Assembly: GCA_041310935.1 (NCBI GenBank)
Contig: JBFYWS010000621.1
Coordinates: forward strand, 1 to 60,469
Source: Desulfobacteraceae bacterium
Lineage (GTDB): Bacteria; Desulfobacterota; Desulfobacteria; Desulfobacterales; SpSt-501
DNA: 60,469 nucleotides
Direction of reading: 5' to 3'
The position numbers and the translations under genes were made by a program. Below the pieces are notes generated by a model. The model was not told where the DNA came from, ran no database searches, and saw only the letters and a program-made list of their open reading frames with translations. This document shows, piece after piece, positions 1 to 60,469 of this stretch (positions are counted from its first letter, which is position 1; the number at the start of each line of letters is the position of its first letter).

Positions 1-121
1 CACGGCGCGGACCTGGCCGTTGCGGGAGCGGTGGAAGCGGGGTGCGGGGATCGGGTCTGCAACGCGCAGTTCTTCGGTTGCTGTGTAGATGTACTCAATG
101 GCGGAATGCTGCATGAAATAC
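1..121. repeat. Terminal direct overlap: nt 1-121 are identical to nt 60349-60469 (circular-assembly signature)
   Basis: Read directly at both ends (cacggcgcggacctggccgttgcggg...gcggaatgctgcatgaaatac). The overlap lies inside an open reading frame. Confidence 0.95.
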
Positions 122-3100
122 GCCGGAAGTCCGTCGTAGACACCTCGATGGTAGCTGACAGCCCAATCCTTGCGAAGTCGTAGACCGCCACGCTCGGCCC
201 CGGTGTCGTAACCAGCACCTTGCGAAAACTCGCGGATGTCGTCTGAATTGACGTTTTTGAAGAATGTATCTGCGCTGACTTCCTCGGAAGAATCAAGCAT
301 CGCGTGGATTCGTTCCGCATCGGACCCGACGCAACTTGTCGCGTACTGGTAGCCTCCATCTCGCCTGACTTTCGCATCAATGTCTGCCCACGTTCTATGG
401 GATGTGGGATACTTGTCGGTTGGGTTCCATGACTGTCGAACCCTCGCCGCCTGCCCGTCGCCGCTCTCCACCGCGGCCTTGACCAACTCGTCGGCGTCGT
501 CGAACCGGCCGCCCCATGTGCCCTCAGCCGCGAACGGCACGGCGCGGGTCTCGTCGGACAGCGTGGCGTCGAACGCCTCGCGGGTTACGCCGCGGGGCTG
601 GGAACCGAGAAGGTCTGACGTGGAGAACTGCACGTTCTGCCTGAAACTCAGGTCTCGCACAGCCCTCGCTCTGTCGTCCGCCTTGTCGGGGTCGTACTTC
701 TCGACCTCGATCCCGTGCCGCTTGAGAATGGCGAACGTCTGCGGACTGGCATCGCTGGGCACCACGGCGCCCGTGAACTCCTGCAACTGAACGACGCGCT
801 GCGGCTTGGCCTCGAAGTATTCCGTCGGCATCGCCTTCAACTCGTCCGTGAACTGCCGAATCTCTTCCCAAGGCATCTGGTCGTAGTCGAAGCCGTATTC
901 CTTCAGCTTGGCTCGTGGCGTGCGGGAGCGCATGGCGTCGATGACGGCGTTCCAGAATGTTTCGCTGTATCCGAATGATTCGGAATTGTTCTCATAGGCG
1001 GACCTGCCACTGTTGGCGATCTCTTGCAGTCTCGCGTTTGCGCCCTGCTTGTCCTCGTCCATCCCAGATTTCAGTTTGCCGCGGTCGGACTGAATCTGCG
1101 CCAGCGTCCGGTACTGCCGGCTACCGATGGCGGCCCGCACGCTCCCGGCCCCGTAGAAAAACCCCTCGCCTTCCTTGGATCGGATGGCCTTGCGCAGTTC
1201 CTTCATCACGTAGTCGAGCGTGTAGGGGGCATACCGCTTGTTCCCGGCGTTCGTGAACCCCTTGAAAATCTTGCGCTCGACGAACGGGCCGAATGTGGCG
1301 TCCACCCAGGACTCGAACTCGGACTTGTGCTCGGCGATGAACGACCGCAGGGCCTCGCGCCCATCAACCTCGTCGGTGTTGCGAAAGACTTGCCCGTACC
1401 GCGTACCGGCGAAGTAGGCGCCCAACCCCAGGTCACGGTACAGGTCTTCAATGCCATGGTCCCTGAACTGTCCCGCCGCCTCAAGATGGCTATGCAGCCC
1501 GTAGAGCACGCTGCGGATGTGGTAGTCTTCCTTGTTGAGCGAGTCGCTTCGCATGTCGCCGTAGGTGGCCTGCACCCATGCCTCAATCGGCTTCCACACG
1601 GCATCAGCGCCCTTCGTCATCAGGTGAGTCGCGGATGGGTAGCGCGGGCTATACTGATCGGCGTTCGCCACGCGCATGCTGCGGTCAACCTTGGGGTCCA
1701 CCAGCTCCGGGCGTCCGATGAGCGTGATTTCACCAAAGCCTTCGTAGGGCGCTTCCGCGTTCGCCACCCCGAGGGAAGGCATGGCGAGCCCGCCCATCTC
1801 TTCGGCGAACGCAAGGTTCTTCGCTGACAGGTTGTGCATGGCGACCAGCGGAGGATTCGCTTCAGTCTCCCCCCGTGCCGCCAGCTTCCTCGGCATCACC
1901 ACGCCCTTAGCGGTCCCGTCATCGTTCGCAACCGTGATGGGCGAAAGCTCGTCCGTCAGGCCGATCTCAACCGTCTCTGAGTCCCCGGCTTTCAGAGTGT
2001 CCATCAGGTAGTCGGGGTTGAACGCGGCGGTCAGCGTATCGCCCCCGAACGCGACCTTCTCCGCGACGGGGACGGTGCGCTCCATCGTGTACTGCGGGCG
2101 ATTGCCGCTGGTCTTGACGACGATTTCCTTGCTGGATACGTCGAGATGAACGGACTCGTTTTTTCCGTACTCCGGATCGCCAGCGACGTAGGGCCTCACG
2201 TCGGCGAGTGCCTGGCCCAGCGCCTTGCGGCTGACGCGCAGCTTTATCTTCTGGCCGGCGGGGTCGGGGATGACCTGGCGGAAGTTGGGGTAGGTGCCCT
2301 CGATCAGTTTGGTGCGCAGCGTGATGTTGCCGTCGGTGATCTCGGCTATGTCGTTGCGAACCTTGATTTCATTGCCGTTGCCATCAACTTCCTTCGCCGT
2401 CGTCGTTCCCACTCTCACCGTCACTGGTCCCGCCCCGTTGCTCTGAAGCAGCAGATTTACGGCCTGCGGGCGCAGGATCATCTGCACGGACTCGCCGCCC
2501 TTGGGAGCCGCAACCGTCCCCGCTGTGGCAACGTGCAGCCGCCTTCCGTCCGTGCCGACGAGCGAGACTGCGCCGTCCTTGGCGACCTCCAACAACACGC
2601 TGTTCAACACGTAGCGGGACTGGTCCGTGCTCTGCGCCGCTTGAACGGCCAGCAGACCAGCCTTGAGCGCCTGGGCTTGGGCACCGCTGAACTTGAAGGT
2701 CTCCGTGGCCTTGCCGATGTTCATGGGGTCGGGGAACTCGTCGGGGGATTCCTCGGCCTCAACCCATGCGTTGCCGCGGGCTTCCCACAGACCATCGGCC
2801 TGCTCAGTGGGGGCGGATACCTCGTTCTCCAGGTCCGTTGTTCGGCCGATACCGCCCTTGGCGTGCATCCTGGTAAGAACCGGCAGGTTGCTGCCCTTCG
2901 GTGCGGCGGCCCGCAGAATGTCCTCGCCCTTGGCGGGCTTGCCCTTCAGTGTGTCGGGTTCCCACGCCTCAACAGCCTTCGGCGTCGTGTCGGGAGCCTT
3001 TGGCGTTTCCTCGATGGCGGACTCGAACATGGCGGCGCGGGCGGTCTTGTCCTCTGCACCTACGCCCTGCACCATGCCGAACGACAACCTGGCGCTGGTC

Positions 3101-6100
3101 CCCGCCTTGGCGGCGTCGGACAGGTATGGCATGAAGTAGGCATCGCGGGCAAGTCCGGTCTCCTGACGCGGCATGACGACCGACACCATGCCCTGCGCTT
3201 GGCGGCCGGCAGAGACTTCCACGTCCAGGGACTCGGAAAACGTCTTGCCGTTGCGGTCCTTGGTGGTCAGCGTCAGCGTGCCGTGCTCGCTGGAAATGCC
3301 CACCACAACGCCTTCACGCACCTTCCCGGCCATCTTCTTGAGCTTGGCGAGCGCCTTGTTGAACGCCTTGCGGTCCACCGTCAGCGTCTCGGCGGTCGCC
3401 TGCGATAGCAGCGGGGCGAAGTCCGGCTTGGCGACATCGGGCAACCTGGCCGTGACGGTCGTGTTGCCATTGGAAAAGCGGACGGCGCCGGGTGTTGTGC
3501 CGGTCTCTTTGACTTCCGGCTGTCCCGCCTCGATGGTCAGGCTCTCGCCGTGCGGGTCGGCCAGTAGCGCGGTCACGGCGGAGGGATTCAGCCCCACGGC
3601 CCAGCCGTCGGGCACAGCAGAGACATCAGCGGATACCGTCGTGGAGACCAGCCGCCTGCCGTCGGATGCCGATACCGCTACTGCACCGTCGTTGACCTTG
3701 GACACCCACACGTTCATCAGGGCGTAGCGTGTTTCGTCGGAAGACGCCGCCGCCTGGGCCGCCTTAAGGGCCTGCATGAACTCTCGGCCATCGGCGAGCT
3801 TCACCGTGACGGGCTTCTCCAGCTTCGCAAAGCCATACGGGAACTCTTCCAGACCTTCCGGCCCCTGCTCGATGATGAGGACGTTTGACCCCGGCAGTCG
3901 GCGGTAGATTCCGTCCGGCAGGTCCACGGGGGCCTGCACCGTGGCGTCCAGGTCGGACGCGCTGGCGACACCATCCTTCACGGCGACCATTCCGAGGATC
4001 GGGAGCGTGTTCTTCGGGTTGGCGACCTTGCCCAGCGCCTCGACGGGGTGCGTTGCGCCCCGGAACGGCGGCTTCCACGCGGTAGCGAAGGCGCGGCCCT
4101 TGTCGGCTGTTGCGCGGGCCTCGGCGTCGAACTTGGCCTGCTCGGCGGCCTTGGCCTTGGCTTCCTTCTCGATCTTCTCGTCGGACGCCTTCTCCGCTGC
4201 TTCGGCCTCGGCGGTCAACCGGGGTATGTCGGCAATCAGGTCGTCGGCCTGCTTCGCGGTCGGCTCGCTGACTTCAGGGACGGGCAGTTCAGCGGCCTTG
4301 TAGGCATCGTGGATGCGGCGGCGGCGTTGCGCCATCATCTGCAACGACTGGTCCAGTCTCGCCGCTTCCCGCAGCCGTTCGATGGTCAGGGGTTTCCCCT
4401 CGCGGGCATCGAAGTCGGCATTCCGAGCGATGTTGGGTGCCAGCGCCTTGACTTCCTCGTCCGTGGCGTCCGGGTACAGTTCGCGGGCCATCGGCTCGGC
4501 GGCGACCTCGGCCTGGGCCTGGAGGGCGTCGGCTGCATCCGTGGTCATCAAGCCGCTCTTGGCGTCACGCTGGGGGCCAAGGATAGCCGCCCGTGCCATG
4601 AGCCTTGAGACTTCCGGGGCCTTCTCGTCGCGGGCGACCGTGGCGTAGCGGGCGCGTTCAAGTTGACGCTTGGCGGGCTGCTCGACCTCGCGCAAGTGGT
4701 TCTCGAAGACGGCCTCGGCCTCTCGCGCCAGTTTGACGAGCCGCTGGTACTCCGTGACCTTGGCCTTGGGGGCGGACTTCTTGATTCGCCCTGATGGGTC
4801 AACGTAGCGGTTCATGCCGACAAATCGTCCGCGTTTCGTAGCCAGCAGGTCGTTTTCCTTGGCGTAGGTAGCGGCTTCGATGCCAGCCTTCTCCATCGCC
4901 ATTCGGAGTGTGGCTGTAACCGTGTCGGCTTCTGTCATGGCCTTCCGCGCCTCCTCGACGCTCGGGATGTCGGAGGGGATGGCGGGGGTCGCCACGGGGG
5001 CGCCCGGCTTCGGCTTGCTGGCTTCGGGCGTGGCCCCGCGGAAAGCGTGCTCGACGGCATCCTTGATGGCGGCGTCACGGCTCGGATAGTTCTGGTACAG
5101 CATCTTCCGCGTCTTGCGGTCGGGCGACGTGTACTCCAGTCCGAACGTGCCGTCGCCTTCGTCGGTGAGCTTGTAGGCCGCGTCGTTCTCCAACTGGTCG
5201 GCTCCGTACTTCGCCATGTTGCGGGCGAACTTCTGCTCAGGAGACCCCTCTGCGGACTTGGCAGCCACCTTCGCCTTCAGGGCTTCCAGCTTGGTCGCCT
5301 TCGGGGCCTCGGCCTTTAGGACTGTCCGTAACTGCTCTGTCAGCAATCCTTCTCGTTCGGTCAGCTTTGCAATTCTGGACTGCTTCTTGTCGTAATCGGC
5401 TGGAGCAGTTCTGGAAGAGTTCAACTCTTCGCGTTGACGGCGCACAGACGCCAAGCGTTCCCGTATCTCGGCTTCGGTAGTGAGTTTCGCATCCGCTACT
5501 GGAACGGGAGACTTTGTGGTCGGCGCCGGGGCCTCGGCGGTGGGGGCTTCCGGCTTCACCCAGTAGTCGTACTGGCTTTGAATCCGGTCGGCGGGCATCT
5601 TCGCCAACTCAGCGGAGAACTCAGCGCGTTTGCGGGCGACGGCCCTGTCAATGTCGGCTTTCAGCGCATCTTCAGTGGGGAAACGCTCGCCGACGGTTGT
5701 ACCCTCTCGGGCCATCATGCGGACCCAGTAGTCACCACGCGGCACAGGAACAAAGCGGGCGCGGTCTTGTGCATCCGCAGCGTCAAGAATGGCCGCGATC
5801 TTCGCTTCCCGCTCGGCGTCCACGGCCTCGACGCCTTTATTGCCCTCGCCCACACGGTCGAACTCGCCCTTGCCGATCAACTCGGCGTCGGGGGAGGCCC
5901 ACTTCACGTCCTTGTCATTCTCTACCTCAACAAGCCACGCTTCCGTAGTTCCGTCTTTGGCGGTCCCTGTTTCCAAGTAGGCGAGGCGTCCGTACACTCG
6001 GATACCTCCAACCTTCGTCTTGGAATATCCGGTGACGTGGTAAACGTCCCGCGTGTCGCCTTCCTTGTTCTCGATGGTGCCCAGTACCGGGTTGTCCTGA

Positions 6101-9100
6101 GAGATGTCGGCCTCGTCCAGCGCCCCGCTCATCCCATCGGGCATGTTGTCGGCGGCAAACTCGACAACCTGTTTCTCGGCGGTGAGTCCCTTGTCCTTGT
6201 CCTGGGCAACGAAGATTTGGCCGCGGGCCTCGTAGTTGGCCTCGATCTCGGCCTGCATTTCCTCGTACCGGCCCACGGCCTTGGCAATGCCGTCCTCGTC
6301 CTGCATGTCGGCAACGGCGTCCCCGATCTTCTCGCCTTCTACGATCATGCGGGTCATGTCCAGCCAAGTCTCGTGGTTCATGCCCTCGGCGTACCGGGCC
6401 AGCGTCTCGAAGGCGTCGTCGCCGTACTTCTGGCGCAGGCGCGTCTCGCGGGAGTTCAGGCGGCCTTGCAGGGCCACGGTCTCGGGGGTGATGGCGGAGC
6501 CGGTCGGGGTCTGGCGGGCGGCGGGGGCAGGTGGCGGGGGGGGCAGGGGGAATGGAGTCGGAACTGTGCCTTCGTCTGGTCTTGGCATCCAATCCTTGCC
6601 TCGATACGCCAGGCGTACAGCGTTGGGAATGTCCTCGCCACGATTTACCGCCCCACGCATCGCCTGTTCATGCGATATGCGCAGTGCCCGTTCATCGGAA
6701 GCCGTTGTCCGTTGTCCATTACGTTCCCGAACGGCCTTCATAGTTTGGACATACTCATGTGGTGTCTGCGCCCATTCTGGCAGTGCTGGCGCCGGGGCCT
6801 CTTCAGCAGGGGCGGCTGGTGCGGCGGCAGCAGGCTCCTTTGCCGCCATGACCGTCTTGAGCGGGTACTTGTCACTGACGTTCTCGCCCTTGGAATTGAC
6901 TACCCGCACAGATTTGTACGGGCCGCTGCCTTTGAGTGTTCCCGCGTCCTGAGCACGCACCTTAGCCGTCTTCCCGTCCTTGGTCTTGGCCTCGATCCAT
7001 AGGTCAGGCAGGCCCCGCCTTGACGGGGGTGGCTTCAGCAGGCCACGGTGAGCCGCTTCGGCCAAGGTTATCGAAACCGCCTTAGCCGTGGCCGATGGTG
7101 TTTGGGGGGCCTCTGGGGGGGACTGTGGCGCTCTAGGAATGGCCGGAGGCGGGGGGGGAGCTACTCTGATACCCCCCGGAGCGCCATTGGGCGGGGTTCT
7201 CGCATCTCTCTGCCCGGCCTCGTAGGCGGCGCGTTCTTCGTAGGAAATGGACATCCCGCCTTCGTGCATCGGGGTGCCCTTGCCAGACTTTCCGGCGTTG
7301 TAGAGTTCTCTGAACCACGGTTCTGCTGATTGGAGTTGGTCATGGCTCAGGTTCCCGCGTGGGCTTGTCATGTCGGACAGCCATTTCTTCCACACCTTCT
7401 TCCCTTCTTTGCCTACCCCGGATAGCTTATACTCTGTCTCTGCCTTCCGGTTGGCTTCATGGCGTGCCTTTTCGCGTTCGTTGTGGGCAGTCATCTCGTC
7501 GAGATAACCAGGAGAACCGGGTCCTGTAGGAGTAACAACGGGAGTCACAGCCGCCTGCCCCTCGCCGCCCGACGCTGGCGGGGGCGTAGCAGGGGCGGTC
7601 TCCGCTTCCGCCCCGCGCCCTTTCGTCTGTCGATAATGGTCTCTCCGCAGGTTGATTGTGGCCAAGTCCCATTCAAGACTTGCGATGGTCTTCTTCAACT
7701 CGGCTTGGTCATCCGCCCATGCCGGATCATCTCCTATCGCCTCAAGTTCATCCTGAGCCCTTTTGAGTGCCGGATACAGTTCCTTGGAACGACGGGTCAC
7801 GTAAGCATCGGCAGATTCGCCTGGAAGAACGCGAGATGCATCGCCCGGCGCTGGCCCCTCGCCGCCATCTTCGCCTCTCTCCCCAAGTCTTTGCTGCAAC
7901 TCCTTCTCGATCTGCGCCAGTTCGTCCTGCTCGGCTTGCGTCAGGTTGAGTGCTCCAGCCGCTTCCGGGCCTTTTTCCGCAGCCGGGACTTCCACGGGCT
8001 TGCTACCGGCTTCTCCCCCACCCGCACCGGCAGCTTCCGCAGATGGGGCGTTGCCGCCAGGAACTCCCGGTACACCTTGGGGTGCTTGTGTTTCAGATAC
8101 GCCGCCTGAGCCAACGACCGGAGCGGTGCCATGTTCGGCCTCCTTGGGTTGAGTAAGTGCAGGCCCCGCGACCGCGCCTGCTTCCGTAGTCGAGGGGGGT
8201 TCCCTCGTAGGCTCAGCGGCCTTCGTTGGTTTGGTTGGCGCGGGTGTTGGAGCCTGCAAATCTGGTGCCGCGATCAGGCCACGCCGGACGCGGGCGGGTA
8301 ACTGGGCGGCTTCTTTGAAGTAGCGGTCCCTAACCGCGGGACTCGCTCGGTCAAGGTTCACGTTCTCAGACCGGGCTATGATCTTCGCTACCTGCTCGAC
8401 TTCGTAGCGGAGTTGCGCGGTGGTGGGCGGGGCGGCGCGTTGCTCCTCGATGCTTGGGCCTTCCTCTGGGATCGAGGCTTTGAGAGCACGTTTCGGCTTC
8501 GCCTTGGCTATATCTGCAACTGGCTTCTGCCTCCTGACAAGAAACTGCCGTCCATCGGGCAGCGTCTCAACCTGAACTCCGTGCCCTGCCAAATACGCGA
8601 CATCTTCGGATGAGATGATACGGTTTGGCGGAAGCGGCAAACCGGGTCCTGACAACCCTTCGTGGAGTTCTGGCCTGATCTCGTCAGCCGTCTTCGTTTC
8701 CGTCTCTATCGCCTTGCGCACGACGGCATCAGCCGTCATTCTGGCGGCAGCGGTCGCCGCTCCCGGCGCTTGCAGTATGAGCATTGGCCCAATGGATTGG
8801 ACGCCAGCCTCAACAACATCCATGGCGCTGTACTTCATTTCTTCTGGCAGGTTGGAGGCATTGATCTGCCCGTCGATGTACTTTGCGGTAAGGCGCGTCG
8901 TTTCCTGAACCGCCTCTTGCAGCACTTCCTCGCCGACCTCTTGCCCCGTCCGTAGTAAAACCATGCCGCCGAGCCTGAGAAGGCTTCGCAAGAAAGTCTG
9001 TTTTGCCACGTCCTTCGCTCTGCGCCCAAGGCCGGGGATGATCTTATCAACCTGCGAGTACTCGATCAGCGCATACGGCAGTCCGGCGTAAGGCGCGAGC

Positions 9101-10005
9101 TTGGCGGCAGTATCGTGCGACACGCCCGAATTACGCATGGCGCGGTATATGGCGCCCGTGCCCTGGCGGAACCAATACGTTGCGCTGCCCACCGTCATCC
9201 CCATCGAGGCCGCTACGGGAACGGTAATCACTTCCTCCGGCAGCAACACCTGCGGGCCAGCCTGTCCGGCCGCTGCGGCAATGCCGGCAAACCCCATACC
9301 ATACAGGGCACCTTCCTTCTTGCCTCTGAGCATCGCCGGGGCCATGCGTACTGCTCCCAGGATGGAGTTCCAAATCCAGTTCTTGCTCTCTTGCGGAGGG
9401 GCAAGTTCAGCCTTGGACCGCAACTTGTCAGCCTTGTCGGGCGGTATCAATCCAGTTGCAGCCTGAAAATCGAGTTCGTCGAGTGCCGCCTGCTGATCGC
9501 CTTGTTGATAGGCTTGCGCCAATTCTTGTATCCAAGGCGGCCGATCATCTGGCGGCTTTGGTGGTTCAGTTTGGGTGGTTGAGGCGGGCGTTGGAGCAAT
9601 GCTAAACGACGGAACCACGTTAGTCTTTTGCGGCATGACGAACGATGCGGGGCCGACTTCGCCAACCGTCTTGCGTGCCGCCTTTGCCGCCTGCTCCCGC
9701 TGCTGAATGACGGGCGTAATGAGCGCCGCCGGCTGACTGACTCCCACGGACTGCGGAGTCGTGGGGGCGGATACATCCACGCTTCTCAGGGCTGCGCTTG
9801 GTGTTGGGACAACAGGCGGAGGCTTGGGCGTCATCTGCAACTCGGCATCGCTGAGCTGACGGACTGGCTCAACAGCCGGGGCCGATTCAACTGCCGGCGA
9901 TTCATCTGCTTCGAGAAGGTAGTCGAACCTTCCGGTCCGCTTGGGACGCTCAGAGGTTGCGGCAGGCGCAGCCTCAGTATCCAGGAGATAACTAAACCTG
10001 CCCAT
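1..10005 (-). CDS. N-terminal 3,335 codons of a giant ORF of about 4,893 aa (candidate polyvalent virion/ejected protein). It leaves the left edge and continues at 60348 through the circular junction.
   Basis: ATG at 10005-10003, with GAGG 9 nt upstream and an in-frame stop at 10021-10023. I read every plus-strand triplet starting at 1, 4, 7... from 1 to 10020 and found no tta, cta or tca. The frame (coordinate mod 3 = 1) matches ORF 55672..60462. The track omits it because no stop lies on this side of the window. Confidence 0.9.
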   Translation of the reverse strand, partial: MGRFSYLLDTEAAPAATSERPKRTGRFDYLLEADESPAVESAPAVEPVRQLSDAELQMTPKPPPVVPTPSAALRSVDVSAPTTPQSVGVSQPAALITPVIQQREQAAKAARKTVGEVGPASFVMPQKTNVVPSFSIAPTPASTTQTEPPKPPDDRPPWIQELAQAYQQGDQQAALDELDFQAATGLIPPDKADKLRSKAELAPPQESKNWIWNSILGAVRMAPAMLRGKKEGALYGMGFAGIAAAAGQAGPQVLLPEEVITVPVAASMGMTVGSATYWFRQGTGAIYRAMRNSGVSHDTAAKLAPYAGLPYALIEYSQVDKIIPGLGRRAKDVAKQTFLRSLLRLGGMVLLRTGQEVGEEVLQEAVQETTRLTAKYIDGQINASNLPEEMKYSAMDVVEAGVQSIGPMLILQAPGAATAAARMTADAVVRKAIETETKTADEIRPELHEGLSGPGLPLPPNRIISSEDVAYLAGHGVQVETLPDGRQFLVRRQKPVADIAKAKPKRALKASIPEEGPSIEEQRAAPPTTAQLRYEVEQVAKIIARSENVNLDRASPAVRDRYFKEAAQLPARVRRGLIAAPDLQAPTPAPTKPTKAAEPTREPPSTTEAGAVAGPALTQPKEAEHGTAPVVGSGGVSETQAPQGVPGVPGGNAPSAEAAGAGGGEAGSKPVEVPAAEKGPEAAGALNLTQAEQDELAQIEKELQQRLGERGEDGGEGPAPGDASRVLPGESADAYVTRRSKELYPALKRAQDELEAIGDDPAWADDQAELKKTIASLEWDLATINLRRDHYRQTKGRGAEAETAPATPPPASGGEGQAAVTPVVTPTGPGSPGYLDEMTAHNEREKARHEANRKAETEYKLSGVGKEGKKVWKKWLSDMTSPRGNLSHDQLQSAEPWFRELYNAGKSGKGTPMHEGGMSISYEERAAYEAGQRDARTPPNGAPGGIRVAPPPPPAIPRAPQSPPEAPQTPSATAKAVSITLAEAAHRGLLKPPPSRRGLPDLWIEAKTKDGKTAKVRAQDAGTLKGSGPYKSVRVVNSKGENVSDKYPLKTVMAAKEPAAAAPAAPAEEAPAPALPEWAQTPHEYVQTMKAVRERNGQRTTASDERALRISHEQAMRGAVNRGEDIPNAVRLAYRGKDWMPRPDEGTVPTPFPLPPPPPAPAARQTPTGSAITPETVALQGRLNSRETRLRQKYGDDAFETLARYAEGMNHETWLDMTRMIVEGEKIGDAVADMQDEDGIAKAVGRYEEMQAEIEANYEARGQIFVAQDKDKGLTAEKQVVEFAADNMPDGMSGALDEADISQDNPVLGTIENKEGDTRDVYHVTGYSKTKVGGIRVYGRLAYLETGTAKDGTTEAWLVEVENDKDVKWASPDAELIGKGEFDRVGEGNKGVEAVDAEREAKIAAILDAADAQDRARFVPVPRGDYWVRMMAREGTTVGERFPTEDALKADIDRAVARKRAEFSAELAKMPADRIQSQYDYWVKPEAPTAEAPAPTTKSPVPVADAKLTTEAEIRERLASVRRQREELNSSRTAPADYDKKQSRIAKLTEREGLLTEQLRTVLKAEAPKATKLEALKAKVAAKSAEGSPEQKFARNMAKYGADQLENDAAYKLTDEGDGTFGLEYTSPDRKTRKMLYQNYPSRDAAIKDAVEHAFRGATPEASKPKPGAPVATPAIPSDIPSVEEARKAMTEADTVTATLRMAMEKAGIEAATYAKENDLLATKRGRFVGMNRYVDPSGRIKKSAPKAKVTEYQRLVKLAREAEAVFENHLREVEQPAKRQLERARYATVARDEKAPEVSRLMARAAILGPQRDAKSGLMTTDAADALQAQAEVAAEPMARELYPDATDEEVKALAPNIARNADFDAREGKPLTIERLREAARLDQSLQMMAQRRRRIHDAYKAAELPVPEVSEPTAKQADDLIADIPRLTAEAEAAEKASDEKIEKEAKAKAAEQAKFDAEARATADKGRAFATAWKPPFRGATHPVEALGKVANPKNTLPILGMVAVKDGVASASDLDATVQAPVDLPDGIYRRLPGSNVLIIEQGPEGLEEFPYGFAKLEKPVTVKLADGREFMQALKAAQAAASSDETRYALMNVWVSKVNDGAVAVSASDGRRLVSTTVSADVSAVPDGWAVGLNPSAVTALLADPHGESLTIEAGQPEVKETGTTPGAVRFSNGNTTVTARLPDVAKPDFAPLLSQATAETLTVDRKAFNKALAKLKKMAGKVREGVVVGISSEHGTLTLTTKDRNGKTFSESLDVEVSAGRQAQGMVSVVMPRQETGLARDAYFMPYLSDAAKAGTSARLSFGMVQGVGAEDKTARAAMFESAIEETPKAPDTTPKAVEAWEPDTLKGKPAKGEDILRAAAPKGSNLPVLTRMHAKGGIGRTTDLENEVSAPTEQADGLWEARGNAWVEAEESPDEFPDPMNIGKATETFKFSGAQAQALKAGLLAVQAAQSTDQSRYVLNSVLLEVAKDGAVSLVGTDGRRLHVATAGTVAAPKGGESVQMILRPQAVNLLLQSNGAGPVTVRVGTTTAKEVDGNGNEIKVRNDIAEITDGNITLRTKLIEGTYPNFRQVIPDPAGQKIKLRVSRKALGQALADVRPYVAGDPEYGKNESVHLDVSSKEIVVKTSGNRPQYTMERTVPVAEKVAFGGDTLTAAFNPDYLMDTLKAGDSETVEIGLTDELSPITVANDDGTAKGVVMPRKLAARGETEANPPLVAMHNLSAKNLAFAEEMGGLAMPSLGVANAEAPYEGFGEITLIGRPELVDPKVDRSMRVANADQYSPRYPSATHLMTKGADAVWKPIEAWVQATYGDMRSDSLNKEDYHIRSVLYGLHSHLEAAGQFRDHGIEDLYRDLGLGAYFAGTRYGQVFRNTDEVDGREALRSFIAEHKSEFESWVDATFGPFVERKIFKGFTNAGNKRYAPYTLDYVMKELRKAIRSKEGEGFFYGAGSVRAAIGSRQYRTLAQIQSDRGKLKSGMDEDKQGANARLQEIANSGRSAYENNSESFGYSETFWNAVIDAMRSRTPRAKLKEYGFDYDQMPWEEIRQFTDELKAMPTEYFEAKPQRVVQLQEFTGAVVPSDASPQTFAILKRHGIEVEKYDPDKADDRARAVRDLSFRQNVQFSTSDLLGSQPRGVTREAFDATLSDETRAVPFAAEGTWGGRFDDADELVKAAVESGDGQAARVRQSWNPTDKYPTSHRTWADIDAKVRRDGGYQYATSCVGSDAERIHAMLDSSEEVSADTFFKNVNSDDIREFSQGAGYDTGAERGGLRLRKDWAVSYHRGVYDGLPAYFMQHSAIEYIYTATEELRVADPIPAPRFHRSRNGQVRAV
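1300..1860 (-). other. Conserved module inside the giant ORF (PPLVAMHNLSAKNLAFAEEMGGLAMPSLGV...GFGEITLIGRPELVDP), of a kind recurrent in large phage/plasmid polyvalent proteins. I cannot recall the family name.
   Basis: Hand translation of lines 1681-1860 and recollection of the HN(L/I)S...GG(L)xxPS(I/L)(A/G)(V/I) pattern in polyvalent proteins. The extent is approximate. Confidence 0.3.
1882..2925 (-). other. DnaN (beta sliding clamp)-like module B of the giant ORF (about residues 2361-2708)
   Basis: Hand-translated motifs: SNLPVLTRMHAKGGIGRTTDLENEV, DEFPDP, STDQSRYVLNSVLLEVAKDGAVSLVGTDGRRLHVA, RTKLIEGTYPNFRQVIP, AAFNPDYLMDTLK, GVVMPRKL. They match the DnaN hallmarks TLPIL, ATDGHRLA, (I/V)(D/E)GxYPxYxxV(I/L)P, FNxxYLxDxL and MPxR(L/I). 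Confidence 0.75.
3079..4053 (-). other. DnaN (beta sliding clamp)-like module A of the giant ORF (about residues 1985-2309)
   Basis: Hand-translated motifs: HPVEALGKVANPKNTLPILGMVAVKDGVASASDLDATVQ, EEFPYG, SSDETRYALMNVWVSKVNDGAVAVSASDGRRLVS, and a third domain (LTVDRKAFNKALAKL...GTLTLTTKD...YFMPYLSDAAK...ARLSF). The domain order matches a three-domain DnaN, but it is more diverged than module B. Confidence 0.65.
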
Positions 10006-10020
10006 CGTTCTGTGCCTCGC

Positions 10021-11688
10021 TTATTGCCAATCTCTGCCACGAGCCTTGTCTATCTGCTTCTTATTGGGCGGGACGCCCATTTCCGACTCAAAGGCCTCCT
10101 TGAACTCATCCAGGGTCATCATGCTTTGCGACGGGTCGGTTGACTGCAAAGCCTTCCGCTTCGCTTCTGCCGGCACCTTGATCTTCAGTTGCTTTGCCAG
10201 CATCCTCGCGTAGTCGGCGTCACCGCCTGTCGCCTCCACGAACTCCTTCCATGTGGCTTCGTTGAGCGGTGTCCGCTTGACATTGTGAGGAGCAAAGGAG
10301 CTGGGTATTCCGATGCCTGACTCATCCCACAGAGCGTCAAGGGCAACCTTTGCCGCGCTGTCGCGCCCGCTGTACTCGCCCCAATGGGTGCCCTTGGTCA
10401 ACTCGGCTTGCTTGGCGAGGTATTCGTCGAGACCGCCTACCGCATCAGCAACGCTCTGCTCCCGCTGGATTCCGGCGACAACCGCATCCACCTTCGCAGC
10501 ATCACCGCTGCCGACTGCGCGGTTGAGCAGGTCGCGGGTTTTGTCGTCACCCGCCACGCGCTCCGCGATGCCCGCTCTTTCCGCGATGCTCTGGGCTTCC
10601 GACTCTACCCGGTCCTTTCGCGCCTGCACCGTCTCTGGCGTCTGGCGAATAGCCTTTGCGTCCTTTCCCTGCACGGCGACAATCGCGCCCGTCTCAGGGT
10701 CGCGGATCAACTGCGTGCCAGATTCCGGCTTCCAAGTCGCCTTTCCACTCTCGTCAACTTGAAGGACCGGATTACCGTCCTTGTCGTACTCCGTGCGAAT
10801 GTACCCTTGACGGCCTTGTTGAAGCTCGAGAGCAGACGTCGCTTTCACCGCCTCTGTCTTTTCCGTGCCTTCGGCTGTGGCCTGCGCCGTGTTCTCGGGC
10901 GAGAGAGATGTGTTGAGCAACGCCTGATTGCGGACATCGGCGTCCATTTCCCGCCGCGTCGTGCCGCCCCAACGCCGCAGGCCGCCGCCACCCATGAAGT
11001 TCTGCGCCCGGAAGTTGGCATGGGCTTCGGCCTCGGCTTGCGCTCTGGCCGCGGCAGGGTTCTCCAGTGCCGCGGCGATTGCGCCGGCATTCGCCATACG
11101 TCGATCCGTCACCACGTTGCCGTCCGGCGTGTTGTAGGTGATGTAGACGGGCTGCTGGCCGCCGGCAAGGGCCGTAGCGTCCCTGGGGACTGCCCCCGAT
11201 GCCGCCACTTCCATGCGCCCTGTGCGCGGGTCCAGGATGAAGTCGGCGCTCGTATTGAGGCCGTACCGCACCCGCGTTTCAGGAGAGAGCTGAGTTCCTG
11301 CCGGAAACGAGGCGACGGCTACGCCCCTTGGCGTCTCGGCGCCGCCGACAATCATCTCCTTTTGCAGAGGCCCACCAGCCCCAACAAGGCCACGAAAACG
11401 CGGACCGAGATCGGGAAGAAGACCTTGGCGCGGCCGTTGCACGGCTTGGTTGATCGTCGGCAGGCGAACGTCTTCACCGGGCAGGGCTTGGATGACGCGG
11501 CGCCCTTCCTTTGGACTGACAGGCGCAAATTGGTTATCAGGCGTCACGATGCCGCCCTGCATTCTCGGCAGCACTCTCGCCATTCTGCCTGAATTGCCCC
11601 TCACCAGTGTCGTGCCGTCAGGCCCAGTGGCGACCATGGTGCCCCGCGGTCGTTCTTCCTCTCTCCAGAATGTATTCAGCGCACCCAT
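10021..11688 (-). CDS. Virion-module protein of unknown function (555 aa)
   Basis: ORF track 10021..11736. ATG at 11688 (MGALNTFW) lies 8 nt after the upstream stop, after an AAAGGTAGG RBS. It sits immediately upstream of the giant ORF. Confidence 0.6.
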   Translation of the reverse strand: MGALNTFWREEERPRGTMVATGPDGTTLVRGNSGRMARVLPRMQGGIVTPDNQFAPVSPKEGRRVIQALPGEDVRLPTINQAVQRPRQGLLPDLGPRFRGLVGAGGPLQKEMIVGGAETPRGVAVASFPAGTQLSPETRVRYGLNTSADFILDPRTGRMEVAASGAVPRDATALAGGQQPVYITYNTPDGNVVTDRRMANAGAIAAALENPAAARAQAEAEAHANFRAQNFMGGGGLRRWGGTTRREMDADVRNQALLNTSLSPENTAQATAEGTEKTEAVKATSALELQQGRQGYIRTEYDKDGNPVLQVDESGKATWKPESGTQLIRDPETGAIVAVQGKDAKAIRQTPETVQARKDRVESEAQSIAERAGIAERVAGDDKTRDLLNRAVGSGDAAKVDAVVAGIQREQSVADAVGGLDEYLAKQAELTKGTHWGEYSGRDSAAKVALDALWDESGIGIPSSFAPHNVKRTPLNEATWKEFVEATGGDADYARMLAKQLKIKVPAEAKRKALQSTDPSQSMMTLDEFKEAFESEMGVPPNKKQIDKARGRDWQ

Positions 11689-11695
11689 AGCGCAC

Positions 11696-12100
11696 CTACC
11701 TTTCGTTTCTCTTGATCGGGCCGCACACGGCCCCACACCTTACCGCCAGTTCAATCCCGATGTCGCTGCTCATCAGCCATGTCCAGAGCAACCCGCCGTC
11801 GCGCTGAATGCAAAAGCGGTGCCTGCCATCGAAAAACTGCATCACGATCTCGCCGCCTGCCTCCACAAAGTACACTCGCGGCATTTCGATGTTCCGGCCA
11901 GCCTGCACGGCATCGCAAATCCGCTGCCTGACGCCGGGCCGCGCCTCCTGCTCGCGTTCGATGTAGCCGTCCCACCGTCTGAACGCAAGGTCGCAAGCCG
12001 TCACGCTCGCGGGCCACACCAGCCGCGCCGCAAAACGGCTTGGCCCCGCCACGGATAGAACACGCAGTTGTTCCGCTATTGTCATGTCGTCAGAACGCAT
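11696..12100 (-). CDS. Hypothetical protein (134 aa). The FFDGRHRF motif faintly resembles the ParB/Srx-fold DGxHR motif.
   Basis: ORF track; packed between neighbours. An alternative ATG lies at 12085. Confidence 0.5.
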   Translation of the reverse strand: MRSDDMTIAEQLRVLSVAGPSRFAARLVWPASVTACDLAFRRWDGYIEREQEARPGVRQRICDAVQAGRNIEMPRVYFVEAGGEIVMQFFDGRHRFCIQRDGGLLWTWLMSSDIGIELAVRCGAVCGPIKRNER

Positions 12101-13163
12101 GGTCGTTCAGGTTGCCGGCCCACGCGCTTGTGATATGCCATCCCAGCGAGCACACATAGACGGTGGAGTTTGTTCCAGTCACCGCAAGCACATATACCAG
12201 GATGTCGCTGCCCTGCCTGCGTTGGATGATGTTTTTGACCTTCTTCGCGCCGCCGTCGGCGTACACCGCGAAACTCGCCAGCGGCAGCATGATGTAGTCG
12301 GTGTCCTGTATGGGCTGCACATACGCATTCTCATTCGTGGTTGTCATCAGCGTCGGCATTATAGAACCGGAAACAAAATATCCAGTCGTCAACTCGACCC
12401 ATATCTTCATCCACAGGATAAAATCGCCTGCGGCAAACGCACTGGCATTTACCGTGCGGGTAATGTCCGCATTGGTCGCCGTCCAATGACAGAACGCATT
12501 GGCGCTGTTTCCCGCCCAAATGTAGCCATCCCCCACCGTCAATTCCGCCGTGTCCGTCTGCGTCACCGCGAACGGGCCGTTGTACGTGTACGAGTCCCCG
12601 TACTGGTGGCGGTGCTTCTCGACTGAGAACGCAGGCGAGCCATGTATTGCCCGGTCGTAGGCGGACAACCCATCAGCAGGGCGGGGCTGAATCAACTGAT
12701 TGTGGCCCTGGCGGTTCGGGTCGGGCTGCACCGATACCGGGTCAGATGGAGCACCGCCACGCGCCGCGTCATGCGGCGAGCGCGAACTGGTGAGCGATCC
12801 CATTGGCGGAATCCGTCTGCCGATCTGACGGAGGTCTTCGGGGGGCTGTTCCCCGAGTCGTCTTGCGCTCTCAGGCGGGGCGCTGCCGACTTCGCGTGCC
12901 GGTCTGAACTCGTTCTTGGACTCGTCGCCGCCGATCTCCTTTTTGGCCTTGGCTTTTTGCGCCTCCCGCTGTGCCTGAAGTATGGCCTTGGCCTTGTTGA
13001 CGGCCTGCTGTGCTTCGCTGATGGGGGGTTGCGGCGGAGGCGGTTCCTTGGGGATCGGTTCCGGCTCGGGCGGTGGGGCTGGATGCACGGCGTCCTCGGT
13101 GCCGGGGACACCCCGCACCTTCTTGCCGAACTCCTCCATGCCAGGGTCAACCTCTGTGATCAT
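12090..13163 (-). CDS. Virion-module protein with a Pro/Ala-rich N-terminal third (357 aa)
   Basis: ORF track; AGGAAAG RBS; gene context. Confidence 0.6.
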   Translation of the reverse strand: MITEVDPGMEEFGKKVRGVPGTEDAVHPAPPPEPEPIPKEPPPPQPPISEAQQAVNKAKAILQAQREAQKAKAKKEIGGDESKNEFRPAREVGSAPPESARRLGEQPPEDLRQIGRRIPPMGSLTSSRSPHDAARGGAPSDPVSVQPDPNRQGHNQLIQPRPADGLSAYDRAIHGSPAFSVEKHRHQYGDSYTYNGPFAVTQTDTAELTVGDGYIWAGNSANAFCHWTATNADITRTVNASAFAAGDFILWMKIWVELTTGYFVSGSIMPTLMTTTNENAYVQPIQDTDYIMLPLASFAVYADGGAKKVKNIIQRRQGSDILVYVLAVTGTNSTVYVCSLGWHITSAWAGNLNDHAF

Positions 13164-13172
13164 CAGGCTTTC

Positions 13173-13643
13173 CTATTGGAGAATCTTCATCACGCCCAAC
13201 GACGACGCCGGGTAGTAGGCCCGGTTCGTGCCGTCGTAAATGCCAAGCTGGAGTTCCGCGCCGATGATGTTGGTTCGCATCGTCCAGGTCACGGAGCACA
13301 AGTTGGTTGCCGTCGCTGCCGGTGTCATGTTGGTGGTGTCGACAGTAACCGCTCGCGTTGTGGCGTCGAGTGTGGCGACGGCCAGCGTGGCGGTGCTGTA
13401 TGTCAGGTTCTGCACGTCAGCCGTGCTCGCCACGTAGAGGGTGCCCGTGAGGGTCACGCTCTGCCCCGGCGCGACATCGCCGAATGTACTGAAGTCCGTC
13501 ACCGTGCCGCGGATGAAGTTGACGTTGGTGATGACGAGGCCGGGAACATTGTCGCTCGCCATCGCCTTCGACACAAACAACGCCAGCGCAACCGCAATTG
13601 TCGCAACGACCACCACCGCGCATCCTCGTAGCCACTTCTTCAT
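13173..13643 (-). CDS. Small beta-rich protein with an N-terminal signal peptide or membrane anchor
   Basis: ATG at 13643 (MKKWLRGCAVVVVATIAVALALFVSKAMA-S), with GGAGG 8 nt upstream. Confidence 0.55.
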   Translation of the reverse strand: MKKWLRGCAVVVVATIAVALALFVSKAMASDNVPGLVITNVNFIRGTVTDFSTFGDVAPGQSVTLTGTLYVASTADVQNLTYSTATLAVATLDATTRAVTVDTTNMTPAATATNLCSVTWTMRTNIIGAELQLGIYDGTNRAYYPASSLGVMKILQ

Positions 13644-13662
13644 TTCGCGTTCCTCCATCTGT

Positions 13663-16569
13663 TTAGCCGGGCAGTCCGCCCGACGTGATAATGCCCTCTT
13701 CCGTGATGTGAACCAGCCAAATCCGCTTGAGGTAGTTGAACGTCCACGTTCCGATGGTGTCGGTGCGTGTCTCGCGTATCCATAGCGGGCCTGCCTGCTG
13801 GACGACCGACCGGCAGTCGGTGCCCGTCGCCTCCGCGTCGAGCTTGCTGAGTGAATACGTGCGAACCGTCGTTATCGTGGAATCCCTGTACCACTCGCAG
13901 ACGAAGTGGAAGATGTTAGTGCCCATCTCCTTGAATCGCAAGCGCGGGTCGGTTGCGTCTTCGTTTACGACTTCGCGTTGCGGCAGGGATTCCATGAAGA
14001 AGTGGGGATGTCGCTCGCGCATGTTGGTCGCCTCGCATACGCAGACAGCGTTGCCTGGGGTGAGACTGAGGGCGAGCAAAATGCCGTCGTAGTTGTTGGT
14101 ATCCCGGAGCGCAAGCCCTTCCACCCATTGATTCGCGCCTGTTGCCGGGGGGCTGGCGAGGTGTCGGAACACGGCGCCAGTTGTAACCAGGGGTCCGTCG
14201 ATCTTCACATTTACCGGCGACGATATTCCTGCTTTTTCCGTTTTCACGCGAGCCGTCAGCGTCAGTGATCCGTCATCGTTGGGGGTAATGGCGACATCGC
14301 GCTCGACGCCGATGTCGGTAACTGCAAGCGCGTCCGCGAGAAACGCCAGGTCTGCCGGGTCTATGTTGCCTCCGATAGTCAGTACGATGGGGGCCAGGGC
14401 CGCGCCGGCCTGCACGGTTTGAAGTACGCGCTGAACGGTCGTGCGTGTCCACTTGGCATTGACTTCGCCGCCCTCTTCCAGGTCGAGATCAGCGTTGACC
14501 CGCACCCTGGGGCCGGTTGTCGGCAGCGTCACGTCGGATGGGTCCACGTTTCTGGCCGCGCCAACGGTCACGCCGATTCCGGCCCCGCCGGTGTCCTTGC
14601 TGAACGGGCCGACTTTGGGAACCGTCTTCTTGGTGGCTTCAAATGACAAGGCTCCGCTTTCGGCTGGCGTTATTCTGGCCTCGACTCGTTCGCGCACCCC
14701 CGACGTTGGAAGAGTGATTTGGTTGGCGTCGAGGGCGCGGCCAACGGACACTTCCAGTTTCACACCCGCATTGCCGGTGTCCTTGGTCAAGGGGCCAACC
14801 TCGGGGACGTGGCGAGCCTTCCACTTCGCGGACACCTCGCCGCCCTCGCCGAGTTCGATGTCGGCGTCCACATCGTCTCTGACTCCGCTTGTTGGCAAGG
14901 TGATATCGGTAAGGTCCACGTTTCTGGCCGCGCCGATGCGGAGCGCGACGCCTGCCGCGCCAGTGTTCGCCCAATACGGGCCTACCTTGGGGACTTCGCG
15001 CACAGTGCCTTGGACTTCGGCCAGTTCGTCATCGCGCATCTTCAGATCCACGTCGACGCGCTTGCGGATGCCTGGGGCGAGCTTGGCGGCCAATGCTGCT
15101 TTATCATCCGAGTCCGACAAGTCAATGCCATGCGAGTGAATGGGCGTGATGGTTTGCCCGCCGCCGGTCAGGGAGAGGGAACCTTCGATGCTCGCCGACT
15201 GCGTGGTGATGACGGCTTCGTAGTCGAATATCCACTGGTCTTCCTTGGTGATCTTGACGTCGACGGTTTTTCCAATGCCCTTGTATGTCGTGCCGTAGCG
15301 CGTGACCAACTCCGCGCAACTGATCTCATGCTTTCGGAGCCGGATGCCGTAGTCCCGCTGAATGCCGATTCTCGTGCCCGCCCATGATGTCAGAATCACG
15401 TCGGGCAGGTATGTTTCGGTGTGATCGGTCTTGGCGCCGTAGCGCGTTTCCACGATCACGCCGTCATAGAAGCCGTCGCCGCGGGGTGGCCCCACTTCCA
15501 CCTGCCGGACCTGGGCATCGTCGCCGGCTGCGCCTTCGGCAGTCGCCACGTCGTCCGTCAGTGCGGTGTTGTGCGTCGTGCCGACCCATACCCCGATCTC
15601 GTCCTTGGTGTATCCCCATGCGAAGTGCCAGCGGCGGCGCGTGTGCAGGTCAATTTGCACCCATGCGGTCGAGTAGTTGTCCTTGAGAACGCCCGGCTTG
15701 GTCAGCGTCACGGTGCAGCGTCCACTTTCTGCGCTGTAGCCGATGCTGGTGGACTTGCCTTGCGTGGGGGCCAGGGCTTCCCACTCGGTAGCGATGGCCT
15801 GGGCCTCGTCTGCGGGCACGGTGTGGATCACGGCGATTCGTGACTCGTTGCGGGAGCCGAGGTTCGACACCAGGTTGAACGTGACTCTGGCCGTTGCCAC
15901 AACCACGTCCAAAAACGCCGAGCCGTCGTCTGCCCGTGTCGCGGTAGAGATCAGGCATTTCATGCCAGTGTATGCCTGTCCGGCGATGGTGAAGGCACCC
16001 GACAGCGTGGTCTCGATGTAGGTGTGCATGCCTGCGGCGATGGCATTGATCTGCCGGTGGTCTATGTTGGGCAAGCGCAGGAAGAGTACCCATGCCGGAT
16101 TGTCGCTTTGGGTCTTTGGCCCGGTGGGGGCCGCCGGGACGCCGGTAACTGACTCCGTGTTGGTGGGGAAGGTGTGGGCGCTGGTCAGCCGTGCGCCGGC
16201 CCATGCCGAGGCAACCGTGCTGGCGAAGCCAAGCGAGAGAGTCTGGACGATGCCTTCCTGCTGGCCGACGGCTTTGGCGGTGTCGACGAGCGTAATGGTG
16301 CCTGCACGCCATGTGCCTGGGTGTTTTTCCCCTACGGTTGTCGGGTCGGTAACGGTCAGGACGGGCAGCGTGGCGCCAGGCACGTCGTTCTTGATGTCGG
16401 TGTAGTTCTGAAGGTACTGCTGGCCGAGTCTGGCGTCTCCGCGGGTTGGGCATGGAAACCTTCGCACCAGTTCCATGTCCCCGGTCAGCGGATTGACCCC
16501 TTTGCTGACGAGGACGGCCTGCCCATCGGCCAGAGCCTTCTTCGCTTGATCGTAGGATTCTGTTGCCAT
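13663..16569 (-). CDS. Large virion (tail-associated) structural protein, 968 aa, with internal tandem repeats
   Basis: ORF track; GAGGG RBS; size and position in the structural module. No family recognised. Confidence 0.75.
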   Translation of the reverse strand: MATESYDQAKKALADGQAVLVSKGVNPLTGDMELVRRFPCPTRGDARLGQQYLQNYTDIKNDVPGATLPVLTVTDPTTVGEKHPGTWRAGTITLVDTAKAVGQQEGIVQTLSLGFASTVASAWAGARLTSAHTFPTNTESVTGVPAAPTGPKTQSDNPAWVLFLRLPNIDHRQINAIAAGMHTYIETTLSGAFTIAGQAYTGMKCLISTATRADDGSAFLDVVVATARVTFNLVSNLGSRNESRIAVIHTVPADEAQAIATEWEALAPTQGKSTSIGYSAESGRCTVTLTKPGVLKDNYSTAWVQIDLHTRRRWHFAWGYTKDEIGVWVGTTHNTALTDDVATAEGAAGDDAQVRQVEVGPPRGDGFYDGVIVETRYGAKTDHTETYLPDVILTSWAGTRIGIQRDYGIRLRKHEISCAELVTRYGTTYKGIGKTVDVKITKEDQWIFDYEAVITTQSASIEGSLSLTGGGQTITPIHSHGIDLSDSDDKAALAAKLAPGIRKRVDVDLKMRDDELAEVQGTVREVPKVGPYWANTGAAGVALRIGAARNVDLTDITLPTSGVRDDVDADIELGEGGEVSAKWKARHVPEVGPLTKDTGNAGVKLEVSVGRALDANQITLPTSGVRERVEARITPAESGALSFEATKKTVPKVGPFSKDTGGAGIGVTVGAARNVDPSDVTLPTTGPRVRVNADLDLEEGGEVNAKWTRTTVQRVLQTVQAGAALAPIVLTIGGNIDPADLAFLADALAVTDIGVERDVAITPNDDGSLTLTARVKTEKAGISSPVNVKIDGPLVTTGAVFRHLASPPATGANQWVEGLALRDTNNYDGILLALSLTPGNAVCVCEATNMRERHPHFFMESLPQREVVNEDATDPRLRFKEMGTNIFHFVCEWYRDSTITTVRTYSLSKLDAEATGTDCRSVVQQAGPLWIRETRTDTIGTWTFNYLKRIWLVHITEEGIITSGGLPG
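14437..14994 (-). repeat. Three tandem coding repeats of about 62 aa (VP(K/E)VGP...TG.AG......A..(V/L)D...(I/V)TLPT(S/T)G.R..V.A.......(G/S)....(A/E)..K...)
   Basis: Residues about 526-711 of the 968-aa protein align by eye as three units. Confidence 0.8.
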
Positions 16570-16572
16570 AGT

Positions 16573-16920
16573 CTAAGCCCTCGCAACCGTAAGGTCGTAC
16601 AGCTTCTCCTGCTCGGCGGCTTTCTGTGGCTCTTTTTCAGATGAACCGCCGCCCTGAAATACCACCGACGCAACGGCGTGCGCGAGCGCCATGAGCCACT
16701 TGCCATCAATGGAAAGCGTTCCTGTAAGGGCCGTGATGGGCGTGATGGTCAGAAGTGCGCCAGTCGCGGAGAACAGTGCATCGGGCCGGTCTGCCACAAC
16801 GCGGTCGACAGCGGCATTGATCATGGCAGGCAAGAGGTCGTTGGCGGGCTTGAACGGCTCGGTGTCGTTGGTGATCCAGCGCACCTGCTGCGCGACGTGG
16901 CTACCTGTGATTGCCGCCAT
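16573..16920 (-). CDS. Possible head-tail connector (gp6-like) protein, 115 aa
   Basis: Size, position and a loose resemblance (VRWITNDTEP...LLPAMINAAVDRV) to gp6-like adaptors. Weak. Confidence 0.3.
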   Translation of the reverse strand: MAAITGSHVAQQVRWITNDTEPFKPANDLLPAMINAAVDRVVADRPDALFSATGALLTITPITALTGTLSIDGKWLMALAHAVASVVFQGGGSSEKEPQKAAEQEKLYDLTVARA

Positions 16921-16943
16921 ACTTCACCTACCTTCCTTGAAGA

Positions 16944-17408
16944 CTACCTCTTTCCCCGCAGCACCGCGAACAACCGCACCGCCCGGTAAATGACATTCAC
17001 CCGGCGCGGCTCGACTCCGTAGGCCAGCAGCGAATCACGCAGCACGGCGTCAACCTCCCACCGCAGAAACGGCTTGAACTCAAACGGGCCTTCCAGCGTT
17101 GGCGAGACGTAGAACCCCTCGTCCCGGCACCCGCTGTCATGGAACGCATAGCAGGGCCGGGCTTCGTCCGGCGGGTACAGGCCGTGGAACGGCGGCGGGA
17201 TGCTGCCCCAGTCGGTTTCCTGGCAGTGGCGGTCGGGTTGGATGAAGTGGCCGTTGGACAACTGGAACGTCGCCGGGTTTACGGGGTGCAAGGTGAACTC
17301 GTAGACCGTCTTGTGGTACGGCGATGGGACGTGCGGCCACGGCCAATGCTCGCAACGGATGAAGCGGGCGTCGAAGTTCTCGGGATTATGCCACTGGCCG
17401 ACGTTCAT
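16944..17408 (-). CDS. DUF1353-family protein
   Basis: ETDWGSIPPPF plus AFHDSGC plus RWEVDAVLRDSLL...IYRAVRLF match the TDGASIP / HDxxY / aD..f pattern of DUF1353. Confidence 0.6.
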   Translation of the reverse strand: MNVGQWHNPENFDARFIRCEHWPWPHVPSPYHKTVYEFTLHPVNPATFQLSNGHFIQPDRHCQETDWGSIPPPFHGLYPPDEARPCYAFHDSGCRDEGFYVSPTLEGPFEFKPFLRWEVDAVLRDSLLAYGVEPRRVNVIYRAVRLFAVLRGKR

Positions 17409-17656
17409 TTCCCGCCTCCGTTTCTCAGCCGCCGCGCCTCATCCGCCTTGGCCTTCGCGCTGTTGAGCAGAGCCAAGAGCGACAGCAAAGCGCCCGACAG
17501 CCCGCGCAAGATTGCCGCGACCATCTTGACTTGTGACGGCGGGTACTCATACTGAGCGCACGCGTTGTAAGTGTCCGAGATGGGCACGATGAAGTTGGCC
17601 GCGAAGAAGACCGCGATGTAGAAGATCAGCCAGCCGGTCTCGACAGAGATTTTCAT
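17405..17656 (-). CDS. Small membrane protein (two predicted TM helices), holin-like
   Basis: ATG at 17656 (MKISVETGWLIFYIAVFFAANFIV...), one nt after the upstream stop. Next to the peptidase candidate. Confidence 0.45.
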   Translation of the reverse strand: MKISVETGWLIFYIAVFFAANFIVPISDTYNACAQYEYPPSQVKMVAAILRGLSGALLSLLALLNSAKAKADEARRLRNGGGK

Positions 17657-17657
17657 A

Positions 17658-17909
17658 TCAGCCCCCCTTGACCGCGAGCGCACGCAACACGACAACCACC
17701 CCGCTGACAATGCTGACCAGCAGCGCCCCGACAACGATAGACGTTACCCAGGTCAATGCCTGCAAAATCTGGTCATGCTTCGCCAGTCGCGTCTGAATCG
17801 AGACGGAGCCATTGTCGTGGAAGAGCCGGTTGTCAATAGACTCCAACTTCGCCAGCACTTTGTCCGTCGCCATCTGGCACTCGCTGCGAGTAACGTATTC
17901 CTCGGTCAT
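17658..17909 (-). CDS. Small protein with a C-terminal TM helix, holin/antiholin-like
   Basis: Strong GGAGG-type RBS; C-terminal WVTSIVVGALLVSIVSGVVVVL. Confidence 0.45.
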   Translation of the reverse strand: MTEEYVTRSECQMATDKVLAKLESIDNRLFHDNGSVSIQTRLAKHDQILQALTWVTSIVVGALLVSIVSGVVVVLRALAVKGG

Positions 17910-17926
17910 GGCCTTCCTCCCTCTCC

Positions 17927-18667
17927 CTAGCTGATGTGCAACCGCCAGCCGTCGTGCTGCCAGTACCGATCCGGGAACCGCAACGCGTAGGCGCTGTCCC
18001 TGCTTCGGTATTTCAGATAGCAGGCCCGGTGATAAAGTACCACGCCCTGCACCCCGAATCCGCGCCCCCAGTGAATATGCTTGGCATGCCAGCAGTTCTC
18101 GCCCGCGAACAGCATCGCCAGCCTCACCGAACTGTGATATCCCTGAATGGCCGGGTGCGCCGTCGCATCAAAGTAGCCGTTGGCGCGGTTGACGTGCTGC
18201 GGTTGCCATCCCTCCGTCACCGCCTCCACATCAATCAGCGGGAGCCGCCCCATTGCAGCCGCCTCAGACTCCTCCCCCTCCACACGCTCCCACCGCGTGC
18301 CGCCGGGGAACAGTCCCGTTTGCAACGCCCCCCAGAACGCCTCCTCCTGGAACAGCCCGCCTGTCGAGCCGTCCTGAGCGTGGTACTTCTGTCGTGCGGC
18401 ATAATAGGCCGTCGTGCCGCGCAGATTTGGCACCGCCACGCCCTTCAGCCGCCATGCGATCTCTACGAGGTCAAGGCAGCTTTGCACCGTGCAGGTCGGC
18501 AGGTTGCCCTGGTCATCCCACGCACTCACGCCGAACCACGCCACGTCGCGCCCGCCAGTTGAGCCAATCAACAGGGGATGCTGCTCGGGAATCTCCGGCA
18601 TGGGCCGGTCGGCAATCAGGGCCGCGTCCAGCGGGCTAACCAATGCGCCAGTTGTGCAGAGACTCAT
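17927..18667 (-). CDS. Papain-like cysteine peptidase candidate (possible endolysin)
   Basis: QGNLPTCTVQSCLDLVE (Gln...Cys), later GYHSS (His) and ENCWH resemble the C1-type catalytic order. ATGA overlap with the upstream gene at 18664-18667. Confidence 0.35.
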   Translation of the reverse strand: MSLCTTGALVSPLDAALIADRPMPEIPEQHPLLIGSTGGRDVAWFGVSAWDDQGNLPTCTVQSCLDLVEIAWRLKGVAVPNLRGTTAYYAARQKYHAQDGSTGGLFQEEAFWGALQTGLFPGGTRWERVEGEESEAAAMGRLPLIDVEAVTEGWQPQHVNRANGYFDATAHPAIQGYHSSVRLAMLFAGENCWHAKHIHWGRGFGVQGVVLYHRACYLKYRSRDSAYALRFPDRYWQHDGWRLHIS

Positions 18668-18885
18668 TCCCACACCCCCATAACCCGGCCGTCAGCCGTC
18701 AGGATCAATCGCAGCATGATCGTTTTGTCCACGTTCGTTGCCGTGCCCCCCGCAATCACGGCCCGCCGCCCGTCAACGTAAATGCCGTCCGCGTGCGGGT
18801 ACGGAACAATGTTGCCGGGCTTCTCCGTGCTTCGGCACGAGCATCCCATCAGCAAACAGACCGCGAGAGTGAGTAGGTGCTTCAT
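18664..18885 (-). CDS. Small lipoprotein (73 aa), o-spanin-like
   Basis: MKHLLTLAVCLLMGC lipobox; ATGA overlap with the upstream gene. Confidence 0.55.
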   Translation of the reverse strand: MKHLLTLAVCLLMGCSCRSTEKPGNIVPYPHADGIYVDGRRAVIAGGTATNVDKTIMLRLILTADGRVMGVWE

Positions 18886-19271
18886 TCGCCGGTCGCCTCG
18901 TCCCGCTGTTGCCGAGTCTCGTTCCCCTGCCCGATTACCTGCTGGATCGTCACGTCGCCGCCCGCCTGAATGGACGGCAGCGCGGTCCCGCCTGATGTCT
19001 TGTCGTCGTCGGCCAGAGCGTCGGCAATCAGATAGCCGCCGCCCCACCCGAGCAGTTTGCCCACGTCGGCCCACATCGAATCCGACAGTCCCACGTCCTC
19101 GGAAGCCTGGCTGATGCCGGTCCCGCGCACGATATCGCCCGCCGCCCGCCGCCGCACGTTGTTGTCTCTAACCGTCTGCCACGTCGAACCACCGGGGACG
19201 ACCGCACACCCACTCACCACGAGCACCGCCACCGCAACCGCCAGCCACGCAGCGTCTAGAATCCTCTTCAT
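18882..19271 (-). CDS. Lipoprotein (129 aa)
   Basis: MKRILDAAWLAVAVAVLVVSGC lipobox; ATGA overlap at 19268-19271. Confidence 0.55.
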   Translation of the reverse strand: MKRILDAAWLAVAVAVLVVSGCAVVPGGSTWQTVRDNNVRRRAAGDIVRGTGISQASEDVGLSDSMWADVGKLLGWGGGYLIADALADDDKTSGGTALPSIQAGGDVTIQQVIGQGNETRQQRDEATGE

Positions 19272-19711
19272 TGTCCGCCTCCTTTGTGAACCGTCACCGA
19301 ATGAACACGCAAACTCCCCGGTGCGGATGGAAACCCTCCTCCGAGCAGCCATACCAGGTATGCGCCGTCGGAGGTCTCCCCATCTTCCGCGACCGCCACG
19401 CAGCCAAATACGTTCGTGCCCGCCTGCACCGTGAACACGCCCGTTGTCGCCGATGCCTTCCCGATTGCCGCCACGTCCTCAACCGTCACCCATGCGTTAG
19501 AGACCAGCCGGAAAAACCGGATCGCCACCAGGTCCGTCAACGCCGTGCCGTCGTCGTTCTTGGTCGGGCAGTCAGCTACCAACCGGATGTCCGCCGCCGT
19601 GATCCGCACTGGCGGAATCGGCGGAATCCCCTGCGCCAGCGCCGCCCCCGCCAGCAGCAGCCACAGGGCCGCGCCAAGCAACGAGCCAAGAATCGGTATC
19701 CGCAGTTTCAT
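19268..19711 (-). CDS. Secreted protein (Sec signal peptide)
   Basis: ATG at 19711 preceded by AAGGAGGG; MKLRIPILGSLLGAALWLLLAGAALA-QG. Confidence 0.55.
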   Translation of the reverse strand: MKLRIPILGSLLGAALWLLLAGAALAQGIPPIPPVRITAADIRLVADCPTKNDDGTALTDLVAIRFFRLVSNAWVTVEDVAAIGKASATTGVFTVQAGTNVFGCVAVAEDGETSDGAYLVWLLGGGFPSAPGSLRVHSVTVHKGGGQ

Positions 19712-19722
19712 TTCGCCCTCCT

Positions 19723-20148
19723 TCACTTCGGCGCAATCACCGCGTTCGTTTTGCCGTCGTCTATCGCGCTTTTCGGCGGGGCCAGCCCCAGCTTCTTCAG
19801 TGTCACCAGCGGATCATCCGTGGCAATCATCTTCACCGCCGCGTCACCCGCCGCCGTGCTCACCTCCGCCAGGCTGTTGCTCGTCACCTGCGTCTTGCCG
19901 CTCAACCATGCGCCCACCGCGTTCGTCACCGCTGCCTGCTTGGTCCTGTTGGTCCATGCCGAGTAAGGCGAGACAAACAGAACGTGCCGCCCCTTACAAG
20001 CGGTGTCAATCTTAGGAAACTGCTCGCGCCAGTAACACGCCACGGAATACCCATTGCTCGCGGCGTCATACCATACGACGGGCGCAATGGACTCAGCCCA
20101 AATAACAGGAATCGGCAACAGCAACAGCAAGTAAAATACGCGCTTCAT
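19723..20148 (-). CDS. Secreted protein (Sec signal peptide)
   Basis: ATG at 20148 in an ATGA overlap; MKRVFYLLLLLPIPVIWA-E. Confidence 0.55.
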   Translation of the reverse strand: MKRVFYLLLLLPIPVIWAESIAPVVWYDAASNGYSVACYWREQFPKIDTACKGRHVLFVSPYSAWTNRTKQAAVTNAVGAWLSGKTQVTSNSLAEVSTAAGDAAVKMIATDDPLVTLKKLGLAPPKSAIDDGKTNAVIAPK

Positions 20149-20915
20149 GGTCGAGGCCGATCCTTTGTGGCGTCGTAGTGCGCCTTGACATCTGCGGCCT
20201 GCATGAGTCCGGTGTGCAGTATGTCCGACATATAACCGTTGAGCGGAGCAGCCAAGTCGATCCATATCCCAAGCCTAGCGTTCTCGCCTTCAGTATAGTT
20301 ATATCTGTCGGTGTCACTGACGTTCAGGACTCCGTTGGTATATATTCTCTTGCCTCCATTAAAGTCATAGACGATGCCGATGTGAATCCATACATTAGAG
20401 GCAAGAACAGCCCCTTGGAGCTGAGGGCTTCCGAACTTATCTGTCATAATCTTCCCAGTTGTTATATCTCGGTAAACGGTCATGCGTTTACCCCCATCAT
20501 CTATTCCGCGATAGAAAAAAACATGATACACGTCCGTTCCGCCCACAATCTTTGTCCAGAACAGGAAAGATGCAGAAGACGAAACTGGGTTCAAATCGTT
20601 AGTAATGGTAATCCAATCGTCAATACCGTCGAACTTGTACGTGCCGGACACAAACAACGGACGGCAGGAGGCATTGGTTTGATAACCGTCGCTTAGGCGG
20701 GATAGGAAATCTTCCGCCGTCCATGTAGGCAATTGCGCCGGATCGCGTGCCCCATTCGGAAACCAAAATCCTTCCAACTCCGTGTTCGTCCAAAATGTGT
20801 ACGGGAGCGTAGCCGCTGCGGTCGTGTGGTAGGTGCTCCCGCTGGCAATGCGATTTTGCGCCTGCGCGGTCCCGGCGGCGAGCGTCAGCAGCAGTATGGC
20901 GAGGGCACGGTTCAT
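20145..20915 (-). CDS. LamG / concanavalin-A-like lectin domain protein with a signal peptide (receptor-binding candidate)
   Basis: MNRALAILLLTLAAGTAQA-Q; YKFDGIDDWITI...FLFWTK...WIHIGIVYD..GGKRIYTNG...LNGYMSDI fits the Laminin_G_3 pattern. Locally lower GC. Confidence 0.65.
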   Translation of the reverse strand: MNRALAILLLTLAAGTAQAQNRIASGSTYHTTAAATLPYTFWTNTELEGFWFPNGARDPAQLPTWTAEDFLSRLSDGYQTNASCRPLFVSGTYKFDGIDDWITITNDLNPVSSSASFLFWTKIVGGTDVYHVFFYRGIDDGGKRMTVYRDITTGKIMTDKFGSPQLQGAVLASNVWIHIGIVYDFNGGKRIYTNGVLNVSDTDRYNYTEGENARLGIWIDLAAPLNGYMSDILHTGLMQAADVKAHYDATKDRPRP

Positions 20916-23548
20916 GGGTTGACCTGCATGATGTTAGTCACGATTGCGCCGTTGCTGCATGACAGGAAGTGCATGAAGCCGAGCGACAGCGCCTTCATGT
21001 CCACGTAGTTGGTCGTATCCGTGTACCACCGGATCGCCGCGCCCATCGGCACCGTCAGCGCGAGCGTGGCGTTGGTAAGCGTCAACTGATTGACCCCACT
21101 CAACGAGTACCCGCCGCCGTCCACGTTGTTGGTCCACGGCGTCTGACTGCCTCCGCCCGTGGCCGTGCTGGCAATCGTCCAGTCCTGCGCCGAGTTGGTT
21201 GTGATCGTGATGCTGGTGCCCGCCGTGATGGTTGGCGTCACGGATTGCGCGACGGTGTACTCCGTGCCGTTGGTCGTTACGGTGATCCCGCTGCCCGCGA
21301 CAACGCTCGCGCCCGCCGATCCCGTCGCCTGCCACGTCACAAGCCCGGTTGTCGCGTTAGTCGCAATCGGACTCCATGTGACCGTCGCCGTGTTGCTGGG
21401 ATAGAAACCGGCGGGCGCGTTGGTCACGTCCGCAATCGCGTGCGCGTGCCCCGGCTGGCTGGCCGACGCCGCCAGCGCCACGGTCTGCGTGTAGGTGGTG
21501 TCGTTTGTCTGGACATACCCCATAAGACTGCCCACCCCCGGCGTTTCCAAGTGCGTGTCGTAGGGATCGCCGCCGTACGTGATGACCGTGGGGGCCGTAC
21601 CGCTCCCGCTCACCGTCAGGTAGTACAGCACGCCCCAATATAACCCCGCGCCGCTGATGTTGTTGTCGTTGTGCGTCGTTACCCGATAGCTGGCAAGCGA
21701 CGTACCGATTGCCCCCGAGACTGCGGAGGTGTCAATCACGTTCGTCGTCGCCCCGTTGTCGTCCGTGTAGACCAGCGCGATCTTGCCCGTCACGGTCTTG
21801 GTGCCGCTTTTCACGGCGTAGAACCGTCCAATGTAAGTCCCTGCGCGAATCATGTCCGTGCTGTTGGTGTACCAAAACGCCCCCACCAGAGTGTCGCCCG
21901 CCGCCAGCGCCGCATTTGTCACCGACCACGCTGGCGACGGCGCAACGTCCGCCAGTGATCCAGCCGTGCTGATAACCGGATGCGCGTTCGTGCTGCCGAA
22001 CAGCGTCGCCTCCGACAGCCCCTCTAGCAAATCATAGACCTGCTTGCGGTTGACGTACTGATTCGTGGTTACGCCCGCAGGGCCGTACAGCCCAGTAACG
22101 AGCGTGTCGCCGTCTTGCAAGGCGCTGTCGGCCAGCAGCAGGCTAGCCACGCTGGCCGCGTTGAGAGTGCCGGTGGGGGCCGAGGAGGTTCCGGCGTTCG
22201 TCAGACCCGTCCCAGCCGCCCATTGGTCGTGCGCCGTCGGCGTGCGGGCGTCAGTCAGCCGCGAGTCGTTGGTATAGACGACGGTGTTGCTTTTCGAGAG
22301 CCAATCCGCGCCGCCAGCCGCGCCAGCCGCAAGCGCGTTGCTGACTGCGGTAGCCGAGCCTGCCGCGTCGAATGCCGCCGCATTGGTCAGCCCACCCGCA
22401 GCCGCGATTGCCGCCCCGCTCAGGTCTGTTATGCCCGCCCCTTTCCCGACCAGATTAGACGCCGTGAGTGTCCCCGAGAAGCTGCCAGCGATCCCGTAAA
22501 CCGTGCCCCAGCGAAACGAGCCGTCGCCTAAATCCACAGAGTCGGCATTGGGCAATAACGAGCCGAGCATCTTGAGAGAGCCGTCGCGCATGACAAACGC
22601 CCCCGCCGCATTCGTCGCCGCCGTGCCGAGGCCCATCGTCCCCCGCGCCGTCGCCGCGTCCGCGTCGTCAACAAGGGTCTGCCCGAAAGCGGAAATCCCA
22701 ACCTTGCTCGGCGTCAGACTGCCATCGGCCAGGTCGTCAAGATCGGCGTCCCATGCCTGCACATGCGTCCCCGGCACAAGGCTGAGATTCGTCCGGGCGG
22801 TCGCCGCGCTGGCCAGGTCGCTCAGGTTGCTGGAAATGGCGAGGTAAATGCCCGCGCCAGAGACAACCCCCGTCAGTCCGCTGCCGTCGCCGGTGAACGT
22901 GCCGCCCAGCGAGACGCCCGTGGAGCCGTTCGTAACCGCCCCCGCCAGCACGGGGTACACCCGGCCATAGCTGTCAGTCGTGCTCGTCCAGCCGTTCGAT
23001 GACGCGAAGATGTTCGGGCCGTGCGTGGCGGTGTGGCTGTAGGGACCGCGCAACGCCCAATCCAACGGCATGTTCGGATCAGTGGCCGCCGGCACATCGA
23101 GTTCAGGGCTATCAAAAACCGTGATCTTGCCCCTGGCGTAGCTGTGGGATTCCGTGGCACTGGTGATGCACAGGGCCGCATATCCATCCTCGACGACCAC
23201 GGTCAAGTTGCTGGCGGCAACCGTCACCGTGCAGTAACCTGATGTCGAAACCGTGCAGTTCGTCATGGAAAACCCGTTCGTGATGCTCTGCAAGCTGGCA
23301 AGGCTGTTGGTCGAGTAAAAGAACTTGGCAGTGTAGTTCGTCGGATACCAGCGCGTGTCTTCATCGAGCCACAGGTTGAACTGCCATTGCGGGGTGTTAC
23401 CGCGGCTGGTCTTGACGTGGAACTGGTCGGCGGTGTGCTCGTCGAATCTGACATTGTGTGTCTCGGTCGGCGGGGACTGCGCGAGGGCAACCGTTGCGAG
23501 AAGCGCGGCAAGAAGTGCGATGATCGTGGTTCTCATACAAAGCTCCAT
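20912..23548 (-). CDS. Tail fibre-like protein (878 aa) with an N-terminal Sec-type signal peptide
   Basis: GGTFTGDGSGLTGV and LSDLASAATARTNLSL motifs are typical of phage fibres. N-terminus MRTTIIALLAALLATVALA-Q. An alternative ATG at 23536 makes an ATGA overlap. Confidence 0.7.
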   Translation of the reverse strand: MELCMRTTIIALLAALLATVALAQSPPTETHNVRFDEHTADQFHVKTSRGNTPQWQFNLWLDEDTRWYPTNYTAKFFYSTNSLASLQSITNGFSMTNCTVSTSGYCTVTVAASNLTVVVEDGYAALCITSATESHSYARGKITVFDSPELDVPAATDPNMPLDWALRGPYSHTATHGPNIFASSNGWTSTTDSYGRVYPVLAGAVTNGSTGVSLGGTFTGDGSGLTGVVSGAGIYLAISSNLSDLASAATARTNLSLVPGTHVQAWDADLDDLADGSLTPSKVGISAFGQTLVDDADAATARGTMGLGTAATNAAGAFVMRDGSLKMLGSLLPNADSVDLGDGSFRWGTVYGIAGSFSGTLTASNLVGKGAGITDLSGAAIAAAGGLTNAAAFDAAGSATAVSNALAAGAAGGADWLSKSNTVVYTNDSRLTDARTPTAHDQWAAGTGLTNAGTSSAPTGTLNAASVASLLLADSALQDGDTLVTGLYGPAGVTTNQYVNRKQVYDLLEGLSEATLFGSTNAHPVISTAGSLADVAPSPAWSVTNAALAAGDTLVGAFWYTNSTDMIRAGTYIGRFYAVKSGTKTVTGKIALVYTDDNGATTNVIDTSAVSGAIGTSLASYRVTTHNDNNISGAGLYWGVLYYLTVSGSGTAPTVITYGGDPYDTHLETPGVGSLMGYVQTNDTTYTQTVALAASASQPGHAHAIADVTNAPAGFYPSNTATVTWSPIATNATTGLVTWQATGSAGASVVAGSGITVTTNGTEYTVAQSVTPTITAGTSITITTNSAQDWTIASTATGGGSQTPWTNNVDGGGYSLSGVNQLTLTNATLALTVPMGAAIRWYTDTTNYVDMKALSLGFMHFLSCSNGAIVTNIMQVNP

Positions 23549-24168
23549 CCCGGTTGTGCCAACAACGATCCATCCATCCGGCCCATTTGCATATCCCGCG
23601 TCCAGTACGCTACCAGTCGGCGGTACTCAGCGGATGCGTCCTTGAACACGTCGGCGTCATAGTACGGCTTCCGCTTGTTGCCGCACAGCCAGACCAAGGC
23701 GGACGCAACGAATGCCTCATGGAATCGGTTCAGCACCCATGCCGGCAGTTCCTTTGTCGGGTTCAACTTCGGCACGAGCGCGGCCTTGACCAGCAATCCG
23801 TCCGTCACGTCGCTGGCGGGATAGGCTGGCAGCGCAAGGTTCCCAGAAGCCGGGTCATAGGAGACGCCATTCAAAGACTGCTCGGTGCCGTCCTCGCTCG
23901 CGGCCACTTCTGCGGCAGTACGGAAAAAAACCTTAATGATCTTGAGGATGTCGGCCTCGCTGGCAGAGACCGTGGCAAGCGTGTACTCCAGTTCGTCCGT
24001 GTCGAGATTGTTTGGTTCGAGGTCTTCGCGCCACAACGTCGTATCAATCAAGAATCGCCGGGTGCCGGCATGGACGGATCGCAGCCGCATGCCCGCAGAC
24101 ACATCGCTCGGAGCGCGAGCCATAACGAACGGAATAAGGTCAGAATACGCTGATAATCCTGCCGCCAT
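23533..24168 (-). CDS. Virion structural protein (possible head-tail adaptor), 211 aa
   Basis: ATG at 24168 after GGGAGGG. Position two genes downstream of the major capsid gene. No family recognised. Confidence 0.4.
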   Translation of the reverse strand: MAAGLSAYSDLIPFVMARAPSDVSAGMRLRSVHAGTRRFLIDTTLWREDLEPNNLDTDELEYTLATVSASEADILKIIKVFFRTAAEVAASEDGTEQSLNGVSYDPASGNLALPAYPASDVTDGLLVKAALVPKLNPTKELPAWVLNRFHEAFVASALVWLCGNKRKPYYDADVFKDASAEYRRLVAYWTRDMQMGRMDGSLLAQPGWSFV

Positions 24169-24246
24169 GATCCCGCCCTCCCGATGAAGAAACGGGGTGT
24201 AGCCGTAGGGCATACACCCCGCTCAGTTTGCCGAGGTTACACGCCG

Positions 24247-24711
24247 CTACGGCATCACGTCGAACTTGACGATCAGCGCCCTCAGCACCACGACGCCGTT
24301 CGTCAGCGTACTGTCGGAGACCAGATCGATTGTGCCTGCCGTGCCATACAACTGCCATGTGGTCGCGGCAGACATATTCGTCGCAGCCGTTTGAGCGGCG
24401 ATGTTGCTGAGGAACTGGGTATCGGTGTCCCCGTCCCCCACATCCCATGTGCCGCTCAACGTGCTCGCCGTTGTGATCTGGTACTCGACGGCGATTACCG
24501 CGCACCCAGCCGGAATCCCAAACATCTGGATGCGATCATCGTCCGCCATGTTGTATGTGGCGAAGTTGACCGAGTTTTCCAGCACGAACACCTTGCCCAG
24601 ACCCGACGCCGGCATCGTGGCCGCGCCCGTCCAGTTCGTCGTTGTTCCGGCCTGAGCCGCGAACCCCATGACGAACAGGATGAGCATAGCCGTCATCACA
24701 CTCTGAATCAT
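24247..24711 (-). CDS. Small beta-rich protein with a signal peptide, downstream of the capsid gene
   Basis: ATG at 24711; MIQSVMTAMLILFVMGFAAQA-G. Confidence 0.5.
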   Translation of the reverse strand: MIQSVMTAMLILFVMGFAAQAGTTTNWTGAATMPASGLGKVFVLENSVNFATYNMADDDRIQMFGIPAGCAVIAVEYQITTASTLSGTWDVGDGDTDTQFLSNIAAQTAATNMSAATTWQLYGTAGTIDLVSDSTLTNGVVVLRALIVKFDVMP

Positions 24712-24811
24712 CTTTCTCACTTTCTCTATCCTCCTGTTACTACACCGCATGAATGCGAGGCGGGCCGCGGCAGACTCTTCCGCCAGCCCGCCCCGCGAAC
24801 TGTCCCCTTTC

Positions 24812-25732
24812 CTACGCCTCGGCGGCCTTGTAGGCGTAAGCGTTGACGAGACCCTCCGGCTTCACGGCCTTCCAGCCCCACACCATGAGGCCCTGGATGT
24901 ACGTCTCGAAGTTCCCGTTGTCCCACAGCTTCGCCTCATTCATGCGAAGCGTGTAACTGATGGCTTCCTTGTTGCCCGCGAGAATCGCGGTCGGATGGGT
25001 CGCGTCGGCGCCCGTGCCACTCAGGTACGTGTTGACGTAGAACTTGGCCCGATCCACCATGCCAAGGAATCCGGTCCTCAGTACGGAGGTTGCATCGCCC
25101 ATCGCCATGGCGTTCTTCAGCTCGCTGTTGAGCAGCAGATGGCGCATCCACACGGGAATGACCACCCACACGTTCTCGTTGGCGACCTGCTCAGCCATGA
25201 CGGCGGTGATGCGGGTCAGGAACTCCACCACGTTCGAGGTGTTGACGCCGACTCCGGCGCCGGAAGTACCGAGGGCGTACTGTCCGCTGATGACGCCGGC
25301 CGTGGCCCCCTTGTTCGAGGCGTGGGCCGCGTCCACCATGGCCGCGAAGAACGCCTGGTCGATGTACTTCTGGCCGGCTTTCTGCCCGACTTCCTGGTAC
25401 TTCCTCTGGAGGTCCAGATGCGAGAGTTCCTTGTCGACGGCATTCAGCGCGACATTGAAGTAACCGGCCTTGTCGATCAGCAGTTGGGTCGGCGTGAGGT
25501 TGATGCGCTCGACATCGAGCGTCTGGCCCGCCTCATACGCATTGAACGTAACGGTAGGCTCGTTCTCGACCTGCACTTCGTCCCCGACGTTCAGTTCGTC
25601 GAAGTACTTGCTGGTCGTGATGTCCGGCAGAATGGCGGTCTGCCAGTACTTCGCATTCCACACCTTCGAGTACCGCGTCAGGATTGCTGAGGCGGTCTTC
25701 AGGTTGGGAACGCCCTGTGCATACGTAATCAT
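24812..25732 (-). CDS. Major capsid protein (HK97-fold type), 306 aa
   Basis: Position after the scaffold gene, size, strong RBS and composition typical of roughly 300-aa podovirus/Mu-T-like capsid proteins. The fold was not verified. Confidence 0.7.
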   Translation of the reverse strand: MITYAQGVPNLKTASAILTRYSKVWNAKYWQTAILPDITTSKYFDELNVGDEVQVENEPTVTFNAYEAGQTLDVERINLTPTQLLIDKAGYFNVALNAVDKELSHLDLQRKYQEVGQKAGQKYIDQAFFAAMVDAAHASNKGATAGVISGQYALGTSGAGVGVNTSNVVEFLTRITAVMAEQVANENVWVVIPVWMRHLLLNSELKNAMAMGDATSVLRTGFLGMVDRAKFYVNTYLSGTGADATHPTAILAGNKEAISYTLRMNEAKLWDNGNFETYIQGLMVWGWKAVKPEGLVNAYAYKAAEA

Positions 25733-25793
25733 AGAATCCCTCTCTCACTTCTCGGGCCGGTCGGGGTTCCATGATCCCGATGCTGTGGCCCGT

Positions 25794-26732
25794 TTACTCG
25801 CCCAGTTCGCCCCGCTCTTCCGCATCGCAGAGCCGCTCGTATTCATCAGCCTCGTCTTTCGTCGCGGCTTTCAGGATGAATATTCGCTGGTGCAACTGCT
25901 TCATGCGGGCGCGGGAATACTTCGGTTTCCCGGATGCTTCGGCTGCTGGAGAACCGGCGCCCTTCTTCGGCCCCACCTGGCCCGCGACGGAAGGCTTGGG
26001 AGTTACCGTCGCCTTGCCCGCCTTGTGCTGGGTGTAAGTCTCAAACTGATAGGCTACGCCGTCCACGTCAAACGCATCCTCGCACTCGCGCAGCCTGTCC
26101 AGGCGGGTCACGCCCGTCCGGTCGCCGGGCTGCTGCTCGGCAAGGAACTCTAGGAAGTCGTCGTTCTCGTTGAGCGCGGACCAATTCGGCACCTTGGCCG
26201 TCAGTTCGCGCAGGAAGTTGCGGCGTGTCTGATCCACGGCAATACGCTTCGCGTCCTCGGCCTCGGCCTTGGCCCGCTCTGCGGCGCTCTGCGCGGCGCT
26301 GAGTCCGTCGCCAACCTTGTCCACTGCGGCACCAAGGTCCCCGAACTCATCACCGAACTTTCGCGCCGGCTGCGCTGGCTCTGCCGGCTTGGCCTCTTTG
26401 AGCTTGGCGTTCTCGCTGACAAGCCCCTGCACTTGGACGGTGAGGGCCTCGACGCGCTGGCGCAGGGTAGTCAGTTCACCCCCGCGTCGGCCATCCTCGG
26501 CGTTGAGCCGTCTGGTAAGTGCCTTGATCCGTTCGTCCTTCTCGGCCAGTTCAGCCTTCAGGGCGTCCAGTTCGGTAGGCGCTTCCGGCGGCTCTTCCTT
26601 CTTCTCGCCCGGCGTGGGTTCGCCGACCGCAGCCGCGGCATCAGCCTCGGCCTTTTCCTTGGCCTCGGCGGCAGCCACTTCCGCTTCCTCCTTCTCGATC
26701 TCTTCCTGCAATTTCTCCAGTTCCGCTTGCAT
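25794..26732 (-). CDS. Scaffolding protein (coiled-coil, E/A/K-rich)
   Basis: ATG at 26732 (MQAELEKLQEEIEKEEAEVAAAEAKEKAEAD...) lies between the portal and capsid genes. Confidence 0.65.
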   Translation of the reverse strand: MQAELEKLQEEIEKEEAEVAAAEAKEKAEADAAAAVGEPTPGEKKEEPPEAPTELDALKAELAEKDERIKALTRRLNAEDGRRGGELTTLRQRVEALTVQVQGLVSENAKLKEAKPAEPAQPARKFGDEFGDLGAAVDKVGDGLSAAQSAAERAKAEAEDAKRIAVDQTRRNFLRELTAKVPNWSALNENDDFLEFLAEQQPGDRTGVTRLDRLRECEDAFDVDGVAYQFETYTQHKAGKATVTPKPSVAGQVGPKKGAGSPAAEASGKPKYSRARMKQLHQRIFILKAATKDEADEYERLCDAEERGELGE

Positions 26733-26788
26733 CTCGGCCTCGTTTCCGTCGTCAGTCTCGGCTATTCGGCGGGGTGCGTGGCCCCGTC

Positions 26789-27061
26789 TCAACCTTCACC
26801 GGCGACAGTTACCGCACTCTGCTCCTGCTTCGTACCGGCGCCCCCAAGGGCGTCGGCCACGCATTCCAACACTTCCGTCAGGACTTTGGCGCCCGAAACC
26901 TTGTTCTCCATGCCGACGAGGCGGTTCTGGGCGTCGAGGGCGTCCCGCGCCCCCTGGATGCGTCCTACGAGAATGCGGAAGCTCGGCCCGTTCGCCGCGG
27001 CCAGCCCCCGTATGGCTCTCGCCAAGTCGCTCCATTCATCTTCACTCGCCGGCTTGAACAT
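26789..27061 (-). CDS. Hypothetical protein (90 aa)
   Basis: ORF track; fills the gap between neighbours. ATG lies 4 nt after the upstream stop. Confidence 0.5.
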   Translation of the reverse strand: MFKPASEDEWSDLARAIRGLAAANGPSFRILVGRIQGARDALDAQNRLVGMENKVSGAKVLTEVLECVADALGGAGTKQEQSAVTVAGEG

Positions 27062-27064
27062 CGC

Positions 27065-27472
27065 TCAGTTGTCCCACTTGATGCGGGCCTTCCATGTCAG
27101 GTTCGAGTCGCTGACATTGGTGACGGCGAACTTGATGCTCTCCTTCACCAGCATGTAGCGATCCTCGGTGTTGATGCGGGGACGCACCGTGACGTTGTTG
27201 CTGACCGCATTCGTAGTCACCAGCGTCCATGCCGCAAAGGACGTATCCTTCGGCGTAACCGTAACGCTCCAGATGCCCGTCGCCGTCGCGGGGCAGTAGA
27301 AATCGATCTGATCGAGATAGCCCCTGATGTCGTCCGGGCCGAGCGTTTGGCTCACTTCGTTCGTCACGTTGGCGTCAGTCGGCAGCGTCACGACCAAGGA
27401 ACGCGGTTCAGCCAAGGCGACCGCGGCCCCGATGCCGCACACCAGCGCGATCAATGCTCTCCATGCCTTCAT
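27065..27472 (-). CDS. Small beta-rich protein with a signal peptide
   Basis: MKAWRALIALVCGIGAAVALA-E. Confidence 0.55.
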   Translation of the reverse strand: MKAWRALIALVCGIGAAVALAEPRSLVVTLPTDANVTNEVSQTLGPDDIRGYLDQIDFYCPATATGIWSVTVTPKDTSFAAWTLVTTNAVSNNVTVRPRINTEDRYMLVKESIKFAVTNVSDSNLTWKARIKWDN

Positions 27473-27534
27473 GCTGTCCGCCTTTCAGCCGGGCGAGCGC
27501 CGGGTTGAGCCGACGCCCGCTGGGCGGTTGATCG

Positions 27535-28857
27535 TTACGGAACCACCGACGTGCCGTTTGTGGTCCACGCTGTCAGAATGCCATTGGCATACGTCCAGAC
27601 GTTCGTGACAGGATTCGTGCCGCCATCGAGCCAGATCATCGTGTTTGTCACGGTGATGCCGGTGAACGCTGCGGCATAGTCCGATCCCGCTGACGCCGCG
27701 CTTACCGTCCCGCTGCCGTTCGCCTTTAGAATGCCGCTCGCCGTGCCCGCGCCGCCATTGGCTCCGGCCAGAACGCCATTGGTGAACCCGCTGATGTCAT
27801 AGGCCGCGAAGGGCACTCGCGCTGCCGCCAGTACGCCATTCGTGAACCCCGACACGTCGAAGGCCGCGAAGGGCACCCGCGCCGCCGCCAGCGTCCCGTT
27901 CGTAAACCCGCTCACGTCGAAGGCCGCAGCAGCGGCATTGAAGGTTGACCCTGGCGCGATATAGTCAGTTCCTGCAACCGCCGCGCTCATGACCGATGTT
28001 CCATTCCCTTTCGCAACACCAGTCAGTGTGGCAACACCTGTGCCGCCTTGAGCAACGGTAAGAGTCCCATTTGTGAACCCCGTGATGTCAAATGTCGCCA
28101 ACGCGACCTTGGAGGCGGCAATGGGATCATCCAGGCCAATCGTAATCGTGCCCGCGCCGTTGGCAACCGTCGTCTCGCCAGTGGTCGCAGTGATCGTCGC
28201 CAAGACCGGATCGGTCGTGCCGTCGCCAATCGGTATCTGCCCGTTGGATGCTACACCAAGCGCCGTAATTGCGTCAGTGCCGCTGCCGAGCAGGATGCCG
28301 CCGTCGGTGAACGTGGCCGCGCCGCTGCCGCCGTTGGCAACGCTCAGGGGCGTGGTCAGAGTCGTTATTTCGGTGGCCGTCACAGCCTTTAACGCCGTGA
28401 TGCCCTTCGCCACGCTCACGGCATGCGTGCCTTCCGCCGTAATGACCAGCGTAGCTTCCGCGGCCGTGTTGGCGGTATCGCCTGTTCGCGCATCCGTAAT
28501 GGCGATCAATGGAACGGTGGCCGTCCCCGCGACATTCGTCTGGTCAATAGTCATTTCCTCGGTCGCCGAACCGAAGTTGATGTCCACGTCGGCGTTGGCT
28601 TCCAGTTCGCCGTTGGCCGTGGTCTTGCCGCTCACGGTCGCGGTCGTCGGTGTGATGTCTGCGGAGCTTCCAGCGCCCGCCGCGTTGAGTTGCGAGGCGG
28701 TCGCCGTCACAGCGGTCCCCCCGATTTTCAGGGGTTCGTTGCCGTATAGGTGAATGGACCGCGCCCGGACAACGTTGAAGTCTGCGTTCACGTTCTGAGC
28801 CACTGCCGCCGAGACCGCCATCAGCACCGCCACTCCCACTGCCAGATACTTCTTCAT
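27535..28857 (-). CDS. Fibre-like protein (440 aa) with a signal peptide, located between the portal and scaffold genes
   Basis: AAGGAG RBS; MKKYLAVGVAVLMAVSAAVA-Q. Recurrent (A/V)(N/Q)GG(S/T/A)G(A/V/T)(A/T) fibre motifs and FD(V/I)(S/T)GFTNG repeats. Confidence 0.65.
   Translation of the reverse strand: MKKYLAVGVAVLMAVSAAVAQNVNADFNVVRARSIHLYGNEPLKIGGTAVTATASQLNAAGAGSSADITPTTATVSGKTTANGELEANADVDINFGSATEEMTIDQTNVAGTATVPLIAITDARTGDTANTAAEATLVITAEGTHAVSVAKGITALKAVTATEITTLTTPLSVANGGSGAATFTDGGILLGSGTDAITALGVASNGQIPIGDGTTDPVLATITATTGETTVANGAGTITIGLDDPIAASKVALATFDITGFTNGTLTVAQGGTGVATLTGVAKGNGTSVMSAAVAGTDYIAPGSTFNAAAAAFDVSGFTNGTLAAARVPFAAFDVSGFTNGVLAAARVPFAAYDISGFTNGVLAGANGGAGTASGILKANGSGTVSAASAGSDYAAAFTGITVTNTMIWLDGGTNPVTNVWTYANGILTAWTTNGTSVVP
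27768..27935 (-). repeat. About three tandem 60-bp coding repeats (FDVSGFTNG(T/V)LAAARVPFAA)
   Basis: Lines 27721-27960 align with a 60-nt period by eye. Confidence 0.8.
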
Positions 28858-28870
28858 CGCTGCTTCTCCT

Positions 28871-30958
28871 TCATCCTTCGATGGGGACCCTCATGTTTTC
28901 CGCTCTTGGGACCGTCCCCATCGTGTTCGCCCCTCCAGCGTTAGGTTTTGAAGCCGCGAGAGCAGCCGCCTCTTCCTTCTGCTGCCGTTCCCTGGCGTCG
29001 AGTTCCTTGTCTGACGGTATCAGTTCCGTAAAGTCGGCCATTTTGAGCTGATCGGCCATCTTGCGTAGCAGTTTCGCCCGCCCCTTGAGTCCTATGATCG
29101 AGAGATCGACGGGGTTGTTAGTGCGATCCATGAACTCCGTGAGCTTCTGCATCTGGAGTTCCTTCACGAACAGTCCCGTAGCGCCCGTCGTGATGACCTT
29201 CACGTCGCCCTTGATGTTATCGTCTGGATCGTACTTGTTCAGCCAGTCCACCCAGTTCGAGATCAGGGGGCCGACGCCGTTGGTATCGACCTCGGCGAAG
29301 GCATCCTTGATGCCCCGGGCGGCCGAGTTCATCAACGCGGTCAACCCTGAAAAGGTTGTCGCCGCGCCCGCCGCCCGGTCGCTGCCGTAGGTGTACGCGG
29401 GTACGCCGCTTTCGTTGTCGGAGTCGGCCACGGCCTGATTGTAGATCGCCATGAGTTCACTCGCGTTGCTCGGCACCGTGTACCACTGCGCCGGCGGCAC
29501 GGTTAGCCCCATTTCGTTCGTCGTCTGAAGCACCTTGCCGGGATGCCAGGTAAGGGCGTCACCCTTCTCGACCAACCGTGTCACGTCAACCCATGCCATC
29601 GGACCCGACGCCCAGCTCATGTTGTGGAGCATGGCGACCATCGATCCGTTCGCCCTGTCCTGCGAAGAGATCATCAGCATCGGAACGCCGACGCCCCAAA
29701 AACTTCCCGGGATGCGCTTGTAAACAGCCTTGAAGTAGGGGCGGGTCCCCAGGTCGGACCAGTTCGGCATGACTTTCAGGATGTGATCCCGCGACCAGAT
29801 GATCTGCACTTCGTAGTCGCGGCCCGGCTGAAAGTCCTGTCCGGGCAGTTTGGCGTCCGCCAGCAGAAAACCTGGCACCGGCCCCCAGAACTCGAAACAC
29901 TCTATGCGAACGTCCTTTGATCCAAGGGCCTTCTGCTCGGATGCGGCTCGCTGATCGTCGCCAGGCAGGTTTGACTGGCTGAGTCCCATGTCGGCTGGCG
30001 TCTCGGCAAGAAGCGCGGTGATCTCGTTGTCGAGGTAGTTTTCCACTCCAATGCACGCTTCCAGCCCTGAGCGGTATGTCTTGATGCGCTCGATGATGTA
30101 GCCGTCCTCGACCCCGACAGACCAGGGCGATGGGTACATATCATGCGGGGATGGAGCCTGGACGGTTGGAAACGGTTCGTAGTCCACCGTGATCGCGCCG
30201 TCCGCCCAGTGTCGGCGCTTTACGCGCTGAATGACCGGCCCTTTGAGGAAGCCGGTGCCAAAGGTGACGGCATTCGACAGGAACTCCTGGAAGACCTGCG
30301 GCCAGGCGCTCTCGGACAACTGATCCTCGATGCGCGTTTCCATGGCTTTAGCGCGAGCCATGGCAGCCTTGCGGAGTTCATCCTTCTCGGCCTCGATCAT
30401 GTCGTCGAGGATTTGTTGGAGTCCGCCAGCCGGAACCTGCTGCCCGCTCTCCGTCATGGCCTGCACATGAGCCGCGGCAGCCACCCGCGCAATCTGCGCC
30501 CTTGTCTCCGGGACTTCCGGCTCAACGGTGGGCTTCAGCGTCCATATCTTCTCACCGTAGGGCAGGAGGATGTCGCGCATCCACGCTTCCGCGGCGTTGC
30601 ACTTGATCTGCGTCAGGGGAACCCAGAAGGGCTTGATGCTGAACTTTGCCAGTTCCGCAAGGCGGGTGGCGTCGTACTCGCCCTTGCGGCGCCGTTGGGC
30701 ATTGACGAGATTGTCGGTAACGCCGGCCTGCTGCCGTGCGTTCTGAGAGTCAGAGAAGCAGGACTGGACGTAGGCGAGAAGCTGGCTCTTTATGGCTTGA
30801 CCGGCGAGAGCGGCCGCCGCCTGGTGCGACTTGGACTCTTCGGCAGCCTGCACTTCTTGAGCGGACAGCACCGGCATCAGCGGCATCGCCCCTTGCATGA
30901 GCGGGGCAACGGGCATTCCGGCTGCCGCCCGTATCTGCGTCGTGAGAGGTAGCGCCAT
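28871..30958 (-). CDS. Portal protein (695 aa)
   Basis: Size and position directly downstream of the large terminase. The RBS at 30958 is weak, so the exact start is uncertain. Confidence 0.7.
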   Translation of the reverse strand: MALPLTTQIRAAAGMPVAPLMQGAMPLMPVLSAQEVQAAEESKSHQAAAALAGQAIKSQLLAYVQSCFSDSQNARQQAGVTDNLVNAQRRRKGEYDATRLAELAKFSIKPFWVPLTQIKCNAAEAWMRDILLPYGEKIWTLKPTVEPEVPETRAQIARVAAAAHVQAMTESGQQVPAGGLQQILDDMIEAEKDELRKAAMARAKAMETRIEDQLSESAWPQVFQEFLSNAVTFGTGFLKGPVIQRVKRRHWADGAITVDYEPFPTVQAPSPHDMYPSPWSVGVEDGYIIERIKTYRSGLEACIGVENYLDNEITALLAETPADMGLSQSNLPGDDQRAASEQKALGSKDVRIECFEFWGPVPGFLLADAKLPGQDFQPGRDYEVQIIWSRDHILKVMPNWSDLGTRPYFKAVYKRIPGSFWGVGVPMLMISSQDRANGSMVAMLHNMSWASGPMAWVDVTRLVEKGDALTWHPGKVLQTTNEMGLTVPPAQWYTVPSNASELMAIYNQAVADSDNESGVPAYTYGSDRAAGAATTFSGLTALMNSAARGIKDAFAEVDTNGVGPLISNWVDWLNKYDPDDNIKGDVKVITTGATGLFVKELQMQKLTEFMDRTNNPVDLSIIGLKGRAKLLRKMADQLKMADFTELIPSDKELDARERQQKEEAAALAASKPNAGGANTMGTVPRAENMRVPIEG

Positions 30959-31238
30959 TTACAAGCTCATTGCGTTTTCCGTGGGCAGAGGCACCCGTTA
31001 CGTCTGACTTACCCTTTACGGCGCGAAGGACACACCTAGATTTTGTGCGCGTCAACATCTTTTTCACCTTCGCCAACCCTTTTTTCGCACCCTTGCGAGC
31101 GTCTATCCATCTGCACGCCCATCCGGCAGCGAGGACGCCATCTCCAATCATCACAAACCAGCGCCATCCATTCAGCGAACGCCGGATGATCGTGTGCGTG
31201 ATTGCTGGCAAGCGGCATCCCCTTCGTCCATGAGGCTC

Positions 31239-32762
31239 TCAGAACGTCTCGTACTTCACCGTCAGCGGCCTGCGTTGTCCACGCTGTATAAGCCGGTCGT
31301 GGAACTGCGCGAACACCATGAACGCCGAGGCGCCGTGCGAATGCCGATCATGCAGCGGCCTGTCCTTCCAGACGCCGTGCCGCCGATCCCATTCCTTCCG
31401 GTAGCATTCCATGTGCTCTATGCCCAGAGCGCAGTTTGCCTTGTCGAAGCAGCACCGCGGCAAGATCATCCTGGCCGACTCGACGGCATCCGCAATGGAG
31501 CGCGGACGCTCCACGTACTCGAAGGTTATGCCGTGCTGCGCGGCAGTCTGCCGCTTCGTCCTGGCGGTAAACGCATCGCGGGTGTTGATGTCGTGCGGGC
31601 CAACGTGCCGCCCGTAGCGCCGGCCCCACGGCTTCGCTTTCATCACGTCGATGTAGTGCAAGAGGCCCTCGCCGCTGTTCTCGTAGAAGTCGATCATGTT
31701 CACCATGTTGCCGGTCGTCTGCGAGAACCAAATGCTCATTTCGTCGTTGATGCCGATGTCCCACCACGTATCCACCATGTACCGCGGATCGTATGCGTAG
31801 CGCCCTATGCGCCCGGTTTTGGCCGCCTCGTTCATCGCCTTGGAGAAGTAGGCGCCTTCCATGCTCGCCTCGAAGGCTTCCTCGGCCACGCTTGGGTAGT
31901 TCGAGCGCATGAACTCGCCCTGCTCGTCAGCCGTCACCACGTACCACGCCTTCTGCTCCCGCGTGAGTTTGACGCCGTGCTTCACCGCAAGCGCATCGAA
32001 GTACTCATCCAGGTACTTGGGAATGATGACTTCCGCATCCAGCACCTTGGTGTCGTCCTCCCACCAGCCGAAAAAGTGGAAGCGGTAGTCCAGGTCGTTT
32101 TCAGGGCGAACCTTGGCCGCGATCTCCGCGTTGGCCTTCTGCGCCCGCTGCACCATTTCGTAAAAAACGCCGGTCGTTCCCGCCGCGGTAGACTCGATGA
32201 ACACGTAGGTCGACGCCGTGCGGACAGTCGGCAGCGTGCCGGAGACGAACTCTTCAGCCTTCTCGGGGGCCGTCTTGCTCATGGGGCCAAGCTCGGAAGA
32301 GTGAATAACCTGGTAGGTGCCAGAACGCAGGCCAACGTCCACCCTGATGACGCTGCCGTTGGCAAACACCAGTTCCGTTTGACTGCCCTGTGTGCCGGCG
32401 GCCAGAGGTATCCGCACTTCCGGTATGCGGTAGTTGTCGTAGCCGTAGCGGATATGGTCTCTGAAAATGTCCTTGGCCTTTTCCTCGGTGTGCGCCGTGA
32501 TGCCGACGTTGATTCCAGGGTTGTGCATGGCAAGATCAAGCTCGAACAGACAGAGCAGCGTCGTGAACCCGATGCCCCTAGGCTTCAAGATCACGTTGCG
32601 GTTCTTCATGGCCCAATAGAACTTCTCCTGGATGGGGTTCGTCTTGAAGACGACGCCCTCGCCACCCTCCCTCGGCTTGACGAGGTAAAGGTTGTTGATG
32701 CGCCACGCCGGGTTGTCAAACTCGGCGGCCAGCACCTTGATGTCTACAGCGGAGTCAGTCAC
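31239..32762 (-). CDS. terL: Terminase large subunit
   Basis: ILKPRGIGFTT (Walker A-like), VIHSSE, WWDIGINDEMSIW and HGASAF nuclease-domain motifs. GTG start with AAGGAG 8 nt upstream. Confidence 0.9.
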   Translation of the reverse strand: MTDSAVDIKVLAAEFDNPAWRINNLYLVKPREGGEGVVFKTNPIQEKFYWAMKNRNVILKPRGIGFTTLLCLFELDLAMHNPGINVGITAHTEEKAKDIFRDHIRYGYDNYRIPEVRIPLAAGTQGSQTELVFANGSVIRVDVGLRSGTYQVIHSSELGPMSKTAPEKAEEFVSGTLPTVRTASTYVFIESTAAGTTGVFYEMVQRAQKANAEIAAKVRPENDLDYRFHFFGWWEDDTKVLDAEVIIPKYLDEYFDALAVKHGVKLTREQKAWYVVTADEQGEFMRSNYPSVAEEAFEASMEGAYFSKAMNEAAKTGRIGRYAYDPRYMVDTWWDIGINDEMSIWFSQTTGNMVNMIDFYENSGEGLLHYIDVMKAKPWGRRYGRHVGPHDINTRDAFTARTKRQTAAQHGITFEYVERPRSIADAVESARMILPRCCFDKANCALGIEHMECYRKEWDRRHGVWKDRPLHDRHSHGASAFMVFAQFHDRLIQRGQRRPLTVKYETF

Positions 32763-33592
32763 AGATCACTCCTTCACTGGGCAGCGCGTACCCTCTTGTT
32801 GGGGCTACAGAACAGGCCGCACCTATCCTGCGCCAGTTTCGCGTACTCCGGGTTCAACTCGACCAGGATGCAGTCCCGTCCGTTGCTGGCGGCTACCTCG
32901 CCGGTTGTGCCACTGCCGCCGAAGGGGTCAAGGACTGTGCCCGGCTTCGTCGCGCCGTTGCAGGAGCAGGTCGGGCGGTGGCCGATAGTGCGGGACGTGT
33001 CAGCATCGAGGGCGCGCCATCCGGGTTGGTGCGACGACCTACCTCGAGGCGTGCATGTGTGCCCTATTGCCAGCCGTGATGGGTTGATCGTTTTCGCCCG
33101 CCCGCCAGGTTCCTTCTCCGTGACCCGTTCCCACGGCTTCCCGCACACCGCGCAGACCTTCGACGGGCATCCTGCCAGGATGCAGGGCCGGATCAGGGCA
33201 GGCGGAAATGTGGCGAAGTGGGCCTCGCGGTAGGGTGCGGTCGGGACCGTCCAGACGGAGCGGCGGTTGCGGGTAGCGTATGTCGCGCTTCCGGGGCGAA
33301 TCCCCGCCACATCTCCCGTAGGCATTCTCTTCTGTTCGGGAGCCGACCTTGCCTTTCTGTCGTCGTCCGGGTACACGCTCGGCTCAGAAATAGCCTCCGC
33401 GTCGTAGTAGTACCGCGCCGACTTCGACAGCAAGAACAGGTACTCATGGGACTTGGTGCATCGGTCGGTAACGGACTCCGGCATCGGGTTCGGTTTGGCC
33501 CAGATGATGTCCTGCCGCAGATACCAGCCGTCGGCCTGCAACGCAAACGCCACGCGCCAGGGGATGCCTACCAGGTCTTTGGGTTTGAGGTG

Positions 33593-33621
33593 TTGACTCC
33601 ATCCGGCGTCCGTGGTACATT
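33593..33621 (+). promoter_or_regulatory. Sigma70-like promoter of the HNH cassette (TTGACT, 17 nt, TACATT)
   Basis: TTGACT at 33593-33598, TACATT at 33616-33621, AGGAGG at 33637-33642, ATG at 33649. Confidence 0.5.
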
Positions 33622-33648
33622 CTGGATGAACTATACAGGAGGTGTCCG

Positions 33649-34161
33649 ATGAAACGCGAAGCGAACAACTCTCGGAAGTGCATCGAATGTGGCGCGGAGG
33701 TTCCGCGCAAGGTGAAGCGGTGCTCGCCGTGCAACTCGGCTTTTCTGTTGCGGCGTCCGACGTACCAGCGAACCGATGAGCACAAGGAATTGATGAGCGA
33801 ACGGTTGACAGGTCAGCCCCACACATGGCGCAGCGCCAGCGAGACGCCGGAAGTTGCGGCGAAGATTCGGGCGTGGTGGACTCCTGAACGCAGAAGCGCG
33901 AAGTCCGAGGCGATTGCGAATCGCGGTCGTTATCACGGACTGTCTCACGGAAGGCGAAAGCAGATGGTTGCGGAAGCCGGGAAGTGCTCTCGCTGCGGGA
34001 CCGCAACACGCCGACTAGACACCCATCACAAAGACAGGGATACTCGCAATCAAAGCCCGGCGAATCTGGAAGTGCTGTGCCATCGGTGCCACATGCAGGA
34101 GCATCGGGCCGAGATTGGATGGGCGGCGTACCACAAGGCGCGCGGGACGGGCAAGCGGTAG
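33649..34161 (+). CDS. HNH homing endonuclease (N-terminal zinc ribbon, NUMOD3-like repeats, C-terminal HNH)
   Basis: CIECGAEVPRKVKRCSPCN; TDEHKELMSERLTG / TPEVAAKIRAWW; CSRCGTATRRLDTHHKDRDTRNQSPANLEVLCHRCHMQEH. Confidence 0.85.
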   Translation: MKREANNSRKCIECGAEVPRKVKRCSPCNSAFLLRRPTYQRTDEHKELMSERLTGQPHTWRSASETPEVAAKIRAWWTPERRSAKSEAIANRGRYHGLSHGRRKQMVAEAGKCSRCGTATRRLDTHHKDRDTRNQSPANLEVLCHRCHMQEHRAEIGWAAYHKARGTGKR

Positions 34162-34690
34162 ACCCTCGGCATGTTCGTTGCTTCGGGCCTGCTGAATCCG
34201 TTGCCTTTCTTTGTCCGGGTTGCGACATGAAACTATCGCCTATGTTCAAAAACAGAACGCCGTCCGGCCTCAGCAATCTCCGCACCTCACGGAACACGGC
34301 GACCAGGTTGACGACATAGGCTTCGGGCGTGGGTTCAAGTCCGATCTGGGCGTCAATGCGACGGGCGCCGCACTTGCGACACACACTCGCGTCAACACCG
34401 GGACGCTGGCCGGTAGTGATTGCGCCCGGAGCTTTGCTGTCCTGCACCTGTCCGCCCACCGAATGCTCGCACCCCGCATCCCCGCCTTCCCACGTCGCTG
34501 TTCCGTAGTCTCTGAGGCCGCATGTTACCAGTATGGCGGACTCGTCACTACGCAGTTGACGCTACAGTCAGGCAAGGTTTTCAGGACTTGCCTACAATCC
34601 CCGGTGAGGATTGTCACCATACTTTTACCCTCCTTTCTGGTTGATGAGTTTGAACAAGCGCCTTCAGACTACGCCGCTATCGCGGCGCGT

Positions 34691-34852
34691 CTAATGCGCG
34701 GTGTTGGCTTCATCATGTTCTCGCCCAAGTATTCCGATCACCACAAGCAGGTCATCGCGATCCATTTCGCCGACACGCATTCCGTCGATCACGGATGTTT
34801 CAGCTTCTTGCTTCAGCTTCTCGGCATCCAGCCATTCGATCATCATCTTCAC
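34691..34852 (-). CDS. Small hypothetical protein (53 aa)
   Basis: GTG at 34852, 6 nt after AAGGAGG (34865-34859). Overlaps the 3' end of the Lar-like ORF. Confidence 0.45.
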   Translation of the reverse strand: MKMMIEWLDAEKLKQEAETSVIDGMRVGEMDRDDLLVVIGILGREHDEANTAH

Positions 34853-35105
34853 GACAATCCTCCTTGGCCTGTACTCTGCGGTTCCATTTCGCGGCAGCCT
34901 CCGCCCGGTCCTCACATGGCGCAGTGTTCAGGTCGCAGCCGAGGCACGCCACCATCCAGTCACACGGCCCCACTTCGTCGTGTAACTTGGCCTCTCCCCC
35001 ACAACACGGACAGGCCAACAAAGGAATCGAGCGCGACGGCTCACCCGCCGCCGCTTCATGCCCGCAAGTGGGGCACCTGGTAAGTCCGCAGTTGTGTTCC
35101 GTCAC
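34800..35105 (-). CDS. Lar-family restriction-alleviation-like protein
   Basis: LLACPCCGGEAKLHDEVGPCDWMVACLGCDL...EDRAEAAAKWNRR matches the Lar CPxCG...C..C...eAi..WNrR pattern. GTG start after GGAG. Confidence 0.6.
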   Translation of the reverse strand: MTEHNCGLTRCPTCGHEAAAGEPSRSIPLLACPCCGGEAKLHDEVGPCDWMVACLGCDLNTAPCEDRAEAAAKWNRRVQAKEDCREDDDRMAGCREAEARS

Positions 35106-35153
35106 TGTCGTTTCTCCCCGGCGGGTAAGCCGCCGCTCATTCCTGCGTTGGAT

Positions 35154-35315
35154 CTACTTCGGTTCATGTGCCTGCAACCTCCGCCAGTAGTCGACTCGGC
35201 TTTCACCGGGCCTGCGCGTCAGGTCCGGCTGCCCGGCCTCCATGTTCAGATTCAGACGGACGAGTTGCGCCCTGATCTCGTCCAGCACCTTGACCAGCGC
35301 CCACAGCACTTTCAC
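35154..35315 (-). CDS. Possible small ORF (53 aa), not in the track
   Basis: GTG overlaps the upstream TGA (GTGA). Hand translation: VKVLWALVKVLDEIRAQLVRLNLNMEAGQPDLTRRPGESRVDYWRRLQAHEPK. Confidence 0.3.
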   Translation of the reverse strand: MKVLWALVKVLDEIRAQLVRLNLNMEAGQPDLTRRPGESRVDYWRRLQAHEPK

Positions 35316-35569
35316 CGTTCACCGCCTTTCAGATTCGGAGTTCCAACATCGGCCTGCACGCTACCGTCGCTCCGCTCCGGCGCGTGAGGCCGGGCGTTGG
35401 CGGCAAGCCGTTCCTCGATGCGTTCAAGAACCTTCAACGTTTGCACTTGGATGCTCATGGACAGTAGCGTAATGGCGGATGCCACCTTCAGCGACCCATT
35501 GTCGCCCTGTTCCTTCAGCACCGCTGTTACATCCTTCAGTGATTCCAACGCTTCTTCCCATGCTTTCAT
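35312..35569 (-). CDS. Hypothetical protein (85 aa)
   Basis: ATG at 35569 (MKAWEEALESLKD) after a GAAAGGAGAAC RBS. Confidence 0.5.
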   Translation of the reverse strand: MKAWEEALESLKDVTAVLKEQGDNGSLKVASAITLLSMSIQVQTLKVLERIEERLAANARPHAPERSDGSVQADVGTPNLKGGER

Positions 35570-35580
35570 GTTCTCCTTTC

Positions 35581-35611
35581 GCGCTGGCTGACGGAAACCG
35601 CCAACCAGTGC
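35581..35611 (-). repeat. Intergenic hairpin (14-bp stem), one copy of a repeated gene-junction element
   Basis: Minus strand: GCACTGGTTGGCGG-TTT-CCGTCAGCCAGCGC, followed directly by the RBS. Homologous to 51523-51554. Confidence 0.6.
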
Positions 35612-35626
35612 AGGCACCGTACGTCG

Positions 35627-35995
35627 CTACGCGCCGAAGGTGCTGCTTTTGTTGGCCTTCCTCCACGGCACGATCTTCGCGCCTGCGGGCAGAGCGTTTC
35701 TCGGCAGCAGCTTCTCGACGCCGACGCCCCACAGGTTCGCGTCCTTCCGCAATGGCTCCCGCTTGTCGCCTGGGCCAACGACAAAGCACGCCTGGTGCAG
35801 CATGTAGCAGACGACGACCCCGCGACTCCACGTATTCGCGGCGGCGTCCCCCTCGCGGAGCAGAACGAGGTCGCCGAGGTGAAAGCGGCAGCATCGGTTC
35901 AGTTGGTCAATCGCCTCTCGCGCAGGCGTGCCGGCTTCGGACTTGTCGGCCCCGTATGCGGTCAACACGTCGATCAGTCGCTTCAGGTCGATCAT
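35627..35995 (-). CDS. Hypothetical protein (122 aa)
   Basis: ATG at 35995 in an ATGA overlap with the upstream stop. The track gives a longer 36019 start. Confidence 0.5.
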   Translation of the reverse strand: MIDLKRLIDVLTAYGADKSEAGTPAREAIDQLNRCCRFHLGDLVLLREGDAAANTWSRGVVVCYMLHQACFVVGPGDKREPLRKDANLWGVGVEKLLPRNALPAGAKIVPWRKANKSSTFGA

Positions 35996-37338
35996 CTCTC
36001 CACCGTGCATGACTGCCATCCTTTCTTGCCCGGCGCGTCAGCCGGGGCGTTCGGCCATTCCCTTCGCTTCCACTCCTTCCGCTTGTCGAAGAAGCACGGC
36101 GACTCTGCCGCCAGCGCGTCAATCCATGCGTCGTCACAGGGACGGGCCTTCGGGCCGGTTTCTGGGCCGGCAATCACGAGATCCAGGTACGCCCCTTGAT
36201 GATGTCCCAAATCGTCTGGTACGCGACCCCGTGCTCGCGCGCTAGTGTCGCAATCATTCGTCCATGCCGCGTCTTCATGTCTCGCATGATGTACTCCGCA
36301 TAGGTTCTGATTCGCTCCACGTCTTTCGCGGTCAACTTGCTCTGGCAGTTCTTCTCGCCGTTCTGATCGGCGGCCTTGCCGACTTTCAGAACTCTGACCG
36401 CATGAATGTTGTTCTGCGAGTAGGTAACTGCCTCCAAGTTGTCCGGGTGATTGTCGTCCTTGATCCCGTTCTTGTGATTGATCGTCATCCCGTGTGGTAT
36501 CGTCCCGACTAGCGCCATGTAGACAATCCTGTGCGCCCCTATGTGATGCCTCTGTCCGCGAATCATCATTCGCACCTGAAGGTATCCCTGCGGCATCCTG
36601 TGTTCCGCTCGTTTCGGGGCAATGCTCCTCACCAGTACCCGTTCTTTGCTCCATCGGTTTCCGCTTCTGTTGGTGCAGCGCCATATCGCCCCCGATTGAT
36701 CCACCCTCAACTCTCCGCGCCGTATCGCTGCCATAATCTCCGCCTCGCCCGCATGGTTGGTTTTCATAGCGTGGCATACTACCAGGGCACAGGAACCGAG
36801 TCAACGTAATTTTTTCGAGCAATGGTTCGCACGATACGAACCGCACCGCTGCCGGGATGCTCAACAGGATCGGTATTCGCTCTTCGGCTCGCGCCTGGTT
36901 CTCGACCGTCACGCCCAGCCACACGTTCGACCACGCGATAGGGCCTCCCGCTTTCGTGCATCGCTTGAAAAACTCTGCCATTTGTTGCGGACGCTTCGTC
37001 AGCACGAGGTATGTATGCGGACTCGGTTGGAGTAGGTCGGGGTGCATGGCGTTGAATATCTGCATGATGGTCTCATCCTGCAAAGACTCATGGAACAGGT
37101 CCGACATGGGCGCGACGAACACCCGGCAGGGCTTGCGCGTGTGCGCGGGCATGTCGAGGTTCTCCGGCAGGAAGTGCGGCTCGCCCCACGGCGGCAGGCC
37201 CATGTATTTGGCGAAGCGATGATGCCAGGATGCGGCGTAACAGTTCATGCACCCCTCGCTTGCGGCCGAACATCCGCGCAGGATCGGCCATTGCTGGTCT
37301 GCCCAGGGTATGTCTGTTTTCGGAAGACTTTTGTTCAT
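35992..37338 (-). CDS. Phage Gp37/Gp68-family (DUF5131) protein gene, interrupted by an HNH cassette of about 610 bp but still open in frame
   Basis: ATG at 37338. DIPWADQQWPILRGCSAASEGCMNCYA...VFVAPMSDLFHE...LVLTKRP...NVWLGVTVENQ...RFVSCEPLLEKITL, then about 200 aa of junk read-through, then LDLVIAGPETGPKARP...CFFDKRKEW. The first 72 codons of track ORF 35992..37554 look spurious. Confidence 0.75.
   Translation of the reverse strand: MNKSLPKTDIPWADQQWPILRGCSAASEGCMNCYAASWHHRFAKYMGLPPWGEPHFLPENLDMPAHTRKPCRVFVAPMSDLFHESLQDETIMQIFNAMHPDLLQPSPHTYLVLTKRPQQMAEFFKRCTKAGGPIAWSNVWLGVTVENQARAEERIPILLSIPAAVRFVSCEPLLEKITLTRFLCPGSMPRYENQPCGRGGDYGSDTARRVEGGSIGGDMALHQQKRKPMEQRTGTGEEHCPETSGTQDAAGIPSGANDDSRTEASHRGAQDCLHGASRDDTTRDDDQSQERDQGRQSPGQLGGSYLLAEQHSCGQSSESRQGRRSERREELPEQVDRERRGANQNLCGVHHARHEDAAWTNDCDTSARARGRVPDDLGHHQGAYLDLVIAGPETGPKARPCDDAWIDALAAESPCFFDKRKEWKRREWPNAPADAPGKKGWQSCTVER
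36174..36767 (-). CDS. HNH_3-type homing endonuclease with a C-terminal HTH-like tail
   Basis: GYLQVRMMIRGQRHHIGAHRIVYMALVGTIPHGMTINHKNGIKDDNHPDNLEAVTYSQNNIHA. Confidence 0.85.
   Translation of the reverse strand: MKTNHAGEAEIMAAIRRGELRVDQSGAIWRCTNRSGNRWSKERVLVRSIAPKRAEHRMPQGYLQVRMMIRGQRHHIGAHRIVYMALVGTIPHGMTINHKNGIKDDNHPDNLEAVTYSQNNIHAVRVLKVGKAADQNGEKNCQSKLTAKDVERIRTYAEYIMRDMKTRHGRMIATLAREHGVAYQTIWDIIKGRTWIS
36190..36805 (-). mobile_element. HNH homing-endonuclease cassette (own promoter, near-leaderless ORF) inserted in the Gp37/Gp68-family gene
   Basis: Family homology breaks after EPLLEKITL (about 36802) and resumes at LDLVIAG (about 36186). The interval is almost filled by the HNH ORF, in another frame of the same strand. 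Confidence 0.7.
36776..36804 (-). promoter_or_regulatory. Sigma70-like promoter (TTGACT, 17 nt, TAGTAT) driving the HNH ORF, with an upstream A-tract
   Basis: Minus strand: GAAAAAATTACG TTGACT cggttcctgtgccctgg TAGTAT gccacgct ATG. Confidence 0.5.
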
Positions 37339-37366
37339 CGCCCTTTGCCCTTCATGTTGTGCCCGC

Positions 37367-37972
37367 TCAGAACTCCCTCGCGTATTCCGCGGCTTGCGTG
37401 ACAGTCGCCCGCTGTTGGGGATGCCCGATGGTCTTGCAGAACTCGTCGTATGCCTTGGCGCGTTCGTACTCCTCGCCGACGGCCAGACCCGCCGCATTGA
37501 TCGCGCCGTTCTGCCGGCGGGCCAAATCGAACAGTGCGTCGGGACTCCTGCCAAAGTAGGCTTCCGCCTCGTGGCCGGCCCGGCACCGGCATGCGATCAT
37601 CAGGACGCGGCGGCATACGAGGTCCGGTATGGTCCAGGGCGGCTCCGGGTTGTCGGGGTATACCGCGATGTGCCCATTGCAGCAGAGGTCGCAGTCCTGG
37701 GGTTTACCTTCCGCCCGCTTGGGACTCTTGGCCCATCGCGCCTTGATGATGGCGCTCTTGAGTTGCGGGCCGGTTGGGGCCTTGAGGCGCTGGCCCTTGT
37801 CCCTCGCTTCTTCGGCCAGCGTCTCTATTGCCTGTCCGAGTTCATCCCCGCTCCATCCGCGATCCGTGCCATGGGCAGGGAACTGGTCGTCGAGCCACCT
37901 TTCCAGGGCGGTGCCCTCGGCCTCGTCCATCGTAAACCCGCAGCATATTCGCCAGTGCTCAGTCCACTTCAT
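37367..37972 (-). CDS. Hypothetical protein (201 aa)
   Basis: ORF track; 1-nt TGATG overlap with the upstream gene. Confidence 0.55.
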   Translation of the reverse strand: MKWTEHWRICCGFTMDEAEGTALERWLDDQFPAHGTDRGWSGDELGQAIETLAEEARDKGQRLKAPTGPQLKSAIIKARWAKSPKRAEGKPQDCDLCCNGHIAVYPDNPEPPWTIPDLVCRRVLMIACRCRAGHEAEAYFGRSPDALFDLARRQNGAINAAGLAVGEEYERAKAYDEFCKTIGHPQQRATVTQAAEYAREF

Positions 37973-38772
37973 CAGTCCCTCCCTTCAAAGCGTTCACGCC
38001 TTGGCGCCCGCTGAAGTGGGGGCACGTATGGCGCGTACTCGTCGTCCCAGCAGGCGTTGTTGAGCCATGTGGCCGGCAGCTTCGTCTTGTCTATCGGCGT
38101 GCTCCTGTCCCGGCAGGCAGTGGCGTAGCGGTTCGACCCCGTGATGATCTTCTGGGCGTCCACCCCGGACGCCAGCGCCGCCTTCCATGACTCCCAGGCT
38201 GTCTTCTTGGCCTCGCGCCGCGGGTAGGCCTGCCAGAAGGCGTCGAACTCCGGCGAGTAGTCAGGGATGATGCTCGCCTTCTTGGGCCTCGCGGGTTTCC
38301 CCCCCACAACCCCCTCTTTCTCAGAAGAAGACTCTTCAGAAGCAGAAGAAGAAGCATAAGCAGAAGCAGGGTTAGCACGCGGTAAATCCGTGTAAACGTT
38401 TTTGTTTACATCGGCGCGGTAGTCCCGCATGTATTTCCGCATGTAGTGACGCCGATCTTCTTCGCTCCGCATCCCGCGATACCGTTCATGCGTCACCACA
38501 AAATATCGCAACCCGCCAGAATGAAGAAGCCTACGCCCTTCGTGGTCCTTGCATTGAGAGTCCGGGTCAGGCGATAGCAGAAACTCAATTGCACTTCTGA
38601 CTTCCGCTTCCGTGATCTTTCCGATCTTGGCTACCAGAACGCTGGGATTCAAAAGCACGGTATGATCTTCAGGGTCGGCTTTGGCGCAGCAGTATCCCCA
38701 CACCGCCAGCACGATGGGTCCGCTCCCGGCCATTGACCCTTCATACACGGAGTCGAACCACTTGCCGTACAT
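37972..38772 (-). CDS. Replication initiation / replisome-organiser-like protein
   Basis: N-terminal wHTH-like region and C-terminal FDAFWQAYPRREAKKTAWESWKAAL...TWLNNACWDDE, a pattern I associate with phage replication organisers. Confidence 0.45.
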   Translation of the reverse strand: MYGKWFDSVYEGSMAGSGPIVLAVWGYCCAKADPEDHTVLLNPSVLVAKIGKITEAEVRSAIEFLLSPDPDSQCKDHEGRRLLHSGGLRYFVVTHERYRGMRSEEDRRHYMRKYMRDYRADVNKNVYTDLPRANPASAYASSSASEESSSEKEGVVGGKPARPKKASIIPDYSPEFDAFWQAYPRREAKKTAWESWKAALASGVDAQKIITGSNRYATACRDRSTPIDKTKLPATWLNNACWDDEYAPYVPPLQRAPRRERFEGRD

Positions 38773-38941
38773 CAGAAACCCCTCCTGCCGTATCCCGGCC
38801 GCCTGAGTGCTCCCCGTGGCGCAGGTTCAGCCTGACGGCTGGACTCCACACGAACGGCACAGACGGACGGGTTACGACATGAGAGTTTGGATAACATTTG
38901 CCTGCCTTTTGTCCGGGGAGCATTTCCCATTCACGTCCGCG

Positions 38942-38971
38942 ACTCTACACCAAACCGCAACCGCAAGTCAA
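38942..38971 (-). promoter_or_regulatory. Sigma70-like promoter (TTGACT, 18 nt, TAGAGT) with an upstream A/T tract
   Basis: Minus strand: TAAAAAACGGAAATTTTCGG TTGACT tgcggttgcggtttggtg TAGAGT CGCGG. About 165-nt leader to the ATG at 38772. Confidence 0.55.
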
Positions 38972-38988
38972 CCGAAAATTTCCGTTTT

Positions 38989-39699
38989 TTATCCCTGACT
39001 CCGCGGGTTGTGCGTCAATGGCAGCCGCCCCTGCCGCAGTTCGTTTTCCAGCCGCGCCCGTGCCGTGGCGAAGTGCCCGGCGTCTATCTCGATCCCGATG
39101 AACTTGCGCCCGGTCCTGATGCACGCGATTCCCGTTGTGCCGCTGCCCATGTACGGGTCGAGCACGGTCGCGCCTTCCGGCACCTTAGCCCGATCCATCG
39201 TCCATTGCATGATTCCGACTGGCTTCTGTGTCGGGTGAAGCCTGTTCGATGATTCCCCGTTCATGGATGTGTCCCGGCGGCAGTAAACGCCGTGTCCGCC
39301 CTTCACCCATGCAAGCTCGGCGTCGGACAGGAACGTACCGAACGCCGGGTCAAGACGCTTGATCCAGACCAACGTTGTCCCCACCGGCACGCGGGCGGAG
39401 AAGTGGTTTCCACCCCACAGCCCCACCGAGGGGAAGTCCAGCCAAGGCGCAGGGTCGAACGCTTCGCGGTCGCCATGCACCGGCTTGAAATCGTTTCGCC
39501 CTTGGCGGCCACGCGCTTCTGGATTGTGCCCGCCAGTGAACCGGCGCGAGTTGACGTTCCAATCCATGCCGTATGGCGGATCGGAAATCACGGCATCGGC
39601 CTCAATCGGAAGGCACGCCCGGCAGTCGCCGAGGATGATGGTCACGGAATCGGAAAGACGCACAACGACTGGTTTCTGCCTATCCTTCTGTCTGTCCAT
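38989..39699 (-). CDS. DNA methyltransferase (N6-adenine/N4-cytosine, DPPY type), intact
   Basis: AVISDPPYG ... HPTQKPV ... VLDPYMGSGTTGIACIRTGRKFIGIEID. Confidence 0.85.
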   Translation of the reverse strand: MDRQKDRQKPVVVRLSDSVTIILGDCRACLPIEADAVISDPPYGMDWNVNSRRFTGGHNPEARGRQGRNDFKPVHGDREAFDPAPWLDFPSVGLWGGNHFSARVPVGTTLVWIKRLDPAFGTFLSDAELAWVKGGHGVYCRRDTSMNGESSNRLHPTQKPVGIMQWTMDRAKVPEGATVLDPYMGSGTTGIACIRTGRKFIGIEIDAGHFATARARLENELRQGRLPLTHNPRSQG

Positions 39700-39887
39700 C
39701 GCGCCCCCCCCCCTGCCACCAAAAAGCCATACGCCTCCCGCAAACTACAAAAAAGCATACCCCCCCCCACCCAGTTTCATTTTTCGGACTGTCGCGTGAG
39801 GGACAGAAGGGGGTATAGGGGGACCCAGCCATACGGAGCCACGCGCCGCTTCCCCCCGTACCCCCTGCCCCCCCCGTCCCCGCGCCG
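39700..39887. repeat. Intergenic region rich in G-tracts on the minus strand, with short GTATG(G)C-T-run repeats
   Basis: Plus-strand C runs: C10 at 39704-39713, C9 at 39760-39768, and C6/C5/C8/C4 at 39852-39881 (minus strand: GGGG ac GGGGGGGG ca GGGGG tac GGGGGG). Confidence 0.8.
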
Positions 39888-40631
39888 TCACCCGCTCGCC
39901 CGCCGCCTCGACTCGTCCGCCGCGAGCCGCTGCTCGGCACTCAGCGACTCGGATGGCGGCTTGAGCGTCCTGCCCTTCGCCCTCTTCGCCAACTCAGCCA
40001 GAAGTTCTCGCGCCTGACCTGGCTGGAGAACCACGCTGCGATTGTCCACGATGACAGACGCACCATCCCGGTGGTAGGGGTTATAGCGGGCCGGGTCCCC
40101 GGCGGCCAGAGCCACCTTCAGGGCGCCTGGCTCCCGTTCGTCGGTCTCTTCCACGGTCACACTGCCGTCCGGTGCGGTCGTAACGCGCCGCCTGTGCCTC
40201 CCCAGCTTCCCAAGGGCGCGCTCTTGCAGTTCGGCCTCAAGCTGGTCCTGCCTAACCTTCCTGCCCACCTTGCCAGCCGCCTCGATGCGGTCATGCCACG
40301 CTTCAGACTCCAACCGTCTCGAAACCTGCGCCCAGTGCATACCGAGGGCTGGGAGTATGTCCCGCCAAAACCCGCCAGCAGCGAGCAATTCCTCGCATTT
40401 CGACAGTTGGGCGTCGGTCGCAACCTTCCAGCCGGCAGCCTTCGAGACGCTCGCGCGCGAATCAGGCGACAGCTTCCCCGCCGACTGCATTCGTCCCCGC
40501 CCTTTTCCTCCCTTCGTTTTCCTTCTTTCCGTCCGGCTTGGAGAGGGCTGATCATCTAGGCCGGTTGGGGTCGTTGGCTGGTGGTTGATGGATGCGGTTT
40601 CGGTGTCGGTCTTGGTTTCGCTCGTTGTCAC
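39888..40631 (-). CDS. Hypothetical DNA-binding-like protein, possibly a small terminase-like protein
   Basis: ORF track. KVALAAGDPARYNP faintly resembles small-terminase C-terminal regions. Not adjacent to terL. Confidence 0.25.
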   Translation of the reverse strand: MTTSETKTDTETASINHQPTTPTGLDDQPSPSRTERRKTKGGKGRGRMQSAGKLSPDSRASVSKAAGWKVATDAQLSKCEELLAAGGFWRDILPALGMHWAQVSRRLESEAWHDRIEAAGKVGRKVRQDQLEAELQERALGKLGRHRRRVTTAPDGSVTVEETDEREPGALKVALAAGDPARYNPYHRDGASVIVDNRSVVLQPGQARELLAELAKRAKGRTLKPPSESLSAEQRLAADESRRRASG

Positions 40632-40650
40632 AGAAGACTTCCCCCCTTCC

Positions 40651-41235
40651 TTACCCCCCTATTATCCCCCCTAGGTTTCCCCCGTTTCCCGTTTGAGACT
40701 TCGCTTCGCTCCCTTGGCTCTCCCATTTTTTCAGTGCGGCGAGGGCCTCGTCCACCGAGCGGCAGACGGTCGGGTGCAGGGCGGACTGGATCGGGGAGAG
40801 CTGACCGCAGGCGGTCTTCAACTCCAATTCCAGAAAGCGGCCGTCGTTGGCGAGGACGAGCACGTCCAGCAGGTAGGGGTTTCCGATGGCGCGCGGGACG
40901 TGGATGTACCAGCCGCGGGAGCCGGTTCCGTGCCGAGGGCCGAGGATGTGGGCTTTGTCGCGCGGTGCGTAGCCGTGGCGGCGGAGGGACGCGTTGACCT
41001 GGGCCTGGAGGTCCGATTCCTTCCCATGCCAATGGCCAGGGTTGGGGGGCGGCTTGGCCGAGCGGCGGCGGGGCGTGGGAAGCGGGGTCGCTGGCGGCGC
41101 CTGGCGATCCGGGCGGGGCGTGGGGGGCGCATCGGGCCGGGGGCAGGGCGAGAGTAGGCCCTGTTCGCGGGCGAGGCGCAGGACGTTCGCGGCTGAGGCT
41201 GGGGGTAGGTCCGTCAGGCGAGGGGCGGCGCTCAT
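40651..41235 (-). CDS. VRR-NUC domain nuclease
   Basis: ATG at 41235 after GGAAGGAAGGAG. ESDLQAQVNASLRRHGY...GNPYLLDVLVLANDGRFLELELKTACGQLSPIQ fits the E...PD-(D/E)xK VRR-NUC pattern. Confidence 0.55.
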   Translation of the reverse strand: MSAAPRLTDLPPASAANVLRLAREQGLLSPCPRPDAPPTPRPDRQAPPATPLPTPRRRSAKPPPNPGHWHGKESDLQAQVNASLRRHGYAPRDKAHILGPRHGTGSRGWYIHVPRAIGNPYLLDVLVLANDGRFLELELKTACGQLSPIQSALHPTVCRSVDEALAALKKWESQGSEAKSQTGNGGNLGGIIGG

Positions 41236-41308
41236 GCTGCTCTGTCTCCTTCCTTCCGACAGCTGGCGCCCGTCCCCGGACACGTCACACAACCCCACGA
41301 CGAGCGCG

Positions 41309-41337
41309 ACTCTATCAGTTCCCGCAGGTCGGCGCAA
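41309..41337 (-). promoter_or_regulatory. Sigma70-like promoter (TTGCGC, 17 nt, TAGAGT) preceded by an A9 tract
   Basis: Minus strand: GAAAAAAAAAGCCC TTGCGC cgacctgcgggaactga TAGAGT CGCGC. Confidence 0.45.
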
Positions 41338-41522
41338 GGGCTTTTTTTTTCGCAGTTGAGAATCAGTTTTCAGTTTTGCAACTCTGCGCGGGTTTTGGCG
41401 GGGTAATCGTCGAGTTTCCTAAGGATTTCGCGTCTCGGCATGGCGTTGGAGGGGTTGGCCTGAAAACTGCTTATCTATGCGGCATGAAGAGCGAAAACAA
41501 AAGAGTGAACCGGAGTTCATCA

Positions 41523-41768
41523 ATGAAAATACATGGGCGCGGACGTGGGGCAAATCCTGAGAGTCGGCGTGCGTTGCGAGAGGCGCGGCACTGGTGGGTG
41601 TACGGGCGCGACGCCAACGGGGTAGAGTCGACGCTGTTCGGTCCTTCCACGGCGAAGACGGCATGGGATCGTTGCTATCGCCTCGGCGGTGCGGCGACGG
41701 GCTACAGCGTGCGGCAGGGAGTCGATGGCGGGATTGCGGACGTAATAGCGGCGAAGGTGGCGGCGTGA
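41523..41768 (+). CDS. Hypothetical protein (81 aa)
   Basis: ATG at 41523, 7 nt after GGAG. The track start at 41376 is a TTG. Confidence 0.4.
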   Translation: MKIHGRGRGANPESRRALREARHWWVYGRDANGVESTLFGPSTAKTAWDRCYRLGGAATGYSVRQGVDGGIADVIAAKVAA

Positions 41769-41805
41769 TGAGCAGACACGGAAAACAGAAGCAGGAAGGA
41801 ACAAG

Positions 41806-42024
41806 ATGAACTGCCCACACTGCCACGCCGTCCCGCTAACCCCTCTCCCTGATGCCTGCTCACTCTGTCGCGCCGTACTTCGCGCCGACGCAGCGGTGAG
41901 GCGATACCTGCCGATAGGCGCGTGCGATCAGTTGATGCTGGTATGTGCGGACTGCATGACGCTTGCTATAACATCGGGCAGAAGATCGAAACAGGCAACA
42001 CCAACACAGGAGGGCGGGAGATGA
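41806..42024 (+). CDS. Cys-rich small protein (72 aa)
   Basis: AGGAAGG RBS; CPHC...CSLC...CADC. Confidence 0.5.
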   Translation: MNCPHCHAVPLTPLPDACSLCRAVLRADAAVRRYLPIGACDQLMLVCADCMTLAITSGRRSKQATPTQEGGR

Positions 42025-42557
42025 AGAAGTTTTGCTTCGCCAGTCAGGGGATTCCGACCGGCACAGAGTTTGTTGGCGAGTCGTGGGAGGAGGGTGGTCT
42101 CCGGGTTGACGACGAGGGCAACCCAACCCACGACTGGAATAGAAACACCGTGACAAACCACAGCGTGACCGACCTCACGGAGGAGGACGCCGACCTGTTG
42201 GCAGACGCCTTCTACGGGGAGGACGGGGTAACGTCTCTGGAAGGGCTGCGCGAATGGCTCGCCGGATTGCCCGAGGCCGTCATCTCCGCTACGGTTGCGG
42301 TTGCAGAAGCGCGCAAGCGCGAACCCGTAGTGGACGAGCAGGAGGGCGGAGGTCTTTCACCTTACGAGGCTGAACTGGCGGGCCTAGACGCTGGAGCGGC
42401 AAGCGTGCGGATTGAATTGGACAACGGCAAGCTTTGGGCATACCACGGCGGCGACGGCACGCTGCTGTTGGAGGTGTCCGGCGTGAAGGCAGGCACTTGG
42501 GATGCACTGTGGGCGATCCTGGAGAACTGCGGAAGCGTTGACATGCGCGTATCCTGA
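42021..42557 (+). CDS. Acidic hypothetical protein (178 aa)
   Basis: ATG at 42021 after AGGAGGGCGGGAG; ATGA overlap with the upstream gene. Confidence 0.55.
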   Translation: MKKFCFASQGIPTGTEFVGESWEEGGLRVDDEGNPTHDWNRNTVTNHSVTDLTEEDADLLADAFYGEDGVTSLEGLREWLAGLPEAVISATVAVAEARKREPVVDEQEGGGLSPYEAELAGLDAGAASVRIELDNGKLWAYHGGDGTLLLEVSGVKAGTWDALWAILENCGSVDMRVS

Positions 42558-42585
42558 TCGTTGGAAAGCATAGGAGGGCGGGAAG

Positions 42586-42801
42586 ATGAAGACGATTATC
42601 GAAGTGGGAATCAGTGATCCGGTTGGAAAGCCGAAGTTGAAGCAGTACAGTCCCGGCCATTGGGCGGTAACATTCGAGATTGTACAGCGCGCTCAATACA
42701 CGCGGGCTGTATGGGTCCGCACGTCGCCGGACTGGGACGAGATGCCGAAAGACGGCAAGGGTTTCGTGGTGGGGCCGACACGCAAGCTGACGGTTGGTTG
42801 A
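42586..42801 (+). CDS. Hypothetical protein (71 aa)
   Basis: TAGGAGGGCGGGAAG-ATG. Confidence 0.55.
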   Translation: MKTIIEVGISDPVGKPKLKQYSPGHWAVTFEIVQRAQYTRAVWVRTSPDWDEMPKDGKGFVVGPTRKLTVG

Positions 42802-42859
42802 ACAGGGGGCGGTCGGGATGAACTTGGCAGCGGCAGGACGAGAGAAGGAGGGTGGGAAG

Positions 42860-43069
42860 ATGAATAACGCGACGAAATTCAGAGTGATCGGGATTAGCAA
42901 TAATATCGCCATGCTTGAGCGGCTCGGCGGCGGCTTCCAAGCCTTTGCAGACGACGCCACATATATCGGCAAGATCGGCGATGTGGTTGAGATTCGTGAA
43001 AAAGATTACACGCCGGAGGGCGATCTTGCTGCATTCCAAGAGATGTCAGATCGCTACGATAAGGAGTAA
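42860..43069 (+). CDS. Hypothetical protein (69 aa)
   Basis: AAGGAGGGTGGGAAG-ATG at 42860. Confidence 0.5.
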   Translation: MNNATKFRVIGISNNIAMLERLGGGFQAFADDATYIGKIGDVVEIREKDYTPEGDLAAFQEMSDRYDKE

Positions 43070-43125
43070 GCGGTGCGTGCGGCCACTGATGAGGGCAGAA
43101 GTTTCTGACAAGGAGGGCAAGAGGC

Positions 43126-43287
43126 ATGAAAATCAGAGTGTGGGGGCTGGCAGCCGGACACGGAACGACGGCAGAAGCCGCACGCGGAGCTTTCACTTGG
43201 AAGGAATACGCAGACATGCAGACGGCGAAAGCGGCGGTATCTGTCGGCGATTGGTTGCATATCCTATGGTTTGAGGAGATTCGGTAA
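43126..43287 (+). CDS. Small ORF (53 aa), not in the track
   Basis: AAGGAGGGCAAGAGGC-ATG. Hand translation: MKIRVWGLAAGHGTTAEAARGAFTWKEYADMQTAKAAVSVGDWLHILWFEEIR. Confidence 0.45.
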   Translation: MKIRVWGLAAGHGTTAEAARGAFTWKEYADMQTAKAAVSVGDWLHILWFEEIR

Positions 43288-43375
43288 ACACGCCGGCCGC
43301 AAGCGCCGGCACAGAACGGGCGGCGCCCTGGCTGCACGCTGGGGCGCTCGCTCATAACACACAGGAGGGGCACGT

Positions 43376-43804
43376 ATGAACTGGCACGCGGTTTTTGTGG
43401 AGATCGGGCGGGAGGTTGGCTTTCTGCTGCTGGCGGTGATTGTCCTGGCGTTCGCGCTGGGCGTCTGGTTCCTGATCCGGCGATCCCTGGAACTGTGGGA
43501 CGAGCGGACATTCTGGAAGCGGCGGGCGGCACGGAAGCGCGAAAGGGCGAACGCGGTGAGGCGGATGACGGCAAAGAACGAACAAATGCTGAAAAAAGCC
43601 TTTGACATGGCCACTGATGGAATAAGACCGATGTACCACAAGATTGAGAAAGAAAAATCTGGCCGATGGTGCATAGTCTGTCCTTCCGGGGAACGATTCG
43701 GAGACTATCTGAGTGACGTTTACGCCACCGCCGATGCCCTCAGACTTGAGGGGCTTCATCTTTCTGGTTCCAACATGGTATTAACCAACAACGACGCCAA
43801 CTGA
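43376..43804 (+). CDS. Membrane protein (one N-terminal TM helix), 142 aa
   Basis: CAGGAGGGGCACGT-ATG; VGFLLLAVIVLAFALGVWFLI. Confidence 0.55.
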   Translation: MNWHAVFVEIGREVGFLLLAVIVLAFALGVWFLIRRSLELWDERTFWKRRAARKRERANAVRRMTAKNEQMLKKAFDMATDGIRPMYHKIEKEKSGRWCIVCPSGERFGDYLSDVYATADALRLEGLHLSGSNMVLTNNDAN

Positions 43805-43805
43805 A

Positions 43806-44210
43806 ATGAGGAATGCCGATCACGATCAGTTGTCTTTCCTGGAGTCCGAAGAACCGGAGACCGGCGCGACGACCGAAACCCCGTTTTTCTTCGGGGCGAA
43901 GTTCTACCCGCATTGCCCGGGCGTCAAGAGCATGGACGACACGACAGCCAAAGCAGCCCTAGACATCGAGGGCCGCGCCACTACGCTCAGGAACAAGGTC
44001 ATGGCCATACTGAGCCATCATCCATTGACAGCCGACGAGTGCGCCGAGAAAATGGGGGAGTCTATCCTGTCAATCCGTCCGCGGCTCTCAGAACTGCGGC
44101 TTGTCGGGAAGATCGTGGCCACAGGGGAACGTCGGAAGAACGCCAGCGGCAAGTCAGCTATCGTGTGGCAGGTGACAATTCAGGGGGACGGGCAGGAAAG
44201 GCGACCATGA
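43806..44210 (+). CDS. Winged-helix (MarR-like) DNA-binding protein
   Basis: LTADECAEKMGESILSIRPRLSELRLVGKIVATGERRKNASGKSAIVWQV. Confidence 0.5.
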   Translation: MRNADHDQLSFLESEEPETGATTETPFFFGAKFYPHCPGVKSMDDTTAKAALDIEGRATTLRNKVMAILSHHPLTADECAEKMGESILSIRPRLSELRLVGKIVATGERRKNASGKSAIVWQVTIQGDGQERRP

Positions 44211-44371
44211 ACGGCGATGCGGTAAAGCAGTATCTTGCGGAAATCGGACGGCGGGGCGGCTCTACCATCACAGAGAAGAAGCGCAGAGCGGCCCGGCGTA
44301 ACGCGGTCAAAGCCAGAAAGCACCTCGCGTCTAAGCGGAAGACGGCGGGACAGGATCGCGCTCAGGCGTAG
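44207..44371 (+). CDS. Small basic protein (54 aa)
   Basis: ATGA overlap at 44207-44210. MNGDAVKQYLAEIGRRGGSTITEKKRRAARRNAVKARK... Confidence 0.4.
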   Translation: MNGDAVKQYLAEIGRRGGSTITEKKRRAARRNAVKARKHLASKRKTAGQDRAQA

Positions 44372-44798
44372 CGGGTCCGCGCTTCTTCTGAACCCTCACC
44401 CTGTACCCACAGGCCAACTCGAACGGCGGCAATCCTTCCTCTACCGGGTTGCCGTTGTTCCCTAGAGCCACTGTGCGATGCCACAGATGCACCACATACG
44501 GCTCAGGGTTCGTCAGAAGTTCCTCAGACGGCAGCCATACCGCCACACTCTCCCGCGGCTCGAAGAACAGCCGCTGCACGAAACGGATTTCCGGCAGGGT
44601 GGGAGATCGGCGGCGGTCCATCGGACGCAAGGCGACGACATCCCAACCGAGAAAATCGATCTGCACGATCACTTGTAGACGCTGGTTGGTTGTCCAGGAC
44701 AGGACAAGAAACGCGCCGCAACGTGCGCCGGGTTCGCTTGCCAGCGGGCCGGCGACGACGCGGCCCAGTTCAAGAGCAGGGCAATATGGGTGTTTCAT
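44331..44798 (-). CDS. Hypothetical protein (155 aa). Its 3' end converges on and overlaps the plus-strand island.
   Basis: ATG at 44798 (MKHPYCPALELG). The track start is 44828. Confidence 0.45.
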   Translation of the reverse strand: MKHPYCPALELGRVVAGPLASEPGARCGAFLVLSWTTNQRLQVIVQIDFLGWDVVALRPMDRRRSPTLPEIRFVQRLFFEPRESVAVWLPSEELLTNPEPYVVHLWHRTVALGNNGNPVEEGLPPFELACGYRVRVQKKRGPATPERDPVPPSSA

Positions 44799-44964
44799 GC
44801 ATGGCCTCCATTTCACGCAACGCCGCATCCCGCTCGTCCTGGGGCACGAGGGACACGATCACTAGCCGCGCCAACATGACGACAGGGCACACACCCTGCG
44901 CCTTCGCCGTGTCCTCCAAGGATCGGGCGGCAACGTCAGGCAAGTTGACCGTCAGCGTTTTCAT
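44770..44964 (-). CDS. Ribbon-helix-helix-like small protein
   Basis: MKTLTVNLPDVAARSLEDTAKAQG N-terminal beta-strand/helix pattern. Confidence 0.4.
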   Translation of the reverse strand: MKTLTVNLPDVAARSLEDTAKAQGVCPVVMLARLVIVSLVPQDERDAALREMEAMHETPILPCS

Positions 44965-45146
44965 GGGGTGCCTACGTCTACTTGTTCCTCTTCATCGAGC
45001 AGACCGAGTTTTTCCCGCATCACCTTCTCGAACATCCAGCTTCTTGACCGTTCGATTTGCTTGCAATGCCGGTCAACTTCCCTGAGTAGTTCATAACTGA
45101 GGTAGACGCTGGTTTCAACCTTCTGACGTGGCCGTTGCGCCGCCAT
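44961..45146 (-). CDS. Ribbon-helix-helix (CopG-like) DNA-binding protein
   Basis: VETSVYLSYELLREVDRHCKQIERSRSWMFEKVMREKL. Confidence 0.5.
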   Translation of the reverse strand: MAAQRPRQKVETSVYLSYELLREVDRHCKQIERSRSWMFEKVMREKLGLLDEEEQVDVGTP

Positions 45147-45180
45147 ACTTCGTTCTCCAGCCGCTAGGTTCTAACAGATG

Positions 45181-45357
45181 CTAACAGACGGCAGGTTCCG
45201 GCGTCAACGCCCTTCCGCCCCTCCGCCGCCCCGCCGTTCTCTCAATCACATAGCCGCAGTAGTCGCACACCAAGCCGTCAGCCGTGCGCCGCCTCAGCTT
45301 CCCGCAGTCCGGGCAGCGAAGACGACGGTGCAGGTACAGTTTTCCTTTGAGGCGCAT
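45181..45357 (-). CDS. Zinc-ribbon small protein (58 aa)
   Basis: ATG at 45357; CPDCG...CDYCG. Confidence 0.45.
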   Translation of the reverse strand: MRLKGKLYLHRRLRCPDCGKLRRRTADGLVCDYCGYVIERTAGRRRGGRALTPEPAVC

Positions 45358-45382
45358 GGGGTCAACCGTGTCAGGCTCCCTC

Positions 45383-46648
45383 TCAGTTCTCCTTGATCTT
45401 GGCGCAGAAGTCGGCCAACTGCCCATCCGTTAGGCTGTCCAGGTCATCAACTGACGGCAGCTCCATGGCGGCCAAAACCCGTTTCCGCGGTCCAACCGGC
45501 GCGATGCCTGCCAGCATTTTCGCCTCTTTCAGAAGGTCCTCCCTGTCGGGCGTGGCATCCTGGCCCTTGTCATCCCCCTGCTCAGCCCCGTCCGACGCGC
45601 TGGCGCCCCCCTGGGGGCTTTCAGCCGCGGCAATAGCGGTGACGTTCCGGTACTTGCCGTCCTGAGTCCATGTCAGGGTGACTTTCTGCCCTTTCAGCCG
45701 GACAGCCTCGGCACCAATCGTCTTGTCAAACGTACCGTAACGCTCATCGCCAATGTAGAGTCCATAGCCGATGAACGGGCCGCGGGCGTTTTTCCCCGGC
45801 TTCTCCGTCACCTTTTCCAGCACGCCGGTAACGGTGTTATCGCCGTCCGCGGAAGGTGTCGAAGCCTCCTTCGCCTTGGCCTTCTCGCCTGTGGGTGCGG
45901 GAGGCGTCATCGTCTCCCTGGCCGGCGGGAGCGCCTGCGGCTCCATGATCGGGGTACGGTCCTCTGGCAAGGCGAGGCCGAGGGCTTGGTTGTCGTAAGC
46001 GATAGCCGTCTGCAACTGGGGCGAGGCGGAAAACACCTTCAGCGCCCGTTTCACGACCGTCTTGATCCGCATGGCGTCGGCGTCAGTCACCCACGGCCCT
46101 TCGTCCTTGGCCTTGCTGCGGTTCTGGATGGCGTCCAATTCCTCCCGGTTCATCCATTCGATGTGCTTGGAGTCGTCGGGCAGGACGCAGACGCAGTAGG
46201 CGCCCACGGTTTCCCCGCGATCCTTCAGCGCCGGCTTGTGGGTGATACTGGGGGCATCGCCAAGCTGGTAGTCGAAAGCATCGTTCGCCTTCACGACTTC
46301 GCCATAGGCGTGCTTGATCTGGCCGACTTCGTTCCCAGGCCCCGGCTTCTTCGCCAACTGGATCATGCCTCGCCAATCCGGGATAAAGACGACTTCCTTC
46401 TTCCCGGTGTACTTGTTCTTGAACGGCACGGCCCAACAGCCGCCCGCGCCAATCGGCTCTAACCCTGTCTCCGCAGACCGCAGACAGAAGTTGAGGAAGC
46501 TCTCCTTCGTGCATTCCAGCAACGCGGGCTGACGCGAGGTTGCCGACAGCATCAGGTGAACCAACCGCTCCACGCTGAACCACTTGGGAGCCACGCTCTG
46601 AAACGCCGACTGCGACTGCACCAACAACGCTTTGAGATCATCTGCCAT
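45383..46648 (-). CDS. recT: RecT-family single-strand annealing protein with a C-terminal extension of about 180 aa
   Basis: SFLNFCLRSAETGLEPIGAGGCWAVPF...VVFIPDWRGMIQLA...AYCVCVLPDDSKHIEWMNREELDAIQNRSKA...PWVTDADAMRIKTVVKRALK. Confidence 0.8.
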   Translation of the reverse strand: MADDLKALLVQSQSAFQSVAPKWFSVERLVHLMLSATSRQPALLECTKESFLNFCLRSAETGLEPIGAGGCWAVPFKNKYTGKKEVVFIPDWRGMIQLAKKPGPGNEVGQIKHAYGEVVKANDAFDYQLGDAPSITHKPALKDRGETVGAYCVCVLPDDSKHIEWMNREELDAIQNRSKAKDEGPWVTDADAMRIKTVVKRALKVFSASPQLQTAIAYDNQALGLALPEDRTPIMEPQALPPARETMTPPAPTGEKAKAKEASTPSADGDNTVTGVLEKVTEKPGKNARGPFIGYGLYIGDERYGTFDKTIGAEAVRLKGQKVTLTWTQDGKYRNVTAIAAAESPQGGASASDGAEQGDDKGQDATPDREDLLKEAKMLAGIAPVGPRKRVLAAMELPSVDDLDSLTDGQLADFCAKIKEN

Positions 46649-46689
46649 GACTGCACCCTCCTGTCTTTACCGCCTCTTGAAACAGAGTC

Positions 46690-47400
46690 TTACCCCGCCC
46701 TCACGCTGAGGCTCTGAACCTCGACGAACGTCACGCCGGGCACGCTGATTTTCCCTTTACTGCCACGGGCGAAAGCGTCGGCCGCCTTCTGATCGAACGC
46801 GAGCAACGATGCCGCCACGCTGCCGGGGACCGCTGCGGCTATCAGCGCATCCTTGTCCACACACTCGGCCTTCCACGTCGTGCGCGTTGCCGTGCCAGCC
46901 GCCTCGGCTTGGGGCACCGCCACCGTCACCACCTGTGCCTGCACCGCCGCCGCCTGCTCCAAGCGTTCCGCCCGTTTCTCTGGCGTCTTCAGCTTCGCGG
47001 CTTCCTTCTCCAACCGCTCGCGCTCGCGCCGCGCCGCCTCGTCTGCCGCGGCCTGAAGTCGAGCCTGTTCGACCGCCGCCTTCCTCTGTTCGGCCTGCTG
47101 CCAGGCCAACACTTTCTGCTTCACCACCACTTCGGCCTTGTCGCAGATGTCCGTCAAATCCTTCTCGCGGCTGACGATCCCCTTCCAAGCGTCATGCGCC
47201 GCCTTCTTGACGGGAGACCAGTAGACCACGATTCGGGCACGAACGCCCTTGATGTCCGAGAGGCGAGTCATGGCCGTGTCAGCCTCGGCCTTGGTCGTTA
47301 CCATCACCGTCTCGGCCCAGACTACCATGCCCTGCGCCTCGTTTTTCAGAACCGTCACCGCCTTGTCGTTCTCGCTCACGTTCCATCTCCTTTCTTCCAT
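46690..47400 (-). CDS. Coiled-coil hypothetical protein (about 236 aa)
   Basis: ATG at 47400, or GTG at 47379 after AAGGAG. The N-terminal 114 codons of the track ORF look spurious. Confidence 0.5.
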   Translation of the reverse strand: MEERRWNVSENDKAVTVLKNEAQGMVVWAETVMVTTKAEADTAMTRLSDIKGVRARIVVYWSPVKKAAHDAWKGIVSREKDLTDICDKAEVVVKQKVLAWQQAEQRKAAVEQARLQAAADEAARRERERLEKEAAKLKTPEKRAERLEQAAAVQAQVVTVAVPQAEAAGTATRTTWKAECVDKDALIAAAVPGSVAASLLAFDQKAADAFARGSKGKISVPGVTFVEVQSLSVRAG

Positions 47401-47414
47401 ATCCACTTCATGTG

Positions 47415-47735
47415 TCAGATAATCCTCCGCCTGCTCAGCGGTCGGGCGATCTTGCGGCCCGACGCGCGGAAGATCGCGCCAATCCCGCCACGCCGCCAGA
47501 ACTCGCCATCCAGATGCGCGTCGAACACATTGCTCCGCCTGGTGCTTGTCAGCCAGATTTCGCGCGGCGCGTGAACCAGATACCCGTCGAGCCTGATCCG
47601 CAGCATAGGCGAACCAGCCGGCAGCTCGCGCGGATAATCCGGCGCCGGCGCCGCCGCCTTGCGGCGCGCCTGCGCCCGGTTCGCGTTGCGGCTCCACGCA
47701 CGCCGCCCGTCTCTTTGTTGCACCCACTGTCTCAT
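47415..47735 (-). CDS. Hypothetical basic protein (106 aa)
   Basis: ATG at 47735 in an ATGA overlap with the upstream stop. Fills an otherwise 330-nt gap. Confidence 0.4.
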   Translation of the reverse strand: MRQWVQQRDGRRAWSRNANRAQARRKAAAPAPDYPRELPAGSPMLRIRLDGYLVHAPREIWLTSTRRSNVFDAHLDGEFWRRGGIGAIFRASGRKIARPLSRRRII

Positions 47736-48319
47736 GCAACACCTTCCGCGCCGGTTTTGCCTATCCCAATGTTGGGCTTCAACCATCGCTCGATTGCCTG
47801 CACGGACTCGCGCCGCGCCTGCCGGTACGTCTCCGGGCATTTCGCAAGGCTCTCGCGCACTCCGCAGGCGTCAGAGTCGCGGACGAGCGACAGAGCGAAC
47901 TCGACGCCCTTGACAAACTCGGACGCAAGCCCAACATCACGCCGGACGGTATCCGGCGAAGCGCCGGAACCGTCATCGTGGGCGTTCGGCATAGAATCGC
48001 GCTCGGCTGCCATGCGGGCCTCTGCCGCGTCGTTCGTGATCTGCGGGTGTGGCTCGCACGACAACGCCCCGACCTCTTGCAGGTTGTCCAGCGCGTCGTC
48101 GGAGTCCGCGCCGTAGGTCATCGTGCAGGCTCCCGGCGAGTCGGCAATGAACGCCATCAGCATGTCTTCCTCGGCCAGCGCCCGCTCGCCCTCGTTCTCG
48201 GACACGAGGCGGCGCAACACCGCCTTAGTCGCCTCAGTCAATCCTTCCGGCTCGTCGGTCACGTCAATCACGAGCTTCAGCGGAATCTCGATGCGGTCGC
48301 GGAATATCTTCTCGTTCAT
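47732..48319 (-). CDS. Acidic hypothetical protein (195 aa)
   Basis: ATG at 48319 after GAGGAGGGAAG; ATGA overlap. Confidence 0.55.
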   Translation of the reverse strand: MNEKIFRDRIEIPLKLVIDVTDEPEGLTEATKAVLRRLVSENEGERALAEEDMLMAFIADSPGACTMTYGADSDDALDNLQEVGALSCEPHPQITNDAAEARMAAERDSMPNAHDDGSGASPDTVRRDVGLASEFVKGVEFALSLVRDSDACGVRESLAKCPETYRQARRESVQAIERWLKPNIGIGKTGAEGVA

Positions 48320-48642
48320 TTTCTCGGCTTCCCTCCTCTTCGGATCAGTCCGCAGATGTCCTGCACCAGCAGTTCTTCGGCCTGTCGTTGTTCCTTCGGT
48401 TTGCGTTTGTCCATCTTCACGACGGCGATCACCGCCGCGTGCAGAACCTCGTGCGTCAGATACAAGGCCGGCTCCGGCCCCTCTCGTCGGTCCCATGTCC
48501 CGATGCTGAATCGGTTGCTCATCCGACCACCCCACGATGCGCCGTGGTTGAAGGGGTCATCCACCATGCGCACGATCCAGCCGTCCAGAACCCGAAAATG
48601 CCGAACCAAGCGCCGGAGGGTATTGCTCTTCGCTGCGCTCAT
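48316..48642 (-). CDS. Hypothetical protein with an HExxH motif (LTHEVLHAAV), a possible minimal metallopeptidase
   Basis: ORF track; single motif only. Confidence 0.3.
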   Translation of the reverse strand: MSAAKSNTLRRLVRHFRVLDGWIVRMVDDPFNHGASWGGRMSNRFSIGTWDRREGPEPALYLTHEVLHAAVIAVVKMDKRKPKEQRQAEELLVQDICGLIRRGGKPRK

Positions 48643-48881
48643 CGCAAACCCTCAGCTTTCTCGTTGGAACGACCATGAGTCCATGCCCTTACCTGATGGT
48701 CATACGACAGCCTTGGGCTCTGATGCCGTCCGCATCGGTGGCAACCGATGTAACAGGTGCGGTACGCCTGGTCATATCCGATATGTGCCGGTCCATCGCA
48801 GTACGGGCACGGCGGCAGGGTCTTGGCCAGATCAAGCCGCAACCCAAGATCGGACACGTCGCGAGTTTCTCGGTCAAGCAT
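48639..48881 (-). CDS. Lar-like Cys-rich small protein
   Basis: ATG at 48881 after GGAGG; PCPYCDGPAHIGYD...YIGCHRCG. Confidence 0.4.
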   Translation of the reverse strand: MLDRETRDVSDLGLRLDLAKTLPPCPYCDGPAHIGYDQAYRTCYIGCHRCGRHQSPRLSYDHQVRAWTHGRSNEKAEGLR

Positions 48882-49200
48882 GGTCAACCTCCGTTCCAAC
48901 CACGCCGTTCGACGGTACGGCTTCGCCGCCCGTCAACGCGGCGTTCGCAGTATGAGCATCCATCGCCGCCAAGTCTGCCTTGCGCTGTTCCATTTGCTGC
49001 TCGTGCTTGAACTGGCGCACGGCGTAACAGACCGGACAAATACGCTTGATCCTGGCCTTGCGCTTTGGGTTCCAGTAGTGATCCGGCTTCTCGGTGTTCA
49101 GAAGGCGCGGCCCGCGTTCATCGTCGTGCAACGGGTCTTCGCATTCAGACTTGGGGAATGCCGGGGTCACGCTCTTGATGAAGTACGGATGATGACTCAT
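48874..49200 (-). CDS. Hypothetical protein (108 aa) with a CPVC motif
   Basis: ATG at 49200 in an ATGA overlap. Contains the repeated ...TGGEAVP... junction peptide internally. Confidence 0.45.
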   Translation of the reverse strand: MSHHPYFIKSVTPAFPKSECEDPLHDDERGPRLLNTEKPDHYWNPKRKARIKRICPVCYAVRQFKHEQQMEQRKADLAAMDAHTANAALTGGEAVPSNGVVGTEVDHA

Positions 49201-49529
49201 GCTTGACCTCCAGAACTGCGAACAAGAGGCGGCAGCGTACCCGCTACCGCGGGCCGCTGCGCCTCGGCGTTGGCCGGAACGACGAGGCCGCTCCAGCGGA
49301 TCAGCCAATATGCGAATGCGTACACACCAGATCGATAGCGTCGGCCTCCAATCTCCTTCGGCAACGTCTTGCGATGCTCGGACCATGCCGCCATCGCCTT
49401 GTCCAGACATGCGCGGTAATCTGGTGCCATACAACACACCGCGATATTGCCTACGTAACGGACGCGAGTGCCACGGCCAACAACGCGGTGGAGAGGTACG
49501 GAAACCCGCCGCTTGGCTTTCTTCTTCAT
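49197..49529 (-). CDS. Hypothetical protein (110 aa)
   Basis: ORF track (MKKKAKRRVSVPLHRVVGRG...). Confidence 0.5.
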   Translation of the reverse strand: MKKKAKRRVSVPLHRVVGRGTRVRYVGNIAVCCMAPDYRACLDKAMAAWSEHRKTLPKEIGGRRYRSGVYAFAYWLIRWSGLVVPANAEAQRPAVAGTLPPLVRSSGGQA

Positions 49530-49783
49530 GCAGTCCTTCCCGAGGCGGGTTTCCGCCCCTCACCGGCAGCGTTCGGTTTGCGAAACCACGGCGGCGACAA
49601 GTACCATGCGAGCATGAGGCCGCACCCAGCAAGGCTTTCCCACATGACGAGCCACGTCCGGCAAAACCTGTCGAAAGCGTCTGCACCTGACCGCGCCCAC
49701 ACATACCCGGCAGCGACGGCCAGCGCATATAACAGCGTCCCGACCGTGTTCCATCCGTTCTGTGTATGAAGAAACCGAACCAT
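49526..49783 (-). CDS. Small membrane protein (85 aa)
   Basis: ATG at 49783; WNTVGTLLYALAVAAGYVW and AGCGLMLAWYL hydrophobic segments. Confidence 0.45.
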   Translation of the reverse strand: MVRFLHTQNGWNTVGTLLYALAVAAGYVWARSGADAFDRFCRTWLVMWESLAGCGLMLAWYLSPPWFRKPNAAGEGRKPASGRTA

Positions 49784-49788
49784 GCGCT

Positions 49789-50040
49789 TCAAGATACGCC
49801 TCCTTCGTCGGCGCTCTTGAGCGCCGTGTTCGCAGGATCGCTCTCCGCGATGTCCTGCTTGTGGATTTCGCGCGCCCACCGCTGGGCCGCGCCGTTGAGC
49901 GCAATCAGCACTTCGGCGGCGGTTACGCCGTCGGGGCGTGCCACGGCGGAAGAGACGGCCTGCCCGATCTCCAGTTGGAGGCGGGAGATAACGCATTCGC
50001 GCTGGTGCATGTAGTCTGTGGTGACGTGCGGCATGGTCAA
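49789..50040 (-). CDS. Hypothetical protein (83 aa)
   Basis: ORF track; ATGA overlap with the downstream gene at 50037-50040. Confidence 0.45.
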   Translation of the reverse strand: MTMPHVTTDYMHQRECVISRLQLEIGQAVSSAVARPDGVTAAEVLIALNGAAQRWAREIHKQDIAESDPANTALKSADEGGVS

Positions 50041-50333
50041 TCCTCCTGCGAACCATGTGGTGGAGAGGTACGCGGCGAAGCGCCGCGCCCCTCACCACCG
50101 TTGTTGGCCCTTGCCTGGTCCCGGTCCACGTCGATCTGTCGTTCCGGCTTCCAACGGTCGCCGCCGGAACACCGGCCACACATCTCGGATGCCCATTGCC
50201 ACCGGCAGTTCAGGCAATTGTGCGACTCGCCGGGGCCAACCAAGGATCGGAGGCGACGGCATACCACGCGCTCGGCCGTCTCGACATGCAGACGCTTCAA
50301 CTCCGCTTTGAGGTTTTCGGTTTTGCTATCCAT
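50037..50333 (-). CDS. Cys-rich hypothetical protein (98 aa)
   Basis: ATG at 50333 after GAGG; CLNC...CGRC. Confidence 0.45.
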   Translation of the reverse strand: MDSKTENLKAELKRLHVETAERVVCRRLRSLVGPGESHNCLNCRWQWASEMCGRCSGGDRWKPERQIDVDRDQARANNGGEGRGASPRTSPPHGSQED

Positions 50334-50359
50334 GCCGCGCCTCAATCCCATTGTTCGCG

Positions 50360-50692
50360 CTACTCACGCTTGAAGTCCTCCGACGGGCAGAACCAGTCAT
50401 CCTTGACGATATGCCCGATGGCGTGGACTCCGCTATGCTCCGCCTTAGCTCGGATCGTCTTCCCCTTGAGGTCGTCCCACCGCGACACGCCAGCGATCTC
50501 CATCACGCGCCAGATGAAGTGGCCGGCCACGCTCTTGAGTTCGTGATGTGTGGACGACTTGGGCAGGTACAGGGCGTAGCCTCCGAATCCCTGGCCAGTG
50601 CCGCCGTAGTCTAGGGTAAGCCACGCCGACAGGCATCCGTGATCGTCGCTCGTGATGCGGGCCGATGCGATGATTGCGTTTCTCGTTTCCAT
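50360..50692 (-). CDS. Hypothetical protein (110 aa)
   Basis: ATG at 50692 after CAGGAGGAAGAC. Confidence 0.55.
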
Positions 50693-50732
50693 GTCTTCCT
50701 CCTGATTCGGAGCGCCAACAAGGCGCTCCAGG

Positions 50733-51212
50733 TTATCTCGCTTCGCTCGAAACCTGAGCTTTGGTGTTGGGGCACTCTGCAAACGCGGCTTCCGGAGTCG
50801 CGTAGAACTCGACTTGCGGCAACCAATGAAACAGGTTCTCCCGATGGCCGACCACCAACACGCGCTTGCCCAGAGCCAGCGCGATTCCGTACTCGACGTG
50901 TCGCCCGCCCCTATTCGCGTTGCTCCGGGGCGGCTCGGTGAACGAGATCACGGCGTCAGCCCCGGTCACGTCCTCAAAGTCGTCTTGCGCAAACTTGGCG
51001 CGAAGCGCCGCGTTGCACACCTGTGTCGAGCCGTCGTCAACGCCTTCCACCAGCGCCTCTCCGTGGTCGCCAATCGGCTTCCCGGTGTCGGAAATCTGGT
51101 GTTTCCCGTCGAGCCAGCGGGATTGAACGTCGTGCCCCACCGCTCGCAGTTGTTCCCGGTACCGGCAAAGCTCCTCGCGCCGGCTGTAGCGTGCCGCCAG
51201 ATAAATCCTCAT
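50733..51212 (-). CDS. Nucleoside 2-deoxyribosyltransferase-like protein
   Basis: [14 protein letters not shown]... and [22 protein letters not shown] fit the N-terminal YLAG and GtxxExGxAxAlgKP pattern of the superfamily. Confidence 0.4.
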
Positions 51213-51511
51213 GTCTCTGCGTTCTCCTTTCGCGCCGCAACATCCGGCTGGAGGCTACGGCTACGCCGCGCCTCAGCCGGGGCGTTGGCCTTCATCTTCA
51301 CCGTCCCGATATGCGTCACGACCTTCTGGAGGTTCTTGTCCTGATCGTAGACGTGTTCAGAAAAGCAGTGCGGACACACCGGGTTTACCCTGTCCGGCTT
51401 TCCGTCCTCGCTGATGATGTGGATCGTAACGTCGTTCTTGTCGCACAGCCGACACTGCTTCATGTCCTCGGACTTACGTGCCGCCGAATCGTAATAGTCT
51501 TTCGCTGTCAT
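51209..51511 (-). CDS. Zinc-binding small protein (100 aa)
   Basis: ATG at 51511 after GGAAGGGGAAC; CRLC...CPHC. Confidence 0.5.
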   Translation of the reverse strand: MTAKDYYDSAARKSEDMKQCRLCDKNDVTIHIISEDGKPDRVNPVCPHCFSEHVYDQDKNLQKVVTHIGTVKMKANAPAEARRSRSLQPDVAARKENAET

Positions 51512-51522
51512 GTTCCCCTTCC

Positions 51523-51580
51523 GCACTGGCTGACCAAAAAAGGCCAACCAGTGCATTCACGGTACGGCTTCGCCGCCCGT
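51523..51580 (-). repeat. Gene-junction element: a conserved 22-mer (encoding TGGEAVP plus stop), then a 13-bp-stem hairpin just upstream of the next RBS
   Basis: Minus strand: ACGGGCGGCGAAGCCGTACCGT GAAT GCACTGGTTGGCC TTTTTT GGTCAGCCAGTGC GGAAGGGGAAC ATG. The 22-mer recurs at 48912-48933 and, diverged, at 52358-52379. The hairpin recurs at 35581-35611. Confidence 0.7.
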
Positions 51581-52066
51581 GATGCTGTTGTTGGCCTGAT
51601 TCAGTTCCGCGCACAATGCGACTGCGGATTGCCTGTCGGCGTCGGCGATCTCCCATCCAGCCGGACGCCGCTGTCCGCACGTCGGACACGTATCGTTTTG
51701 CGGAGTTCCGTGCCAGTATCGGACGACTCCGGTTGTGTCGGGATGCAGGCCCGGATATTCCGGGTCGGTCTGCTCTCGGTCTCGCACGGCGATGCAACCG
51801 CCGCGCTCGTCAACGAAGTATCTGTCCATGTTTCCTTTCCGCACCGGCTGACCAATACGAAGCACCTCGCGGCAGAACACGAGTAGTTCAGCAGGCCCGA
51901 AGGACAACTGCTCGTCGCCGAAGCCTTTGCCATTCTCCGCCGCGTCATACACGGTCAGCCACACGTCGTTGACCGCCGTGCATTTGTTGATCCCCATCCT
52001 TCCGATCCGCAACCCATCGAGATTGCGAACCAGAAGGTCCAGGTTATCTCCATTCGCTCCGCTCAT
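51557..52066 (-). CDS. Hypothetical protein (169 aa) carrying an internal copy of the junction motif (GQPVRKGNM)
   Basis: ATG at 52066 in an ATGA overlap. C-terminal half has CPTCG and ends in TGGEAVP. It may instead be two genes, with a second start at 51829. Confidence 0.4.
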   Translation of the reverse strand: MSGANGDNLDLLVRNLDGLRIGRMGINKCTAVNDVWLTVYDAAENGKGFGDEQLSFGPAELLVFCREVLRIGQPVRKGNMDRYFVDERGGCIAVRDREQTDPEYPGLHPDTTGVVRYWHGTPQNDTCPTCGQRRPAGWEIADADRQSAVALCAELNQANNSITGGEAVP

Positions 52067-52359
52067 TCCGAAACCTGACCTTTCTCGTTCGCATCGTAGA
52101 GCCAAAACAGCTTGGCCCCGTGCATTCGGTTCTTCATCTCGATTCGCTTACAGGTGTAGCCCGGTATCGGACGCGGCCACACCCGATGATAGGTCCTGTC
52201 CGACCAGCGGCAGGCGTGAATGTATAGGCTGTCCGGGTTGCTGTTGTCGGTCCACCACCAGTGAGAGGACAAACCGGCAATCGGGGCCGAGCCACACGTC
52301 GAGTTGCGCGGGTTGAACACGTCCCGGCGAAGAATGGAATTGCGAACCAGTGCGTTCAC
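52063..52359 (-). CDS. Hypothetical protein (98 aa)
   Basis: GTG at 52359, 6 nt after GGAGG; GTGA overlap with the upstream stop. Confidence 0.45.
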   Translation of the reverse strand: MNALVRNSILRRDVFNPRNSTCGSAPIAGLSSHWWWTDNSNPDSLYIHACRWSDRTYHRVWPRPIPGYTCKRIEMKNRMHGAKLFWLYDANEKGQVSE

Positions 52360-52625
52360 GGTACGCCTCCGGCGCCCGTGACGCCTTTGTCGGCGTGACG
52401 GCGGTTCCATAGTCGCACAGCAGCTTCCATGTCGCCCCATTCGGCGGCTACGTTAGAGGTGTCGTCGTCGGCCCCCTCGAATATCGGCCCGGTCATAAAG
52501 CAACCGCGACACCCGACCGCCGTAGCGTCAGGGTAGTACCACAGGTCGAGGCTCCCGCAAAACGGGCACGCCAACAATGGGGTGGACTCTATTGCCACCC
52601 CGCCATCCGCTTCTGGTTTACTCAT
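52356..52625 (-). CDS. Lar-family restriction-alleviation-like protein
   Basis: ATG at 52625 after CAGGAG; LLACPFCGSLDLWYYPDATAVGCRGC...MEAAVRLWNRRH. Confidence 0.55.
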   Translation of the reverse strand: MSKPEADGGVAIESTPLLACPFCGSLDLWYYPDATAVGCRGCFMTGPIFEGADDDTSNVAAEWGDMEAAVRLWNRRHADKGVTGAGGVP

Positions 52626-52854
52626 GGGTTTTCTCCTGGGGTGGCACAGAGTCACCCCTTGCGTTGGCAATATGGCGCTTCATCACCCGTTCAACGGACA
52701 CCCAATCCTCCGGCGAGAACTCTCCGTAGTCGTTGTGCGGATTGGATTCCGCGCAGATCGTTTTCCACCGGGCGAAGACCTGATCCCGCGTCTCGTTCGG
52801 AAACGCTTTGCACAGGTCCGACCAGCACTTTTCAAGGCACGGCGTATCGTTCAT
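52618..52854 (-). CDS. Hypothetical protein (78 aa)
   Basis: ORF track. Confidence 0.45.
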   Translation of the reverse strand: MNDTPCLEKCWSDLCKAFPNETRDQVFARWKTICAESNPHNDYGEFSPEDWVSVERVMKRHIANARGDSVPPQEKTHE

Positions 52855-53126
52855 TGTCCACCTCCAGAATTGCCAACAACCCCTCCGAGCGTATCTCCGC
52901 TCCGCTCCGAACGCTCAAGGGGAGCGTTGGCGGTATGGCCCAGGCTGGCTTTGATCGCCCGCCACAGGTCACGCGCCGTCATGTGAAACGGGTTTGTTTG
53001 CTCGGTGTCGTCAGAGTCCTGAACCATCTCCAACACGGCATCGAGGTGCTTGAATCGGTCATAGGCCGCCAACAACGGCTCGACCCGTACAGGAGGAAGC
53101 GCGGCGTCAGCGTCAAAGTAGTTCAT
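52851..53126 (-). CDS. Hypothetical protein (91 aa)
   Basis: ORF track; overlapping start/stop with neighbours. Confidence 0.45.
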   Translation of the reverse strand: MNYFDADAALPPVRVEPLLAAYDRFKHLDAVLEMVQDSDDTEQTNPFHMTARDLWRAIKASLGHTANAPLERSERSGDTLGGVVGNSGGGQ

Positions 53127-53797
53127 TGGGCACCGTCCAACATCCCCTCAGCCTTCATCCATCCGTACACAGAGAATAGCGCCTTGAACAGGCCAATGCA
53201 GCGCCACGGCTTGAGGGTATCCATTCGGTAGGTGCCGTCCTCGTGTAGTTCTATGGACAGGCACTTCTTCACCTTGAGCTGGTGCTGTTCGCAAAGGAGC
53301 GCGTAACCCCCAAGTTGCGGAACGACGCTCAGGTCCGCAGCGCCACTCTTGTAGTCAACAAGGCTGCCTTCATGTGTCAGCAGGTCCAGCGTTCCGGCGT
53401 AACCCATCACGGGATGCGCCTGCATGTGTTCGATCAACACCGGGGTCTCGGCCAGGTGCCACAGAGCATCCTGCCCCGCCTTCACAAAGCCACGTATCCG
53501 CTCGTCCAGCGTGGCGGGATCAATGAGGGAACCCCTGGCTACGAACGCCATGCAACGGTGGATCATCTTGCCGCGATCAAGATACCAATCGTCCACGCTC
53601 CACCGCGCCGCAACGACAGCTCTCACGATCTGCGTCACCGAGGGGTAGATGGTGTCCCCGTCGCGGTATGTGTGCGTTGTCTCGTCGAGGGTCAGCATGG
53701 CATCAGCCTCACACGAAGCGCCGTCCGGGGAAGGGGTGGCTTTGCCACACGCCCCGGCCTCGTTTCCGAGTAATTCACCAGTTTCCGGCGCTTCCAT
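53123..53797 (-). CDS. PD-(D/E)XK (YqaJ/Cas4-like) recombination exonuclease
   Basis: THTY...YPSVTQIV N-terminal motif and GYAGTLDLL...GSLVDYKSG...QLGGYALL core (D...D/ExK). An alternative start lies at 53698. Confidence 0.6.
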   Translation of the reverse strand: MEAPETGELLGNEAGACGKATPSPDGASCEADAMLTLDETTHTYRDGDTIYPSVTQIVRAVVAARWSVDDWYLDRGKMIHRCMAFVARGSLIDPATLDERIRGFVKAGQDALWHLAETPVLIEHMQAHPVMGYAGTLDLLTHEGSLVDYKSGAADLSVVPQLGGYALLCEQHQLKVKKCLSIELHEDGTYRMDTLKPWRCIGLFKALFSVYGWMKAEGMLDGAQ

Positions 53798-53813
53798 CGT
53801 CAGCGTCCCTCTC

Positions 53814-54056
53814 TTACCCCAAGGTCACGGTCGGCGCGACCGGCTTCGGCGGCTTGGCCCTGACGGGGATCATCAGAGACAGGAACACCGCCTTGCCTTC
53901 CAGCACGAACTTCTTGGCCGCCTCCAGCGCGTCCGGCCTCGTCTTGAGTCCGGCAACGAGCATCGTGTAGTGCTCGGCATCCACAGCCTCGACGACTTCC
54001 CACTGCCCCTTCCTCTGAGGGGCCTTCCGCTGCTTCTCTTCTTTCTTCTCCGGCAT
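53814..54056 (-). CDS. Hypothetical protein (80 aa)
   Basis: ORF track. Confidence 0.45.
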   Translation of the reverse strand: MPEKKEEKQRKAPQRKGQWEVVEAVDAEHYTMLVAGLKTRPDALEAAKKFVLEGKAVFLSLMIPVRAKPPKPVAPTVTLG

Positions 54057-54075
54057 CGCACTGCCCTCCTTCTTG

Positions 54076-54588
54076 TTACTGCCCCGTATTCCGCTCGATC
54101 CATGTTCCCTCTCTGTAGAAGGTCATGCCGTGTTGTGCGTTTGTGGTCACGATCTGCCGCAGAATGTCGAAGAGCGGGCGAGCAGGACGGCCCTCGTATG
54201 CAAATGGTTCCCAGGGGTCGTCTGATTTTGACAGCGTGATCCTCGGCCTATGCGCCCCGACCGTTATTCGCTCGACCGTCGCCACGTGGACGACCTCGTT
54301 CGTGAAATGCCAGAGCGGACAGAGTCGCCTCTTCTCATTGCGATACGTAGCCGCCCGACACTTGCAGTTCTGGACGTGGTACATTTGCTGATTGTCAGCA
54401 ATCCACATTGCTGGACACTCCGGGTCTCGGTACGCCGGCTCAACCTCGATCTGCACATCGCATTCCGTCCAGTTCGTGCAGCCCGCCTGCTCGCATGTGA
54501 TCCCGACTTGGTTCGTCTCGTAGATCGGCGTTGTCTCCGCCGCCATAACAACCAGCACCGCTCCGACAAGGTTTGTCAATGGTTCCAT
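54076..54588 (-). CDS. Cys-rich protein with an N-terminal hydrophobic segment (170 aa)
   Basis: GAAGGAGCAAGCAG-ATG; MEPLTNLVGAVLVVMAA. Confidence 0.5.
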   Translation of the reverse strand: MEPLTNLVGAVLVVMAAETTPIYETNQVGITCEQAGCTNWTECDVQIEVEPAYRDPECPAMWIADNQQMYHVQNCKCRAATYRNEKRRLCPLWHFTNEVVHVATVERITVGAHRPRITLSKSDDPWEPFAYEGRPARPLFDILRQIVTTNAQHGMTFYREGTWIERNTGQ

Positions 54589-54861
54589 CTGCTTGCTCCT
54601 TCTCTACGTGTCTGTTTCACAATCAAAGGCAGCGGGGGACGCCGTGCGTCACGCACCGGGGACGGGCATTGTTCGCTATGGCGATCCCGCTGCCAAAAGT
54701 AACTCCCGATGATGCCCACGCCTTAGCCTCAAACGTAGTTGGGTTGCGAACCTCATCATCGGGGAAATGAGAAAAGGGGGCCGGTTCGGGCTTTTGCCCT
54801 GATGGCGAAACACCGGGCTTTTGTCCTGTGACCAGCCCCCACATGATAGCGTCCTTCCTCA

Positions 54862-55350
54862 CTACGGGCGCCGAGGTCTTTCCCCGTACTGCTGAGTTGC
54901 CAGCAAGTACTGGATGGCCTCGCGTCCGAGCGCGGTTACGGAACAGAGCCGAGCGTCGGCGAGGCGCTTCAAGCCCATGCGCATTTCCTTCGTCACAGTT
55001 ACGGTCAGTGGACGTCCCGCAAACTTCGCTATTCTTCCTATGCCTATCGAGCTTCGCGGGTCTCCGTATGCCTTGCCGGCATGATTGACATTGCCTATGG
55101 GGTTTAGGTGCGCAATGATAGACTTTTCGAGTCGCAACGCCTCCTGGCGAGACCGGCAGGACTTGAAATGCAGGGTGTATCCTTTGCGGGCTTGAGCACC
55201 TAATCTGGCAAGAAGCAAGCTCGAAGACCCCACATAAACGACTTGGCCGCTTTTATTCTGCGTCATGGCGTACACGCCGGGGGACATCAAAGCCTGCGGC
55301 ACTTCCTCCATGTCTGGAACAGAGACTGTGCATTTATTCATTTTAGGCAT
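54862..55350 (-). CDS. GIY-YIG nuclease domain fused to a C-terminal RHH-like domain
   Basis: GVYAMTQNKSGQVVYVGSSSLLLARL...EALRLEKSIIAHLNPIGN, then LTVTVTKEMRMGLKRLADARLCSVTALGREAIQYLL. Locally lower GC. Confidence 0.5.
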   Translation of the reverse strand: MPKMNKCTVSVPDMEEVPQALMSPGVYAMTQNKSGQVVYVGSSSLLLARLGAQARKGYTLHFKSCRSRQEALRLEKSIIAHLNPIGNVNHAGKAYGDPRSSIGIGRIAKFAGRPLTVTVTKEMRMGLKRLADARLCSVTALGREAIQYLLATQQYGERPRRP

Positions 55351-55360
55351 GGGTCCTTCC

Positions 55361-55528
55361 TTATGCGGACACTTTGAGTCCGCTCCGTTTCCATGCGGGC
55401 AAGGCAGACTCGATGGCTCTATTCACATAGAAACTGATCGGCAGGCGAGTGCGATCCGCAAGGGTCTTGATGGCCGCATAGAGAGTAGCATCCATCTTCA
55501 CCGACCGGCTGCGTGGTTCTCTTTTCAT
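55361..55528 (-). CDS. Ribbon-helix-helix (CopG/Arc-like) regulator, first gene after the early promoter
   Basis: ATG at 55528 (MKREPRSRSVKMDATLYAAIKTLADRTRLPISFYVNRAIESAL). The track start at 55546 is a GTG inside the promoter. Confidence 0.55.
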   Translation of the reverse strand: MKREPRSRSVKMDATLYAAIKTLADRTRLPISFYVNRAIESALPAWKRSGLKVSA

Positions 55529-55530
55529 GC

Positions 55531-55564
55531 GGTGACTATACGACACTCGCAGTCACCGCGTCAA
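55531..55564 (-). promoter_or_regulatory. Sigma70-like promoter (TTGACG, 18 nt, TATAGT) with an AT-rich UP-like tract and an overlapping 7-bp inverted repeat (operator candidate). The downstream ATG is effectively leaderless.
   Basis: Minus strand: TCAAAAAAACGAAAATTTGTACGCAAAGGAC TTGACG cGGTGACTgcgagtgtcg TATAGTCACC gc ATG. The inverted repeat is GGTGACT / AGTCACC (55551-55557 and 55531-55537). Confidence 0.6.
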
Positions 55565-55671
55565 GTCCTTTGCGTACAAATTTTCGTTTTTTTGACAGGA
55601 CACATGCGCGAAGGTGTAGAGCGAATAGCGCGGCTGGCACAGGGTGGGCGGTTCCGGCGTCAAGGCTTGGT

Positions 55672-58600
55672 CTACGGCCTTGGCCGCCAGTTCTCGTTGC
55701 GGCGCTTGAACTGCTGCCATGCCGTGCGCTGCTCAGGGGTGAGTTGTGCGCTGAACGAGACGCCAAACACGTTGCGCTGTTCGCGCTCGTCGTAGGCTCG
55801 GCCCGTTGTCGCTGACTTCGTGGCGACGAGGCCCTGCCGCTGGGCGTCCTCGTAAGTTGACTTGAAGGCTTCGTTGATGTCGTAGCCGCTCGCACCTGGG
55901 GGGATCGTGCTGACGGACCTCTCGATCATCTCCACCTTCGGAGTGAAGCCGCGGGCACGGCGAGGCTCGATCACGCCGGCAGTCGTCAGCCCCAACTCGC
56001 CAGCCTTCATTACCTGCCCTGCCGGCAACCCTGTGGACGCCGACAGCAAAATGTCCGCCGCACGGCTGGCCTGCTCGTATACACGCCGGGCGTCGACATC
56101 ATCCTTGTTCAGTTCGTTGGCCGCGCCCATTGTGCCTTCCCATGCCGCCCGCACCATGCCGGAGACTAGGGAGCGATCCTCAAACCGCCCACGTTCGGCC
56201 CATGTCGTTATCATTTCCAGCACTCGGCCCGCCACCGGGAAGATGCCCTGCACAAGTTCCGTAGCCCCGCGTATCGCCGTTCGGTTCTCCTTGATCCGGC
56301 GGGATACTTTGGCACTGAATGAACGCACGCGCTCGTCCTCTTCGCCCTCCGGTTCGTCGGGCTTTGCCTTCTTCTTCTTCGACAGAGCCTCCAGAACGGT
56401 TGAGAGAGTGACAAGCGAGGTCACTGTCGAGAGGATGGCGTTGAGCACCGAGGACCACAGATCGGCGGCTGCCGCTTTTGTCTCGCTGCGCACGTCGCCC
56501 TCACGGCCGCGCATGGCCCTGGCGAGGCGCATGGCGGCAAAGCGCAGCCGTGCCGCGAGGATGGTCTGCTGGCCCATCACCGGGAACACCGTCCGAAGCC
56601 ACAGACTTTGTTTCATGCCGGCATACTCAACAGTCGCTTCGCCCTCGGTCGAGGGGTTCTGAGTGTCGGCTATCCCGTCAGCCACGATGGCCGTTGCCTC
56701 CCGCTTCGACAGCCCGGCATCCCGCAGCATGACGTAGAGGATCGCGCTGTTGTCGCGCTCGCCCCGGATAGCCGACTGCTGCATGAGCCACTCCGCAGTC
56801 TGGGTTGTGGTCGTCCTGAGCCGCGCCAGGGCCAAGGTGATCTCATGCTTCGTCTTGCCCGATGAGCGTACAAGCGGCAGGTTCGTCTGCGTCTCGATAG
56901 CCTCCAAGTCCCAGCGCCGGAAGAAGTAACCGTCCTCCATCAGATCGGCAAGCGCCTGGGCGTACTTCGTAGACTGGAGGTTGACGGGCAGGAGGCTACG
57001 GGCTGCAAACTTCGCAGCATACTGAGGATGGTTTCGTACCAGCCACGCCCACACGCTCGAACCGCCACCGAACTTGTTGAGAGCGTACTGCCGCAGCGGG
57101 TTGCCGGCCACGCGGGACATGATGTAACTCGACGCCATCTTGGAGATCGTGCTTTCCTCGGGGACCGTCTTCTGTGACCGCTCCAAGCCAGCGAGGCCCT
57201 GAACCCTCTGCTTCATTTCGGCCACGGGGCGCGTACCGTACTTCCGGGCCACAGCATCGGAGAAATCGGTGTTCTGGGCCATGGCGATCCAGTCGCGCTG
57301 AAGCTCGGCCATCTTCGCAAACCGCCCCATGCGCTCAACGTGATCCATGAACGTCTGGTAGGCGTCCTGAGCGACGACGGGATTGCCGTGCTCCGTCACA
57401 GGTTTCAGTTCCCCTATCTGATCGAGCATGGCCGCCCTGACGCCCATCGCGCCGCCTGTCACGTCCATCACGTCCACCAGCGGCTTGTTCTTGCGGAATA
57501 CCGAAACGTGCCAGTAGTTCGGGCGGTCAGCCACGTCGCGGCCAAAGACTTCCCGCGCCATGTGGTTGATGTCCGGCACCAGTTCATGTACTTGGTCACG
57601 CATGAACCGCCCGAAAGCCTGGTCCTCTGGGGAGAGTTGCGAGAACAGCGTCCGGTACATAGCGGCGGTATTGTCGCGGAGTTCCTCAGAATCGCCTTCC
57701 CCTTTGGGCGTGTAGGCTCGGCGGTCGTCGTAGTTATAGAAGCCACCTTGCCCCTTCAGCATGACCTCCGCGCCGTGCGGGTCCTGATACTGGAGCCAGA
57801 GTCCAAGCAGTTGCATGTCCGTCAGCCATACCTGGCGGCCATCTCCCAAGTCCCGCGGCTTGCGGAGCCGCTGTTTCTCCAGCATATCGAAACTGTGCTG
57901 CTTGATGTAGTTGCGGACGGCCGCTATGCGCGGTACAGCCAAGGTTTCCCCGTCCCGACTCGCCTGGTTCACCTTCCGCGTAAGGTCGGCCAGCACGGAG
58001 TTGCGGCTACCACCTATCTTTTCGGCCAGTTGCGGAAGGGTCATCGCCCGGTCTACCAGGTGACGCTTCAGAAGCCCGCGCTCGGTATGCGCCCCATCGA
58101 GTTCCTCAACCGGCGAGTTCTGCACCTGCTCTGCGGCCAACTGCCCCAAGCCGGAACGCCTTACCTTCTGGCCGTATTCCAGCATCTTCTTCATCCGGCC
58201 GCTTTCATGCAGCACGGCCAGGAAGTCATTGTAGAGGTCGAGGATTTCCGATGCGCTCATATTGCGGATGTCGGGCAGGGTGATCCCATTCCGCACGGTG
58301 GCCTTGGTAGCCGGCAGGGAGTCCCTGACAGCCGCAAAGGCCGCCTGGAAGTTGTTGCCGTGGTTGTCCTGGTAGAGCGCCTTTACCCGCTTCTCTGGCA
58401 GCGCGTAGAGGCGCTGGAGCCGCTTGCCGATGTATGTCCTCACCTGCTGCTGCGCCCGCTCCCTGATAGCGTCCAGCGTGGCATGGGTGTCTCCGCGAAG
58501 AAACCGGGCGACGGCCCTGCGACGGGTTTCCCCGAACATGCCATTGAGCTGCTCACGGATGAAGTCAGGCCGGTCCGCTTCGGGCAGGGCCGCAGCAGCC

Positions 58601-60348
58601 GTTGTCATGGACTCCAGGTAGCGGTGCTGGTCCCCCAGCCAGCGCATGTACGTTCTCTGGCCGCCAGCGCCCTGAGATCGCTCGTAAACCGCCTTGAAGC
58701 TGGCGTCTATGGCGTCGGGCAGAGCGGCGTAGAACTCGCGTTTCCCGCGCTTCTCGGCACCGAGGGCCTCGGCGGCGCTCGTCAGGCCGGCCAGCGTCTT
58801 GGCGGGGCCTTTCGGGGGCTTGTAGCCAAGGTCGGCGCGAGCCTTTTCACGGGCGGTTTGCACCTTGGCGGCAGCGGCGACGATCTTGGCCTTGCGCTTG
58901 GCCTCGGCCCTCTCGATCAGCTTCTTGGCACGGCGGCTGCCGGCCTCGACGGTCTTCTCGGCCTTGGCAGCGGCCTGCTCCTGGGCAAGCGTCTGTCCGA
59001 TTCGCTGGAAGCCGGAAGCGGCCTCTTCCCGCGTCATGCCCATGATCTGCCTGAGCATGGCGTCAATCTCCTCGCGGGGTATCGGCTCAGGGCTAATGCG
59101 GGCAAACCGTATATCCGCCTTGCCCGCGTCGCCCCACTCGGACGGCGGCGGGATGCGGCCCGTGGAGTCGGGGGTCACTTCGGCGGATTTGATCTGGGAG
59201 GGGTCGAGCACAAATAGGTATCTGGTTTTGTCACCGCCGCGTTCTCTGGTGAATGCTCCGTCAAACCCAGCCCGCTTTAACAGTTCTCTGTTTTCCTCTT
59301 GGAGATAGGGATATTTCGCTCGTGCGATGTCTTCCGAAAGCCATTCGACATACTCCTCGCCGCCTTCTGGCAAGCCGAACTGTTTCCTTTGTTCCGCAGT
59401 CTCGCTGCTCTCAGAAGCTATTATGCGAGCAAGCCGCAACCTGTGATCCTTCCGGTCCATGTCGAAGATGTCTTGCGCCCGTGCATACAGACGCATAACC
59501 AACAGTTCGTCTGCTCGTTTTTGACCTGCATTGACGTATCTGTTAAGGAAACTTCTCGCTCCAGCTTCGGTATAGGCGAGCGAAATACCCTTAGTCGTCT
59601 TCGCTGACGATCCAACTTGAGCCTCGTGTGATAGGTCGTATTTAGTCCAATCTGCGAAGGTCGCATGCCACACCGGCCCGACGTTGTACCCCTGCGCCTT
59701 CAGCACGTCCGCCCGCATCTTCTCAAGCTCGGCGTACTCGTCGGTCTTCTTGAACTCGTCCCACGCGGCCTTGATGTCGGCTTCGCTGGTCTTGCCCTGC
59801 GCCCTGAGTGCTTCCATGCGGGAGTCCCATGCGGGCGTCAGCTCGCGGAAGCGGGCGTCATCGGCAGGGGTGGAGGGGGATGGCTTTCCCTTGGCGTAGG
59901 CGGGCAACCGTTCCCCGACTGGCCCCCTGCCCCGATCCATGGCCATCGCCCTACGCTTGGCGTCCAAGATGCGGCGCAAGAAGGCTCGAACCTCGGCGTC
60001 GGACACCGCCAGCTTGGCCCCCAGCCGCCGCATGAGGGCCTTGAACGTCGCCACCAGGGCGTCGAGGAACCGGCGCCAGAGCGGGGCGTTGTGCTCTCCG
60101 TCGCGGGCTGCCTTCGCCGCGAGTTCATGGAAAAACTCCAAGGAACCCGGCTTTACCCCATAGTTGTGCTCGATCTCGTCGCGGATGGCATTCCACTTGC
60201 CGCGGTAGGTCAGCAGGCCCAGGAGTCGCACATCGGCGGCCCCGAACTGGTTGACGACACGGTGGTAGGCTTCCTCGCGGATGTCGCCCCGGAGCTGGCT
60301 CAGGTTGTCGTAGCGGTCGAGGAAGAAGTAGCTGCGCTGGCCGATGGT
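55672..60348 (-). CDS. C-terminal 1,558 codons (plus stop) of the giant ORF of about 4,893 aa
   Basis: Track ORF 55672..60462 starts at an internal Met. The same frame stays open upstream through 60349-60469 (= nt 1-121) and on to the ATG at 10005. Confidence 0.9.
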   Translation of the reverse strand, partial: TIGQRSYFFLDRYDNLSQLRGDIREEAYHRVVNQFGAADVRLLGLLTYRGKWNAIRDEIEHNYGVKPGSLEFFHELAAKAARDGEHNAPLWRRFLDALVATFKALMRRLGAKLAVSDAEVRAFLRRILDAKRRAMAMDRGRGPVGERLPAYAKGKPSPSTPADDARFRELTPAWDSRMEALRAQGKTSEADIKAAWDEFKKTDEYAELEKMRADVLKAQGYNVGPVWHATFADWTKYDLSHEAQVGSSAKTTKGISLAYTEAGARSFLNRYVNAGQKRADELLVMRLYARAQDIFDMDRKDHRLRLARIIASESSETAEQRKQFGLPEGGEEYVEWLSEDIARAKYPYLQEENRELLKRAGFDGAFTRERGGDKTRYLFVLDPSQIKSAEVTPDSTGRIPPPSEWGDAGKADIRFARISPEPIPREEIDAMLRQIMGMTREEAASGFQRIGQTLAQEQAAAKAEKTVEAGSRRAKKLIERAEAKRKAKIVAAAAKVQTAREKARADLGYKPPKGPAKTLAGLTSAAEALGAEKRGKREFYAALPDAIDASFKAVYERSQGAGGQRTYMRWLGDQHRYLESMTTAAAALPEADRPDFIREQLNGMFGETRRRAVARFLRGDTHATLDAIRERAQQQVRTYIGKRLQRLYALPEKRVKALYQDNHGNNFQAAFAAVRDSLPATKATVRNGITLPDIRNMSASEILDLYNDFLAVLHESGRMKKMLEYGQKVRRSGLGQLAAEQVQNSPVEELDGAHTERGLLKRHLVDRAMTLPQLAEKIGGSRNSVLADLTRKVNQASRDGETLAVPRIAAVRNYIKQHSFDMLEKQRLRKPRDLGDGRQVWLTDMQLLGLWLQYQDPHGAEVMLKGQGGFYNYDDRRAYTPKGEGDSEELRDNTAAMYRTLFSQLSPEDQAFGRFMRDQVHELVPDINHMAREVFGRDVADRPNYWHVSVFRKNKPLVDVMDVTGGAMGVRAAMLDQIGELKPVTEHGNPVVAQDAYQTFMDHVERMGRFAKMAELQRDWIAMAQNTDFSDAVARKYGTRPVAEMKQRVQGLAGLERSQKTVPEESTISKMASSYIMSRVAGNPLRQYALNKFGGGSSVWAWLVRNHPQYAAKFAARSLLPVNLQSTKYAQALADLMEDGYFFRRWDLEAIETQTNLPLVRSSGKTKHEITLALARLRTTTTQTAEWLMQQSAIRGERDNSAILYVMLRDAGLSKREATAIVADGIADTQNPSTEGEATVEYAGMKQSLWLRTVFPVMGQQTILAARLRFAAMRLARAMRGREGDVRSETKAAAADLWSSVLNAILSTVTSLVTLSTVLEALSKKKKAKPDEPEGEEDERVRSFSAKVSRRIKENRTAIRGATELVQGIFPVAGRVLEMITTWAERGRFEDRSLVSGMVRAAWEGTMGAANELNKDDVDARRVYEQASRAADILLSASTGLPAGQVMKAGELGLTTAGVIEPRRARGFTPKVEMIERSVSTIPPGASGYDINEAFKSTYEDAQRQGLVATKSATTGRAYDEREQRNVFGVSFSAQLTPEQRTAWQQFKRRNENWRPRP
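59098..59691 (-). other. ART-PolyVal-like (ADP-ribosyltransferase of polyvalent proteins) module in the giant ORF, possibly catalytically altered
   Basis: GPVWHATF...KGISLAYTEAGARSF...LLKRAGFDGAF...RYLFVLDPSQIKSAE...ADIRFARIS resembles the remembered pattern YHGT...G.YFT...GYDGI...EYVVFDPxQIKSA...DIRFS. Here HGT is HAT, and the position I recall as the conserved Glu is Arg. Confidence 0.45.
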
Positions 60349-60469
60349 CACGGCGCGGACCTGGCCGTTGCGGGAGCGGTGGAAGCGGGGTGCGGGGATC
60401 GGGTCTGCAACGCGCAGTTCTTCGGTTGCTGTGTAGATGTACTCAATGGCGGAATGCTGCATGAAATAC
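60349..60469. repeat. Second copy of the 121-bp terminal overlap
   Basis: Identical to nt 1-121. Confidence 0.95.

Follow-up and report, generated by a model that had tools for sequence, protein, structure and literature searches.

A DNA methylase gene from a phage appears to tolerate a nested antisense HNH endonuclease gene and a short stop-bearing insert

The window analyzed here, the whole stretch of 60,469 nucleotides of contig JBFYWS010000621.1, contains a phage gene for a beta-class N4/N6 DNA methyltransferase with two separate interruptions, both of which appear to be tolerated. One is a cassette with an HNH endonuclease gene on the opposite strand, and the other is an 8-nt insert that starts with a stop codon directly after the codons for SPPYW. 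In what we consider the best explanation, and judging from sequence a probable one, the antisense HNH gene is nested in the methylase gene and tolerated there, while the insert at SPPYW belongs to a class that resembles translational bypass sequences. We suggest more tentatively, as a possibility that we do not favor outright, that a widespread, antisense-nested, translationally transparent family of homing endonucleases and a natural class of programmed 6- to 9-nt bypassing in SPPYW are both new together.

Results

Organization of the methylase gene

The methylase gene lies on the minus strand of the window (Table 1), and its product matches PF01555 in Pfam with an E value of 7.5e-34. The start codon is preceded by the ribosome-binding site AAAGGAGGG, and the first part of the gene reads MVTILTGDC...VVTSPPYW, where SPPYW is catalytic motif IV. 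A sequence-only reading of this DNA had described a ribosome-binding site with an ATG at 34620, a canonical N terminus, and a TAA codon after SPPYW, and we found all of these in the sequence. Past the TAA codon, the methylase continues in another frame, which is open for 581 codons from the GGC codon at 34519-34517 to the stop at 32774. When rebuilt without the insert, the methylase has 425 amino acids and aligns over 96 to 99% of the length of intact homologues, which have 420 to 450 amino acids. The window also contains a second, intact methylase at 38989-39699.

Table 1. Features of the interrupted methylase locus in the window
Feature	Position	Strand	Description
Methylase ORF part 1	34528..34620	-	ATG 34620 to Trp codon TGG 34530-34528; aligns with intact homologues
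8-nt insert TAACATGC	34520..34527	-	Between the Trp and Gly codons of SPPYW-GLRDYG
Methylase ORF part 2, N-lobe	34166..34519	-	GLRDYGTATWEGG...LFLNIGDSF...KQRTCRGS; resumes at GGC 34519-34517
In-frame stop-free insert	33590..34165	-	Variable loop between LNxGDS[FY] and LKPKDLxGIPW
HNH endonuclease gene	33649..34161	+	170 aa, antisense to methylase; stop TAG 34159-34161
HNH expression signals	33593..33648	+	-35 TTGACT 33593-98, 17-nt spacer, TACATT 33616-21, SD AGGAGG 33637-42
Methylase ORF part 2, C-terminal portion	32774..33589	-	LKPKDLVGIPWRVAFALQADGWYLRQDIIWAKPNPMPES...LDPFGGSGTTG (motif I) to stop codon

An HNH endonuclease gene antisense to the methylase

The protein encoded on the plus strand of the cassette has an N-terminal CxxC...CxxC zinc ribbon, helical repeats, and a C-terminal HNH motif (HH-N-CxxCH-H). 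The window ORF has HNH matches from both Pfam and PHROG, and the AF2 model of the protein has a pLDDT of 89. In its 72 homologues the motif HH...N...C..CH...H is invariant, as are residues H126, H127, N139, C144, C147, H148, and H152 in the resulting set of 73 sequences. Searches of the PDB by sequence and by fold returned weak, generic HNH-domain matches, and a tblastn search of 50,697 phage records with the window HNH gene found no match; all known members of the family come from metagenomes and UViGs. The expression signals of the nuclease gene start 4 nt from the methylase codons for LKPKDL, and the -10 element is of the extended type (TGgTACATT). The sequence-only reading was right to propose a complete antisense HNH gene with its own TTGACT-17-TACATT promoter and AGGAGG Shine-Dalgarno sequence, since the signals are found and the homologues, whose absence it had named as grounds for doubt, exist.

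On the methylase strand, the insert, whose N-side boundary is approximate, encodes a Cys/Ser/Pro/Arg-rich peptide of about 192 amino acids with no predicted structure. In an AF2 model of a homologous read-through methylase (P0137), the core has a pLDDT above 90 and the insert one of 31 to 46.

The window does contain spurious long antisense ORFs, such as one of 679 amino acids at 31194-33233 that is antisense to a terminase gene, and the HNH ORF could in principle be of the same spurious kind, arising because GC-rich DNA leaves an antisense frame open, with the insert being a genuine methylase domain. We regard this as barely credible, given the invariant HNH and zinc ligands across the 72 homologues, the Pfam and PHROG matches, the difference in pLDDT between the nuclease and the insert peptide, and the conserved promoter and start signals. 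Family loci have GC contents from 0.40 to 0.68, and both frames stay open even at 0.40. In addition, on the same DNA, amino acid identity is 54% in the HNH frame compared to 31% in the methylase frame. The sequence-only reading had also allowed that homologues might share the segment as a conserved insertion domain; the insertion is indeed conserved, but its conservation belongs to the HNH frame.

Both strands remain open across the family

We identified 107 related loci with matches to the HNH gene and to the N- and C-terminal parts of the methylase. In all 107 of these loci, the HNH gene lies antisense between the methylase halves, its site and phase are identical, and both halves are in one frame. 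This shows that the cassette is a conserved, in-frame, stop-free insert and not the disruption of the methylase that the sequence-only reading had assumed. There is no stop between the halves in 103 loci, and the stops in the other four are outside the insert. At 90% nucleotide identity the loci form 76 clusters, with HNH identity as low as 32%, and methylase-frame stops inside the HNH ORFs are absent from 76 of 76 nonredundant loci, while the other four alternative frames over the same ORFs contain 204, 646, 361, and 408 stops. Synonymous shuffles of the 76 HNH genes predict about 225 methylase-frame stops (summed log10 P of about -131, a combined value that overstates independence because the loci are phylogenetically related). 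All loci were found via HNH similarity, so that decayed HNH copies and broken methylases are under-sampled; two loci considered as decayed HNH genes, L023 and L024, proved to be intact short forms.

In the window alone, chance suffices to explain the open methylase frame, as 18% of synonymous shuffles of its HNH gene (P0 = 0.18) are also stop-free in that frame. The earlier claim that the methylase frame stays open through the antisense of the HNH gene is confirmed, and it is the family, not the window by itself, that makes this significant.

The overlap has left a codon-level signature in the nuclease genes. HNH codons ending in TT, CT, or TC are used in 0 of 921 cases ahead of a codon starting with A, compared to 23 to 100% elsewhere. 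The dipeptides formed by Phe followed by Ile, Met, Thr, Asn, or Lys number 0 where 8.8 are expected, and those formed by Ile followed by the same residues number 4, all with the codon ATA, where 50 are expected. The cassette length is a multiple of three, and the codon choice and protein sequence of the nuclease avoid all combinations that would put a stop into the methylase frame. Translation of the methylase appears to run through the HNH cassette, as has been proposed for the ShiLan domain (PMC11855218).

Endonuclease genes within host genes usually ride in introns or inteins, and this methylase family hosts true inteins (P0120 and L174). If the insert were removed, whether as an intein or as a group I or II intron whose endonuclease gene runs antisense, it would not matter that the frame is open. 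We consider this very improbable. The HNH ORF leaves only about 60 nt of the insert, and these are taken up by the promoter; an Rfam search across 32700-34750 gave no match at an E value of 1 or less. A Pfam search found no Hint or intein domain, with PF01555 the only match in the methylase, and the insert ends in GWSQH directly before LKPKDL, which lacks the His-Asn plus Cys/Ser/Thr signature of inteins. The stop-free frames seen in 76 of 76 loci and the invariable multiple-of-three lengths would also be needless in an intron.

The antisense HNH genes of the family apparently have their own promoter and are often leaderless, to judge from their upstream regions. An extended -10 element is present in 32 of 74 related loci, compared to 3.5 expected, with the ATG 6 nt past the -10 element in 20 of them. 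For the short forms, a leaderless start 6 to 7 nt past the -10 element is predicted. Methylase expression could suffer from convergent transcription that starts at the HNH promoter.

The insert has a rare and patchy distribution among methylases, and the HNH gene is tied to one site of one target gene. None of 167 control methylase loci carries the HNH insert, and no closely related empty-site allele was found, the best flank identity being 78%. Divergence of the HNH gene correlates weakly with that of its flanks (rho 0.24). It is from distribution only that we infer homing of the cassette. In the mechanism that we propose, a compact cassette of promoter, start signals, and ORF occupies a surface loop of the methylase in antisense orientation. 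The methylase would be translated straight through it, with the cassette forming a disordered loop of about 190 amino acids, and the nuclease would be made from its own promoter on the opposite strand. As a homing endonuclease, the nuclease would cut insert-free methylase alleles near the conserved DNA coding for LKPKDLxGIPW, after which the cassette would be copied in via recombinational repair. The stop-free antisense frame would make such an insertion nearly cost-free for the host phage.

Stop-bearing inserts recur at the SPPYW junction

The second interruption, TAACATGC, consists of the stop codon TAA (34527-34525), the spacer CA, and TGC (34522-34520), a putative landing codon. In intact homologues, GLRDYG follows SPPYW without any intervening residue. 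This makes the lesion an insertion of 8 nt, whereas the window sequence had been taken to show the loss of a G from TGG-GTA whose restoration would mend the frame. Four independent Logan assemblies (SRR28346256, SRR28346252, SRR28346269, and SRR28346261) align without gaps across the site and have an identical insert, so that an assembly error at 34520-34535, which the sequence-only reading had wished to exclude, is unlikely.

We found at least 12 distinct inserts of 6 to 9 nt at the SPPYW-GLRDYG junction in diverse phage methylases, with 10 of the sequences coming from an IMG/VR scan (13 loci) and the others from the window and L075. All 12 start with a stop codon, and 11 end in TGG, TGC, or TGA, giving a common plan of a stop, 0 to 3 nt, and UGN right before the Gly codon. 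The landing codon is UGG in L075, L164, L165, L170, L175, L184, and L198; UGC in L173, L174, L196, L200, and the window; UGA in L045, L160, and L189; and AGG in L168. Insert lengths of 6, 7, 8, and 9 nt correspond to three different frame offsets. SPPYW-GLRDYG is regained in every case only by a hop. Complete ORFs downstream of the inserts have 245 to 767 codons with methylase motifs, except in L189 (174 codons), and one insert-bearing methylase (L174) contains an intein. A scan for the canonical junction gave at least 120 matches. In a genome_contigs scan for junction inserts, the 121 matches listed were largely chance contexts; two of them had a PPYW context and neither had a stop insert, a count that is not to be read as a frequency. 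The HNH-bearing loci have 62 unique junction sequences, of which 57 are canonical, 4 have a stop insert, and 1 is cut short at the contig end; the four stop-insert loci do not pair up with one another as nearest relatives.

RNA folding also sets the insert alleles apart. The 51 nt upstream are more structured than in 158 canonical alleles (z of -2.0 versus +0.75, p = 2e-5), and pairing of the take-off arm with upstream sequence at -15 kcal or lower occurs in 33% of insert alleles compared to 1% of canonical ones. A strong hairpin that pairs the take-off (Trp) codon is found in about 8 of 15 insert alleles, an enrichment over the 158 canonical alleles. The 5' arms of these hairpins are at three different registers, which precludes a single-consensus covariation analysis and is why per-sequence duplex energies were used; the different registers suggest convergence.

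The window insert is of this recurrent, structured class and sits at the exact junction, which argues for recoding or a site-specific process over a random frameshift. For the class as a whole, the recurrent inserts point to translational-hop recoding, or at least to a site-specific process, and their sequences fit short translational bypassing. We propose that peptidyl-tRNA(Trp) un-pairs at the stop, that the ribosome slides 6 to 9 nt and re-pairs, and that translation then resumes; in many alleles, an upstream hairpin that pairs the take-off codon would push the ribosome forward. The product would be the canonical SPPYW-GLRDYG methylase at reduced yield, with a predicted junction peptide of ...VTSPPYWGLRDYG....

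Other recoding mechanisms were considered and rejected. Standard +1 or -1 frameshifting at TGG TAA lacks a slippery sequence, and the 6-, 7-, 8-, and 9-nt inserts would need different shifts. Re-initiation does not fit, as any ATG or GTG within the inserts is out of frame with GLRDYG. A reassigned stop codon does not explain why all three stop codons occur, and at this single site only.

The window copy would need a hop of 8 nt, from UGG to UGC and without a hairpin. Its landing codon matches the take-off codon at two of three positions, and no hairpin is found upstream (duplex of -4.1 kcal), a state shared by L173, L174, and L200. Given this imperfect landing codon and the missing hairpin, the methylase of the window may be made at a very low level or not at all.

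These features are also what would be expected if the methylase here were a recently dead gene, in which the 8-nt insert with its TAA leaves a 31-amino-acid N-terminal peptide, the second methylase compensates, and the frame open through the HNH gene is a relic of the conserved architecture. The stop and frame change occur without a canonical slippery site, the intact second methylase at 38989-39699 could make the loss harmless, and the P0 of 0.18 means that an open antisense frame could persist for some time unselected. We nevertheless consider the death of the gene unlikely, if a serious alternative. The insert is the sole lesion in a 581-codon open continuation, where a pseudogene would be recognized by several. 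Inserts of the same kind are found at the identical junction in at least 12 variants from many metagenomes, and the complete ORFs downstream of them are long and intact, with one short variant excepted. Random knock-outs, in contrast, would be expected to scatter along the gene and to be mostly substitutions or 1- to 2-nt indels.

Another alternative for the junction, slightly less probable still than a dead gene, is that the inserts are DNA-level scars, or immunity insertions, that destroy a homing-endonuclease site in the highly conserved DNA coding for SPPYWGLRDYG. The stop-plus-UGN structure would then let the insertion be tolerated, making immunity the cause and bypass the consequence. 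There is a precedent in T4, where, as described in a bioRxiv preprint (10.1101/2022.08.31.505936), the gene 60 gap protects against MobA and an HNH gene and a bypass insert share one mobile cassette. Large mobile inserts are present in 2 of 10 stop-insert methylases compared to 2 of 102 canonical ones (Fisher p = 0.039), though these are small numbers. L200 combines an insert with a same-strand hidden HNH gene, L174 combines one with an intein, and 4 of the 62 HNH-bearing junctions have a stop insert. However, 57 of these 62 junctions are canonical, a tblastn search with a limited query panel detected no endonuclease in or near the methylase for most alleles with a stop insert, and no nuclease is known to target the SPPYW site.

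Discussion

We found no description of the antisense HNH form, and the closest known case is on the same strand: the ShiLan domain, an in-frame insertion in DNA methylases of actinobacteriophages that conceals an HNH endonuclease (Gosselin et al. 2023, PMC9957025; Arsenault, Gosselin & Gogarten 2025, PMC11855218). As in ShiLan, the gene that harbors the HNH gene encodes a phage methylase with PF01555, most of whose homologues lack the insertion; the insertion brings no stop into the methylase frame and shows no sign of an intron or intein, the peptide that it encodes is predicted to form an excursion with little structure, and the patchy distribution suggests homing. The HNH gene of ShiLan, however, occupies the +3 frame of the methylase strand, starts with GTG, and lacks a recognizable ribosome-binding site or promoter, whereas here it is on the opposite strand, in all 107 loci, with a predicted promoter of its own. 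In Mantra gp64 (L153), an example of the ShiLan type, the HNH ORF (1036-1725) is on the + strand, the same as the methylase; the methylase is of the DPPYN type and the insertion is at an EPVVVARKP duplication, so that both subfamily and site differ from those of the window. The two HNH families are unrelated at the tblastn level, and the antisense arrangement is absent from both ShiLan papers (PMC9957025 and PMC11855218). The judgment in the sequence-only reading that a homing-endonuclease gene antisense inside its host ORF is unusual can be upheld.

A homing endonuclease that is encoded out of frame, with purifying selection on the endonuclease frame, has been reported in a cyanobacterial dnaX intein (bioRxiv 10.64898/2026.09.14.751524). 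There, too, the endonuclease ORF overlaps translated host sequence in another frame, but it does so on the same strand (+2 frame), and the self-splicing intein removes the overlapped peptide.

The T4 mobA/gene 60 locus, with a free-standing HNH homing endonuclease and a 50-nt bypass insert, resembles both interruptions (Bonocora et al. 2011, as summarized in bioRxiv 10.1101/2022.08.31.505936). It is likewise a phage gene with an HNH homing-endonuclease insertion and a short untranslated insert, and a stop lies right after the gene 60 take-off codon, as it does in all 12 insert sequences here. Gene 60 has matching take-off and landing codons and an upstream mRNA structure; in the methylases both features vary by allele, and in the window the landing codon matches at two of three positions and the structure is absent. 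The gap is 6 to 9 nt compared to 50, and the bypass here is putative. The arrangements also differ in that the HNH gene is nested antisense in the host frame, with the host gene not split into two ORFs, and in that the HNH gene and the junction insert are about 360 nt apart and usually occur separately. The preprint also mentions MobE of T4-like phages in nrdA as a case of genes in pieces created by free-standing endonucleases. This case shares with our loci a free-standing endonuclease gene with its own signals inside a conserved phage gene and no intron or intein, but the host is split into two polypeptides that reassemble, while here a single host ORF is kept.

In the terminase gene of the Streptomyces phage phiHau3, bypass of 10-nt inserts has been proposed with some experimental support, and the proposed role of the inserts is to regulate protein level (PMC10732093). 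In both systems, blocks of about 10 nt break up a conserved phage gene, the take-off site is followed by a stop or by a codon that is hard to decode, and there is flanking structure, here in about half of the insert alleles. The genes differ, and the trigger in phiHau3 is a rare UUA codon, whereas here it would be a stop after Trp, proposed from sequence alone.

If the nested arrangement is as we propose, about 500 nt are read as protein on both strands, and the codons and dipeptides of the nuclease have been shaped by the frame of its host. To our knowledge, prokaryotes and their viruses offer few examples of long antisense overlaps between protein-coding sequences, and these are disputed. 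With about 76 diverged loci in which both strands are open over 340 to 600 nt, and with a codon-level signature, the family would be among the best comparative cases. The overlap reduces to a simple codon rule, in which NTT, NCT, and NTC never occur before a codon starting with A. The arrangement would also be another lifestyle for a selfish endonuclease in a gene that survives its presence, in addition to introns, inteins, gene splitting, and same-strand overprinting. For ShiLan it had been left open how the hidden nuclease is expressed; the predicted promoter of the nuclease gene would provide the answer here.

We know of few cases of natural translational hopping: T4 gene 60, the phiHau3 terminase, and one yeast mitochondrion. 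If the SPPYW inserts are bypassed, natural hopping would be much commoner than these cases suggest, and the hop could throttle methylase synthesis or immunize the site against an endonuclease. Because gene callers break up or shorten these methylases, the genes are mis-annotated as fragments or pseudogenes.

The methylase gene and its surroundings

The methylase gene of the window lies in a phage-type neighborhood, and its long ORF matched PF01555 (N6_N4_Mtase) in Pfam in three stretches with an E value of 7.5e-34. The window is an entire contig of 60.5 kb, and all findings on it come from comparative sequence analysis. The stop that the sequence-only reading had placed after SPPYW is present. 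Since four Logan assemblies, made independently from different runs, match the window without gaps across the region, including this stop, an assembly or homopolymer error is an unlikely source of the frameshift. The HNH gene on the opposite strand was also found as described there, with its promoter elements and AGGAGG. Near the packaging genes, the phage carries several antirestriction functions (the second methylase and the Lar-like gene).

Features of the window and of related loci
Feature	Position	Strand	Remark
Methylase start	34620	minus	good RBS and ATG; opens MVTILTGDCRQVLKTLPDCSVNCVVTSPPYW
TAA after SPPYW	34527-34525	minus	
Methylase continuation, GLRDYGTATWEGG..., in another frame	GGC 34519-34517 to stop at 32774	minus	open for 581 codons
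HNH protein ORF	33649-34161	plus	170 aa
HNH upstream signals	TTGACT 33593-98; TACATT 33616-21; AGGAGG 33637-42	plus	17 nt between TTGACT and TACATT
Large terminase subunit gene	directly downstream of methylase		PHROG 2
Lar-like restriction-alleviation gene	34800-35105	minus	
Second HNH_3 endonuclease gene	36174-36767	minus	197 aa; PF13392 E = 1e-13; PHROG 59
Second intact beta-class methylase	38989-39699	minus	compact, 236 aa; SDPPYG...LDPYMGSGTTG
L045 junction			TGG/TGATGA/GGC
L075 junction			TGG/TAGTGG/GGC
L039 junction			CCA/TAGCTG/TAT TGG GGT
L200 (IMG/VR) Mantra/ShiLan-type HNH match	7791-8258	minus	inside 664-codon methylase ORF L200:7642-9642 (minus)
P0104/L151 hidden nuclease	L151:1958-2479	plus	173 aa, GTG start, out of frame; inside methylase ORF L151:1402-3309; P0161 similar

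The nested HNH gene is real. The protein collection that we searched contained 72 homologs, in whose alignment H126, H127, N139, C144, C147, H148, and H152 are invariant and the WWTPERRE...RYHGLS region is well conserved, and PHROG profiles assign the window's protein as an HNH endonuclease. An AlphaFold model built from the family alignment had a mean pLDDT of 89. Because PDB sequence and fold searches gave only weak matches, to HNH domains (such as Cap5, Gme HNH nickase, McrA, PacI, and I-HmuI), the protein has a generic catalytic core and is otherwise without a close solved relative. Two short-form HNH genes (L023 and L024) start M[ST]YERT..., and their start is preceded by an in-frame remnant of the long-form zinc-ribbon N terminus that is interrupted by a stop and contains the -10 box, which suggests that the short leaderless forms arose when long forms lost part of their N terminus.

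The HNH gene lies antisense in an open methylase frame

When rebuilt without the insert, the methylase (425 aa) aligned over 96 to 99% of its length to intact homologs of 420 to 450 aa, which places the extra segment in a variable loop between LNxGDS[FY] and LKPKDLxGIPW. HNH-family DNA was taken from JGI metagenomes and IMG/VR, and the methylase halves were placed by tblastn. In 107 of 107 loci with an HNH match and both methylase parts, a set gathered by HNH similarity that misses decayed copies, the HNH gene was antisense between the parts, which shared one frame across a gap of 426 to 687 nt, always a multiple of three. No stop separated the parts in 103 of these loci, and the stops in the other four lay outside the insert. 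Thus, where the sequence-only reading had the methylase disrupted by both a frameshift and a cassette, the stop and the frame change are present, but the HNH cassette is in frame and stop-free in all 107 loci.

Dereplication at 90% nucleotide identity left 76 loci, with HNH identity to the window down to 32% and GC contents of 0.40 to 0.68. Methylase-frame stops were absent from the HNH ORFs of all 76, compared to 204 and 646 stops in the other antisense frames and 361 and 408 in the alternative sense frames. Synonymous-codon shuffles within each gene predict 225 such stops; multiplying the per-locus probabilities of a stop-free frame gives ~1e-131, a value that overstates independence since the loci are related to one another, while the shuffling itself is conservative because codon usage in these genes is already shaped by stop avoidance. 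Codons ending in TT, CT, or TC were used 0 of 921 times before a codon starting with A, and they make up 23 to 100% of Phe, Leu, Ile, Val, Ser, Pro, Thr, and Ala codons when the next codon does not start with A. Within the HNH ORFs, Phe was never followed by Ile, Met, Thr, Asn, or Lys (8.8 expected), and Ile was followed by one of these residues 4 times, all ATA (50 expected). This codon and dipeptide avoidance shows that selection on the methylase frame reaches into the nuclease protein sequence.

The reverse does not hold. Over the same 300 nt, amino acid identity averaged 54% between pairs of loci when read in the HNH frame, compared to 31% when read in the methylase frame. For P0137, a read-through methylase of 581 aa, AlphaFold modeled the core with pLDDT values above 90 and the insert (residues 141 to 294) with values of 31 to 46 and no secondary structure. 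We consider it very probable that translation of the methylase continues through the insert, which would form a disordered surface loop needing only freedom from stops, and the nested antisense architecture itself appears secure with little room for doubt.

The sequence-only reading had correctly noted that the methylase frame stays open through the antisense HNH gene over a multiple of three, but in the window alone this is not significant, since 18% of synonymous shuffles are also stop-free and the family is needed. Long antisense open frames arise by chance in this 60%-GC genome, so the window alone could not establish read-through. One such frame, a 679-aa ORF (31194-33233, plus strand), lies on the strand opposite the terminase gene and extends into the methylase.

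Automatic gene calling in L001 and L005 shortened the methylases to their C-terminal 222 to 259 aa and called the HNH gene separately; because of such truncation, protein databases show the architecture only where the long ORF happens to be the one called (P0137 and P0143). Contig JGI25616J43925_10000004 (105,714 nt) contains the same HNH-in-methylase locus three times (L052, L054, and L055) at a spacing of 39,813 nt and is probably a ~39.8-kb phage genome assembled as a concatemer.

Short stop inserts recur at the SPPYW junction

All homologs read SPPY[WFY]GLRDYG with nothing between, so the window has 8 extra nucleotides, TAACATGC (34527-34520), and has not lost the single G whose restoration had been proposed to repair the frame. 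The methylase-frame stops of HNH-bearing loci L039, L045, and L075 fall at this same junction. In the fourth exception, L056, two TAA codons fall within or beside the second catalytic motif (F V * V G G S * Y G versus FVNLGDSYG in homologs), at ~2900 to 2925 in methylase orientation in the NLGDSY region, the first (GUU UAA GUA) between two Val codons, unlike the SPPYW inserts. The 62 unique junction sequences of HNH-bearing loci comprised 57 canonical ones, 4 with a stop insert, and 1 cut by a contig end, and the four stop-insert loci are not each other's nearest relatives.

An IMG/VR pattern scan that allowed 1 to 12 additional bases to separate ACTGG from the GLRDYG codons yielded 47 matches, 18 of them in SPPYW context; the pattern was fixed on TACTGG and missed other codon variants, and at least 120 matches were listed for the canonical junction, so these counts give no frequency. 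Three of the 18 come from a single methylase sequence, present on three contigs, that has one Gly codon more, and the other 15 represent 13 loci after removal of duplicates, with inserts TGATGA, TAAATGC, TAAATGG, TGAATGG, TAGCGTGC, TGACGTGG, TGATATGC, TGATTTGA, TAACTAAGG, and TAGCCATGC. Including the window and L075, there are 12 distinct inserts from many metagenomes; all 12 start with a stop directly after TGG, and in 11 the last three bases, immediately ahead of the Gly codon, are TGG, TGC, or TGA. Each of the three stop codons is represented. With lengths of 6, 7, 8, and 9 nt, the inserts produce three frame offsets, and one frameshift could therefore not rescue every insert allele. Re-initiation was rejected, as ATG or GTG codons inside the inserts are never in frame with GLRDYG.

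Insert alleles are consistent with translational bypass

The only reading that would restore SPPYW-GLRDYG in every insert allele is a hop, in which peptidyl-tRNA(Trp) would move from UGG to the next UGG, UGC, or UGA. Complete downstream ORFs span 245 to 767 codons with methylase motifs, with one short variant of 174 codons (L189), which argues against pseudogenes. One downstream ORF (L174, with insert TAGCGTGC) holds an intein, which needs translation to splice. A similar insert, TGATATGC, follows SPPYW in L200, from the same sample, together with a same-strand Mantra/ShiLan-type HNH match in the methylase.

The 51 nt upstream of the junction are more structured in insert alleles than in 158 canonical alleles, with an MFE of -16.3 versus -10.8 despite lower GC and a structure z of -2.0 versus +0.75 (Mann-Whitney p = 2e-5). 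About eight alleles have a long hairpin that pairs ...CCNCCATACTGG, including the take-off codon, with a complementary upstream segment; the distance to this segment takes three different values, and the protein sequence encoded there differs from the canonical KTLP. Duplex energies of -15 kcal/mol or stronger occur in 33% of insert alleles versus 1% of canonical alleles. By analogy with the proposed role of the T4 gene 60 5' structure, the hairpin might, while forming, pull the take-off codon from the P site.

Short programmed bypass has precedents in phages. In T4 gene 60, the bypassed gap moves together with the HNH endonuclease MobA and confers protection from it (bioRxiv 10.1101/2022.08.31.505936), and the phiHau3 terminase gene has 10-nt inserts for which bypass is proposed (PMC10732093). 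For methylase genes, we found no description of bypass in the literature. Large mobile inserts occurred in 2 of 10 stop-insert and 2 of 102 canonical methylases (p = 0.039), a comparison of small numbers in which most alleles carry only one of the two features; this hints at an endonuclease link as in T4. From the mobA/gene 60 precedent, the HNH_3 gene, which lies ~1.5 kb upstream of the methylase start and is unrelated to the nested HNH gene, is a candidate nuclease against SPPYW-coding DNA.

The window's own insert (UGG, UAA, CA, UGC, then GGC) has the structure of this class. Its landing codon matches the take-off codon at two of three positions, and no hairpin was found upstream of it (duplex, -4.1 kcal/mol); both features would suit a recent, real inactivation, harmless thanks to the second methylase. 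However, L173, L174, and L200, which likewise have imperfect landing codons and no hairpin, keep intact downstream ORFs. We regard inactivation as rather unlikely. That some full-length methylase is made by a hop in the window's phage is a tentative reading, to which we give slightly less than even weight; what is left goes to variants, for example an insertion that confers immunity and is hardly bypassed at all.

Predicted expression and probable mobility of the nuclease

In 32 of 74 loci, versus 3.5 expected by shuffling, the 20 to 75 nt that separate the HNH start from the LKPKDL codons contain an extended -10 element (TGnTAnnnT). Because the ATG lies exactly 6 nt past the -10 in 20 loci, a leaderless HNH mRNA is predicted there; others, such as the window, have a leader with a Shine-Dalgarno sequence.

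The insert was absent from all 167 control methylase loci from IMG/VR, and the divergence of HNH and flanking methylase correlated weakly (Spearman, 0.24). In L005, the HNH protein is 76% identical to the window's, yet the methylase is built differently in its C-terminal region. These three observations fit a homing endonuclease that moves between methylase backbones, and we think it rather likely that the HNH protein is active in homing. No empty site with closely related flanks was found, the best flank identity being 78%. A group I or II intron or an intein is an unlikely reading of the insert, given only ~60 nt outside the ORF; Rfam gave no match at E <= 1 across 32700-34750, Pfam found no Hint domain, and the insert end, ...WSQH/L, counted against an intein.

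Relation to known hidden nucleases

Among described systems, the nearest is the ShiLan domain, found in methylases of actinobacteriophages. This insertion is free of stops and conceals an HNH ORF in the same-strand +3 frame, with a GTG start and no recognizable RBS; how that nuclease is translated is left open by its authors (PMC9957025, PMC11855218); neither paper mentions an opposite-strand arrangement. ShiLan-type Mantra gp64 differs from the window in its PF01555 subfamily (DPPYN), its insertion site (a duplicated EPVVVARKP), and its same-strand HNH, which has no similarity to the window's. The out-of-frame endonuclease of a dnaX intein in a 2026 preprint (bioRxiv 10.64898/2026.09.14.751524) is likewise on the same strand, whereas the window's HNH gene is antisense. 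Hidden nucleases as a kind have been known for only a few years, and the antisense, self-promoted HNH form is new.

At the site used by the antisense family (LNLGDSY to LKPKDL), P0104/L151 and P0161 carry another type of insert, which hides a same-strand endonuclease-VII-like HNH. The methylase frame is open through the P0104/L151 nuclease, whose matches are annotated HNH genes from phages of Arthrobacter and Synechococcus; it matches neither ShiLan nor Mantra. Inteins and in-frame LAGLIDADG insertions occur in this methylase family as well, and the hidden HNHs, inteins, and LAGLIDADG insertions together make the methylase gene a hotspot for such elements. In P0132, P0144, L247, and L311, in-frame LAGLIDADG domains without an intein splicing domain are inserted at other conserved positions, after ALQ and after LLSKA, resembling the "lone LAGLIDADG" of phage Taj (PMC9957025).

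Follow-up and report, generated by a model that had tools for sequence, protein, structure and literature searches.

It is usually assumed that a mobile endonuclease gene residing in a conserved or essential gene requires an intron or an intein if it is not to kill that gene. In Aeromonas phage Aeh1, the nrdA gene is split by mobE, a free-standing homing endonuclease gene, without any splicing, and a stop and a restart lead to two polypeptides that are translated separately from the host gene.

The closest described system is the ShiLan domain, an insertion in DNA methylases of mycobacteriophages that is termed a 'hidden out-of-frame HNH endonuclease' (Gosselin et al. 2023, PMC9957025; Arsenault, Gosselin & Gogarten 2025, PMC11855218). 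This architecture was described computationally in 2025. Literature searches for DUF5131 and for nested or overlapping homing endonuclease genes yielded only the ShiLan papers and a RadicalSAM.org listing.

Here, we analysed a window of 60,469 nucleotides (the whole stretch of DNA under study), in which the variable loop of a gene of the DUF5131 family, placed in the radical-SAM superfamily (PMC9477430), has received an I-HmuI-like HNH gene. The features of this locus are as follows.

35992..37338, minus strand: host read-through ORF, DUF5131 (Gp37/Gp68, radical-SAM superfamily), 448 codons and a stop, with a stop-free insertion
36790..37338, minus strand: N-terminal host segment, aa 1-183, matching Pfam profile positions 1-167 with 168 bits (alignments A1 and A3)
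36776..36804, minus strand: sigma-70-like promoter, -35 TTGACT (36804-36799), 17-nt spacer with TG, -10 TAGTAT (36781-36776)
36187..36789, minus strand: 603-nt insertion spanning 201 codons of the host frame (aa 184-384), missing from uninterrupted homologues
36174..36767, minus strand: nested HNH_3 / I-HmuI-like homing endonuclease ORF of 197 aa, shifted +1 against the host frame
36174..36176, minus strand: HNH stop codon TGA, made from host codons V388 (GTG) and I389 (ATT) in the WVIAG/LVIAG motif
35992..36186, minus strand: C-terminal host segment, aa 385-448 and stop, matching Pfam profile positions 175-223, with the family-invariant residues kept

The initial annotation had described a DUF5131 gene split by an HNH gene yet still in frame, and this description holds. 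The host gene is a single ORF running from the ATG at 37338 to the stop at 35992-35994 (448 aa), and both of its halves match Pfam: residues 7-178 align with positions 1-171 of the DUF5131 profile (PF07505, cut-off 28.9 bits) and the C-terminal 65 aa with positions 175-223. When the two halves were joined, they scored 200 bits in one continuous match, compared with 186 bits for the unspliced protein. The family motifs are broken and then resumed, as had been noted, with FVSCEPLLEKITL ending near 36800 and LDLVIAG beginning at 36186. The N-terminal segment carries the motifs C-x6-C-x2-C, TKRP, NVWLG and FVSCEPLL, the C-terminal segment carries LDLVIAGPETG...R...FFDKR...RREWP, and C23, C30 and C33 are invariant in the homologue alignments. 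As the spliced host protein had no match in the PDB at the sequence level, a fold search was needed, and spore photoproduct lyase was its top structural match. The identical arrangement was found in the independent assemblies L002 and L003, obtained from two sequencing runs, which rules out an assembly error. In contigs identical to the window, the automatic gene calls comprise the HNH gene only, and the DUF5131 gene is overlooked.

Moreover, uninterrupted homologues possess a linker of 5-40 aa at this site versus ~200 aa in the window gene (alignments A1 and A3). The loop that carries the insertion is thus short in these homologues and varies among them. The HNH ORF, whose position on the same strand in another frame was confirmed, spans 594 nt and leaves only ~22 nt of the insert outside it at the 5' end and 0 nt at the 3' end. 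It matches Pfam HNH_3 (PF13392) with 51.1 bits (E = 1e-13; cut-off 24.8) and PHROG 59 with E = 3e-32. The lineage, which is of the HNH_3 type with a C-terminal HTH, is I-HmuI-like: its family profile (alignment A2, in which H98, N110 and H122 are invariant) matches I-HmuI of Bacillus phage SPO1 (PDB 1u3e) with E = 4e-8. The HNH stop codon lies within a conserved host motif, and likewise in other site-A copies.

In the host frame, the insert encodes a hydrophilic peptide (11% hydrophobic and 73% disorder-promoting residues). AlphaFold2 modelled the host core with pLDDT >90 and the insert, located between strands 165-170 and 387-390, with pLDDT <50 and without secondary structure; the insert peptide is predicted to form a disordered loop of ~200 residues that leaves the host core intact. 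Directly upstream of LDLVIAG, Met is absent from the host-frame residues. With Met as the start considered, ribosomes would reach the C-terminal host segment solely by reading through the insert.

We propose, with a probability of roughly 0.75, that this locus is a nested out-of-frame homing endonuclease element of the ShiLan type whose host gene is translated straight through. Host ribosomes would read across the element in their own frame, neither RNA nor protein splicing would remove it, and the product would be a 448-aa protein in which the two conserved halves are joined by the hydrophilic loop. This floppy loop of ~200 residues probably remains part of the host protein, which would not be rescued by RNA or protein splicing and would be functional with the loop. 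The endonuclease would be made separately from the internal promoter. Its presumed targets are DUF5131 alleles without the insert, which it would cut or nick, and the element would spread via homing.

As in the ShiLan type, the insertion is absent from close homologues, the host frame is open, the HNH ORF lies in an alternative frame, and no intron or intein signature was found. The two systems also share in-frame insertions of ~200 codons in a conserved phage gene without host-frame stops, an HNH ORF that nearly fills the insert and stops at its very end, a patchy distribution, an in-frame product predicted to form a loop, and a proposal of leaderless initiation. They differ in the host gene, which is DUF5131 here and an N6/N4 methylase in ShiLan, and in the nuclease, which is HNH_3 with a C-terminal HTH here and, by the paper's own description, a distinct zinc-finger-flanked HNH in ShiLan. 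The ShiLan ORF starts with GTG and was described without a promoter, whereas the DUF5131 HNH has an ATG and an internal promoter; in addition, the register here is host = HNH-1. Unlike ShiLan as described, the DUF5131 element occupies two insertion sites and its hosts come from several bacterial phyla. Finally, a permutation test of stop avoidance was run here, and none is reported in the available text on ShiLan (PMC11855218).

The comparison extends to the other known arrangements. Like mobE in Aeh1, the element is a homing endonuclease gene inside a conserved phage gene, presumably with no splicing; unlike nrdA, the DUF5131 host gene has no stop and is predicted to yield a single polypeptide. 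With I-HmuI it shares a homologous nuclease family and the presumed role of homing into a conserved phage gene whose allele lacks the insert; however, I-HmuI is intron-encoded, whereas no ribozyme was detected in the DUF5131 element and the host frame is kept open instead. Like endonuclease-bearing inteins, the element would be co-translated with the host protein, and it adjoins conserved motifs, but here the endonuclease is out of frame, and there are neither Hint splicing blocks nor a junction nucleophile.

To assess whether the open host frame is selected, we used the diverged relatives of this locus. Including the window, 26 copies of the HNH lineage are nested in DUF5131 genes (18 from metagenome or viral contigs and 8 from bacterial genomes). 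They originate from viral contigs and several bacterial phyla, have a GC content of 0.45 to 0.69, and occupy two insertion sites. All 26 share the register host = HNH-1 and have zero host-frame stops, loci with a GC content of 0.45-0.52 included, and the host open region covers the entire HNH ORF. In a permutation test on 18 nested copies, ~107 host-frame stops were expected and 0 were seen. T at the wobble position was found at 0/870 stop-creating positions and at 446/2468 (18%) elsewhere, and P(0) per copy ranged from 0.03 down to <0.0002 in these 18 copies, values that are not fully independent because the copies share ancestry. As a control, 11 non-nested HNH relatives contain 6-21 stops in the equivalent frame, near expectation. 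The third frame (HNH-2) contains 7-20 stops, some of which are unavoidable, e.g., ATG-A at the start codon.

The window behaves in the same way. For its HNH ORF, synonymous-codon permutation gives 4.5 expected stops in the host frame (P(0) = 0.002-0.004), and the frequency of T at risk positions in the other window genes (9.3%) gives P(0 of 53) of ~0.006. Given that all nested copies are stop-free, low-GC loci included, whereas the non-nested relatives have stops, the stop-free host frame is due to selection and does not simply reflect chance in GC-rich DNA. Of the two explanations that the initial annotation had offered, the one favoured is selection for tolerance of the insert as part of the protein. 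Stop avoidance requires only that an HNH codon followed by a codon starting with AA, AG or GA not have T as its wobble base, and comes at no cost to the endonuclease. Since a silent wobble change suffices to remove each potential stop in the -1 register, this may explain the fixed offset host = HNH-1.

The frame could, however, be kept free of stops for reasons other than the host protein, either to avoid Rho-dependent polarity on downstream genes or because ribosome traffic throttles HNH expression. The host gene is followed on its own strand by several small ORFs, and on a long transcript the HNH ATG lacks an obvious Shine-Dalgarno sequence. Nevertheless, we consider this unlikely. The invaded genes belong to very different DUF5131 subfamilies and keep their conserved motifs intact in both halves, which argues that the host protein itself is under selection; moreover, the stretch following a hypothetical stop would be covered by HNH translation anyway.

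That the HNH ORF is carried by a self-splicing intron, whether of group I, group II or an undescribed kind, which is excised from the mRNA, seems very improbable, even though I-HmuI-type HNH genes are classically intron-encoded, as the profile match to 1u3e recalls, and conserved genes are often interrupted by phage introns. The difficulty of fitting a classical group I intron had been pointed out from the sequence, and the covariance models that had been suggested as a check agree with it: no group I or group II ribozyme core was found. An Rfam scan of 35500-37900 at E <= 10, which covered the described ribozyme families, detected no intron, the sole match being a spurious miRNA, and a scan of 16 related nested loci at the gathering score detected no intron either, just a tRNA elsewhere. 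The ~22 nt left outside the ORF offer hardly any room, and the HNH stop lies in what would be exon codons. An intron would also leave unexplained the absence of stop-creating wobble T in the exon frame (0/870). In addition, one relative (L001) keeps an in-frame scar of 57 nt, left by a deletion, in which the HNH C-terminus is still encoded in the +1 frame.

Equally improbable is removal or neutralisation of the translated insert as protein, through an unconventional intein-like reaction or by proteolysis of the loop. As with inteins, the host frame would be translated through and the insertion adjoins conserved motifs. However, the statement that the HNH is not an in-frame intein was borne out: Pfam detected DUF5131 alone on the read-through protein, with no Hint or intein domain, and the endonuclease is out of frame. 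The downstream junction, where the first C-extein residue would lie, has no conserved Cys/Ser/Thr nucleophile, the residues there being L/W/V/I. Identity across copies was 70, 50 and 45% in the HNH frame and just 40, 30 and 27% in the host frame of the insert, whose peptide is predicted to be disordered. A frameshift artefact masking an in-frame intein was rejected since one register is common to the 26 copies. We also considered a programmed frameshift joining the N-terminal part of DUF5131 to the HNH; this is unsupported, the HNH having its own conserved ATG and promoter.

The least probable option is that GC-rich codon usage left the frame open by chance in a DUF5131 gene disrupted or split by a free-standing homing endonuclease gene: long open alternative frames are indeed frequent in high-GC DNA, and -1-frame stops in background genes are somewhat fewer than permutation predicts (ratio 0.74), but 26/26 nested copies are stop-free and 11/11 non-nested relatives have stops, the C-terminal host segment retains its invariant residues, and there is no Met (the start considered) just upstream of it in the host frame.

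The window had also been credited with two independent stop-free insertions, the other one in a methyltransferase gene. A tblastn search for a second HNH in the window revealed only an ORF with a weak HNH motif (33649..34161, plus strand), on the strand opposite to its methyltransferase host gene. The methyltransferase frame is open, yet with P(0) = 0.16 this is not significant alone, and the case was rejected as independent support.

The element is patchily distributed, and HNH and host identities do not match. The closest host homologue (P0001, 65% identity) is uninterrupted, and a host of 48-60% identity carries an HNH of 70% identity. The nested arrangement was not found in any cultured phage by blastn or tblastn. 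Against INPHARED, blastn with the region gave just a 110-nt match to Microcystis phages inside the N-terminal part of DUF5131; tblastn with the HNH against cultured phages gave no match at 1e-15 and, at 1e-6, relatives of ~27-38% identity annotated as free-standing or intron-type. One host gene with two insertions (L020) contains a nonsense mutation, which suggests that invasion may sometimes be costly.

The promoter that had been noticed ahead of the HNH ORF is indeed present, and it is the only sigma-70-like site in 35500-38000. Its -10 element ends 8 nt upstream of the HNH ATG. The same geometry, with at least 9 of 12 positions matching, was found in 11/18 nested copies versus 0.4% of random positions; the other 7/18 copies have no good promoter match. 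The distance of 7-8 nt between the end of the -10 element and the ATG suggests a leaderless HNH mRNA. At the conserved (V/I)DL / TLT position, host codons overlap the -35 element and appear to provide it (TTGAC in VDL-type codons); the HNH stop codon (GTG ATT) is likewise made of host codons.

What is new here is the ShiLan-type architecture in another host family and with a different HNH lineage, together with direct statistical evidence of selection. Until now, the evidence for the simple translate-through alternative to introns and inteins came from a few methylases of mycobacteriophages, inspected by eye, and this locus and its 25 relatives extend it to a second, unrelated host family, with quantitative evidence that the open frame is selected. 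We lean slightly towards the view that tolerated read-through is a general third lifestyle for homing endonuclease genes in protein-coding genes, besides introns and inteins, based on an endonuclease frame offset by one nucleotide, which would make the host frame encode a hydrophilic disordered loop by default, wobble-silenced stops, a borrowed -35 element and stop codon, and a leaderless mRNA, with one I-HmuI-like lineage established in two DUF5131 loops across many phyla. The possibility of silent wobble avoidance would give a reason for the fixed frame offset, and the internal leaderless promoter is a possible route to endonuclease expression. If this general reading is true, gene callers systematically hide the element. 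For the DUF5131 family, the two insertion sites mark loops that apparently tolerate ~200 residues, which could aid the engineering of radical-SAM-like enzymes.

The DUF5131 (Gp37/Gp68) host gene is read on the minus strand, from an ATG at 37338 to a stop codon at 35992-35994, and encodes 448 aa. Pfam DUF5131 (PF07505) matched aa 7-178 at profile positions 1-171, and the last 65 aa gave a separate match to profile positions 175-223. When the intervening segment was deleted, the protein gave one continuous match, scoring 200 bits versus 186 bits unspliced. This agrees with the initial annotation, which had read a single host frame through the insert and whose stated coordinates all proved correct. 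In alignments with homologues (first 12, then 71), the FVSxEPxL and (D)WVIAGPETG blocks are 5-40 residues apart, compared to about 200 in the window. The insert and its nested gene are:

36187-36789, minus strand: insertion of 603 nt, host aa 184-384, as placed here
36767-36174, minus strand: HNH ORF, 197 aa, Pfam HNH_3 match of 51 bits (cut-off 24.8)

The same arrangement was found, identical, in L002 and L003, two related loci from independent assemblies and different sequencing runs, so it cannot be an artefact of assembly or of a frameshift. Automatic gene calls on L002 (3138-4484), L003 (2364-3710) and the related locus L004 (68-1342) include the HNH gene (from the second ATG, 186 aa, in L002 and L003) and never the read-through host gene; beyond the HNH, they offer no more than 67 aa from the DUF5131 C-terminus or a spurious ORF in antisense.

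The HNH ORF had been described as HNH_3-type, on the same strand in another frame, and this was confirmed: it matches PHROG 59 (E = 3e-32), and its family profile matches I-HmuI, an intron-encoded homing endonuclease of solved structure (1u3e; E = 4e-8). The HNH frame is offset from the host register by one nucleotide in the downstream direction, the host being HNH-1 of the two other frames, HNH-1 and HNH-2. The HNH family has a C-terminal helix-turn-helix of its own (GV.YQTI..I.RG.RW), and a free-standing relative (L006) carries it too. In representative pairs, identity is 70/50/45% in the HNH frame versus 40/30/27% for the host-frame translation of the insert. Some nested HNH ORFs (L022 2983-3399 and L097-L100) have just 136-138 aa, and tblastn aligns them only with residues ~8-127 of the window HNH; they appear to lack the helix-turn-helix region and may represent either elements in decay or a functional variant of reduced length. 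Their host frame is still stop-free.

A host-frame stop in the HNH-1 register requires an HNH codon ending in T followed by a codon starting with AA, AG or GA. At such risk positions, the window HNH has T in 0 of 53 cases versus 20 of 143 at other positions; shuffling of synonymous codons within the ORF gave 4.5 expected stops and P(0) = 0.002-0.004. In the remaining window genes, 9.3% of risk positions (261/2796) have T, giving P(0 of 53) ~0.006, so the result is not explained by general TpA avoidance or codon-pair bias.

We then considered nested copies, defined as an HNH flanked by tblastn matches to DUF5131, openness of the frame not being a criterion. Database HNH relatives with their contigs and an HNH-alignment scan of viral contigs provided 18 distinct copies (HNH identity 33-70%). 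Eight more came from scanning a single genome for each GTDB species; their sources are Planctomycetota, Spongiactinospora, Spirillospora, Vicinamibacterales, Binatia, Gemmatimonadota, a Bacillus MAG and Phenylobacterium. Each of the 26 copies has its host in HNH-1, with zero stops across the HNH. For the 18 permutation-tested copies, ~107 stops were expected and none was observed, T occupying 0/870 risk positions versus 446/2468 (18%) elsewhere; per-copy P(0) ranged from 0.03 to <0.0002, these values being not fully independent as the copies are related by descent. The HNH-2 frame of the same copies contains 7-20 stops, and the HNH-1 frame of 11 non-nested related HNH genes (L006, L014, L015, L018, L025, L091, L094, L101-L104) contains 6-21, matching expectation. 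Synonymous sites are nevertheless saturated at these divergences, and we conclude that selection maintains the stop-free host frame. Of the two explanations in the initial annotation, selection to tolerate the insert is thus supported at the DUF5131 locus, and open frames arising by chance in GC-rich DNA are not; the stop-free copies include loci with a GC content of 0.45-0.52.

The invaded DUF5131 genes belong to very different subfamilies (some ~30% identical) and keep the family motifs in both halves, among them C-x6-C-x2-C, TKRP, NVWLG..E.Q..A..R, F.S.EPLL, GGESG..ARP and F.KQ. The host-frame insert peptide has 11% hydrophobic and 73% disorder-promoting residues. In an AlphaFold2 model (72-sequence alignment), aa 1-185 and 385-430 pack as one domain with pLDDT >90, and residues ~190-381 have pLDDT <50 without secondary structure. 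The closest fold is spore photoproduct lyase, a radical-SAM enzyme, which is consistent with DUF5131 having been assigned to the radical-SAM superfamily (PMC9477430). Read most simply, the gene would yield one ~50 kDa polypeptide in which a long loop is disordered.

It is possible that polarity or regulation contributes to keeping the frame open, but this does not account for the conservation of both host halves. That the insert is an intron removed from the mRNA, be it through a ribozyme of undescribed type hidden within the ORF, is very improbable: covariance models of known families detected no intron either in the window (E <= 10) or, at gathering score, in 16 related loci, practically no sequence lies outside the HNH ORF, in line with the earlier remark that a classical group I core was hard to fit, and there would be no reason for exon-frame stops to be purged. 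We give just as little weight to an intein or other excision at the protein level, since there is no Hint domain (Pfam) and no nucleophile at the junction, the HNH is out of frame, as the initial annotation had argued against an intein, and the peptide read in the host frame is neither conserved nor predicted to be ordered. Chance openness or a host gene in pieces is the least probable of all, being rejected by the stop statistics and by a conserved C-terminal half with no Met (the only start looked for) in the host-frame residues directly upstream in the window. This makes read-through the likely route to the C-terminal half.

The genetic code may offer a simple reason why the register is always -1. 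By our reasoning, a silent T-to-C wobble change can remove every potential HNH-1-frame stop. The other frame has unavoidable stops, the window containing six Met-(I/M/T/N/K) pairs that create them, one of which involves the start codon itself (ATG-A). The first base of each HNH codon, which we take to be seldom T, occupies the middle of a host codon, so few hydrophobic residues would appear in the shadow peptide.

The ends of the element appear to draw on host sequence. The predicted promoter (TTGACT, 17-nt spacer with TG, TAGTAT) ends 8 nt before the HNH ATG, as initially described, and is the sole sigma-70-like site within 35500-38000. Its geometry recurs: at least a 9/12 match to TTGACA-17-TATAAT with the -10 ending 7-8 nt before the ATG was found in 11/18 nested copies, whereas random positions taken from these loci reach it at a rate of 0.4%. 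TTGAC frequently falls on the host codons for (V/I)DL, and the -35 element seems to be supplied by the host. Only ~22 nt of the insert precede the ATG, no Shine-Dalgarno sequence is evident there, and the promoter geometry predicts a transcript starting at or next to the ATG, i.e., a leaderless mRNA. The HNH stop is made of host motif codons: in the window, TGA (36176-36174) lies within GTG ATT (V388-I389), and other site-A copies have an equivalent TGA, TAA or TAG within V/I-I codons. Nested copies occupy two sites, both of which AlphaFold2 places in loops preceding beta-strands (139-144 and 387-390) when the read-through protein is modelled:

Site A (that of the window): junction between the EPLL...(V/I)DL..W block and the WVI(A/C/G)G(G/P)E(S/T)G block
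Site B (L013, L019, L021, L028, L096): between the TKRP helix and the WPLPNVWLG strand

The nearest host homologue (P0001, 65% identity) is uninterrupted. The host of L004 shares only 48% (by tblastn) to 60% (by local alignment) identity with the N-terminal part of the window host, yet its HNH is 70% identical. In L001 (238-1011, protein P0003), the linker is of normal length, its +1 frame still ends in RYGVSYQTVWDIIRGRTWIS followed by a stop codon, which is the intact HNH C-terminus, and the upstream TTGACT is still present; although the gene looks uninterrupted, its linker is thus an in-frame deletion scar of the element. Three loci (L014 1951-3618, L018 2075-3684, L094 1665-3100) carry a related free-standing HNH, with a normal number of -1-frame stops, directly downstream of an intact DUF5131, which may be a precursor of the nested state. 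L020 (1082-3049) was invaded twice, at site B (HNH ~1566-2036) and site A (HNH 2190-2771), with the host frame open across both; in the N-terminal part, the codon for the conserved Gly of WTGK reads TGA, owing perhaps to a nonsense mutation, perhaps to an error in sequencing. These patterns of presence, scar and identity mismatch fit a homing cycle in which the element would invade, persist and decay.

The initial annotation had also cited a methyltransferase insertion as an independent example, which could not be upheld:

32774-34459, minus strand: N6_N4 DNA methylase ORF, 561 aa, with an in-frame insertion of ~200 aa
33649-34161, plus strand: HNH-motif ORF (HHKD...NLEVLCHRCH) inside that insertion, on the opposite strand

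The methylase frame is open through the HNH-motif ORF, which has no Pfam match at E <= 0.001, with a synonymous permutation P(0) of 0.16; either the strategy also works in antisense orientation here, or the open frame may be due to chance. Other neighbours in the window include:

34800-35105, minus strand: Lar-like restriction alleviation protein
38989-39699, minus strand: second N6_N4 methylase, uninterrupted
45383-46648, minus strand: RecT recombinase

They form a phage-like early/recombination-region context, and blastn of the region against INPHARED found no close relative among deposited phages.

A hidden out-of-frame HNH endonuclease, the 'ShiLan domain', was described computationally in mycobacteriophage DNA methylases (PMC9957025, 2023; PMC11855218, 2025). 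Both cases share a stop-free in-frame insertion of ~200 codons, filled by an other-frame HNH whose stop lies right where the insert ends, without intron or intein signatures, with a host-frame product predicted to loop out and leaderless initiation proposed. In contrast to ShiLan, whose HNH is flanked by zinc fingers, the HNH here is I-HmuI-like HNH_3 with a helix-turn-helix; its host family is DUF5131, not a DNA methylase, its register is different, its start is an ATG behind a conserved sigma-70-type promoter, and it uses two target sites with a wide phylogenetic spread. In the sections covered, the ShiLan work makes no mention of DUF5131, promoters or a permutation test, and literature searches found no other papers on DUF5131 insertions. 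By its architecture, the window element belongs to the ShiLan kind, not to a new category. The finding extends a very recent concept, so far computational, with strong comparative statistics.
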